From assembly GCA_907165135.1 (NCBI GenBank), contig OU015569.1:6448001-6512000 (forward strand): a DNA stretch of 64,000 nucleotides, written 5' to 3'. Below are positions 1 to 64,000 of this stretch, piece by piece. The notes beneath the pieces are model-generated. The model made no database searches and was not told the DNA's origin. It saw nothing but the letters and a program-made list of their open reading frames with translations. This DNA is from Oikopleura dioica. Taxonomy: Eukaryota; Animalia; Chordata. How positions within the stretch are numbered: position 1 is the first letter of the stretch; the number at the start of each line of letters is the position of its first letter. Both the position numbers and the translations under genes were made by a program.

Positions 1-2
1 AA

Positions 3-3000
3 TCACTAAAGCCAAGCCTAGAGCCCTTGATCACAGAAAGCAGAGTAAAATTAGAACAGCTCAGTACAACGCTTCTTACCTGCGAGCTCGATCAAGGAAA
101 AGACTCTACGAATGCGACAATGAGAGAAGAAGCATGGGTGGCCACTACCTGGTCTCGTCACGTCCAAGACTTGCCGAAGCTGGACGCCGCATGCAACACA
201 TCTTTCAACACCTTCTTGGGCAGAGCCGACATTTATCACCGCGCCTACGTCCGCGACAGACCTTCACGTGAACAGCCTTTCATCGCAGCAGTGTACAGCC
301 ACTTCGACTTGAACATCGAACGCTCACTTGGAACCGAATTTCTGAATTGTCAAGACTGGAAATCGGCCAAGGCGCTGCTAGAGAAATCATTCGCCGCGAA
401 GAGTCACTACTTACTGAAGCTAAGCGAAGTTTTCGACGTCGAATACGACCATTCGAAGCCGTTTGCACACTACACCGCCAACGTCTTGCAAAAGATGAAC
501 GAGGCGAAGCAAGCGACTTTGAACTCTTACCGACAAGAGAAGTCGGCCGACGCCGGGGTCGATGAAATATTTGACATATTCTCGACGATGATGCTGTACT
601 TGAATCTTAGGAAAGAAGAACCAGACGTTTTCAACGCAATCCTTCCAAGCCTATCAAAAGTTTACGATATCAACGAACTCTGCCGTCTCGCCCAATCCAC
701 AAGACAGAATCGAGTTGACAGCGCGACCGTCTCCCAGCACTTCAACAGAAATAAGAACAAAAGAAGAAGAATGCTAAGCGCGCCAGCAACGATTCTAAGG
801 ATGGGAAAGACGATAAACAACCAGAATCCAAGAAGATAAATACGACTAAGAACGTTGAAGATTTCCAACCATTCGACGTTCACTTTTACACAGTGAAGAA
901 GAAGCGACCAGGAAAGGCTTATTTCGCTTCGGCTACCATCATTACGGGCTCTAAAAGTTTTGACGTATCGATGGAAGTCGACAGCGGAGCCGAGTCCTCC
1001 TGTCTGTCCGCTGCTTACGTTCCCGACGAATTTCTCCAGATGCTGAAGCCCTGTCCCTTCAAGGTCACCGGTTTCAGCCCAAATATTCCCGCCGAGCAGC
1101 CGATGGGTATCCTTCCCTGCCGCTTATCATTCAATGGTGGCCCTGCATTCTCCCTGAATCTCACCATTATGCCAGGCAGTAAATACCCAAGTCTACTGGG
1201 CCGCGATATACTAGAGAATGCGATGACGGACAGCTTCACAGTCGACAATAAGAATCGTACTCTCTCATTTTGCTACAACGAAGCCTTCACACAAACTGAG
1301 ACTCAAGTGGTGAAGCTGGACGGAGTGAAGCGGACCAAAATCAAGAAATACTTGACGACTAGATCAGCGGTCAAAGACAGCGATCGGTCCCGCACTCAAC
1401 CACCACGAGAAGTCCCAAAGCTGGACGCGCCGAACAAGAACGCAGCCAGGTGCCCCATTCAGCTAGCGAAGCAAAAACTCGGAATAACCCTACCAGCAGA
1501 CGCAGACCCGGGGCAAAAGAAGATGGTCGCCGAGCTGTGTTTGGAATTCGACGACAGATTCGGCTGCGACGGTCAAAAATGGGTGAATTCCCGTTCGAGA
1601 TCGAAATCCCGACTGATGGTACGAGTCGAAACATCAGTCAACACCCGATTCCGCAAGCTTTTCATGGTCAGGTCAGCGATCACATCTCCGAACTGCTCGA
1701 AACGAAAATAATAGAAGAGATCAAAGACCAGAAAGGGTTTAACAGCCCGGTATTGCCTATTCCTAAGAAATCTGGGGAAATGCGCTTCTGCATCAACTAC
1801 AAAAACAGCCTGAACAAATGCCTCTCCGACAAATCCGACCCTTACCATCTCCCAAGCATGGAGGATACGATTGCGAACATTGGACCGGGCAATAAGTTTT
1901 CGCCACAGTTGATCTACGAAGTGGATATTGGCAGTGCCCTGTAAAGAAAAGCGACAGGTACAAGACTTCCTTCCAGTGGGGTGGGAAATCTTACGCCTTC
2001 TGCAGACTACCATTCGGTTATCGATGCTCGGGGAATATATTCTCGCGCGTCGTAAACACAATTCTCGACTCAAGCCCCACCAGGAAAAAGATGCTTTCTT
2101 ATATCGATGACATAGTGTGTTTTGGGAAGACTTTCAGCTGCTATTACAACACTCTCCGAAACCTATTCATCGCGCTCCGCAAGTTTAACGCTAAACTCAA
2201 GGGCGAAAAGTGCTCTTTCCTACAATCCGAAGCTCACTTTTGGGCCGAATCATCAACGAAGATGGAATCAAACCGGACCCTGCGCAAGTCTCCGCTCTTC
2301 GTCAGATGAAACCCCACGCTCCCAAAAGGAGTTAGCTTCATTAATCGGGTCATTGAATTGGATCCGAGGTTTTCTAGAAACGAAAATGGGCGAAGCTATT
2401 TCATCCGGTTGCTTCTCGAGCAGAATGAAGCCCATAAACGATGTTCGAAATTCGGCGAACGAAACAAATTGTTTCAAGTGGACCAAAGAAGCGGATTTGG
2501 CGCTCAAGGAAATTCAACGACGACTCTCCGAGACTCCAGTCATAAGTTTTCCTAACTTTGACGAGTCTTTTCATCTCTACACAGACGCGAGCCTGTACGC
2601 AGCGGGTGGCGTCCTGCTACAAGAGTATGGCGGGAGAGTGCACCTAGTAAGCGCGATTTCCCACACCTTCAACAAAGCTGAAAGAAAATGGAACACTTCA
2701 GAAAAGGAAATGTTTAGCATTGTCTGGTGCTGCGAGCGACTGGAAAAGCTCCTGAAAGGTAGATTCTTTCAGATTCACACAGACCACCGATCTTTGATCT
2801 TCCTACACAAAAAGAAGTTCAAGAATTCTAAAATAAGCCGATGGCAAAGCCGATTGGAAGAATTCGATTTTCACATTGTCTACATCAAGGGATCAGAAAA
2901 TCAATTCGCCGACTTTATGAGCCGCAGACCTGGCGAGGACGACAAATCACTTGGATACGACTCTGAGTTTCCCGTTGGTCGCGAGTACGAAATCGACAAG

Positions 3001-5051
3001 AATTCACCAGTACGTGTCTTCGTCCCTTTCTGGAACGAAAATCAGTTTCCGGAGAAAATCACTTTATCAGAGGTGAAGATACATAAGGTAAACGTCAAGG
3101 CTATCGCGGCGCCAATGGAGATTCCGTTGGTGTCAGCGAATTATAATAACATTCTGGACTATCAAAGGGAGGACTCTGCTCTGAGTGCAATCATCACTTT
3201 TCTGGAATCTGGTAAGGAGCCACTGGACATAAAATCGCTGGTGAAGGACTCCGACCACCGACAATCGTCTCTACTCAAGATGGAAAAAGCTCTGTTCCTG
3301 GATAACACTACCGGGTGCTTGATGTGTCAATTCAAATCTGGCGCGCGGGCGGTGGTACCGGAAGCGGTAAAAAGTCACTTTCTCTTTCTAGCTCACGACT
3401 TGTCCGGTCATCTGGGCGAGCCGCGGACTTTAGAGCGATTAGAGGACGTTTGGTGGCCTTCATTTCAAGACGATGTTTCTAACTACGTCCACAGCTGCGT
3501 CCCTTGCCTACGCAGAAAAGGATCTGCTGGAACTCGTACCAAACCGCCACTTGGAACCCTTCGTCGTGGAAAAACAGCTGGCGAATCGATTCAGATCGAT
3601 TTCGCTTGTATGCCTCCCGCTGGCGGATTCAAGTATTATTTGGTGGTGGCGGACACTTTCTCTCGCTACACTTGGTGCATTCCGACGCGGTCCGACACTG
3701 CTATCTGCGCTGCAAAAGCGCTCATCTACAAGGTCTTCCTTCCCATGGATTTCTTGCCGAAACATCTACACAGTGACAGAGGTACCCACTTCTGCGCAAG
3801 CGTGATTGACGAAATGTGTAAGCTTAACCAGATAAAACATACAATAAGTACCGCATTTCACCCTCAATCAAACGCTTTCGCAGAAAGAGCGAATCGGACT
3901 ATCAAAAACAGTCTATTCTGCATGGTCAACTCATCTTCCGGTCGAAAAACTTGGGCCGACTGCGTTCCCCACGTGATGCGCGCGCTCAATAGTGTGAAAA
4001 ACAAAAGCACGAAAATTTCACCGCGAGAAGTTTGGTTTGGCCGAAAAAGTACTTTCACCCACTCTACTGGCGCAGAAATGACAGCGGAAACACCTCAGGT
4101 GTTTGGTCTCAATGTTGGAGCTTTAGCGAAATCGGCGGAAGCCATTGTGAAAACTGCGATGGAAGCTGCTGACCGAGCCATGGAGCACAGGCTGAAAAAC
4201 GAGCCTAAGCCGAGACCAATCCCGCTGGCGCTGTCGTGTACATGAAGCGAGAAAACCTGACCGACGCTAAAAGCAAGAAGGAACGCTGGGTAGGTCCCCT
4301 GAAAGCCGTTTCGAGCAACGACTGGGTCGTCATGGTCGAAGATAAAAAGGACAACGTGATTTCATCCATCGAGAACACGTGGTTCACGCCGCAGAACGAA
4401 ATCACGACTTACGCTGGATTGATTACTACGAGGCCGAGTACGTATTCCCACATTTAACCGAAATCGTTAAGTCGAAAGTCCCACAAAATCGCCTGTTCCT
4501 ACTTCCAAACCGATGGAAAAGTCCGGGTCGAAGTCGCATGGGGGAGGAAATCTTCTCAGGTCGCGTCGACTCCGATGGTTGCTATGGAAAAACCGCCAAG
4601 ATCATCTCTATCACCTATTTTGGAAAGTAGACGCCGATTGGACATGGAAAATCTGGGAGATACAACCGCTACATCTATTTTGGACTCGTCGGTAGCTCCA
4701 GCCGAGCCGTCAGATCGCTGGTACTCTGGTGGTACTCTTTATGAAACTGCCGAGGACATGTCAGCTGATGCTACAGTGATTTCGGAGGTTGCTGCGCCCG
4801 ACAATAGCCATATGTCAGTCGATAAACAAAATTCAACAGTAGTTGAGGGCTCAGCAACTGAAAACAGCAAGAAAAGAACCCGTCCAAAGTCTTCACCAGA
4901 TCGTCAATACTCAGCCGGCGCCGATCCGAATGCGACTTTAACCGAAGTTGGAGCAGCTCATCTCCCGAAACATACAAAACGAGCACACCGTGAAACGAGG
5001 CCCGTCGAACCTCTAAACATCGGCACAAACTCGGGTCAGTCATACGACTAA
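3..5051 (+). CDS. Gag-Pol polyprotein, broken into ORF fragments by nine single-base homopolymer deletions
   Basis: ORFs 27-839, 893-, 1450-, 2091-, 2122-, 4236-, 4379-, 4513- and 4575-5051 each shift by -1. Adding one base to the runs at 759-762, 1575-79, 1897-1900, 2238-41, 2312-15, 4221-23, 4344-48, 4480-82 and 4540-44 gives one continuous frame, which stays open to the window start. Confidence 0.85.
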
Positions 5052-5360
5052 GCGCAAGTACTGCCCCACTCAGGTCCCCTATTCATCGACCGGGGCCTGA
5101 AAAGGTACGGAAATTATCACAGTTTACCGTCGCCGACGTATTTTGAGTTCTTCTACATGTGCAGCTACTCCTTCATGTCATCACCGCTCGGACATCACGA
5201 AAACTTCGCATCTGATTCAAGCTTTTTCCCAAAAAAGGGTTTTTTAACGCGAATCAGACTGCCTCGACGTTTCGAACCTGCCATGTTACTCATCTTACGC
5301 TTATACTCCTGCAAAAATCACACACTTTGGCCTTAGAGGACGTTTCAGTCTCATGGGGGG

Positions 5361-5616
5361 TATTGGGATCTTAGATTCGTTAGACTCCCTCGTCCCCTAA
5401 GGTCACTTGCTTATCTAGATCGAGCTTTGCTCGGTCGCCGCCGTGTATTTCTCTCCATTCGGTAATTCACGCAGTTCGTGAATTAACCTCTATTTTACTC
5501 CAGCTCGAAATACAGACGTCAAAGATACTTTACTCGTTTTCTTCACTCGTCCAGATATAGAGAGCAGGCAAACTACGCTAGAAGTGGGAGATTCAGCAGA
5601 AGCTAGGATCCCTTCA
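5361..5616 (+). repeat. 3' LTR (256 bp)
   Basis: Starts TATTGGGATCTTAG directly after the G-tract and ends CTAGGATCCCTTCA (reverse complement TGAAGGGATCCTAG). Host ALDH coding sequence follows. The partner 5' LTR is outside the window. Confidence 0.75.
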
Positions 5617-7381
<1,765 letters not shown>

Positions 7382-8561
7382 ATTCTGACTCTGACATGTA
7401 TAAGTGTCGTGATAGATGACCTATGAAAAACCCTCAAGATTATTTGAACTGAAAACTACTCGAATAAAGAATACGATCATTCTCAACAATTTGTGCGTGT
7501 TTTCCTTCTCGTTCTTTCTTCTCGATAAATCGCTTTCTTTGTTGATTTCATCATAAACGCAGCGAAAACATTTAGTTCCTTGTGGATGAAGGTGATCAAG
7601 TATGCAACTTAGAAAGCGCTAGAAATGGATTCTCCACGCAGTGAAATACGGTAATTTGGCATCGTCCTCGCGAGGCTGCCACTAAAATATGCATCGAGAG
7701 GCGAATTCTAAATCTCGGTGGACAAGCTGCAGGGCGATATTAAAATTCACTATTGCATATTGAAAATTCAAAGAGTCTTTGTAGAAACTCGCAGGGCTAT
7801 GAAATGTTTATAAGTCGTCCGGATCCTCAGCTCTTTTCACATGAAAATTGAATTGCTCGGTACCACCGTGCGTGAGCCCAGAGCAAGAACTCAATTTAGA
7901 ATTCACTCCTAGCAATAGAAATGACCAGACATGCATCATTCAATTACTGTTGTTCACTTGACTAGAAAAATTATTGCCTCGAGCAACCAGTTTTTTCTTA
8001 ATGTCATAAGCAAAATAGTATTCAATAACTAAGCAGCCAAAAGATAAATGTTGTCCTTCCTATGAAAATATAGAAATTTTATATCAATACAACTTGCATA
8101 AAAAAAATTCTTTCTATAGTAGACTACTATTATCTAGTATTCTAGTATATTCTACTATTATTCTAGTATTGGGTCTCTTTATGGACTCTATGGTCGCTTT
8201 TGACCCTCATCTTTCATCCGCGCTTCTATCCGAAAGAAATATGGACCCTAATCCAAGTCACATCAAACAGGTAGCTAACTAGAAAGCTGATCAAGCTTGA
8301 ACAGTTTAACTTCACAATTAACAACCACAAATCACTTATCTCGGAAATTCCTTTTCGTGGTAATTTCAAAGGAAGCTTCATGATTTGCGGTGTGCTAGTC
8401 TGAATAGTCCTGCTCATTGGTAATTCAGAATCCTCACGTCAAAAATCTCAGTTGACTGGGCAGCGCCGTTAGGCGGCGCATTCTAAAGTCAAAGATCACA
8501 TCCCTCGAGCCAAAGCGCATCTTGTCAAACCCGCTTTAGAGATTGAAGAAGGCACACGAAA

Positions 8562-9106
8562 ATGAGTAAGTTAAAAATTTTCAGAAAGAGACAAAACCAC
8601 AAAGAGACTGTCGGAAGCTTTCTTTACTAGCTAAAAATTTCAGAGCTCTCCAACACACTCCTCTTCTTCTTCGCATTTGCTGAAGGAGCACAGATCGGCG
8701 AGAGATCTAATGCGATCCGTCTACGACGGGAAGGTAAAAATTTTTCCCACAAACAAAAGACTTAATCCATTGAATAGGCGATGGAACTGGCGCTGCTCCG
8801 GCTGACGACAAAACCAACACGGGCGACGAAGATAATACCCCTAATGAAGAGGCTGGTACACAAAATAACGATTCCAACACAGGAGATGAAAATACCGGAA
8901 CTGGAGACGTGACTGAAAAGACACCACAAGGCCAAATGGCTGGCGACAAGACCGAATCTTCTGAGAACACCGAGAGCCAATCAACCGGTGATGGAGACAC
9001 AACAGGAGAAGTAACAACAGCCGCAGCAGAAGTAACGACTTCCTCCGCTCTTCAGTCAACGATCGGCGCCGCTTTACTTCTAGCTGTCGGCCAAATGCTT
9101 CTCTAA
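8562..9106 (+). CDS. Small secreted, probably GPI-anchored acidic protein (140 aa, 3 exons)
   Basis: Exons 8562-8565, 8644-8733 and 8778-9106 with GT-AG introns. Signal peptide MKLSNTLLFFFAFAEG, an RLRR site, a G/T/D/E-rich body and a C-terminal SSA followed by a hydrophobic tail. Confidence 0.75.
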
Positions 9107-9604
9107 CTGTTGACTCGCCTGCCGTGAGCTAGAAAATCGAACCCATGTGAAACGTCGACCCTGTTCAGCTCATTTTGGACATGCGTGAAACTGTAAAGTG
9201 TACTTTGTATCTAGACCAAAATAATTAATTATTTTTCTTAAAAATTGAAAAAAAAACTAAAAACATCTGTTAATCACGCACCGTATTTTCTCAACAATAT
9301 TTTACTTGATTTCCTTTTTGCTTTCCTTTTTTCTTTTGTAAAATTTACCATTCACATCCTATCGATGGTCTAACTCTCCGAGCGTCTTTCCAAAGGATTC
9401 ACATCCAATCGAGGCTTATGAAGAGTAAACTTGCGATAAGAAAGAAGTGCTTATTTCTCCCTGATTCGTAAAAACTAGCGTTTTGACCTGATCATGACGA
9501 ATAATCTTGTTCTGATTCACTCTCTCTTCGCTCAACACAAAAAAATAAATGAAAAAAGTAAAAAAAATGAAACTATTTCATGTTTATTACGCAGCTAAAA
9601 ATTG

Positions 9605-10780
9605 TCAAAGCTCTTCCCTCGATTTCGCAGTTGGGTACTTCCAGCAGGCAGTGTTCTTGCCCTAAACATTGAGTGATTGAATAAGCTCAAGAACATCGAG
9701 GAAAAATTACGTTGAAGCATAATTCGAAATCCATTTGGTCTTTGTTTTTGTTGAAGAGGTTGTAAATTTGCCACTCGGAGTCCTGTTTCTGGTCACAACA
9801 TGCAACGTGCAAGCACCTCGTTTGAAATAAATTCCACGAATTTAATCACGAGAACGTTTTAGAACACGCGCTGTGACTTTCCTGCTCTTCTATGATTTGG
9901 AAGCAGTAGTTTTTGAAGCGTCGTGGCCAACTCATCCCTCCTTGAGTTACCCCGGGAATCTTGATGCAATTTAATTTTTCATTTCGCAAAAAACTTTGTA
10001 AACCCAAAAGGTCTGATCAATACCTCGGCCGTTTCAAATCCATTCGCCGCGAGTCTCTCCACACCATTGATAACTTTGACTCCCGCGCTAAAAATTTAAC
10101 TTTTAGAGCGATTTTCAACCCAAGTGCAGAACCCTTCAAATGACTTCTCGCTCTCGCAAACGCCCTCGACAAGATCAACAACGTCGCTTTCACGTAGCAG
10201 TTTTTTGCCGGCTTTGATTGATGGGTAAAGATCCACTTTCTCCTGGAGTTTCTGTCTCAACACCATCGTCACTATTCGGCAGGCATCGCATTGGTGTCGA
10301 GCTGAATTAAACTTTTTGAAAGAGTAACTATGCAGCGAAGCCATTCCTGTTTGATTTTTTTCGAATTTAAAAAAGTTAGTTTTTGACTCTCACTCATGTT
10401 TTTCGTTTTAGGAAAGCATGTTTTTGTTGAAATCAACTACAAGTAGCGTTGAAATGAAACTGCGTCCTGCCCATTTATACAAAAATAAAAAGTTACGTGC
10501 CCTCGTTCGAATCTAAATCAAATTCGCATTTAGAATAGAATAATCATATATTTACCTGGCATGAAGTTTTCCGCCGCTTCCTCGCTATCTAATGCTGGCT
10601 GCTGGAAATTAATTCCTCCTGATCCAGAAAAATCATGCTTAAAATAATGTTAGAAAAGAAAAGATTTCAACAGTTCACATTTTCCGCTGCGTTTTGTCCC
10701 TCAATTTCTCTTTGACGCGCCTGAAACTTTTCTGTATTGTCGGCCAGCACTGATAGAGATAAAAGATTAAATAGTTTCAT
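9605..10780 (-). CDS. MZB1: MZB1/pERp1-like ER saposin-fold protein (Canopy superfamily)
   Basis: Spliced peptides: signal peptide, QPALDSEEAAENFMPARHQCDACRIV, ESDVVDLVEGVCE, GVKVINGVERL, GGMSWPRRFKNYC, SEWQIY, ELCF, C-terminal REEL. These are colinear with vertebrate MZB1 motifs. Confidence 0.8.
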
Positions 10781-11171
10781 GTGCGTTTTCTGTCGCTCGA
10801 ATTTTATGTTTGTGTTAAAATATCGAGATCAAGAATGAAATTTGTCGGCGGCGTGATTTTCGCCCTTGTGCGAAAAAATACGCAAACTGACACGTTTCTA
10901 TCTCACTTGCTTTGTAATGCTTCCGTATTGCTACTGTTCAGTAAATTCTAGAGAAAGCTTTTAATCAGAGTATGATTATGCGATTGCGATAGCTATTTTG
11001 GTATTTGTTAAAAGTTTGATTGTCAACACTTTCTTCTTCTAAAAAAGGATTGTTCCTGATTGATGAATTTTTGCGAGCTTAATGGCCGACAAGCGCGGCG
11101 ATCATAAAAACTATTTACGAGGTTCTCCTGTTTGAAAATCCATCAGTTGGTAGAGAGGAAGCCCGGCAACG

Positions 11172-11819
11172 ATGTGCCGGGCCAGATTTTTCGTCTTCTT
11201 AGCGTTGACGTCGGTGAGTTCCCGGCAGATTGTTTCGCCTGATGGAATTGAAATTTCGGACGAACTAGAAGCAACGCTCAGGTGCTTGGTGAGAACTTGG
11301 ATCAGATTCGAGTGGTCTCAGCGCTGCGAGAACTGTGTCGTCCCGACTGAAGATCAGCTATCAGACGAAAACAGACTTCCAGGTTTGAAAAGTAATTTAT
11401 ATTTGATTATAAAATTGGGGCTTTCAGAATGTACTCCAGAAGCACTCGAGAGCGCAGGGATAAAAGTGACGCAGATCTTGGCTGGAGGTAATCGAGTATG
11501 GAATGCAGTTTCTGGTTGGATCCAGAAATCAGTCACTGCTCTTCCGAGAAGAAATACGTCCTTCCTCGATAACGCTCGCACAATTTCTTTATGGAAATTT
11601 CTTGAAGCTACCGCCAGGTGCAGGTCCGTCGCTGTAAAAATTTCGAAGGCGTCGGAATGGTTACTGCATCGTGTTACAAGCAGTTTACTCACGTTTACGT
11701 CGAACATGCTTGACCACGACAAGATTGAGCAAAAGAAAGAAATCCGAAAAGCAGAAAACAGGATTACACTGGGGACTCGCCGCGTCAATTTTCTCTGCCA
11801 ACCTAGATTCTCAGTCTAA
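11172..11819 (+). CDS. Uncharacterised secreted cysteine-containing protein (3' exon structure uncertain)
   Basis: Signal-peptide-like MCRARFFVFLALTSVSS, several Cys, and in-frame GT-AG intron candidates. No family recognised. Confidence 0.4.
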   Translation: MCRARFFVFLALTSVSSRQIVSPDGIEISDELEATLRCLVRTWIRFEWSQRCENCVVPTEDQLSDENRLPGLKSNLYLIIKLGLSECTPEALESAGIKVTQILAGGNRVWNAVSGWIQKSVTALPRRNTSFLDNARTISLWKFLEATARCRSVAVKISKASEWLLHRVTSSLLTFTSNMLDHDKIEQKKEIRKAENRITLGTRRVNFLCQPRFSV

Positions 11820-11860
11820 TGAGGCCCGTTCTGTTCACTAGAACTTTACGGGCCTCATTA
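11817..11860. repeat. 44-bp hairpin with perfect 13-bp arms
   Basis: TAATGAGGCCCGT ... ACGGGCCTCATTA, with an inner GTTC/GAAC pair. Confidence 0.8.
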
Positions 11861-12798
11861 CTAAAGCAGAATGCTAGCGTTATTTCCTAGCTTCTTTCAA
11901 CTGTTTTTCCTTACTATTTTACTATGCATATTTTATTCACTTATGTCAAACAAGAGCAAAACTAACACCCGAATAAATTCTACTAACCACAAAATTTCAA
12001 TCCTTTCGTAAATGTACCAAAGAATGCAAAGCAATTCATCAGAAAAAGGCTTTAATTCTAAAATGGCAGCAAAATATTTGCTAGCAGCGCTGACGGGGTA
12101 AGTTGTATCTAAAAATTAATTCGAATTGTCAAAACAAACTTTTTTCTGTTCATCACGTTGCCGCGGACAGAGCCGCAGCTTCCGCATGATCACAGAAAAC
12201 TTTCCGTATATGACCAAGTCTTTTTTGTGCTCCATCAGAACTCATATTCAGTATAATTCTATCCGAATTAGTTGCACAGACTAGCTTCTTTTTTGTAAAA
12301 GTAAAAAGTAAAGAAGTAAAACACGGAGAAAAAAAAACAACTAAGGATAGAATTTAACAAAATAAAAGCATGCATTCCAGTAAATAATCAGGATAACTTG
12401 ACTTTTATTTTTATACTAACACCCAGAATCGTCCACCACCTATTTTGGCTACCATTATTGTGATCTAATTTTGCATCAGCTAGCGACGCATTTTTGTATC
12501 AAACAAAAGTTACATGTTTCTAAAATTTAGAGGGTTGTTTTCAAGAAAAATTATCGATGGTGCCCTTTTTATGTGTTGCAAAGAAGTGCCTTATATTTGA
12601 TTAGAAAACGATAGCTGAGTTTATTTAACAGAATATGAACATCATATTTAGTCAGAAATTATATGAACAGGTTATAGTGGTCTATAAGGTCATTGTTTTG
12701 CAGAAGTATAAAAATATTTTTCATTTTTGAAGTGGTCGTGCTCTGGTAAGCCTGAATATTCAGGTGTGTACTTTGTGGTAACGTTCTGAATTGATTCT

Positions 12799-14396
12799 TC
12801 ATTGGTTTGGTCGGTCGGGAGCATCGGGACTTTCAAGGAAGTCCTTTGCGCTGAGACCGCTGTCCAGGTATTTTTGGCGGTAGCCCAGTCGCTGGTCGAT
12901 CTTGCGCCAGATGGAGTGTCCGTTTCCTTCGATGAAAGCTTGTAGCTCTTCTTCGCTGGGCAAATCGAGAATCTTGTTTTTCTTGGAGTACTCGGTCTTC
13001 ATCGGGGTCCAGCCGCGGACTTCGTACAGTTTTCGTACAAATCGCATTTTCCTAAATCGAGTTTAAGTCAAAGTAACGTGGTTGAACATGCTAAAGCTCC
13101 GTCGAATTGGAATTTGTTGTCAATTAAGTGCTGTTAGAAAGACTTACTCTTCAATGAATTCAATCGCTTCGTCGGAGAACAATTCCTTTTTGATAGGAGT
13201 AGACTTTCGATGCATTTTATTGTCGTCCATCATAGTCAAACACTTGACACGTCGATCACGATCGGCTGTGGTGAAGTTGTAGTTCTCATCAAAGAAGTCC
13301 AAAACTTTGACCATCTCGTTTGTCACATTCGCTTTCATGTCTTCGTAGTACATGAGGTGGAAGGGGATGTTGCCCTTGGTCGCGTACTCTGGAAACCACA
13401 TTGTCATCGAGTACCATCGCTGAAGCAGATTTAAAATAGTATTGAGCTTAAAAATAGCTACCTTGAGGTGTTGCATTTGAAACGCTTTCCATTCCGGCTT
13501 GTCAAAAACAGCCATATCAACATTGCCCGTATGAGAGTGTCCAACTTGACGCTTGTAATCAGCGATAGTAGCATCGTACGGGTTACGAATAACGTAAATA
13601 ATGCCGTCAGCATATTCCATGTCATGCTGTCCGTGGTTTTTGACAACGACAGTTCTTCCGCTGGTTGGCTCGTCCTAAAAACATGCTTCGTTAGCTCGCG
13701 AACGCAAAACGTGTAGTTGCGGCATATTCCTCCCGATAAGAACACGCATTTCTAGCTTAAATCAGCGCTCCTCGAACAGGGAGTAATCGGACATGAGCGT
13801 AGATTTCCAGAAAGTTAATCAAACTCACCGCTTCACCGATGAATCCAGCATCGACCATTTTCGCCTCGTGATAGACACTTCCGCTGTAAATTCCAGTGAC
13901 GTCTTCGATCAAAATTCTCGACCAGCTGAAAACGGAATTTAAAAGCCATCTCTCTGTTAGTATTCTTACGTGTTTCCAGCACCAGGGAAACTGTTAAGGA
14001 AGACGATTGGCATCGTGTTGTAGTCTTCTAAATGAAGATCTCGCTCACACATGTTTTGTGCTTCTTCGATTTCTTCCTCGGACGCGTGGACTTCGGGCTC
14101 GACCTCCTGAAAGAATTGAAAAACTGGAATTTATTTAAGCATTTCACCTTGAGTTCTCCTCTGGCCGCAGTGGTCTTTACAGCCGGTCTCTGTCCATTTT
14201 TATGGTGATAGACGGTGTCTTCTGGAATATCTTCGCGCAAGTCAATCTCGTTGAATTTAAGATTTAACTTGGTGGCATCGATGATTCTGCCCGTGTTTTG
14301 CTCGACGACGAAGAAGGCAACTAAGGCCAGGATAAAAAGAAGTATCCTCTTTTGTGTGACTCCGAATTCGTCGACCTTTCTCTCAATCGCGCTCAT
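12799..14396 (-). CDS. WSCD1/2-like type II membrane sulfotransferase
   Basis: N-terminal TM helix, then [27 protein letters not shown] (5'-PSB loop), VVKNH and IYVIRNPY (3'-PB motif). These match the WSCD catalytic domain. No WSC domain seen. Confidence 0.85.
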
Positions 14397-14698
14397 TTTT
14401 GTTACCACTCGGAGCTCGACTTAATTTCAAATGTGAAAAGGTGAGGCCGCGGTGGTGGAGTTCAGCACATCGAACACGGCCGCAAGCGCTTTCTCAAGCG
14501 GCGCCCTGCGAAAGGGTTATCGCAGCGAGGTCACAAGCGAGAAGGGCGCCGCGCGCAACGTTACATCGCCTATGCGATTATGATTTAGCCTGTTTACGAA
14601 TACCGTTTAATCCCCGCCGCGCGTTAGCCACTTGGCGAATCATTCTCCTCCGCCAAAATCCCATTAAATATGAGCAGAACTTTATTGAACAGAAAAAT

Positions 14699-15440
14699 TC
14701 AGCGATCTTCTTCGCAGCGATCTTCTTCGTCCTCTCCATTACTCGCAATTTTAACCTGTGCACACTGTGCTAAAGATTCTTTTCTTGATGAAGGTTGTAA
14801 TTCTGCCGCATTATCTAATTGATGATGGTAATTCGACAAGTCAATTGGCTCGTAATCTAAAATCAAAGCGTAAACTCTTATTAGGCAGTGCTTCCTAAAC
14901 AATAAATTCTGGTAGTAATTTTTACCTAGAAGACTTTCTATTCCGGCAACGCTCATCCCAGCCGAAAAAATCAAAGGAAATACGAGAAAAATTATCCCAT
15001 CAGTTCCAATAGCGGCGCCTAGGGATTACGAATCAAACTTGAGCAGAAGTTTTTAGTGGAAAAAAAACACCTTGAAAGCGGCCCCAAAGGGTGTCTTTGT
15101 GAGAACAGCCGTTATCGAGTATTTCTCCATGCTGAGTTGTTCCGCATACTGATTTTAGATGTGAAGCTTGTGACTCGGCGATAAAACTCTGAATTTTGAG
15201 AACAAACACTTTGAATCCCTCGTTAATTAAGTAATGCACCGAATCTTGTAACCGCTAATAACGAACGTTTCCTGATATTGACAGCGTTAAAAAGGCATAC
15301 ACTGCCATCCTGACAAACTTGAATTTGAAGATCGTGCAAAAGGCGCAGGTACTTTCATTGCAAAGTTAAAAAATGGTCTGTAAAAAATCACTTACCAGCT
15401 TTTTTTCGCTCGAACTATTGATGTTCCATTCTGTTTACTG
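14699..15440 (-). CDS. Small putative multi-pass membrane protein, unknown family
   Basis: Hydrophobic exon GAAIGTDGIIFLVFPLIFSAGMSVAGIESLL, a Cys-containing loop exon and an acidic tail. The start is unresolved. Confidence 0.35.
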
Positions 15441-15780
15441 AGTCTCTAAAAACAAAACTGTCTTGTCTTTCTTTTCAAAAACCTACTTTCCAGCTTCTCT
15501 GTCGCATCACTATTTGTCTCAGGAGTTCAACGCGAATAAACCTTATATTTTTTTACTTTCATTTTGTTAATTGAAAAACCGTGTGTCCTACAGTAGAACA
15601 AGACTACTAGTAATTAAATAATTATTCCGCATAAAACAAGCGAATAAGATCAGTAATCATTAATGAAAAATGGCTTATTTCGGAGAAGATACCACCTCTC
15701 TTACCTAAGTTCAAGTAAAGTGAAAGAGCTCTTGCATCAAAGAGATAGAGAAAAACGTTCTTGAAAATATACTGAAATAT

Positions 15781-16914
15781 TTATTGTTGGATTTTAAACA
15801 GTTTATGCATTCGTCGACCAAAGAAATAGTTTTTATCGTAGAAGCCGTGCCAGAGACCCGAATAATGAGGTCGGTAGTGTACCCTTCCTGGAGTAAATTT
15901 ATACGCTGCCGCCCTCAAATAAATTACAGTTGTCTCGCGCTTCCTTAATGTTCCTAAAACAACAAAGGTTTTTTTTCCTAGATACAAAATCGCTTACCAA
16001 TAACACGTTGAAATATGGAGAAAAAGGTGACTTTCATTTTGTAAGAAAATGCTGAACCCCGAATAAAGTAGGTAATATCGTCAAAAACAACTAGTCTTTC
16101 AGTTGGTTACATTTCTGAGCTTGAAGAATAAACGTAGGAAGTCGTAACCTGTGCCTGAACGGGCACTCTTTCTCCAAATTTAATAGAAGAGCAAGAAAGC
16201 GATCAACTTTCAATAACTGATCTTCGTCACCATCATCGTCCTCGTCGTCTACCTCCATTTCATTACTCTCGTCGATACTTTTTTCTTTACGACATCGACA
16301 ATGAAGCAGGCTTTCCTTTGAAAAACGTTTACCTAACGCTTGTTTAATTATCTTCTTACTAAAAATTCCTCCGTATCCATCTCCGAATCTTGCAGCCAGA
16401 TCAGCTCATCGGCGAATTCTTCGGCAGTTTCAAACCACAGTTTTTCCTTAATTTTGGTAAAAGTTTTCAATTTTAAACTGCAGGCATACTTTTGGATCTA
16501 CGAATAATACGCGCGTGTCAGTTCCATCGACGTACGAGCGAAGAATAGTATCGAGGCAGAGCTTCATCGTGGTCAGGGAAGCTTCGCAGGACGACAAATG
16601 ACAAAATTGGTAGACCTTGCCTTTCTCAAGAGTAAAGGTCTTTTTAACGAGAAACTCATTGACTGTTGAGTACGAATTCTCTTCAATTTTGACTTGCTGC
16701 GCTGCTGCTTCAAAATCCTCGACGTCGACGTCTATTTCCGAATCGTTCTCGTCAGATGGAATATCTCTCAAGAGCCAGTATCCTTTCCGTCGATTGCGTT
16801 TTTGCCATTTGGTATCGATAACTAAATCGCTGTTTTATAGCATTTTTGGCATCTTTTACCCTTGCTGAAGGCCAAAGGACAGTCCGCCACTATCTGATCA
16901 TCGTCAAACATCAT
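15781..16914 (-). CDS. Uncharacterised acidic multi-exon protein (weak resemblance to a degenerate RecA-like fold)
   Basis: ORF 16448-16771 plus flanking exons containing acidic tracts and a beta-strand-like RVLFVD. Boundaries uncertain. Confidence 0.35.
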
Positions 16915-17252
16915 GTCGATGAGCCTATATCTCTGACAAATAAAAAAACTGCAGCTTCTTAGTGACTCATTCTGAGATTTTTTCACTCGTAGGCGGGGAT
17001 TTTTCTCGACTATTGCCTTATTTTATTCATAATTCTTTCTAGAAATAATTCAATTGGACTTGCTTGAGAAGCAGTATTTAGGCATATTTAAGGCTGTCAA
17101 CATCAACTGAATTAAGGTTTTAGTAAAAGTTCGGCGCAGCTTTCATTTCGATGCATCTGCCTTTTCGACAAAAACACTCATTTTATTGATATCATAAATC
17201 ATTTTATTAGTATATTCTTCACACTGAAGAATAACAATCATTACTCAGAAAT

Positions 17253-20200
17253 TCAGGGGTTGTGAGAATGGAAGACGTTCCCGATGAATTCGCCTTCTTT
17301 GAAATTCACGTTGTAATAGTTGTGATCGGTAGTGATCTTCTCTCCAAGATGATTTGTGTAGCCCGCAACTGTGATTATTTGCCCATCTTCAGTTGTTAGA
17401 GCGAAACCGTCCAAACTAGCAGCCACTTTCGAAAGATTTAAAAAAGCTTGAATATTTTATTTAAGCGATTTTGTCGAATCTCTTCCTGCATGAGTACTGT
17501 TGCCTTGTTCATCATGGATGGTCTCCACACTCACAAGGAACTCGCTGAACATTCCAAATGCTAGAAATTCATTAGTAGATTTTCAATATTTAGCTTTTAT
17601 ACCGTCAAAGTGTCCTTCTTGAAAAACTATATTGAAATAATCCGCATTCTGCGTGAAGAAATGACGCTCTCCATTGCCATCAGTGTCATAATAGCCAGAT
17701 ACTCGAATCGTTTCGCCAGTCTGCAATGACGTCAGTTCCATGTAAGAGAGAGTATAAGTTTGTATCTCGCCGTAACTTTTGTTGGTTTCGTATTTTGTAA
17801 GAAATCTTTACTTGTAAGATATTAAAAACGGTTCCTAGGCTCATTTTGACTTTGTTCGGGGTACATGAGGCTCTGGCAAGTGTTGACGGGCACCTCGTTC
17901 GCTTCACAAAGCATCATCTCCTGTGGCGAGTCTTGATTGCCGCCGCAAAGATTGGTTTGTGTTCGGAACTTAAAGTTTCTGTCGTCAAAGAAACAACACG
18001 GCGACCAGTCAGTCCAAGTTTCAATGCAACATTCTCCCTACTAATGATCAGTAATATTCTTCAGGACAGAATCCTACCATGTAGCATTCAATGGTCTCTG
18101 GGAACTGTTCGTTTTGCTCATTGTATCTAAAGCGAGTCTTGGATCCAAGTCCACAAGAAGTAGAACAGAGTCCCCACTCCGACCACTCAGAAATGAATTG
18201 GATTGACTGAATTGACTGTTGGCCGCATGATTGTTGGTTGCAGTCAACGGTTTGTACTTCGGACTGCGCGGAGCATTCTTGGTATCGAGTTCTTGATTTG
18301 ATTCCACCACCACAATCAGCCGAACACAGAGTCCAGGCAGACCTTAAAGATATGATATTAAAAGCAAAAATAAAATTTCGTCTACCAGGCACCAAATCGA
18401 TTGGCAATCGCCAAGACGTTGCAAGACTTTTCCTGGACGAAGTCGTCTTCACCACAAGAATGTGTTTTACGTCTGTACTGCATGCCATCTCCGCAGCTAC
18501 TGCTACAAGAAGACCATTGCGACCAGTTAGAATAGACGCCGTTATTGCTGATACATTCTCGAGTCTCTTCATAGACATTATCAGAACAAGAATTCGTGAT
18601 CGATCGAGACTGGACGCCAGTGCCGCAAGAAGTAGAACATGCAGACCAACTTCCAACAATATCACGACCGCTGCCGCCGTTGCAAGAGTCGACTTCGCTG
18701 TTGGTTCCAGAAAGATTCAAACAATCGTCTCGAGATCCCTGACACTGACGCAATCGTTCGCGGAAACCAGTACCACAAGAGGTTGAGCAAGAACTCCAAA
18801 TTCCCCAGGAGGCCCAATAAGCGCAACGAGGTGCTACACAAGTTTTTTCCTGTTGTTCTACGCGATCAGTACAGCTTTCAGAGCGCTGGCGGAATGATAG
18901 AACTGGGTCTTCATTTTGATTATAACAGCTAAAAAATAATTTTAAAAACTCATTTTTGCCGTTTGATTACCTTGGGCAGGCCGACCATTGGGACCACTGA
19001 GAATACTGACCAAGAGTCCCACAATTTTGTTCTTGTCTCTGAGTAGGCTCTCCGCAGCTGTGATTCCGATTTCGATACTTTTTCCCGCCAGGACAGGACT
19101 GCGAGCATTCCGACCATTCAGACCACTGACCGTAATACCCTGGAGAAGTGTTGCAATTCGCTTCTTGGGTTTGAGCTTCGTGCGTGCATGAATGGTCTCG
19201 TTGTCGAGTTTTAGTCCCACCTCCGCAGGAAGCACTGCAAATCGACCACTGAGACCAATATGACCAGCTTCCTCTAGTCACGACGCAGCCAACAGTCTCG
19301 GTGTCAATATCGCCGCCGCAGATTCGTCTTCGATCTCGAGTTTTTGAACCGTAATCACAAGAAGCCGAGCATTCAGTCCAAGCGTTCCAAGAGGTGTATC
19401 CGGGATCGATACCTGTGCAGTAAGAAAACTCGTATGATTCCCCGAGGCAAGAAATACCAGCAGTTCCATATTGACAATCGCGTTGACGAGATCGGCTTCC
19501 ATCGCCGCAACTGACATCGCAAGCCGACCACTGAGACCACGATGTCCATGCAGGGCATCTTCCAGAATCGCAAATCTAAATTTGGAGATTAACTGAAGAG
19601 TAGCCGTTATTACCTCCGATTCTTGTGTCGATTCAATGCACGGACCAGATCTGTCTCGATATCGAACACCACGGCCGCAGGAGGCTGAACACTGACTCCA
19701 CTGTGTCCACTCGGAAATCGGTGCTTGGTTGATGCAAGTTCGTCGCTCAGTGTTGACTGCCCTTCCCCGACAGTCTCGAGTTGATCTTGAGCTAATTCCA
19801 GAGCCACACGAGACAGAGCAGGTGCTCCATTCTGACCAATCCGAGATGTCGCAACATGCTTCTAGATCACAATTGACGGTCTCACTTTCAGTCGACTGGC
19901 TGCAAGAATGTCTTCTCACTCGGGATCGCAAAGCTTCGCCACAGGAAGCGCTACACGAGCTCCACTGCTCCCACATTGCCCAATTACCGTCACTGATGAA
20001 ACAAGAGTCTTCATGGACGCTGTCACCTGAGCATAAGTATCCGCGGTTGAGGTCTTCTCCGATGCATTCTCGCTGTTTTCGGCGATATCCAGGACCACAT
20101 GTTGTCGAGCAAGAGCTCCATGCACCCCAACCGGACCAGTACGCGCAGCTAAAGTTATGCTTACTTCTGATTCTATTATTTTATCTAACGTCATATTAGT

Positions 20201-20710
20201 AAGTCACTAATCATATAGTATATGGTTGATTATGTTATAATATTATATGATTTAGTGAAAATTAAGGATGTTTAGACTTACGTGTCGTCCACTGGGGATG
20301 AACAAGGCTTGTGGGAAAGAGCAGCACCAGGACAACATCCATTCAATCCTATTGTTAGAATGAATTATTGAAACATTTAAATTTCTGTTGAAAATCAAAC
20401 CTTGAATTCCCCCATCACATCGACGAACCCTCGTCTGTCTAGGTCTTCCGCATTTGGAGGTGCACTCATTCCAGGCGCCCCAACGCAGCCAGCCACAGTT
20501 TGGCGGCGGTGTCACAGTCGCTGGCTCCTCAGTGATGTAAACATCGACGTAATTTATTCTTGGCGGGATCGTTACCGTGCTTGCCGAGTCGTCACTAGAA
20601 CATCAAGCTACTATCTATCTTTCTCTTGCAATTTACTTATCGACAAAGTTAATAATCCGATTGCCCAAACTTCTCGCCACAAAAATAAGAGAAAAATTAA
20701 AGAAACGCAT
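17253..20710 (-). CDS. Secreted protein with about 15-16 thrombospondin type-1 repeats and a duplicated C-terminal module
   Basis: Signal peptide MRFFNFSLIFVARSLG, repeated WSxWSxCSxSCGxG-x-R-x-R motifs across ORFs 18048-20515, and two similar C-terminal units (IRVSGY..DYFNIVFQEG and ITVAGY..NYYNVNFKEG). Confidence 0.85.
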
Positions 20711-21157
20711 TCTGCATTTAAATCAAATGCTAAAATGACTGACTACTTGGCCAAAAAGGCGTCCCTTGTAACAGGTGCTCCTCCGCGAAAATTCGCAGCT
20801 TTTCGAAAATATTTCCAAATAAGGGCATGAAAAATATTTTGATAGAAATCTTGCATGTATACGAAAAATATACGACTCTTTTAAAAAAAATATTTGGGTC
20901 AGACAAGTTCTTTTCATGAAATTCCGGTGTTTCAAACTATGGGAGTGTTAGACATTCTTAATTTCAAAATTTATGCTCTCCTTTGCGTCGAAAAGGAAAT
21001 TGGGCTTGGCGTAGCTGGCCAACGCTTTTTTCAGTTCGAGACGAATTCGAGAGCGTCTCGATTCACGTGGAGGATAAAAAGACGGGGCCAATGCCTGACC
21101 AACCAGTTTCCTCGACTCCCCCCACGTGGATTCTCTAAACTTTTTTAATATCTAATT

Positions 21158-26273
<5,116 letters not shown>

Positions 26274-26561
26274 ATATTTCTTTTCTTTATATTTTCTTCT
26301 ATTTCCATTCCTTATCATTTATTCGTTCATTTTGTTAACTGATACTTCTTAGCTTTTTAATAAGAGCGTTTTGACGAATCTTATGTGACCAAGTTGTTAA
26401 TTTAGAAAAAAGAGGTCTTCCAGGCGCGTCTTCCAGGAGCGCGCGTCCTCCGAGCAGGCGGGAGTTAGAGAACAAGGGTCGCTCGAGCCCGAGTTTCGGA
26501 GAAACAGAGACGACCAAAGAAAATGAAGAGGATGACCGGCAGCCAGTAGTTATTGAATCTA

Positions 26562-28289
26562 ATGAGAAAACTTCCATTTCAACGCTTGCTCGGGTCCACG
26601 TGTACTTCGCCTCCGCCGATTCGTCGGAATCTCGGTAAATATCCAATAGCGCTCTAATGTTGACATTATTTTTTTCGGCAGTTTTGCCCGAAATAAGCGA
26701 AGAAAGTACGAAATCTGTGAAACCTGAGTTCTGGTACGAGTTCTACCTGGGCCATTTTGCGAGCAGTCAGACGAAACCTTTTGTGTCGAGCACATTTGTC
26801 CGCGATGTTCAAAATTTACGTCGCGAGTTTGGCCTCGTCAGCGACCTTCAAAAGCCGAACAGCAGCGAATTCTGCGACTCAAAGCTGCGAACACTGTATA
26901 TTCAGCAGCAACTAGAAACGCATCCGAACAGGATGAGCTTAAAAGCGCTCAACGACGCTTTCCGGTTGCTGACTCGTGCTCGCAAAGAGAAGATCGCCGT
27001 TGATTCTCGGCTCTCCTACCTAAATTCATTTGCGTCTCTCTCCGAAAGGTATCAAACTCCTGTGCCGAAATTTTTGGACTTGAATCTTGTCGAAAAAATG
27101 GACGATTTTTCCCTCGATGAAAAAATGGCTCTGGAAAAGAAATGCTGGAACGAGTTTCTAGAGCGGGCTGCTCGGGACAGACAAGAACACATTCAAAACC
27201 TGCTTTCAAATAGTGGCGAAGAAATCGACCTAGAGAAAAAAGTAAAGACGCGGCGTGCAGAGTTGCGAAAGAAATACAAGTTCCATCGCCACATAGAATT
27301 CCGCGCCACACCATACATTCTCTTTCTAGGAAGTCTGAAAAAGAAAGACAAGAATGTTTCGAATGCGGAATTACGCGAACGCTTCCCTCCATCAAAGTGG
27401 ACTACCTTGATCGAGGAAACGGATGTGCGTTTTTACGAAATTCAGTCGCGTACCATGTTCGAACGGTATACGGCCCAGAACAGGCAAAGGCAGGGATTGA
27501 AAGATGCTACTTATCGTTCTCATTTTTCTTGGATATTTCTATGTGTACATTTGAGAGCTCCATCAATCCTCAATTAGTTCTCTTGAAGCCATTTTGAAGA
27601 AAGATTGGCTAGCCTTGAAGCCAAGCGAAGTCAAGTCATACTCGCCGGAAAAGTTCGAAGAGTATGAGCAAGCAATCGAAGCTTTCAAATGCTCTCTTAG
27701 AAATCCGATCGAGCTGACTTTTGGACACGGTTCTTCACATTTTGGACCTATTTTGCAAGGCTCCCTGCCGCCAACGCTCACTCAAATAAGAACTTTGGCG
27801 CGAGATCAACAAGCCAAGACCAGAGAAAATGACTTGGAGGCGGAAGAACTTATGAAGAATAAGAGAAAGGAATACAACTTCTCGACTAACATAAGTAAGT
27901 TGATTTCATACATGAATAGCTCTTACATTCTGAATTCAGACTTCACCCAGAGTCCGATCCGTCTCTTTGCGAATAAAATGCGTAAAGAAAACTCGAATCT
28001 GAAATACGCGGAAATCAAAGAGATGTTCAAAAAGTTCAAGGCGAGAGCTTGGCCAAACTTCACGAGGAATCCGCGACATTGAGAACAGTCTTCAACAATC
28101 AAAATAAAATAGCTGCCGAAGCTGCTATTTCATCGCGTGATTGGGGAGCGTTGCGTAGAGCTGAAGTGAAGAAATATGGCTCGCATGAGGACTATAAGCT
28201 GTATTTGTAAGCACTTACTATCTTTATCGCTCTTCAACTTCCATTTATTCAGAAAATATTTGGAGCAGTCGCAAGCAACGCCAAATTAG
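26562..28289 (+). CDS. Putative mitochondrial protein with HMG-box-like segments
   Basis: First exon encodes a presequence-like peptide (MRKLPFQRLLGSTCTSPPPIRRNL) spliced into ORF 26657-27577. HMG-like segments TPYILFLGSLKKKDKNVSNAEL and SPIRLFANKMRKENSNLKYAEIKEMF. Confidence 0.45.
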
Positions 28290-28499
28290 TTACAAAATCA
28301 CCAAACTCGACTTACATGTATTGACCCGAACTACCACAAAGCCAGATTCATTCAATTCAAAACCGATTTGCTTTCATCTTTTAATGCCTTCATACTGACC
28401 TTTTTCCTTCTTTTCCTGACTTGCTATCCAATCTTCCAACCAATCTGCCTCTTGAATCTTAGTTCTTTTTCAATAATTTTAGAAATTGAAGTCGGAAAC

Positions 28500-31400
28500 A
28501 TGCGGCTGCAAGGGGATAGGCCCAATCCCAACCAAAAGAACTTTCGCTTTCCTATCACCGATTACAAGGCGGGTTCTATTGTCTATCTCTGCATGGAGAA
28601 TTTCATGAGCACCGACTTCACGGAGTACAAGTTCAACCCGACTACTAACTACATCTTCGGCGCTAACGGAACTGGGAAGTCGACCATCGTGGCTGGATTA
28701 TTCCTTGTCTTCGACGGCCGAGTTAGCAAATTGGGACGCTCTGATGACTTGTCAATGTTCGTTAATCGAGAACGACCAAATAAGAAAGCGCGGATCACTG
28801 TTGAAATTTCAACTGGCAAAGGTACTACGATCGGCATCGAGCGATCTTGGTGCTCTGGAAAGAACAAAAACACTCGATGGAAGATGAGAGCCGGTAAGAA
28901 TCATCTATTTTAGTCTTAATTTTGAATTATTTTTACAGAGAGATCGTCGACCTTCCATCCTTTGAACAACAAAGATGAGCTGACACGTACTCTCAACAAA
29001 TACAATCTTCATGTGATGAACTTGATGCAGTTTCTGCCGCAGGAGAAAGTGAACGATTTGAGCGACCTTTCGTCCAAAGATCGACTCGAGGCGTTTCAAC
29101 AGAGCATCAGCGATGGGAAGGAGAACTTGCTCTTGAAGCACCAGAAACTGATTGAGTACCAGAAGCACATGAAGGACGCCAAGAACGAGATCCGTGTCGC
29201 AGAAAACGCACTCGTTGATTTGAAACGCACGCGAGACCGCGATCAAGTACGAGTCGAAAGATTCAACGACATGAAAGCGGCTCTGGAGAAGAAACAGAAG
29301 CTTGTCCTGATCAAGAATACTGCGGAATGGTGTCTCAAGAAAGAGCTGCTCGAGTTCGTCGAAGGCTGTTTCGAAGATTGGGAAGAACAGCACAAGGAGG
29401 TGAAAGAGAAACTGTTGAAAGAATGCTCGTTTAATCTCGAGAAACTGGACAAGGAGGAAGCGACTCTCAAGAAAAGACTCTTTAAAGATCAGGGAGTGTT
29501 TGACGATAAGAAATCTCAGGAGTACAAGCTTCTGATGAAAGCCGTTGCTGCAAGCACCTCATTGACTTCGAATATTTATCGCGTCAACAAATACAAACAA
29601 GAAACGATTGACGTGATGACGGAGAATCAGGAGCTTGACATTACGATGAAAAACAAAGAAGAAGCATACCCGAAGACGAAAGAAGCTGCTGAGGAAAATA
29701 AAGCTGAAAGAGAACGGCTGAAGCAGGAGTACCTGCGAAATATTGATGGGTTGGAAAAGCAGGTCAAGCGTCTAAGGCCGTCGGAAAATGATCTTCGAAA
29801 AAAACAAGAAGAAGCTCAGGTCGCGATCAGTACGTTCGAAAAACAGCTCAACAGTATCGAAACTAAGTTGAAAGCACAGGAGAACTTTGATGCACAGCGA
29901 ATACTTGTTTTGCAGCGAACAGAGTATTTCAAGCGCGCCCAAGTGGATCTTATGAACACGATCAAGTTATGGGAATTGATTGACCAAAACAAGCAACGTT
30001 TTCGTGCTGAGGTGTTCCCTCCTCCCATTCTCTCCCTCGGCTGCCTTCCAGCTCATCTTGATATCCTAATGGACTCCGTGCACAGCACCCCACTCATGTC
30101 CATCATTTGCCAGACAAGCGAAGATCTGCGGGAAACCAACGCGCTCGCAAGAGAGAATGGTCTCCACAGAATCGCCAACGCTCGAGTGGAGAATGGAAGC
30201 GTCGACCGAATCAAGAGCGATCGGATCGACTTTAAACGATATGGGTTCGAATGCTCACTGATTGATTTTCTCATCGGTCCAGAACCTGTGCGACGATACC
30301 TTTGCCAAAATGCGAACGTGCATAACATCCTCTACGGACAAAAAGAGCCTAACCTTGCGAACATGAGCGAGCGCGACCAAAAAATTGCGGACCTATTACG
30401 TCTACAACAAGAACGCGCGGGTGTTCAAGAAGGTTGTTCGCCGACAAAATCAGTACACAGGCAACTTTAATACTGTCGACACAAACCCACAATCAAGAGC
30501 TTCTTTGGGAGAGTGCTTCAAATATTTCAAAGACTCAGGTAATGAAGAACTGCTGAAGGATTCTTCTTAACTATTCTCTTTAGAAAAGGAGGCCCAGCTG
30601 TCGAAGCAACGTGCAGACATCGCCAAACAAATGGAAGTCGTAGAGCGAAGACTGCACGAGATCAAAAAAGAACGTCATACGGTTGCAGTCCAGATCACTG
30701 ATTTGCAGAAAGAAATGAATGAATTGAAGACAGAGCTGAAGGGCGGAAACTCGAAGGAGCACAAGGTCCGTGGCGCGCTCAAAGAATACAACAGCATTTT
30801 GCGCAAACGCAAGAACACTCCTTTCATTGTCCTCGAACTTCAAAAGTTCATCAAAAAGGAAATGGAGCAGAGCATTGAAAACTTGAAGGTATGAAAAAGA
30901 AATAGATCAAAGAAACCCTATCTCTTTCGTTTAGACTGTTGGAAAATGCATTGAAGCCCTCAATCAAAAGTTCAACTTGGAGAAAGACCATGTAAAAAGC
31001 TACATCGAAGTCTGCGGAAAGAAGGCGTTCTTTTTGAAAGAGAAGGAAAAGCGAGAGTCCCAATTGAAGGATCAAATCGAGCAGGGGGCATTGTTCAAAC
31101 AGGACAGGGATATTGTTAGACAGCTTGTCGCCAGAGCCGCAAGCAGACTCATTTCTCAAGGCGATAAAGTCTTGAACAAGAAGGATGTGAAAGAGATCGT
31201 GAAGCGCGTGAAGAAAATGACGGAATGGAAGGAGGACTACGTCAAGATGCCCGAAATTACTGATATCAAGCAGTAGTAAGTCCTTTTCCCGAATCGGGGA
31301 CCCTGATGAGCTATGAAAATAATTATAAAAATCTCGACAATGAATGTAATTAAATATTTCTAGCAACGACAAGGAGGAGCAGCTAATTGAAAAGATCGGC

Positions 31401-32256
31401 CTGGAAATTCGCCAAGCTCAGGCAAAGTATGAAGAGCTCAGATCAATGGGAACGCCGATTGATGAGTCCGATGTCCAGAATTACCACACTCTGGTCAGGA
31501 AGATTGAAACCGAAACTCGACGCATCGAGAAGCTGAAAAGACAGGATGCGAATCAGGCCAATGTTACCGAGGAGCTAAAGAATGCCTGGTATCCTGAGCT
31601 TCAAGCGCAGGTCGCATTCGTCGCTCAGCGTTTTAAGGTACATCTTCTTACCAGTAATTTGTTTTTATGTTTGAATTAATAGAAAAACTTTGCGACGATC
31701 AACTGCAGAGCTGATGTAGAGCTTTATATCCCGGATAACCCAAACGACTTCAGTGAATATGGGCTGGATATTAAAGTTCAATATCGAGCTGGCGACGAGA
31801 TGGCCATCATTAAGGTCAATCGACAGTCAGGAGGAGAACGCTCTGTGGCTGCCATGCTCTTCCTGCTCTCAATGCCGACCAAGAACTGTCCCTTCCGTCT
31901 TGTGGATGAGATTAATCAGGTCTTTATTTTGTCTTATCATAACATTCTCGTGTGTTTCGTTTCTAATTCATATTTTAAGGGAATGGACAGTTACAACGAG
32001 CAGAATGTCTACAAGGTTGTCAAGGAACTCACTGACAACGCGAAAGAGAAGGAGATGTGCCAGCTCTTCATCATTAGTCCGAAGGTACAGCAGCCACGCT
32101 TAGCGTCCAATTTGAGCTCATTTTCAGCTCCTTCGAAACATCAAATACTCGGAGAAGGGATCTGTAAGCATTCTGCACAACTCCTTCCCGCGATGCCCGA
32201 CGACTTTCACATCTCCGATGTCGGAGCTCGCTCAGATCAAGCAGATCGAAAGTTAG
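28500..32256 (+). CDS. SMC5: Structural maintenance of chromosomes protein 5
   Basis: GSIVYLCMENF, Walker A GANGTGKSTIV, long coiled coils with hinge, signature QSGGERSV, CPFRLVDEINQGMD and PKLLRNIKYS. Confidence 0.93.
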
Positions 32257-32705
32257 AAGAAAGGCGCATAAAAATAGTTATCTTTAGTTCACTCATTGCC
32301 ACTAACTCATTGGAAAACCCAGAAACCTGTTATTTAAGTTCACTGCCTTATACTTCCTACCGTTCCTTCTATCGGTTGCTGGTTATATTTTTATCCCATA
32401 CAAAGCGGTCAGCTCGTAATATGATTGTACGTTACAATTTGTACCTGAAATTGAAATAAAATAATATTTGCCTCGAGATCTCACTGTGTCCATTTGCCCC
32501 GCCGCGTTCACAACTGTTTGGTTCGTTCTGTATTTTGACCCCGATTTTGAAACCGTCACCGATAATATCGGAGTTTTCGGTTGCGCGAATCCTTGCCGCG
32601 TTTTTTTCGAAGCATAACATAAGAGAAATCGCACGTAAGTTTGGATAAAATGAAAACGTATAATGATTTCTAAAACAAAGGTTACTGTTCAGAATATTCT
32701 TTGAA

Positions 32706-33726
32706 ATGGCGAAATCCGGCGAGGATCTCATTCGGGGTTATGAGAGTCTTGACGACGAATGCGAGGAAATGCTGAGCCTCGCGAAACGAATTCAGAGCTT
32801 CAGGAGCTGGCCGTTCGGCGAGCAGTTGTGTAAGTGTTACTTTCAACGACGTTGCAAGTAACAAATTTACGTTTAGCTCCTGACAAAATGGCAAAAGCTG
32901 GCTGGTACCAGACGGGTCCTCTTTGCTGCCGTCATGTGATTTTAACGAAAGAACTTGACGGCTGGGATGGCACAGAGGATCCTGTCAATGAGATCGTCAA
33001 GAGGAAATCTGCGCTTACGACATGCAAATGGTCGCCTGGAATAAAATCACTTAGCATTCCAGATAATGAGATCCTCGTTGGTACACGATATCGTCTCCTG
33101 CAGCTCCAGAAAATATGTGAGTTCTCTTCTCCAAGAATGATTATCAAAAGCGCTTTTAGGCTTTCGGGAGGAAACCATTGCCAACCTCTCAGAATGGCAT
33201 GTGGAACGAAAAGCACAGCTGATGGAGGATCTTCGCAAGAAATATCCAGTTGAGGAAGACGCCGAACATCAGATTGCGATTTTTGAGAGTACCATCGGAC
33301 GAAATATGCGCGAGCAACTCGAGGGGATTCAAAACAACTTAGAGGCGATGAAGAAACACTTTTCAGTCAAGTTCAGAACGAAGAAAAACGCGCCCAAGAT
33401 AAAATTCCAGGGAAAAGCAGAGGACCATGATATCCCGTTGGCAGCATTGGCCGATAAAAAGTGGATTGATGTCGTCGCAAATGCAGATGAAAACGAGCCT
33501 CCAGCGGACTCTCTTCCAAAGGTAAAGTCGCGTTTTCCTTTTTAAATCTTATAAGACTTTTGTATAGCCTCTCTCCGGAAGCAAATCTCGCCAATCGATG
33601 CTTGTCTCAGCGAACCCGCATGCGCAGCCACCGTCTGCCCGTAAAGCACAAAAGGAGAAGAGCCAATTCTCCCGCAATACATCTGGTTACCCTTCCATTC
33701 CAGAGTTCGCTTCTATTCCCGAGTAA
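32706..33726 (+). CDS. Survivin-like BIR protein with a borealin-like C-terminal helix (candidate fusion)
   Basis: Exons 32706-32829, 32877-33116, 33160-33530 (possible 45-nt intron 33366-33410) and about 33568-33726 join in frame. BIR motifs RIQSFRSWPF, PDKMAKAGW and KELDGWDGTEDPVNE. Confidence 0.8.
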
Positions 33727-35803
33727 TGACTCTTCTCTACTCTCCTTTCTTAGTCCTAAAATTCGACACTGCTCTTGTCTTCGACACTCTTATCATTCCA
33801 ACCTAGCAAACATACTCATATCTCCCGTCATACTGAAACAAATAAAATGAATCTCATTGGATATTGTGTCTCGAGGTGACATTTATCATTCCAAAGTCAT
33901 GTCGTATTTGTTCGTAAATCAAGAAGGCATTTTGCAGAAAAGAGATTTTTAGGGGATAATACTCAGATTTAAGGACCGAGCTTCCATTTGATGGAAAGTT
34001 GTAAATTAATTTTCGGCTTTGGGGTGATGGATTTGAGCAGGCCCAAGGGAGGCGGAGGAGATCAGGATCGAAGTTTCGCGACCGAGGCTCTCATTAATCA
34101 AAAACAAGTGTGAGTACAGAAGCCACATACGTGCCAGATTGTTGCCGAAAAGGTCACTCGATACAGGCGCACGATCATCGAATTTTCGATATTCTGTCCA
34201 TCCTACCTAAAATTTATCTTGATCCTAAAGTCCTCCATATGCTGGTCTCTTTAAATCTAGTTGAACGATACTCGTCGACTTCATTGGCAACAAAAAATGA
34301 ATTAAATTACGATGAATTTTTCGAAAAAAAGAGCTACTTATTCTTCAAAAGTTAAATTAAAAAATAAAGTACCTGGAGATGGTAAAAACCAATTGTCGAA
34401 TGAAACCGGAGGCTAAGAAGTGATTTTGTATTTGTGAGTGGGCTTGCTTTTCACATTGAAGTAATGTGTTGATGCATGTAAGGAGTGCTTTAAAGATCAA
34501 GCAGCGGTGTGCAGGTTGATCAGGCAGATGTTGCTCGCTTCAAGGGTAGACTCTTAAAGGCTTGTTGCCAGCGAGGGGTCCCAACACCTTACCCGATTAG
34601 CTAATCCGATATCGACAACATAGATCTGACTTTGCTTTCGTCGACTTTCCACTCCTCCTTACACAAATCTGAACATAATTCCTGCATGATCTTCGGCCCC
34701 AAGATACAGATACTCGTTCGAAATAGAACAAAATGAATTGGGTTTAAAAGTTTTAAGGTGTACCTTCTATTACACAGTAGGAAAGCATTCGGACTTTATT
34801 GGCGCACCTTCCTTTTGAGGTGAAGGTGCTGCATGGATGGCAATTGATTTTCGCCCCGTGCGACTTTTATCACTCGTCGGGAGAGCCTTTTGATCTCTGT
34901 ACTCGATCGCAAGTTCGATAATAAATAAAACAGACTATAAATATTTACAACTGCATGAATGGATCAGAAAATAACAACGACAGAAATACCCCTCTACTAT
35001 TTTTGCAGACGATACAAGTTTATTGTAAAATTAAAAACAAAATATATTATCATCAACAATCATAACGAAATTTGGAGAAGTATACTCAAATATAAATTAT
35101 AGGCTATAATTTAATGCCTTGCCTCTAGGCCCTAGAAGTTATAGCCTATAACGTATATCATTCAAGATCTGTTGATACGTTTAGAACAGAGTGAAAATAA
35201 AGAAGGTTTTAAATATCATCCATGCTTTCCTAGGTTAAATATTGCCGTAGAGAGTATTGTATCATTATGGTGTAAACAGTTATTCGATCTATAATAGAAG
35301 TTATATAACTAGGCTTCTTAATATTTGTAGATCATAGTATCAAAGTCTAACGAGAATACCGCGAGGGCGCAAGAGTTCCCTTGCGTACGCGTGCGCGTGC
35401 CCAAGTCTCGCCGCAACAGCGCCAGCGCTACCACAGCCATATCAGGCTTCTGCTCATCCCTTCTGTGAAGCACTCACCTGTGTGTGACCCTTCTTCAAAG
35501 CTCCTTGAGACACAAACAAAAATATAATTAACTTTGGAAACTACTCTTGAGAATTGATTTTTTCTGGATTTACGAAGTTCCTCTAAATAGAGAAAGACCA
35601 GAAAAAGGCGCATAAAACTTCGACAGGTGCGAATTCGTGGGAATAGTCTGCTCTAACTTGCTGGCAGATATCACGTTGTGGAAGACCACCCGAGACGGCC
35701 TTCTTCCAACCGTTACTCGTATCTTCTTCCCTCTTTCCAAGCAGACGTTTACCTCTTCAAAACATCACAAAACAACCTCGGAAGTATTCGCAAAAAAACT
35801 CTA

Positions 35804-38283
35804 ATGGAAGCAAAGAGAGATTTGACTCCACTTTATGCGATTCTTCAAGGAAAAGAAACAGAGGCCGTTGAACCTGCAAGATCGCAATCTCTTGGCGAAG
35901 TTTTTGATCATGGTAAGGCATTCCTGATCGAACTATTTAAGTTTGCGTATTTTTACGCCCAATGCTTACTAGCCTAATACATTTTTAATTTATAAACTTT
36001 GTGGTTATGCCGCAAATATGATACTTCCTTGCCGCCAAGGACACACTTGGTCATACATGCGTTTTTCCTATTGAATAGGCCATTTGAACAAAAAGTTATC
36101 TGTGATTCTTTAGTGATGCATTGCAGTAGCTGTTGCCGACCAATTCTCGATAGATATGTTTTTCAAGTGGGCCCATACCAATCTTATCATCAGCATTGTC
36201 TCAAATGTTTGGACTGCGGTCTGCAGCTCACTGAAAAATGCTTCTTCAAAGACGACCATCTCTTATGTCGAACGGATTTTTACAAGTAAGTGGCTTATCA
36301 TTTTCCTTCTAAGCTCTAACTTGGCCAAGTTTTCTTCACTTTTTTCTCGCTGGTATTTGTTCATTTTCGTAATTAAGGAGATATGGGAACAAATGTGCCG
36401 CATGTAACGAAGGAATTGAGCCATCAGAAGTGATAAGAAAAGCGGGCGACCATTCATATCATCTTGAATGTTTTCATTGTGCTGTGTGCGATCGTCGATT
36501 CGAAACAGGCGATCACTTCTTCCTTCTTGAAGACAAGCGACTAGTCTGCAAAGAAGATTACGAGGACGCAAAAATGAGAGGTAATAAGAGAACTTCGAGT
36601 AGAATGCGTCATTGGGGATACCACGGGTCAAGTTTAAAGAGGAGAAAAAGCAGATGCATGTTAACAGAGGGCGATCAAAGAGATCGATTAGAATTGGTGC
36701 TCACACTCCTTGGGCAGGTTCCTTTGCGCATTTTGCAAATGCTCTCAGTGTGTTCGATTTGGCGCGCCTTAGCAACAACCAGCTGAGGATAATACTGCAG
36801 CTAAGCCGCGCCCAAGCCGCCAAAACATGTAACAAACGCCCGGATCATTCCTTTGGAGTCTGAGATTTATAAACCATTTTAGAAATTAAAATAGAACCAC
36901 AAATAACCGAGCTACATTTTAAGCGTTTTTTTCATATAAATTGCTCTCAGGAAGTCAGAGTATGAAGCTTTTAAAATAAAGGGTGGCCTTAAACGTCGTA
37001 AAATTGTTGGAAGTGTGGCACAAAACGTCCAAACTTGCCTAAAATGTTGACAACGTTTCCGGGCACACTTGCAACAACTGGACGACGTTTTAGGCCACCT
37101 CCTATTTTAGCTGGAAATAGACCACTTATAAGTCTGACGATTTTATCAAAGTCAAATCGATGGACATGATTTTTAAAACTTGTAAAGCTTTCCATATGGT
37201 TGTATCCAAATAAATTTGCAAATTTCGGCTTTCTAAATGATCAATACCAGGGAGATCGATGCTTCTGGTACAGCCCTGATTGATTAACTTCACGGCAAAG
37301 GTCCTCTGTGATCCATAAATCCGGCCATATATCCCATTGTGGAAGAACGAGCCAAAGTGAGTTTTAACGATGATTCAATATTCGCGCGAGGAACAATTTT
37401 TACGGGTCAGCATGGATCAACCCTTTTACCGGCCTCAGGCCTCTTTGAGACTCATTAACAATCGTGCTTCTGTAATTAAGACTTGTAAAACTAAATTTAC
37501 TTAGAAGGACAAGACGACGGAAATATTAAAAGGCCACGCACAACGATCACTGCCAAGCAACTGGACGTGCTAAAACAAGCATACCAACAATCAAGTAAAC
37601 CTGCAAGACATGTTCGCGAATCGGTAAAACAAAAATGATACATTCTATCTAACCAAGAATCCAGCTAAGCACGGAAACAGGACTGGACATGCGAGTAGTG
37701 CAAGTTTGGTTTCAGAACAGACGTGCCAAAGAAAAAAGATTGAAGAAAGAAGCAGGAAGACAGAGAAACTGGGTAAGAGTCTGATCCGGGCAAAGGACAA
37801 ATTTTGACGAATACGGTTTTCTATTTATCTGTCAGTTGTCTCAGTTGACGGATTTGAGAAAAAGGATGAGCTGGAGATCGCGAGCTCATTTAAGAACGAT
37901 TGAGCTTAATCTTAATCGTCGCTCAAAAAGTTCCAGCTGATGCGGACTCTTAGACGAATCACTGACTGCGGCTGCCAGATAAATTGAACGAATTCTCTCG
38001 CAAGCAAAATGCTTTCTAACATGTTTATTTCAGAACAATACTCCGAAAACTCAAAGAGCAGAAGAACCACTGTCACCAGCAGACTCTCTTGATCAAACAA
38101 TAATATCGCCAAATATTTCCTTCAGTCCAGAAACAAGCGGTAATCCTTCCTTGATAGATTTCATTTGCCATAATTTGCGTTCAAGGATACGACATGTACG
38201 AGTCCTATTCGACTGGTTACGAGAACACGCATCCTGAAGATTGCTATGACCCTAACGTAACCTGGAACGAGTTCAAAATATAA
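35804..38283 (+). CDS. LHX3: LIM-homeobox transcription factor Lhx3/4
   Basis: Two LIM domains ([14 protein letters not shown]; [14 protein letters not shown]) and the homeodomain [12 protein letters not shown]...[36 protein letters not shown]. Confidence 0.93.
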
Positions 38284-38569
38284 TTCTCGATCAGTAAATT
38301 ACACAATTACACTCAGATCTCACTTCGCTTAGCCAGTTTCCCGAAATTGCACAGAACCGTCCAGTTTACCAAATACTTATTATATATCAATAAAAATCGC
38401 TTGATGATCAAATTGGCGTACTTTGAGTTCGATATTTTAATTTATTCTATCGCACAAGCAGATTTATCAAAACAAGAAAAGGAGAAATAATAGTTGATGG
38501 GCTTTTGGCTTTTTTGGTGAAAAGCTCGAAAAGGTCGGTTGCAGTCAGTAACAATGCAAGCAAGTCGGA

Positions 38570-39925
38570 GCTAGTCTTCGTCAGATTCCTGCGCGTGAAA
38601 TTCACGCATCAGATCAATAACGTTAGGCATGTCTTTGTCTTCACGACCTGAAATCAGAGCTCAGAAAAGTATAACTACTGTGCAAGCCTGACCTTGGACC
38701 CAAGCGCTCTTTGATATTTCTCCAGCAGCGATTCTGGTGGCTGGGTCGACCTAGAAACACCATTTATTCCATCTGTTCGAATCGCACTTTCTCTACCTTC
38801 AGCATATTTTGAACCAGGTCGATGGCTTTTTGGGAATAGCCTACGAACTTGCTGCTGCTGTAGTCGAAATTCGCCACTTTGATGCGTTCTATCAAATCGA
38901 CTTCCGTCACCGCGTTCGGAAACGGAAAACATCCGGTCATAATTCTATACGAAATTATCCCTAAACTTCAAAACTAGATTATGGAGGTGATTCTAGTGAG
39001 CTAAACGCCACCTCCAAATGTCACACTGCAGCGAGTACGAGTGACGGAGCAAAATTTCTGGAGCCATGTAGAGCGGAGTTCCACATGTCGACTCTTGAAA
39101 TTCCTGGCCAGATATAACTGCCAATCCAAAGTCTAGCATAAACCAGTTACAGCCATAAATAGTCGTAATCTTACCTGTTATTCTAATCTCGATATCGAAC
39201 TGACTTTGTGGAGAGCGTACGACAAGGATATTCTCACACTTGAGGTCTCGGTGGATGATCCCTTTCTTGTGCAGATAGTACAAGGCTTCAGCTGCCTGGC
39301 GGATGATATTCTTCCCTGCGGTAGCCACAGTTATTGTTTAAATGTGTTTGTGCGCTTCTACAAAAAGTGGAGCTTAAGTTTAAGTGTTTGTGTGGCTTCC
39401 AGGGTGCCTGACATTGGGTTTCTGGCAGCTTTTTGTCGTCTTGTTGATTCAAGTAGTTTCCAAGGTGCGTGTCGCACTTCTCTTGCACTAGATACATCGT
39501 CGAGCTCGTTTCCAAAACGTGGAGCAGCTCGATAATGTACGCGTGTCCGATTGTTTTAAGGATTTGAACCTCGCGCTCAAGAAGAATCACCTCCGCATTC
39601 CCAGCCTAGCAAAAACTTCACTGTCTCGTAGAGGGTCGATTTGGAATATATATTATATACCTTATACGCTTTGTTAGGATTTTTACCTTTGCCTTGTCGA
39701 CTTTTTTGATCGCAACGAGTTTCTGGTCCTCGGCGAACGCTTCGATCACTTTTTCTGGGTAAAAATCAAGTCTTTCGTTATAAAGCTTTGAGTACTTCGC
39801 GATTTTTCCCACTCTTAGGCTGTTCCAAAAGCTCCTTTTCCCAAAATGTTTCCAGTAAGAGTGTAGAAGCGGCCCAGGTCATCCTCACTGTCGACACGGG
39901 TGTGCGGCGTTTTATCTGTTTTTGG
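38570..39925 (-). CDS. STK33: Serine/threonine kinase 33-like (first exon unresolved)
   Basis: PHTRVD..LGKGAFG, VAIKKVDK, LLEREVQILK, HRDLKCENIL, TDFGLAV, TCGTPLYMAPE, YSLQCDIW and a C-terminal PNVIDLMREF. Confidence 0.85.
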
Positions 39926-42333
39926 TTTTCAAAAACGGTCTTGCTGAGCAGATCGCGTTCTAATATCTCTAGTAAACTTGAAACCCAAATCATTTCCTAG
40001 CTCGGGGTCCAGTAATCGGCCTAGCATCTCACGTTCTATTTCATTTCTCTCCTTCTAATGAAAACGGTTAGACTTCTTCTCCAGAAAGAATGGGCCCGCT
40101 CCAAGTGAGGGAGCTCAAAAGGTGAGTGGCAACTTTTTTTTAATTTTTTTTTTGTCGGCTGAATTTCGTTTAGGTGGAGAGGCTGCTTAGTTCAGGGGAG
40201 ACTCGCTGAAATCGCTGGCCTGTTGCTAAATCGAACAAAACGATGCCGCCTGAACGGGATCTATTGTGTCGTCCTGTTCAGGTAATTCTACTCTCCATCA
40301 TAGAACCAGAGTCATAGCTCTTCCAGGCACCTCTCGCTTTGTTTTAATTCTAGCCCGAGCAATTAATCACTCGACAGCTTTGATTATACAGCGCTTCATA
40401 AAACTAATTTTTATCAAATTCAAGCACGATTTTACAGAATAATATTTAACGCGCCTAAGCTATCAGAAGGCTTCTCTAAATTCACTGAGCCTTTGGCATA
40501 CAGAAAGTAAACGTAATAATTGTTACCTTTATTAATAATTTAACTCCGGAAACCAAATTTATTTTCCCCTTCGTCTTCGAACAAGCTATATCTCTTCTAG
40601 AAAAACAGTCTTATACTTTGATCACAACCATTCAAAAATAAGAAGAAACACGTACAAATCGGAGTATTCTTCTATGTCTTCCTCGAGGGCCGTGGTATTC
40701 CAGAATGCTAATTTTCAGAGTTTTTTTCTTTTTCAATTATTATGGCTTAGACAATTACGACTCTAAATATTTGTATTGGGTAACCAGTCCCCCGCTGTTT
40801 GCTCTGCACTTCCCTTGAGGGAAAAATAGCAGAACACTTCAAGCTGCGATTAGCCGCATGTTCAGGTGGAGCCCAATTTCCGCCCCGGCCAGAGGGAAAC
40901 AGTTCTAGTTCTCCCTCTCCAGAGACACTGCACTAATTCAGCTAAAACACTGGATCCCGGGTAAAGTGCAAAAACGCCTGCTTCGGAAACACGCAAGGCC
41001 ATGGAATCTAAATAACGTTAGCGTGTGTAAATTTGCATTCGGCTGGGAGCAATGTTCAAGCTTGCCCGCGTCGCGTGTATTTTTGTCACGCTTTTCATTC
41101 CTTCAATTGTAAGTAAAACGGGAGAGAGTCTCGTCGAAGGCGATTATTCGCCCAGATCGTGCTTGGCAACCGTAAGTTGAAATGGTTTTGCAAATATTAT
41201 GTGATGTGTATCTTGATATTACCGTTCGTCTTTACATTACCATGGCGCAGACAATGCCAGGTTAATATTTGCTTTAATCGGTTCGTGACGAGCGCGATTT
41301 CTTTTTCCGAAAAAGCCAAAGGCCTACGCGCCCGCTCCCAGAACAGCCATTTTTTAATTCGGAATTTTTTTTATTTTTCGGTTTTTTAGCCGGCGCCAAC
41401 GGGTGCCATCAGCAAAAGCGCCCAAAAATAAAAGAGAGAGAGAGACAGAGATAATTTCGTTATTCGTCCATTTTTTTACTGTGACAGTAACTGAGTCAAT
41501 GCGGCGAGGCAAGATGCTGGCATTGCTGCCACTTCGCGAAATTCGCGCCTTCGGCAGCTCGACCGCATTTGCTCCAATGCATTTGATAACGCTCGACAAA
41601 TTCAAAGCCCAAACTAGTCCTGCTTCGTCTACTGCTGATCTTTAACTTGCAAGTTGCAACTCGTAATTGCAGTCATGGGCGAAGAAATAATAGCGTTCTT
41701 CAATCGCCGCAATTCGTGATTTCTAAGTTGCTTTTTCGTTGTTTTCGTTTTTTAAAAAGAGATTTTCGAAAAGAAAAAAAAAGAAGCGCAAAGACAAAAT
41801 TGCCAAAAATAGCGATTTTATTTTATTTGAACATTTAACATGCAAGAAAATAAGAAAGCAAAAGTGTCGAAGAAATGCCAATTACGGAAAACAATAAGCG
41901 ACCAGGAAAATTACGGAAATTATAAAAGTGGAAAAAATAAAGTTGCTGCTCAGAGTATGAAAATGAAAACAGTCAAAACGACAAGATGACGAAATGCATA
42001 AAATACGAAATAATACGAAATAAGTAGAAAAACGAGGGAAAAGAAACGGATAACTTCATTTGCGTCAAAATAAACTTAATAAGTTCATTCAATAAAAAAG
42101 AAATAGAAAAAATAACATAAAAGCGACTGAAAAAGACATTTTGAAATCAAACCCATAGATAAATCATTAAAAAAATTGGTAACGAGAATTGAAATATAAA
42201 GAGAAGATTGCTTCGCTGAAAGGTGGTTCTGCGGGACGTTATTTTTCGTCTACTTCAGAGAGCAAACGAATTCCAACGAGTGCGGGTTTCTTGTTGCGCT
42301 GTTTTCAGTTTCCTAAGGGTGCTCAATCGGCAG

Positions 42334-42850
42334 CTAATAATTGCTTACTGTAGTACTCAACAAGATCTTGCGGAAACTCGCCTTAGAATTGGATGAGTCG
42401 TCCTCCGGTCTCTTGACAATGGGAACAGGGAACGACGGCGCTCTGCGGAAGTTGACATTATTCGCCTTTCGCCCCAAATGTTCCTCTATTATCGACACGG
42501 CTGTTGACGACGCAACCGTTGTTGAAAACACTTGTTCGCCGTTTTGCGTTGTCAAAATCGCCGGCGACACAAGGGAAACATTTTCTTTCACTTTAATGGT
42601 GTTCGAAAAGAATTACTTTCAAAATCAAAATTGTAAAAAGTTGTCGAACCTTGGCTGTTGGCATCAGAGTGCTCCGGAACTGATGCCGCTGGTCCACATC
42701 GTGATGAAAATTACCGAGAATAACTGAAGCACTTCGGTAAGTAAAAGTGTTATGTATACAGATCATTACCTGTGGTGACAAGGAGAAGAACAAGTGCAGA
42801 AAAGACGACCACAATAATTGTGTTCTTTGGCCTAAAAGGATCTTTGCTAA
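42334..42850 (-). CDS. Possible type II single-pass membrane protein (partial model)
   Basis: TM-like NTIIVVVFSALVLLLVTTVIL spanning a GT-AG intron, followed by ORF 42334-42591. Ends unresolved. Confidence 0.3.
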
Positions 42851-43279
42851 AAGCTCAATCCAGCATAGTTGAAGTATTAGCGAAGAACCTCTTCCTAGCA
42901 CTCATTTTTTTTTATCTCTTGTTTGGCATTTGCACGGAACCTCTTCGCGTCCGTCGCTTTTATTTCGACTTTTTCGCCGATAAGAAACAATGGGACCAGA
43001 CGGCTGTATGTCTCAGATCAACAAGCAGCAGCGCCACTCTAATCGAATTCTTTCAACCTAGGCGTGTTTCTCTTGCTCTCTGTTCCACTTTACAAAAGGT
43101 CTCAAGAAAAGGACAAGAAGAGCGATGGACGTTGACAGAATCAAAATTTTTGTTATCAAAGAAGAATAAAAAATATTTGTGATAGTACTTCTTGTTTAAG
43201 TTGCTCTCTATAAAATTCAATTTGAGATAAAAACAAACTATAGAAGGTCAGAAACAGTATTTATTAGTGAGAAGGTAGT

Positions 43280-44340
43280 TCAAACTTCAGTACATCCACA
43301 TTCCGGACACTGTCTGGCATTGAATCCCTCATTGGAGTATGTGTCGAAAGTCGCTTTAGCTAAATGTCCAGTTGTTGGCCAGTTTGGTCCCTTTTCTCCA
43401 TGCTAGAAAATAAGAGGTTTCATCATGGGAAGGCTACATATTATACCTCATTGCACCAGCCTTCTTTTCCATATGCAACACATGTGTCACCGCTGCTGTC
43501 TTCCCAGTTTTCTGGATTAGCCTAATCACAACAGAAATATTTGCTAAAAAGGTTGACTCTACCATGCAGCGTCTGCACATTCCATTTGAGCAATCTTCTG
43601 TCCGACGAAGATCTCGACATCTCGCAAGAAGGGTTACGTATATCTTGCCTATTGCGGATCTGTGCTTTCTCACAGACATTTTCGCGATCAAATGATAACC
43701 CTTTCCCACAGAAGTTATCGTCTTTGCAGACCTAGAAAAGCCACATTGTTTTTGAGAACATAGAAAATTGTTTTGACGCTAACCTTCAGACGGAATCTTG
43801 TGCAATCCGAAGAGCATGAGGACCATTCATTCCACGGACTCAATCGAGTCCATTTTTCATCAATTTTTTATAATTTTTCGGAGAACTATTTTTTAAATTG
43901 TGGACAATCCTTCTATTGCGCCTTATTTTTGTGTTGCATGCACGGACCTCTTTCTGGCTCTCCTCGTGGCAAATATCTTCCTTCGCACAAAACCGGACCC
44001 TTGTTTGACTACCTTCTTCACAAGATTTGTCACAGGCAGTCCATGTGCTCCAGTCTCCCTAATACTCTAAATTTTAGCGAAGAATGTTTTCCTTTCTACC
44101 ATGATAGGATAAATTCTATCTCCAACTCGAGTGTTCTCTTCATTAGTTATTTCTTGCTGGCACTCAGGATCATTGAATTGCTAAAGTTAAAAATATTTTT
44201 GAATCAAGGCGGTAAATGCTTTTTCTCACCCAGTATTCGTCCGAACAATCAACTTCGTAATCGTAAAACACGTCCGGAGTTCTTCCTCTAACTTCTAGCC
44301 CCGCGCTAACAAGCGGCACAGAAAATAAGAAAAGAAGCAT
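43280..44340 (-). CDS. Small secreted protein with two TSP1 repeats and a C-terminal Cys-rich module
   Basis: Signal MLLFLFSVPLVSAG, GDWSTWTACDKSCEEGSQTRVRFC, SPWNEWSSCSSDC, then WEDSSGDTCVAYGKEGWC...NARQCPECGC. Confidence 0.7.
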
Positions 44341-44616
44341 GGAATTGTTTGACTGTCTTGTCTTATTAAAAAAGAAAGTTATTCATAACCGTTTTTCTGT
44401 ATTTGTTTGTTCATCAAGACAAACAAATAGAATTGACCACGAATGTAAATTCAAACGAAAGGCAGAACATTTATTATCGTTGAGTTTATTATTGCGTGTT
44501 ACTATTTTACAGAAAATGAGCAGAAATTTGTTCAGAAATTGAATTGATGGAAACGTTCGAATGTCGGATAACAGCTATCTTTTACTTTACCCTTCGCGGT
44601 TGCGGCTTCTCGTTTC

Positions 44617-46397
44617 TCAATGTGCCCAAGATAGTGATTTAAATAACCATCCAAATACTCGATGAGATTTTCACGGCCCCCTTTGCTATATAAATTCTAA
44701 AATTCAATGAAGATCATTTCTAAATGAAATTCGCTTACATCCTTCTCTTCTGGGTCTCTCTCCATATTATACAATTCTTTGGATTCTGGAACGTATTTGA
44801 ACTCTTTCTTGCGAAGGGAAACCACTGGTCCGTTCTTTGCGTGAGTCAAGACTGGAGTATGAATAAGTTGCTCGTTTGCTTGTCCAGTTTCCATGTAGTG
44901 GACAAGACTTCTGCTGTCAGGGGCTTCGTTACAGTCTTGAGGACGTTATGATTCTGATTCTTGCTTCGAAAATATGGACATTATTAAAATAGAAGAATGA
45001 ATAACGCTCCTAAATCATATCCGATCAGATCTGCGAGAGTGGCGTAGACATCAACGTATGAGACAGCAACCTTCGGGTCGTAAATGGTACTCGGCGCAAA
45101 ACGTCTGGGGTAGCGCCATAGGAATGGAGTTCTGTGACCAGCTTCTCCATTCCAGTTCTTTGCACCTGAAAGTTCAATTGTTCGATCCGGCAGGTCGAGA
45201 CGATGCTTTCAAAGGGCAAATTGTGTATTCTTTTAACCTATAGTATGGTTACTCAAATTAATTTAAGCCTTTCCTGAGAGTGGCCATATTTTTCCAAGAT
45301 TTTCCTCGCAGTTCCGTCGGCTCCATTGTCAGACATGAAGACAACAAGTGTATCGTCAGCGATATCGTAAGTTTCCAATCTGTCGAAAATTCGTCCAACG
45401 ATTTCGTCAGCCTCCATGATCATTTCTCCGAGCATTCCTGCCTCTGTCTGGTTTCTAAATCTAATCGGCGTGTTGAATGGTTTGTGTCCAGATCGCATTC
45501 CGTAGTAGATGAAAAATTCTTGCTCGTGGCTCTCATCAATGAACTGCTCCACTTTTGGAATCACCAGCTCGTCGAAAAGTCGAGTGTCATACGATTTCAT
45601 CGCGAGCTGCTGACCAGGAAAGTTGCAGTGAAAAAGTGGAAGTTCGCCGAATTCTCCTTCGAATTTGTCGGTTTGACGGATGTCACCCATGTATCCGCTC
45701 ACAGGGAACTCATTGCACTTGCCCGTGTTTGCATCGTAATTTGTTTTCTTTGTGTTTTCCTCTGGGTATGGCTGCTGGAGGATCCAGGTGTCGACTGGTT
45801 CGATTCCTTTTCCGTTTTCGTAGAATCCGCCTGGTTGACAACAAACAGAACTTTGCGTGAAGGAATAATCGTAGCTGTGATCAAGAGGACTGATACTTTG
45901 TATGTAGGTACCCGGCAAGTCGTTCGCAGGACGGAAGTTTCCCCAACTTTCCCCGTATTCCTTCATCTGTTCCATGAACTCTTTGTCAAGTCGTCTTGTT
46001 TCTCTTTCATCCTCGAGTGTCGCATTGAGATTCTTGATTTGAGACACAAGGGGTTGAAACTTCCCGAAAATACCCGTCTTGTAGCCAGATTTTTGAACAT
46101 TTCGCCGAGCTGTGGCTCTCCTAAGCCGATTTTCCGTGAAGGTGAATCTTCCATCGAGTATCGACCAGTCATGAGCATGTACCTACTTGGCGAACAACGG
46201 CTAGAGCCTGAGTGACCGTCAAGAAATTTCACTCCTTCGTTTCCGATTCTGTCGATATTAGGCGTGGGCACTTTTCCATCTTTGTTGTAGACTTGAAAGT
46301 CGCCGATTCCGAAGTCATCGCAGTTCAGCAAGATCACATTCGGCCGCCTTGTATTCTCTGCAATTGAAAGTGCCAAAAAACTCGAAAATAATTTCAT
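44617..46397 (-). CDS. Secreted arylsulfatase (family S1, formylglycine-dependent)
   Basis: RPNVILLNCDDFG, TPNIDR, CSPSRYMLMTGRY (CxPxR), TLVVFMSDNG, EAGHRTPF and ELYNMERDPEE. One -1 homopolymer frameshift at about 46090-46094. Confidence 0.9.
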
Positions 46398-46752
46398 TTT
46401 CTGTCTCTTTACGATTGAACGAGAAATGCGGATTTCTGGTGAACCTTTTGATTTATATGTGCGTGCTCTAAGTAGTATCCATGTTTGGTATGAAAATAGA
46501 CATTCTGGTTACCTCGAATGATGGACTTAGCATAAATAACGTGAGCGCCCGTTACGACTAACTAGTTATCAGTATTACGCGGAGAAATTTAGATGTCTAA
46601 AAGTAAAAGACTCTTCTTAGATTGAAAACAATCTAAAGATGTTTGCGAACATTTTTTTGAAAAAAAACAACTGTCAAAAGTAGAGTCGAAATTTTTTTGT
46701 CTTCTGCAGGCCAAGCGGATGTAAAAGCAACGCTGTTTTTAAAAGACGCAGA

Positions 46753-47191
46753 ATGACCGAGTTTTTCGAATATATGCTTTCAAAAGCAAAGAGCTCATTT
46801 CATGTCGATTCCAAGAAGAAGGATGATGAGAACGGAATGTCGAAAAGGTTCGTACGAGCAAAAGCATTCCAAGAGAATCGAATAGATGTCAACAACAGTC
46901 ATAGAGTCGGAATATCAATTCAGACCCTTGTTTCCTCCACCTCCGCCACCTTTCGATCTGAATAAAAACTACGTCGGCCAGGCGCACCGAACATTGAAGA
47001 GTAAACCGGCTGGTCCAGTCACACCACTTACCCGGAGCGTCACAACGAATTCTTTCGGGTGTCAACAAAAGAAGGATAAACCGATCACGCGTACTTTCGA
47101 CCTCATCAGCTGGCTGCGAAACAAGAAAAAGAACCCCTCGAAAAAAGTCAACGTCACGAAGTCAATGTTTGACCTCACTTCGGATTACTGA
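46753..47191 (+). CDS. Small orphan protein with a polyproline motif (probably 2 exons)
   Basis: Two overlapping ORFs can be joined by a short GT-AG intron. Contains FPPPPPPF and a basic tail. Confidence 0.35.
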
Positions 47192-47410
47192 AATCTGATC
47201 CGAGTCTATTTTCTCCTGCAGACAAACATTTAGTCCAGAAAACAATACAAGCTTAAAAACATCTAATGAAAGAACAAACTTAGAGCATTTCTGCTTTAAA
47301 TTTGTCTTGGCTTTCATTACTGTTTTATATTTTATTTCCAATAATTTTATTCAGGGTTTATTGAAACAGAAGGAGCATTGCACGTTTTTTTTTATTTTAA
47401 ACAGGATTCG

Positions 47411-47868
47411 TCACATGTAGAACTTCCAGATAATGAACATGATCAAACTCGTCACTATCATGCCACCCCACAAGATGAGTCTATCCTAAAATTCAACAGC
47501 TTAGAATCTGAGGACCTGGCATAGCTGTACCTGATCAGCACGTTTGCCTATCAATCTGATGACAGTTTGAGACATTCCAAGTTGATTGGCGATATTTAAC
47601 ATTTTCTGTTTAACTCCTTTTAATTGCTCTCTCTGGCCAACGAGTCCGGCAAGACTGGACTCCGCGGCGTCGAGAATGTTGTCCATGTCTAGATTGATTT
47701 ATACAAAAAGTAAAAAAAAATGTAGGATTTACTTCTATTCGCAGAGCCCAAACGATCGTAATGAGCCCCTTCCATGTCCAGTGCCGTATCTTTTTGGAAT
47801 GAGTTGAATGAGCTTCTGTTCGGGTCTTGATACTCAAAAAGACGATCACGATCTCGATTGTAGGCCAT
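47411..47868 (-). CDS. GOSR2: Golgi Qb-SNARE membrin/GS27-like
   Basis: QREQLKGVKQKMLNIANQLGMSQTVIRLIGKRADQDRLILWGGMIVT followed by a C-terminal TM anchor, matching the GOSR2 SNARE motif. Confidence 0.85.
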
Positions 47869-48720
47869 TTTGACTCTCAACTGCAAAAATGCGTGAATAA
47901 AATAAAATAAACAATTTGAAATTTATTTGAGACGAGTACGGGAAGTGAAGTGAAATTTGTGTCTAACTAAAGTAAAAAACAGCTGGAGACTGTGAATGTA
48001 CAATATATATTCGTAGTTATAACACACAATAGTAGATTATTTCTTCGATGGAAGGCACGTGATAGTACTAATTAGGCTTTAGTTTATTAGTAGCGCTAAT
48101 TAGTTAGTCGAACAAAAATTAAATAAATAAGTTGAAGTAGGTTAATGAAGTAATTTGGCGATGAACTTGAAAATGAACTGTTAATTACAATATTAAGAAA
48201 GTAAGAAAAATATTAAATTAACATGCAAATGTCGAACAATGGTCAGAAAGAAGCAACAAAAAAGAAACAAAACGCAACTTTCGAAATAAAGAAGGCCTCA
48301 GCGTTGAAAAGTATAATGAGAAAATGGAACTGTATGGAATAGGTAATACAGTAATTCGAGTGACGCTTTCTAATGCTGAAATATTAATGAAAAACACATT
48401 AGAAGGCTAAACTAACGCCCAAATGGCTCACTAATGCTCCGGATGCATCAGCGCAGTCACTTGGCGACGCTAGTAACGCCACGCTGAAGGTAACGATTGT
48501 AAAGGCAAGATCAATAGGTAAAAGGGCAACGGGCTTGAGCACCGTTCGCTCGAGCGCTAGTGGCAGAAACTTATCAGTGGTTCAGAATAGCCTCGCCACA
48601 GAATCCGATAAGTTTTTAGAAATAAAAAACACTGACAATAACGCTCGAAAAATGCTGCTCGTGGTTTTAGTATGAAAACTATGTTAATTAAGCTAAATTA
48701 AAAAATAAAAGTTTGTTAAC

Positions 48721-51700
48721 TTAGGCGTCAGATCGCCGATGCGGCGGCTGGTACATCACGATTTCCCTTGCTGGGCGCCGTGAACGGTTGTCCGAAGGTT
48801 TGCGGTGATCTCCATTAGCTGACACGCCATCTTGTGGCTCTGAACATTCGGTTACTCGCTTTATGAACTGATTCGCTCACTTTTGTTATTCTTGAATGTA
48901 ACTTCGCGGTCGTAGTTGGATTCTTTCGGCTCTTGACGTTCTTGGCGGTCTTTTCGCCTATCGTTTTGACTTTTCTTTTTCTTGTTTCCACGGTGGTCGT
49001 GGTTGTCTTGAAAGCGCCGGTCGTCAGAAAGCAAGCTGGCTCCGAAATCCTATTTTCGGGATTAAATCGCTATTCATATGCAAAACGGCGCTGTTTTCTT
49101 TTTAAAAGACAAAGTAAAAATAATAACACATTATATGCTAATACATCATTATGATTATAAAAATCCCCTTCCTTTCCGCGAGGTAATCTTAAGTCTTCTC
49201 CCCACTGCTGGGACGGAACATGTTTATGCTCCTTTGACATGTTTTTGCCGTTTTGGGCTGTGCTATTATTGAAGTGGTTATCTTTCTTTTGCGAGTGTCG
49301 ACGCTGGAGATTGGGCGTTTTCTGCTGCTCAGACAGACCGTGAGTGTCAGAGCGGAAGTTGGATGATCTGTTGTTATCGGAAACTTGCCGCTCAAACTTT
49401 TGGCTTTGAGGTGGGTTGTTGTTGTTGTTTGGGTGGTACGAATTTCTTTGGCGGAAGCTTTGAAGTTTATTAGACTCGTCTTTAGATATTGACTTTTGCC
49501 TGAATAACGCGATTCACGAATATTCATTTGGAAAGTAAGTTACCTTAGGATACGCTGATCTGGCCCTTGAGACTTTGCGCGGCCTTGCCGCTTCTGACTT
49601 TGCTCGCGTCGATTGTTTCTTGAGCGTCCAGAGTTTTCTCTCGGACTGGAAAAGTCCTGGTCCAAGTAGTTAGTGTTGTGCGAAACTTCTCGGTCTCTAT
49701 GAGCTGATTGAGCACGGCGCTGATCTCGTTTTTTTGAGCTACTACGGCGGGATTTCTGTCGCTGAGAACGATTCTCTTCTTTTCCCGTGTCAAATTTTAC
49801 TAATGATCCCGGTGTTATTTTCAGTGGTGGTGTACAGTGCTTACCTTCCGTGGCAAATTTTACTCCAGACGAGCGCGTAGACTCACTGAGGCTTTCGCCG
49901 TCAGTAGAAGTCGTTCCATCATTCTTGGAAATGTGCCTCCCGTTGTTTGAGGAAGATTTTTCCGCATTGCTTTCGCGACGTTTTTGCTTATTCTTCTCTC
50001 TTTTTTCAAGGTTGTCCTGGTGCACTTTCTGCTGTTTCTCCCATCGAAGTCGGCCTCGTTTGAAGGCGAGATCATTTTCCATGAGCCAAGCAATTCTCTC
50101 ATCACCCTCCAAGTGACCTGGGACAATGACCCCGGGCGAAGGCTTATCGAACTCCTTCGAACGGACAAATTTATGGGAAACATAAAGACCAGTCTCTTGA
50201 GCGACAACCTTGAAAAATTCGTCAATCCGAATTTTTATAAAGCGCGGGTAGCGTTAGTGTGCCACTCGTCAATCAAAATACGCTGTTAATTTATTTATGA
50301 ATACCTTTGCGCGAAGCTGAGCCAGTTCCATGTCCTTGATCTGTTCTCGTCTACTAACTTCGTCGAGCTTTGCCACAAGTTTGTCCATCTCGGCCTTTTT
50401 GTTTTCCTTTTCTTCTTTGTCAGGCTCTGAAATTTGTACATCAAGGCCAATCGTGTCCGCAGCGTCTCGAAGAACACTTCGCCATGAATCCTCAAAAGCT
50501 GGATCATCTTTCCCCCAACGCTTCGTCACGTTTATCGTGATTGTTTTTGCAAGCTTTTCCAACTCCTCCTGGCCCATATCAAAATCTCCAAGTGCCACTT
50601 CATAGCATAGTTCTTTGACTGCTTGGAGTTTCACATCGGCCATGGTGACCCAGCTTGCTTCAGGTGCTTGGGACTTTAGAACGGTCAGAAACATGAAAAT
50701 TTAAAGAAAATCAGTTGTTTACAAATCAAGTTTGAGCTGACCATTACCTTAATCTCACCAGCGTCGAGCAGGCCCAGATTAGCAGTTTGACCAACCACGC
50801 CAGCAGTTTTCATTATCTTCTGAACTTGCTTCGCTTGCAGTCTATCTCTCAGCGCTTTAATTAGCCTCCAGCTCGTTTCTGCGGGATCGGTTTGCCCGTT
50901 TTCAGCCTTTTGTTTTTCGCGACGATAGGCCTTAAAGAAAAAGATAGCCACCCATTCGTGTCAAGGTGATTACCTCTTCTGCATAAGTAAGCAGTTGGCG
51001 CTCCATTTCTTGCTCCATATCGATCCCGGCCTCATCGAGCAACTCCTTTTGTGCTTGGTCCCAATCGAAGTGTATTTCCGATGCTGCTACAGAAGCCGTA
51101 TCAGAGACTATGTCAGAGCCGCCGATTGTGTCTTTCAGTGCTGTACCAGACGCAAAACGGAACACGTGCGTCTTTCCAAAAATGATTCGATCGCCGTGTT
51201 TAAGCTCGACGCCAGACTCAGCTACTCTGCGGCCATTAACAAAAAGATCTGCCTCGCCGACTGGCTTCAAAAGGTTCCCAGTAAATGATGCGTGTTCCTT
51301 TAACACATCGTCGCCCTCGAGAGTTATGTCTGCTTCAGTCGAGCTTCCCACTTTTGTGGTGGCACTGAGTAGGTACAACAAGCACTCGGAGAGTAAGGGA
51401 TCGGGGCACAGATTCACAAGATGCGGCTGTTTAGGCACACTAAGTCCAGCGCTTTTGCAAACACCAAGGTTCTCCATTTCAACGACTTTCTCCTCTATAA
51501 TCTTTTTGGAAAGATCTACTTTCTCATTCCAGTCCTTTTCTAACTCGCCAACGAGACGCTGGTTTTCTTGTAGCATGTCCTGTACTTCGGCAGAGTTTTC
51601 AACAATATCATCTTTCTTCTCACTCTCCATAAGAGCTTTTAGCTGGGTGATTTCACTCCTCAGCGCGTTAATCAGTTTCGTTGTTGGGTCTTCATTGATC

Positions 51701-52855
51701 ACAGCGTGGCACTGCACTTTCCTGGCGCGATCGGCCCATCGAAGCGTCGACAATGTTTCTTCAACAGAGTCGTCTGCTGGACTCACTGCAGCAAGAACCC
51801 ACGTCCGAGAGTTTCCGCCAAGAGAATCCTTCAGAAGCCAAGTCAACACAGATTCACGGTACGGGACGTGCTTTTTCTTCTCCGATAGCGCGTGTATGAC
51901 CTTGCCAAGAGTTGTGAGGGACTTATTGATCGCTCCTCCCTCTTTTAGCCGTGTTCCGACTGTCCCCGCTGAAGAGGATCTTTCCGAACCGGCTAAATCA
52001 ATTAGCGCGACTTTAGACTTCTTCTCAAAAACATTCACTCCATCTTCAGATTTCTATAATAATTATCGTCTTAAGACATTGCCAAACAACACTTTACTTA
52101 CCTTCTGTTTTATAAAAATCTGAAAGACCGCATGACTTCTTGACGAGCTCTGGTTCATATTCGTAGCCGCTACAGTTCGTGCAGCGTTGCCTGATAACAT
52201 GATTTGGAGCGCTTCTTCTGAGCTTGTTGCGGCCAGCTTTTTGAGCCCTTCTACGTACGGTCCTAATGCTGGATGTTCTCTGACTCGAAGGGGCTTGTCT
52301 GATTTCTTGCCAAGCAGATCTCGAACTTTCTCGCAGTAAATCTCCATGTACGAGACTTCTATTTCAGTCTGGATTCCTTCATTTTCATTCTTCGCGGCGA
52401 AATCATACAAGGACGAGGCAATCTGAGGAATGAGCCCCGGCTGCTTTCTGGACCCCATCATAGAAAACGACTTTCCAGCACCAGTTTGACCGTAGGCTGA
52501 AAACATAAGCTAAAAGAGTGAAGATTGTCGGAGTGAGTTACCCATGAGACAGCAGTTGTAGCCATCTAACGCGTGTTTCAGCAGTTCAGTGCCGATCGAT
52601 TCGTAAACGTTCTCTTGGGATGAGAACTCCTGCGACTTGTCGAATGACCAGAAACATTCGTCGAAAGAAAATGTCTTCGCTTCTTTGTCATTTGTCGCCG
52701 TGCATTTCACTCCTTCCACAGCTAGCGCGCATTTCGCTCCAATACTAACCAAGTTTACGTTATTGATGATGAAGAGGAAAAGCGAAATACCTTAATTCGC
52801 GCTTATTGAACGGCCGCACTCTGATCGACACTTTCACTGCTGAACTCGTTCCCAT
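48721..52855 (-). CDS. Kinesin-3, KIF1C/KIF1B-alpha-like (motor, FHA, coiled coils, disordered basic tail)
   Basis: [77 protein letters not shown], and tail [18 protein letters not shown] and [10 protein letters not shown]. The 3' end is approximate. Confidence 0.9.
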
Positions 52856-52875
52856 TTTCTTTTATTCCATTCTAT

Positions 52876-55800
52876 CTAAACAAGCGAAACATTAATCTTC
52901 CATTTGTCTGCAAAAATCATCATAATTCTCAAACAGACATAAACTGAACATTGGCTTTGTTCTTCCCACATTCGTTCTGCCACATTTTGTATGTCTCTGA
53001 CGCTTTCTTTCTGAAGGCGACTGGAAGCGCAGCGAAATGGCTCTTGACCTGCACTTCTGAGCCAATTCTGTACAACAATTTCAAACACTCCACCGTATTG
53101 TTCACCTCTGAAAAGTAATTCAAGATTTCTTCATCCTACTAACTTTTCAAAGGGAAAAGAGAGCTTGAGGGCGAAATTTACTACTTACCAGGGAATTTAA
53201 TTGCCAAGCTGAGAAATGGCTCAAGAATGAAGCCCATCGGTTTTCCAATTTTCTCGCTCAAATGAGAATTATTCGATATGCTCTGTAAAAGTCTCCGCAA
53301 AGGCTCAACTAAATCAGCAGCATTCTTCAACTCCAAGATCGCGACGATATACATTTTAACTGCGGCGACAATCAACGGTGCAAGTTGACACAGTTTCTTT
53401 CTAAGTTTTTCCATAGTGAGCATCGTGTCCAAAATACCAATAAATGAGTACAAATGACTTTCGGTTAACTCTTCCGGTAAATCCATAGCGATGTCGAGTA
53501 TTCTTTGTAAACGGACGCGGGATATATTGATCTTGAGCGTGAATATCTGCTGCATTATCATGGCTTCAAGGGGTTATCAAATGAATAATTCAAAATAAAT
53601 CGAAAAGCTATATGCAGACTATTAAAAACTTTCGTTGAGTAACCCTTTCCCATGAAGACGTAGTTGCCCATCGTGGCAGTAGTCAGGGTTCCAATTCTGG
53701 CTGAGCGCTGAGCGATATCTGAGCGTGAGCGAGCGATGAGCGAGCGAGCGATCGCTCACGCTCCGCTCACTCAACTGATTTTCATAGAGAACCGCTCAGT
53801 CGCTCGCTCGCTCAAGGTCAAAAAATATGATAGCTGAGCGAGGTTTAAGCGAGATCCGAGCGAGGCTGGAGCGACGTTGGAGCGAGTTTTGAGGGACATT
53901 GGAGCGAGGTTTGAGCGCCGCTCGAGCGAGGTTTGAGCGACGCTTGAGCGAGGTTTATTACTCACTAGCCAATTCTCCGCGCTTATTGGCCAAGATCTAA
54001 AAACTCCTTGGCGGATAGCGAATGAATGAGTAGGATTTTAAGTCACGGATTTATTAAAAAGAGAGAATTTCAAATAAATTCTGCGAATAATTCTAGCATA
54101 TTGTTGCCAGCAATATACGGTTGGCGTGTTAGGTCGTTGGGTTTTCCCCGCCGTCTACAACTATTGAGTTGGTAACAGTAAAAAAATATTTTTCGCTGAA
54201 ACCCACCGTCCTCAACCTTACATTTTTTCAAAATTTAGGCTCGACTCAACAATTGGTTTCGTTAGCTCACAATATCCAGGTGGCGTGTTAGGTCGTTGGG
54301 TTTTCCCCGCCGTCTACATCTGTTGAGTGAGTTAACATATAATATTTTTCGGTCAGCCTGATTTGTCATTGATACCCAAGGCAACCCAATAATTTATTTT
54401 TTACGACAGCTTCATTATTTCTCTTTCGATTATTACAGCCATTCAACAGGTTTCTTCAACAATTAGACTAACCTCAAAAATTGGTTATGTTAACTTACAA
54501 TATCCAGTTGGCGTGTTAGGTCGTTGGGTTTTCCCCGCCGTCTACAACTGTTGAGTAGGTTAACATAGAATATTTTACGGCTAGCCTGATTTTGATTGTG
54601 GGTCTAAATTATACGGTATAATAACCCTAATTATACCGTATAATCCAGGCTACTCCTGCATTTCACAAAATCCCGCATTTCTCAAATCCTGAATTTCTCA
54701 AAATCCCGTATTTCTAAAATCGCAATATCAGGATTCTGCCGATTCAGGATTTTGGGAAATGCGGGATTTTTTATTCCTTCGAGTTAATTTTCTTGCTGAC
54801 AAAATTTAAATTGATTGATCATATAACTTAATTTTCTTGGCTTCTCCATAGCCAATCCAGGATTGGCAATCCTGGCTTCACCAACTTCAGTCCTGGCTTC
54901 AACAACTTCGATCTTAGCTTTACAGACGTCAATCCTGGTTGCTCAAACGTCAATCCTGGCATCTCCAGCGTCAATCCCGGCTTCTTTAAATCCGATCCGG
55001 CCGTCACTTTCTTCAAACCTAGCTTCTCTGATGTCAGTCCCGGCTTCTCAGTTCTCTATTATTGCTTCTTGAATGTCGATAATGGCTTTTCGAAGATTTG
55101 ATTATTGTTGGAAAATCCTTGATTGAAACTGATGAAGCCGGGATCGACGTTGAAGAAGTCGGGATTGACGTCAAAAAACCCGGGGTTGACATTGGAGAAG
55201 CCGTGATTGAAGTCGGTGAAGCTAGGATTGAAGATGTAGAAACCAGAATTGACGATGGACGAGCCATGATTGATATTATATCAATGATATTTGAGAAAAC
55301 ATGATTAAAGCCAGGATTTGGGTTGAAGGCTTCAACTTGAAGCTAGGATCGGCTTCTTTTTGGGCGAACGGCGACTTTGGCAAATGGAGACCAAACGGAC
55401 TTGAAATTTTAGCTGAATCCTTCATTTCTCAAAATCCGGCTTTTCTCAATACTCTATTTCCAAAAATCCTGAATCCGCAGAATTCTGAATTGGCGATTTG
55501 AGAAATACGGGATTTTTAGAAATCCGGGATTTGAGAAATGCGGGATTTCGGGAAATGCGGGAGCAGCCAGATTGGGCTATAAAAGAACTTCTATTGATGA
55601 CCAGAAAAATGAAGTACGGTTCGCCAAGAACCTTCTCGGCGAACCGTTGAGGGGTCTATTTTGGCGAACCGTTCGTCAACCAAAATTTTCTTGCTTCGCT
55701 TGACGAATCCTCAATGTTTTCGCCTTTGCTTCGCTTTTGCCTTGATTTTTTTTTGGCAAATTTGAATGCCTGGGGAAGTTAAAAATTTCGCTCGAGCGTC

Positions 55801-58800
55801 GCTCAAATGTCGCTCAAATGTCGCTCAGATTTCGCTCAAACCTCGCTCAAATCTCGCTCAAGCGTCGCTCGCTCAGTCGCTCCGCTCGCTCAGCCGATAT
55901 TTGAAAAATCTCGCTCAGCCACTCGCTCGCTCAGCCTTCGCTCAAACGTCGCTCGCTCATCGCTCGCTCAAATTCAGAAATTTTTGGCCAAATTTGGAAC
56001 CCTGGCAGTAGTATCTATCAAGTGATCTATCGTCCCGTGTATCCATTTCTGGAGCACTTGCATTTTCTGATCATCAGCACTTTTCTCTGTAATTGTAAAC
56101 TCCGAACCCTCCTGTCGAGAAATCGCCGCCACCACGTGCTGTAATTCAAGCGTTCGTCTATCGGCTGGCATCATCCGCAGTCTAATTGTGATTTGATTGC
56201 GCTTCAAATATTTCCACACCACTCCAATTACCACTTTTTAGGTTGAAAATAGCAATCGACAAGTTCGACTTATTTATAGAACAAGGTAAATGCTGTTTTT
56301 CAAATGGAACTAATAATCAACCCTTTCCTGGGTGTTTCTCTTTCCGCAAAAGGTCCAGCGCATTATTCTCGCCACAACGATCCAAAATATCAAAAATACG
56401 CTTCAGCATATTTGACAGATCTCCGAGTTCTTCTTGCGTTTGGCAAAATTCCATCTTTGTCGTGACTAGTTTAGTCAATAACTCCAGTTTTTTTAACTGC
56501 TCGGCGCTGAATTTCGCCTTCTCGCGCCCGGAAGAAAATAAATATATAAGTAAGTCCAACGCATCGCTGTAAGTAGTGAAACGGCTTGTTAGATTCAACT
56601 CAAAGATCTTTTTAATCAAAGGCCAAAGCTCTACATTCCCAGTGTCTCCTTTGTACAATCTCTTGCGAAGCTCCTTTATCAAGCTATGCACTATTCTTTC
56701 GTCGTCGAAGTTCTCATCTATTGCTGAGAGAATATCGCTTGCCTCTGCTGAGTGGAAGGCGCATTCCGCAGACATATTGGCAAGCTCATCCAAAATAAGA
56801 TAATTATTTTGACTCGCTACTTCTTCGCTTCGCATAGCATTGAAGAATTCATCGCCAAGTTCAAATGCCTTCAACGCTTTTCTTTCCCCAATCGAGTTCG
56901 AGTGAGTAAGCACTTTATACGCGGTTTGTAGGCCTTCAGAGGTGAAACTCAAGCGTTCTTTAAATAGTTCTAGTTTCTTATTCGTGGATAAAAATGTGAG
57001 GGGAAGCATGCGCGCCAGTTTTTCATTTTCGGAGTCAATAATCGCTGTCGAAACTCGCTCAAGAATCGGTAGAGAGGCTGCAAAGATCTCCGTTACGAGC
57101 AAAGCGAAGTCCATTTCCATCAGGCGAATAACAAGCTGGGTAGCGTTCTTCGGACAAAACTCAAATACTTCTGGGACTAAGCGAAGTAGGATTTCTTGAG
57201 AATACGGCGACATTTGAGTCTTGTTTGTTTCGAAGAAAAGCTGAAGTCTCTTCGTGTGCTTTTTGACGTTTAGTTCGTGGATTACTGCCCATTCTAGTCG
57301 CAAAATAAGGAGCTCAGCCATTGCTTGGACACCTGCTTTTGGAAGTAAATGCTCCTCAATTGATTTGAGTTTTTCGCAGCAATTTTCGCTAGGAGTAAAA
57401 AATTAATGAAAAAATAATGGTCAGCTTTTCAAAAGAAAGCCTAATGCTATCGGGCGTCTTTTCCTCAGATATTGTTTTTTAACTCACCTTAGAAACTTTA
57501 CTTCATACTCGTGCTCACACAGGAACATTCGCCTTGCCTTTTCCACTTTCCAGTATTTTGCCGCAAGTTCGACCCAAAAGGAACCAGATCGAATATGATA
57601 CTGTTCAAGGATAGAAAGTATATTTGCGAGGATGCACGTAAGATCTCGCTCGTCCTGCTCCGCTATCGTCAGTCCATTGATATCGAGGCATTCGAGCTCG
57701 TAGCAAATCACAGTAATGATTATATTGAGGATATTGTAGATTTTCCTCTCGTTCTCGGGCGATTTAAAAATATTTAGAGCCGTCCTGGTGAGATACTCCA
57801 AGTCAGCGATAAGCGCGGACGGAAGCCATTGGCGAGTAAGCGCTTTGAAAGGTTGCTCGAAAAGCGCGCTCAAATTGTCACAATCATCCTCGAAATTTAC
57901 GCTAAACACCATCCCGAAGAGTCTTTTCGATGACTGTGTCTTGTTGTAGAAGGCGCAGACCCGCGTCATCACAGAAATCAGGTCCCCCTTTCTCCAGCGA
58001 GTCCAAAGGATTGGATTGAGGGGTTGCAAGATCGCCGAGTCCATATCCGCCACGAGATTGACGAGATCTTCGAGCTCGATTAGATCGACCTCCTCATTGA
58101 CGATCAGTGCATGAAGTGAGTTCTTGATGAAGCGGCCGATGTAAGATTGACGATTCCCTTTCACATGGAATCGAAATCTGTCGACAACGCTCACAAACGT
58201 CCCGAGAAGCTGACAATGCGCAGTCGTTAGTCTTTACAAAACGCTCACAAAATATAATTTACCGCTGAAGATATTCTCTTGCCAAAAGTTGACAATATTA
58301 TGATAGATATATGTTATTGTGACGATTTCCTTGATGGATCTGGAACGATTTCGGAAGCGAACGAGCAGGAAACAAGTATCTTTAAATAGGGCCCCGTCAT
58401 CAACGACCTGCCGTACGTGGTCAGTGATTCCATCAGTACACGAGCATGCTCTGGCCGATCGCCAATTTCCCTTAGCTTCGACCAAAGCTTAGGTGGCTCT
58501 AGCTTCACCTTCTTTTCTTCCGGCTGGTCTTCACGGTCGTCCTCCTTCCCCTTATACGATCGGAACATACTCGGTGGAAAGACTGTGACCTTGAGAAATT
58601 CGCGCAAAAGTTTCTCCAGCTCGATATCTTTCGCTTTTTTGGCCGCAATGACCGCATCTAAGACAGCTGAGAGCTCTTTCTCTACCACCCAGTCGGCGCT
58701 CGTTGCCCTGAAAGAAGAGCTACTCAAAGAGAACCGAGCCAACTACGAATGCGTGCGAGAGTGTACCTAAATCTGCTATTTGCACTGGTGAGCATAAGAA

Positions 58801-58909
58801 TGACAGAGTTTCTCTGCTTCTCGTGATTTTTAAGTTTCTCGACATTCTCAGCGAGTCCTATCAATTTAATCGCCTCCAGAATCGCGCGCCAATTAGCCGA
58901 CGCCGCCAT
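52876..58909 (-). CDS. Large alpha-helical (ARM/HEAT-like) protein, possibly URB2/Npa2-like; one exon interrupted by a hAT element
   Basis: Chain of Leu-rich helical exons (58724-58909, 58314-58742, 57484-58194, 56317-57321, 55974-56234, 53181-53561, 52929-53123). The C-terminus weakly resembles URB2, so the family call is tentative. Confidence 0.6.
54121..54560 (+). repeat. Three direct repeats with an identical 37-bp core
   Basis: GGCGTGTTAGGTCGTTGGGTTTTCCCCGCCGTCTACA at about 54123, 54282 and 54510. The flanks are also partly similar. Confidence 0.85.
54648..55568. mobile_element. Foldback-like element nested in the hAT
   Basis: Long modular inverted repeats (GGCTACTCCTGCATTTC / GAAATGCGGGAGCAGCC) built from AATCCCGCATTTCTC units, around a 21-bp-period minisatellite that is itself in inverted orientation. 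No TSD identified. Confidence 0.65.
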
Positions 58910-59038
58910 TCTAATATTTTTATTTCAGTTTTTGCAGTCAGTGAGTGTGTTCAAAAGAAAAAAAACTCTCCCAAACGAAAATGAATTCGCAGAAAGCTTT
59001 CTTTCTCGTATATTTCAGATTTTGAAATTTATAAAAGT

Positions 59039-60046
59039 CTAAACAGTATGTCTAGCCGCCAGAGTCGATCCTTTTCTTGTTATCGCGTCCTTGTGCACAT
59101 TGTACTTGACCTAGAATTTGATTTTCAGTGTCTTGAAGCGCAATAACCGAGGTACCTTGAGACCATCAGGAATATTGAGCTTTCTCTTAAACTGTCTTCC
59201 AAGCGATACAGCTACTGTCGGTTCTGGAATCTCCGCTGTCCATAGCTGAAGACGATCGACCCTCTTTCGAATTTGAACTACAGCTCCGTTAATGTACTCT
59301 CCGCCTTCTTCGAACCCTTCGCCTAACAAAATCAAACAATAAGAAGTGCAAGAAACTCGAAATCTCACCGATGCATCCAAGGAGAGTCTCGAGCCAACTG
59401 CCATCAACATTACACCTAAATTTCTTGTCGGTTTCCAACACCCATTTGCCTCCGTCTTCATTCTTGCTATCCTCCCACTTGGGGGCGATGCCTGCTTTGA
59501 AAATCATGTAGTCCGAGCCAACCGAAAGCTTGGACGGCTTTGTCAGTGTTTTTAAACTGTATTTAGAATCGTTGATATTTAAGAATTGCCGATAGAAATA
59601 TCAAAAATGAAAAACACCCGCCAATGTCACATGATGATAGCAAGCCCAAAAGTCCTCGACAGTTTGGAAAGTCATCACTTTCGTCATTCTTTCTTCCCAC
59701 TCCTTGCTCTTGTCTGACGAGAGGTACCAGAAGTCCCAAGCAGACTCTACAAGAAGATGGTTAAAACTGTATTCGAAGTAGATAACATGGAAATTCTCTA
59801 CAATCAGTTAAAATTCCATAACAATGATCCGGCTTTCTCTTTTTAGTTCCACATCAAGGCTGGAATTCTCCTGAGAAAAAAGAGTTTACCTAGTGGGTGG
59901 AGATTCTGTTCATTTGTTGCGGCGTCGCCATCTCCATTGACCTGGGCAGATGATTCTTGCGCCGCTTCCCCGTTTTCAATTTCTTCTTCGCCTTCCTGTT
60001 TGGGCACTTCCTCGACGACTTCGTTGCTGGTAGCAGTGTCAGACAT
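59039..60046 (-). CDS. EIF4E: Eukaryotic translation initiation factor 4E (class I)
   Basis: HPLESAWDFW, TFQTVEDFW, SDYMIFKAGIAPKWED..N.DGGKW, WLETLLGCIGEGF, GAVVQIRKRVDRLQLWT. Confidence 0.93.
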
Positions 60047-60346
60047 TGCTATCTTATTTTCTTAAACTAACAATATTAATTGATACTTTCAATTAATATT
60101 TTTTTTTTCACTTGAGGGAGTCCAGTTTCGGAGCTGTTATGATTTATTCTATATCGCAGATAGGTGAATAGGTGTATTAGTAACTATCTCTTTAAATGAC
60201 TCAACGTGTCATTAAAAATAAGTTACTCGTCGAGTAATAAATTCGCCTTCGAGGAATTTCAAGGCGAGAAATTTCAATCCGTCGTTTTCATAATTCTCAT
60301 AACTAACTACTCTCAAAAAACTAATTTGATTATTCACGACTGGTAC

Positions 60347-60703
60347 TTATTTTTTATACAGTTCGTTTAAAGGAATTATGTGATTTATACAGGCTTTATT
60401 ACTGACCTTGTTATTGCAGCTACTTGGTCGTGGGGTGTCTGTTGGTTGAGGTGGCGTTGGATAATCGAGGAGGGCGATGTTCTCTTCTGGGTCGAGGTTT
60501 CCTTCTCTCGCGCTTTTCCCGGTGCGGTTGGTCTCGCTCGCGTTTTCAAAGCTCGGCGATCCGCCCCGCTCATTGGTCGCCCGCCACTCCACCTGCAGCT
60601 CTCCCACTTTCAATCTCGACTCTGCCGTTTCTCTGTCTGCCAACTGTCCGTTTTCTTGTTTTTTTTTGTTCGAAAGAGAAGAGACGGACCCAACTATCAT
60701 CAT
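60347..60703 (-). CDS. Possible short ORF or exon of unknown function
   Basis: 118-aa polar ORF divergent from the next gene. No recognisable motif. Confidence 0.25.
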   Translation of the reverse strand: MMIVGSVSSLSNKKKQENGQLADRETAESRLKVGELQVEWRATNERGGSPSFENASETNRTGKSAREGNLDPEENIALLDYPTPPQPTDTPRPSSCNNKVSNKACINHIIPLNELYKK

Positions 60704-60747
60704 CTTCTACTTTGTTGCCTAACCGTGTTAAAAAGAAATAAATAGAA

Positions 60748-62023
60748 TGACGAGTGTGATTGACGAGACCCATTGCCGGAGAACCGTCGAGGAGTTATGG
60801 GTAAGCAGCGATTATTCTGACGCAATGATTTCGATTTTGTTACGTTAGCCTAATGAGTGATCACGCGTTTCAGACTGCGGTGAAGGACTATCAACGAGAG
60901 TCGCAGGAACTAGCCAGGAACCTAGTGACGATGGCGATCGAAGAATCTAACCTGCCGACGATGGCGCAGTTAGGACTCGACGTTCCAGACGGAAAGCGGA
61001 AACTGTCAAGACGACGCGAAAAGACGAAAACAGAACCCAAGAAAAGTAGCTCCAACTGTGAGTGCCCAGTGGATGAAGAGTACCAGATACCCTTTGCGTG
61101 CACCGACAGAAACAGCCCACCAACGACTCCACCGCCCGCCTTTTCGAGTAGCCCCCGCGTGGCAAAGAATTCAGGCAGAGGTTCCAGCGCATTTTCAATT
61201 GTTCTGTAGAGTCGAATATCTTTTGAACCCTAAAACAGAATACATTGTCCTCGACGAATACCGCTGCACAGACAAGATCGACGGGGCGGAGAAAAGCAAA
61301 CACCAAAAAGTACAAAAGGAAAACTCGCGAACGAAGATCACTAGCTTCGAACAGATGTCAAATATGAGCTGCAACGTAGAAAATGGACGGCCGCTGTTGA
61401 CCTATCGCGACGGCAGCACTGGATGCGACATCAAACGCTTTGAAAAGGAACTCGCGTACGAGAAACGCCGCTTCGAGAGCCACTGGAAGCGAGTTATACA
61501 GAAAGGCGAGCAGAAGATCTCCATGTTGGAGGCGGAACGACGGAGAATGGAGAAGGAAGCGCGTGAACGATCGCAGAGCAAATATAGCGAATGCTCGGAC
61601 GATTCGACGAACACTGATCCAAATGCGAGTGAAGTCTCGCTGACCGACACTCTCAGTGGGTCCGCTCACTCGTCCTTATGGGTTAGCTTTCCTCTTGCGT
61701 TTCCCTTCAACAGTGAAATTTAGTCGGAGGACACCGATTTCGATGATTTCGACGTCTGCCGAATCTGCGCCGAAGAATGCATAAGCGTTGAATTCGCAAC
61801 GCTTGGAATTTGCAAAATCTGCTTCCAGATTACTTTTCCGAACGTCAAGTGGTAACTGTCATTTTTATTCTGTAAGCTGTTTTTTAATTTTCGCTTTCTA
61901 ATAAGTTTGTTAAGTTCATTTTCACTTATCAGCAAAATTTTCACGCGAGCAAGTAAAGATCCAGTACTGAAACGGCGAAAAAGAAAACACACGAACCTAT
62001 CACACCATGACTTCTCCCACTGA
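60748..62023 (+). CDS. Uncharacterised protein with a coiled coil and C-terminal CxxC...CxxC zinc-finger-like motif
   Basis: Exons in ORFs 60853-61209 and 61058-61723, then CRICAEEC..CKIC. The last exon ends at TGA 62021-23. Confidence 0.5.
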
Positions 62024-62533
62024 TACGTCGACGGAAAAATTCACTCTATTTATTACCACTATTATCGATGATGCTCTCTACTTGTCCGTACCCACTGCCT
62101 TTAACATTGATGAAACTGATAAAAAGGAGAATAAATTGCCGCGGCCTGATCCGCCAAGTCACGACCAAATAAAAGTCTTTTACTCGCACTGAATTTTCTC
62201 TTCGGCAAAGTCAAGCGTGTTATCAGCAGGACAGAAAAGTTCTGATCTCTTGAGAACATTATGCTGCGAATAAAAATATTTTCAAAATGAAAAGGATGTT
62301 CGGCAAATATAGTTCGGTAGAAAACGCGAGATTCTCATAAGAGGAAAATTTCATTTCATTTTGCTCTCTTGGGCGGAGCAGCTGCGATTGGACGCGGCAC
62401 GCTGCCTCCACCACCACAGCACCAATAACATTTCATTTTTGTATTCTTTGGAAAGGAAAGCATCGTTCTTGCATCTCATCGAAAATGAAGCAGTACGAGA
62501 ATGGATAAGAAGATATGAGCACTGTACAGAGAT

Positions 62534-63818
62534 ATGTTTCGATTCCTGAATGTTCAAGTCTGCCGAGGCCTTTTTCTTCTTATCCTGACTACGATAGTTT
62601 TTTACACTTTCACAGGTAGGTTTCTTTTTTTACGTAATTATATCCTCGCAGGAATCCCGCTTAATCAAGCTCAAAAAATAATTGAACAGAGAAAAAAATT
62701 AATTTAAAACGTCTGTATGCAAAGTGTGAGCCATTTGTCTCCTATTAGAAAGTAATTGAAGCTTGCAAATACTTTGTTTTTGCGTCGTTGCATTCAATTC
62801 CCTATTTATGGACTGTTGGGTTTGCCACTGTAAACAGCCAAATTTCAGAACGACCTACAGTTGAAAACATTCCTCAAAGCGGCGCTGAGAACGGCCTGTC
62901 CGCCTCAGTGCCGAGACGAGGAGCTCCACCACCTCCGCCGAGCGACGCTCGCGACTGTACATTCGATCTTCCAAAGAATTTAATCATTCACCCGATCCGA
63001 GACGAGCTGGAGGGTTTACTCCTCAATCTCTTCTATCGAATCGGTCTTTACGAGGATGCTCAGTTTTTGCTACCAAAGGTTCGCAACAGCTTGGAATGCC
63101 CGGACTTATTTTCTTTTGAATAGACGGTATCAGATTTCAACGAGGCCGAAGAAAGCGATTTGCGAATAATTTTCTGCTTCGAGTCTTGTAGTTTTCTCTT
63201 CAACTCAGATGTTATTCCGCGTTTCACTGTTACAGCTCTATCTAACCCGCTTCTGTCATCCACGTCATCTTCTACTCCGAACCCGATCGCCAAGGCCTTT
63301 GACTTTGACCCGAGCAACACAGATGAAGGATACATCCAGTCAGTGGTAGTCATCCTCAAATCGAGGCTAGACTTCGTCATAATCCGGTATCTTTGACAGT
63401 ATCACTCTGATCTTAACTCTACTTTTCAAGCGAGCATTTGTTAGAGAGCTTGATTTACCTCCGTCACAAGTTGTGTCTCGATTGGGAAGATGTGCTCAAT
63501 CTGGACAAAGTTCCCCTCTTGAAAAGCTTGAAGACACAAGAAGTCGAGCAGACGAATACTGTGAGGCACTTACCAAAAATAAGAATCTATATTTTTTAGC
63601 TTGACTGGAGAATCTACAACTATTTTAACGAAACTCTCTGGGACTTATTGGATTCTGAAATACGCGATTTGGAAAAGGAACGCGATGCTTTTCTCTTTCA
63701 TCTGAATCGAATGAATTCTGTCTGCTCGAATCTCGCTTTGGCCAGCTCAAGCGACAAGGACTTTTGCGACGAGCTCAGCCTCACTGGTGAGAATATTCTT
63801 CGTTTGTTAACTAACTGA
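62534..63818 (+). CDS. Galactose-3-O-sulfotransferase (GAL3ST)-like type II membrane protein with degenerate PAPS motifs
   Basis: Signal-anchor GLFLLILTTIVFYTF, LLLNLFYRIG, LESLIYLRHKLCLDWEDV and NTLDWRIYNYFNETLW, matching the GAL3ST fold. Confidence 0.75.
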
Positions 63819-64000
63819 TTCGACAATACTTTTTTACCTGAATATAAATATTTTGCACCTATCAATAATAACGTATATAAATTATATAAAATAGAATGTA
63901 ACAATCAATTCTCTTTTAACGTGTCAATTTATTGAAGGCAAAGTAAGATACATAACTGGCGTTAGGACAATTACTCATTCTAAACAGAGAATGCAGGTGC

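What the first reader, a model, noticed from the sequence alone, without database searches (positions are those of the whole stretch)
32877..33116. BIR domain lacking the canonical zinc ligands but retaining the H3pT3 pocket
Seen: gap-free alignment to survivin gives C57->H, C60->L, H77->I and C84->L, while K62, E63, L64, G66, W67, D72, P73 and E76 are kept (D71->E, H80->R). A CC pair lies just upstream and one Cys three residues after position 84. Established: C57/C60/H77/C84 bind Zn, and the KELxGW/acidic patch reads phospho-H3T3. Inference: this is a zinc-free or re-liganded BIR fold that may still read histone tails.
Basis: partly seen in the sequence, partly recalled or inferred. Interest (0 to 1): 0.7.

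Follow-up and report, generated by a model that had tools for sequence, protein, structure and literature searches.

The report
Survivin BIR domain without zinc ligands
This exon encodes the histone-reading domain of the cell-division protein survivin in the tunicate Oikopleura, and here, and in every appendicularian-type relative found, the four zinc-holding residues thought essential to this fold are replaced while the histone-tail pocket is kept.

Summary
Window 32877-33116 is exon 2 of a four-exon gene (32706-33726, + strand, about 295 aa). It is the orthologue of Oikopleura dioica CBY10606.1 / E4XJG3.

- **Ligand positions.** Independent alignments (HMMER against the PDB, MAFFT with 32 canonical survivins) put H, L, I and L at survivin C57, C60, H77 and C84.
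- **Not a sequencing error.** Independent DNA contigs carry the same codons. A wild metagenome variant differs in exon 2 by 4 synonymous changes and 1 non-synonymous change.
- **Under selection.** dN/dS for exon 2 is 0.10-0.19. Full-length cDNA-type contigs and RNA reads of relatives show that the gene is expressed and spliced.
- **Shared across the group.** All 16 appendicularian-type sequences recovered lack the CCHC set. None of 170 complete BIR domains in the other top representatives lacks all four ligands.
- **Fold retained in prediction.** AlphaFold2 models of the closest full-length relative give a confident survivin fold (Z 12.6, rmsd 2.6 Å to human survivin). This holds even with no CCHC sequence in the alignment.
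- **Pocket kept.** E63, L64, G66, W67, P73 and E76 are kept, D71 becomes E, and H80 becomes R, the known class-B survivin state.
- **Re-liganding unlikely.** The upstream CC pair and the Cys at +3 are not conserved outside close kin.

Most likely this is a zinc-independent BIR fold that still reads the H3 tail. Both metal content and peptide binding are untested. The second O. dioica survivin paralogue mentioned in the literature was not traced.

The parts
32706..32829 (+). Exon 1: start codon, N-terminal helices and the R-x-x-S-F-x-x-W-P-F start of the BIR domain (phase 1 at its end)
   Evidence: Translation. tblastn with the cDNA-type proteins P0005-7 and P0009. RNA reads of a relative join ...WPYGEQV-S directly to position 32877 (loose ends).
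32877..33116 (+). Exon 2: core of the survivin-type BIR domain and the start of the long helix (the finding)
32933..32935 (+). His at the position of zinc ligand C57
   Evidence: Alignments. Across the appendicularian-type sequences this position is H in 12 of 16, otherwise N, S, D or C.
32942..32944 (+). Leu at the position of zinc ligand C60
   Evidence: Relatives have L, A, V, S, T or N here.
32993..32995 (+). Ile at the position of zinc ligand H77
   Evidence: Relatives have I, V, T, A or Q here.
33014..33016 (+). Leu at the position of zinc ligand C84
   Evidence: Relatives have L, F or N, or H/P in the most distant kin.
32924..32929 (+). CC pair (positions 54 and 55), invariant in the window's subgroup but S-T, S-A or T-T in the sister subgroup
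33023..33025 (+). Cys three residues after position 84; not conserved (C/I/Y/H among close kin)
32948..32965 (+). K-E-L-D-G-W, equivalent to survivin K62-W67 (phosphate contact and Ala1 pocket wall)
   Evidence: Residue roles from PMC3327328.
32975..33004 (+). E-D-P-V-N-E-I-V-K-R, the equivalents of D71 (here E), D72, P73, E76 and H80 (here R, the class-B state)
33026..33040 (+). K-W-S-P-G, part of an insertion after position 84 that is absent from canonical survivins. K-W-x-P is invariant in the window's subgroup and nearly so beyond it.
33160..33521 (+). Exon 3: the rest of the survivin-type long helix, a second long helix (about 33252-33371) and a basic linker
33568..33726 (+). Exon 4: disordered tail with the conserved motifs KSRQSML, PPSARKA and SIPEFASIPE, then the stop codon
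   Evidence: dN/dS is about 0.05.

Best explanation
Exon 2 encodes the BIR domain of the survivin (BIRC5) orthologue of an Oikopleura dioica-complex genome. [quoted passage not shown] In this lineage, and in every appendicularian-type relative recovered, the CCHC zinc site has been lost. In this gene it reads H/L/I/L, and three of those four positions are aliphatic in the window's subgroup. The domain most likely keeps the BIR fold without the structural zinc. Filling the former metal site with side chains probably holds it together, perhaps helped by a shortened beta1-beta2 loop and an extra K-W-x-P segment. The peptide groove (L64, W67, E at 71, E76, R at 80, K at 62) is kept. The protein therefore most likely still anchors the free Ala1 amino terminus of histone H3 and contacts phospho-Thr3 in the manner of class-B (Arg-80) survivins. 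That would bring Aurora B to centromeres. Shown here: the gene model, absence of the ligands, their absence across the group, purifying selection, expression, and the predicted survivin fold. Inferred: absence of zinc, how the fold is stabilised, and H3pT3 binding.
For: Gene and identity:
- The four-exon model is confirmed by tblastn with full-length cDNA-type proteins.
- RNA reads of a relative show the exon 1-exon 2 junction at 32877.
- The orthologue cluster holds CBY10606.1 / E4XJG3_OIKDI.

Ligands absent:
- Searches give the same register.
- The same codons stand in DNA runs X5 and X7; X7 differs in exon 2 by 4 synonymous and 1 non-synonymous change.
- dN/dS of exon 2 is 0.18, 0.19 and 0.10 against three relatives.
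- 16 of 16 appendicularian-type sequences lack CCHC.
- In the other top representatives, 161 of 170 complete BIR envelopes match CxxC..H..C strictly. The 9 exceptions are spacing variants, truncated gene calls and one H77M; none lacks all four ligands.

Family and fold:
- Pfam BIR scores 24.8-29.2 bits, above the 22.9 cut-off, in the full-length orthologues.
- The family profile against the PDB gives survivin E=6e-7, NAIP 7e-5 and other IAPs above 4e-3.
- AF2 has pLDDT above 90 over most of the BIR and helices. It gives the same secondary structure with an alignment that holds no CCHC sequence.
- Foldseek TM-score normalised to survivin is 0.76-0.79. VIA-align gives Z 12.6, rmsd 2.6 A, model residues 21-154 on survivin 6-138.

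Pocket and pathway:
- Pocket residue roles, and H80R as a functional phospho-specific class-B state, come from PMC3327328.
- H3-pT3 marks O. dioica centromeres when Aurora B concentrates there: PMC6986761.
Against: - No metal or binding measurement exists, and AF2 cannot see zinc and knows the BIR fold from training.
- E65, which binds H3 R2 and whose E65A mutant abolishes binding in human survivin, is D here and H, G or A in the sister subgroup.
- K62 is N in the Bergen O. dioica orthologue and in P0005, and K62A abolishes phospho-binding in human survivin.
- In the sister subgroup the former ligand positions are polar (T, T, N) rather than aliphatic, so a simple hydrophobic-core replacement does not hold for the whole group.
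- His at position 57 and the CC pair are conserved in the window's subgroup for reasons this explanation does not account for.
- Feng et al. 2019 (PMC6681789) mention Survivin paralogues in O. dioica. I traced only one, so a canonical copy may share the work.
Confidence: 0.6

Rival explanations
1. Re-liganded metal site. The domain still binds zinc or another metal through a new ligand set built from the upstream CC pair, the His at position 57, and the Cys at +3 or an acidic residue.
For: C-C-R-H is invariant in all seven sequences of the window's subgroup, down to 44-50% overall identity. Cys at position 55 and His at position 57 lie two apart on a predicted beta strand, so both would face the old zinc site. 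HMMER tends to pull canonical C57 onto these Cys columns.
Against: There is no conserved third or fourth ligand. Positions 60, 77 and 84 are aliphatic. The +3 Cys is C/I/Y/H among close kin. The CC pair is S-T, S-A or T-T in the sister subgroup and absent in P0013, P0097 and P0128, while the architecture stays the same.
Confidence: 0.15
2. The BIR-derived domain is only a structural remnant. The protein works in the CPC through its helices and conserved tail, and no longer reads H3pT3. Reading is done by a second, canonical survivin paralogue or by another route.
For: Survivin paralogues are reported in O. dioica (PMC6681789). E65 is not kept, and K62 is N in two orthologues. The tail of exon 4 is the most constrained part of the gene (dN/dS about 0.05). 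Survivin-type proteins are defined by the helix rather than the reader domain (PMC9680938).
Against: Exon 2 is the best-conserved large exon (75-87% amino-acid identity against about 50% for exon 3). The invariant residues of the window's subgroup include exactly the groove (E63, L64, G66, W67, E at 71, P73, E76, R80), which a mere scaffold would not need. No canonical appendicularian survivin was recovered, though absence is not proven.
Confidence: 0.2
3. Artefact or pseudogene: the odd residues come from sequencing or assembly errors, or from a decaying copy.
For: None beyond the unusual residues. One contig of run X5 lacks a base in an A-run of exon 3 (33384).
Against: The codons are identical in independent DNA. 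The frames are open with canonical splice sites. dN/dS is 0.05-0.19 in all exons. Full-length transcripts exist in metatranscriptomes, and RNA reads show splicing. The same state is found in 16 of 16 relatives.
Confidence: 0.02

Closest known systems
Human survivin / BIRC5 (PDB 1F3H, 3UEF, 6YIH)
   Same: A single N-terminal BIR fold followed by a long helix. Model residues 21-154 superpose on survivin residues 6-138 (Z 12.6, rmsd 2.6 A). It is the best sequence match of the family profile (E=6e-7). The Ala1/pT3 groove residues K62, E63, L64, G66, W67, D72, P73 and E76 are kept.
   Different: All four zinc ligands are replaced (H/L/I/L). The beta1-beta2 loop is about 4-5 residues shorter. An extra segment holding K-W-S-P-G follows position 84. 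E65 is D and D71 is E. There are about 150 extra C-terminal residues: a second long helix, a basic linker and conserved tail motifs.
Class-B survivin of non-mammalian vertebrates (Xenopus Survivin-B, R89)
   Same: Arg instead of His at the phosphate-contacting position 80. In PMC3327328 this state gives phospho-specific, pH-insensitive H3T3ph binding.
   Different: Class-B survivins keep the CCHC zinc site and the short architecture.
Plant BORI1/2 and other helix-defined Survivin-type proteins (PMC9680938)
   Same: They show that the reader module of survivin-type CPC subunits is evolutionarily plastic while the helix is the constant part.
   Different: In those proteins the BIR domain is replaced by an unrelated FHA domain. 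Here the BIR fold itself is kept and only its metal site is lost.
U-box versus RING (from general knowledge, not tested here)
   Same: A precedent for a small zinc-stabilised fold whose metal sites were replaced by side-chain interactions with retention of function.
   Different: It is an unrelated fold and function, named only as an analogy for the mechanism.

Membership tests
BIR / IAP repeat (Pfam PF00653) | Sequence match to the family profile above the curated cut-off (22.9 bits) | tested here: met
   Full-length natural orthologues score 29.2, 28.8, 25.4 and 24.8 bits. The window's exon 2 alone, without the exon-1 part of the domain, scores 17.7 bits. The joined window protein was not scanned.
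BIR / IAP repeat (Pfam PF00653) | C-x2-C-x16-H-x6-C zinc-binding ligand set | tested here: not met
   H, L, I and L stand at the four positions. The set is absent in 16 of 16 appendicularian-type sequences. Of 170 other complete BIR envelopes, 161 match it strictly and none lacks all four ligands.
BIR / IAP repeat (Pfam PF00653) | BIR fold: three-stranded antiparallel sheet flanked by short helices | tested here: met
   AF2 of P0005 gives helices at 30-35 and 48-53, strands at 56-60, 63-66 and 72-74, and helices at 82-88 and 92-95, with pLDDT of 84-97 per ten-residue block. The result is the same without CCHC rows in the alignment. BIR domains of BIRC6, cIAP and XIAP match at Z 8.4-10.2. This is a prediction, not a solved structure.
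BIR / IAP repeat (Pfam PF00653) | One structural zinc ion bound | not testable with these tools
   This needs metal analysis of the recombinant domain.
Survivin / BIRC5 (CPC subunit) | Single BIR followed directly by a long helix that enters the CPC helical bundle | tested here: met
   A helix at 114-154 follows the BIR in the model. The whole stretch 21-154 superposes on survivin 6-138.
Survivin / BIRC5 (CPC subunit) | Closer to survivin than to other IAP-family BIR domains | tested here: met
   The family profile against the PDB gives survivin 5.6e-7, NAIP 7e-5 and ML-IAP/XIAP/cIAP at 4e-3 or weaker. Foldseek ranks 1-22 are all survivin.
Survivin / BIRC5 (CPC subunit) | H3 Ala1/pThr3 groove residues (K62, E65, D71, E76, H/R80, L64, W67; PMC3327328) | tested here: inconclusive
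   In the window, K62, L64, W67 and E76 are kept, D71 is E, H80 is R (class B) and E65 is D. Among relatives, K62 is N in two and E65 varies (D/H/G/A).
Survivin / BIRC5 (CPC subunit) | Binds Borealin and INCENP and travels with Aurora B | not testable with these tools
   The literature only states that O. dioica Survivin paralogues are expressed during mitotic proliferation (PMC6681789).
Borealin (as a fusion partner in the C-terminal extension; idea of note s1-331756) | Sequence similarity to the Borealin N-terminal helix or C-terminal domain | tested here: not met
   The profile of the C-terminal 180 residues finds no Borealin chain in the PDB at E up to 10. It finds no Borealin Pfam family at E up to 1. 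Structural mimicry was not tested.

The most novel reading that the evidence does not exclude
Appendicularian survivin is a naturally zinc-independent BIR fold that is still the working H3pT3 reader of the chromosomal passenger complex in a chordate. That would show that the CCHC site, treated as defining and indispensable for BIR domains, can be dispensed with by evolution. The added second helix and conserved tail may take over part of what Borealin does elsewhere.
Probability: 0.35. Interest if true: 0.75.

Novelty: new variant of a known kind. Interest (0 to 1): 0.55.

Why it matters
[quoted passage not shown] A whole animal group whose survivin lacks all four ligands, yet keeps the fold in prediction and the histone groove under purifying selection, would have two consequences:
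- It would be a natural experiment on how a small metal-dependent fold becomes metal-independent.
- It would give a zinc-free scaffold for studying or engineering H3-tail and IBM-peptide readers.

It also bears on how the reduced Oikopleura cell-division machinery localises Aurora B. The papers I could search name O. dioica Survivin paralogues but do not mention the loss of the zinc site.

Tried and rejected
- **Exon 2 alone** against Pfam and the PDB gave only sub-threshold scores. The case had to be made with full-length natural orthologues.
- **Oikopleura-only HMM.** Tabulating ligand columns over all 297 BIR envelopes failed because HMMER shifted canonical C57 and C60 by one or two columns. 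I replaced this with MAFFT and a regular-expression count.
- **Second O. dioica Survivin paralogue (PMC6681789).** The paper gives no identifiers and has no supplement held. There is no second copy in the window. The sister subgroup (P0199, P0206, P0012, P0016) has no NCBI O. dioica member, so it probably comes from other species. This stays unresolved.
- **Synteny.** P0001's contig is collinear with the window at 84% nucleotide identity. Downstream of P0004's contig nothing matches, and the NTF2 neighbour of P0009 is not in the window.
- **Borealin similarity** of the C-terminal extension: none by sequence.
- **The RNA 'joint' 33382->33566** was not taken as splicing. The reads come from a lineage less than 90% identical, the ends are non-canonical (GA..AT), and the letters between the two sides are not known.
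- **Literature on zinc-less BIR domains:** nothing relevant.
Distances between candidate ligands in the model could not be measured.

Full report
**Anatomy**

The finding lies in exon 2 of a small four-exon gene on the + strand:
- Exon 1 is 32706-32829, with the ATG at 32706 and the donor GTAAGT.
- Exon 2 is 32877-33116, with the donor GTGAGT.
- Exon 3 is 33160-33521, with the donor GTAAAG.
- Exon 4 is 33568-33726, with the stop TAA.

The introns are 43-47 bases long, as in Oikopleura. tblastn with full-length, intron-free proteins from metatranscriptome contigs (P0005, P0006, P0007; 299 aa) and P0009 (277 aa) reproduces all four exon blocks and finds no second copy in the window. Natural full-length relatives stand in for it.

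**Identity**

The 90%-identity cluster of P0006 contains CBY10606.1 / UniProt E4XJG3_OIKDI, 'unnamed protein product [Oikopleura dioica]'. The window's protein is 75% identical to it in exon 2, with saturated synonymous divergence (dS about 1.9). The window therefore comes from another deep lineage of the O. dioica complex or a close species; this is an inference. P0001's contig is collinear with window 31366-33224 at 84% nucleotide identity, including the upstream gene.

phmmer of exon 2 against every PDB chain returns almost only survivin. Its alignment has no gap between residues 49 and 84. It places H, L, I and L at C57, C60, H77 and C84, with K62, E63, L64, G66, W67, D72, P73 and E76 kept, D71 to E and H80 to R. 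MAFFT with 32 canonical survivin-like sequences gives the same register.

Statistical support comes from the whole domain:
- Exon 2 alone is below the Pfam BIR cut-off (17.7 against 22.9 bits).
- The full-length orthologues pass it (24.8-29.2 bits).
- A four-sequence family profile hits survivin at 5.6e-7, ahead of NAIP (7e-5) and other IAPs (4e-3 or weaker).

**Not an error, not a pseudogene**

- Logan contigs of an independent DNA sample (X5) are identical over exon 2.
- A marine-metagenome contig (X7) differs in exon 2 at five places. Four are synonymous and one is A83T, and none touches a ligand codon.
- The two RNA-seq runs laid carry the Bergen-type orthologue (reads less than 90% identical). 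They show exon 1 joined to exon 2 exactly at 32877 (...WPYGEQV-S-PEE...) and read CCRHVIVLNELD.
- Pairwise dN/dS (NG86) is 0.18, 0.19 and 0.10 for exon 2, 0.13-0.15 for exon 3 and about 0.05 for exon 4.

**The loss is shared across the group**

The exhaustive profile search of 1.84 billion representatives gave 174 hits at E of 1e-3 or better. Cluster look-ups and contig reads added more. Three sets share the architecture of a BIR-like domain, long helices, and a tail with S-R-Q-S and P-P-S-A-x-K:
- The window's subgroup: window, P0001, P0002, P0005, P0167, P0007 and P0009. All have G-P-L-C-C-R-H.
- A sister subgroup: P0199, P0206, P0014, P0015, P0018, P0020, and the loci L009 and L012. These read L-S/T-T/A-R-H and have an intron after G-W-E that the window lacks.
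- Three distant full-length proteins: P0013, P0097 and P0128.

The residues at positions 57/60/77/84 are:
- H, then L/A/V/S, then I/V, then L/F/N in the window's subgroup.
- H (N in P0018), T, T/V, N in the sister subgroup.
- S,N,A,N in P0013; D,T,Q and H/P in P0097; and C,T,Q and H/P in P0128.

None of these sequences has the CCHC set, and only P0128 keeps one ligand.

As background, 161 of 170 complete BIR envelopes in the other listed representatives match C-x2-C-x14-19-H-x5-9-C. The nine exceptions are spacing variants of the last Cys, truncated gene calls and one H77M. None lacks all four ligands.

**Fold**

AlphaFold2 of P0005, the closest full-length relative (78% identical to the window in exon 2), was run with a 39-row alignment. 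It gives mean pLDDT 79.9, with blocks of 84-97 from residue 11 to 200. A second run used only appendicularian-type rows, with no CCHC sequence. It gives the same secondary structure, with pLDDT of 81-94 per ten-residue block over residues 11-140, which hold the BIR domain.

Foldseek ranks human survivin first for both models, with TM-scores normalised to survivin of 0.76-0.79 and 0.73-0.76. VIA-align gives Z 12.6, rmsd 2.6 A, 127 residues, model 21-154 on survivin 6-138. Isolated BIR domains follow at Z 8.4-10.2.

Caveats: AF2 does not model metals and has seen many BIR domains. Model coordinates are not exposed, so I could not measure what surrounds the former site.

**Mechanism**

According to PMC3327328:
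- L64, W67 and E76 form the Ala1 pocket.
- D71, E76 and H80 anchor the N-terminus.
- E65 binds R2.
- K62 and H80 bind the phosphate.
- H80R converts human survivin into a phospho-specific binder, and Arg is the natural state of class-B survivins.

In the window's subgroup E63, L64, G66, W67, E(71), P73, E76 and R(80) are invariant. R80 and E76 are present in every appendicularian-type sequence that covers them.

Two points argue against full conservation of function. E65 is D here and variable elsewhere. K62 is N in the Bergen O. dioica protein and in P0005.

O. dioica does mark centromeres with H3-pT3 when Aurora B concentrates there (PMC6986761). Survivin paralogues are expressed in proliferative stages (PMC6681789).

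My reading, at about 0.6, is a zinc-independent BIR fold that still reads the H3 N-terminus. Three of the four former ligand positions are aliphatic in this subgroup. That suggests side-chain packing in place of the metal, possibly helped by the shortened beta1-beta2 loop and the inserted K-W-x-P segment; this is an inference.

**Rivals**

- Re-liganding (0.15) has the invariant C-C-R-H of this subgroup in its favour. It has no conserved third or fourth ligand, and the CC pair is lost in the sister subgroup.
- A non-reading structural remnant beside a canonical paralogue (0.2) cannot be excluded, because I could not trace the second O. dioica paralogue. Conservation of exactly the groove residues argues against it.
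- Artefact or pseudogene is refuted.

**Surroundings**

Beyond the survivin-like helix (114-154 in P0005) the model has a second long helix (158-197). After that come a basic K-F-R-T-K-K-N-K-P-K stretch, a short confident helix around L-W-D-D-V-V, and a disordered tail whose motifs are the most constrained part of the gene. Another first-stage note (s1-331756) proposed a survivin-borealin fusion. The profile of this region finds no Borealin in the PDB or Pfam, so the idea is neither supported by sequence nor excluded structurally.

**Novelty**

O. dioica Survivin is named in the literature (PMC6681789), and the Bergen protein is in UniProt as uncharacterised. Nothing I could search mentions a BIR domain or survivin without its zinc ligands. 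I rate it a new variant of a known kind, of moderate to good interest, resting on experiments still to be done.

Noticed in passing
window 33252-33371 (second helix) and 33568-33723 (tail): The protein is about twice the length of canonical survivin. AF2 predicts a second long helix right after the survivin helix. The tail motifs KSRQSML, PPSARKA and SIPEFASIPE are conserved across all appendicularian-type kin and have the lowest dN/dS of the gene (about 0.05). Their function is unknown, and no Borealin similarity was found by sequence.
   Followed up: partly
window 33384: One contig of DNA run X5 lacks one A of the A5 run in exon 3, which would shift the frame. The window's frame matches all homologues, so this is probably an error or a rare allele in X5.
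   Followed up: partly
L001:715-1548 (P0009): This more distant relative (44-50% identical, C-C-R-H kept) is encoded without any intron. Its 2.2-kb contig also carries an NTF2-domain gene on the other strand. The window's gene has three introns. This is either intron loss or gain between species, or a transcript-derived contig.
   Followed up: no
L009:178-459 and 500-700; L012:265-612 and 616-1350: The sister subgroup has an intron inside the BIR domain, right after G-W-E, where the window's exon 2 is continuous. This is another case of intron turnover in this gene family.
   Followed up: no
window 31366-32390: The upstream + strand gene is collinear with, and up to 89% identical in translation to, the 290-aa ORF of contig L004. 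It was not identified.
   Followed up: no
window 32650-33780, runs X15/X16: RNA runs labelled with the same species as the window's likely source carry only a version less than 90% identical, matching the Bergen-type P0006. The species label therefore covers deeply diverged lineages.
   Followed up: partly
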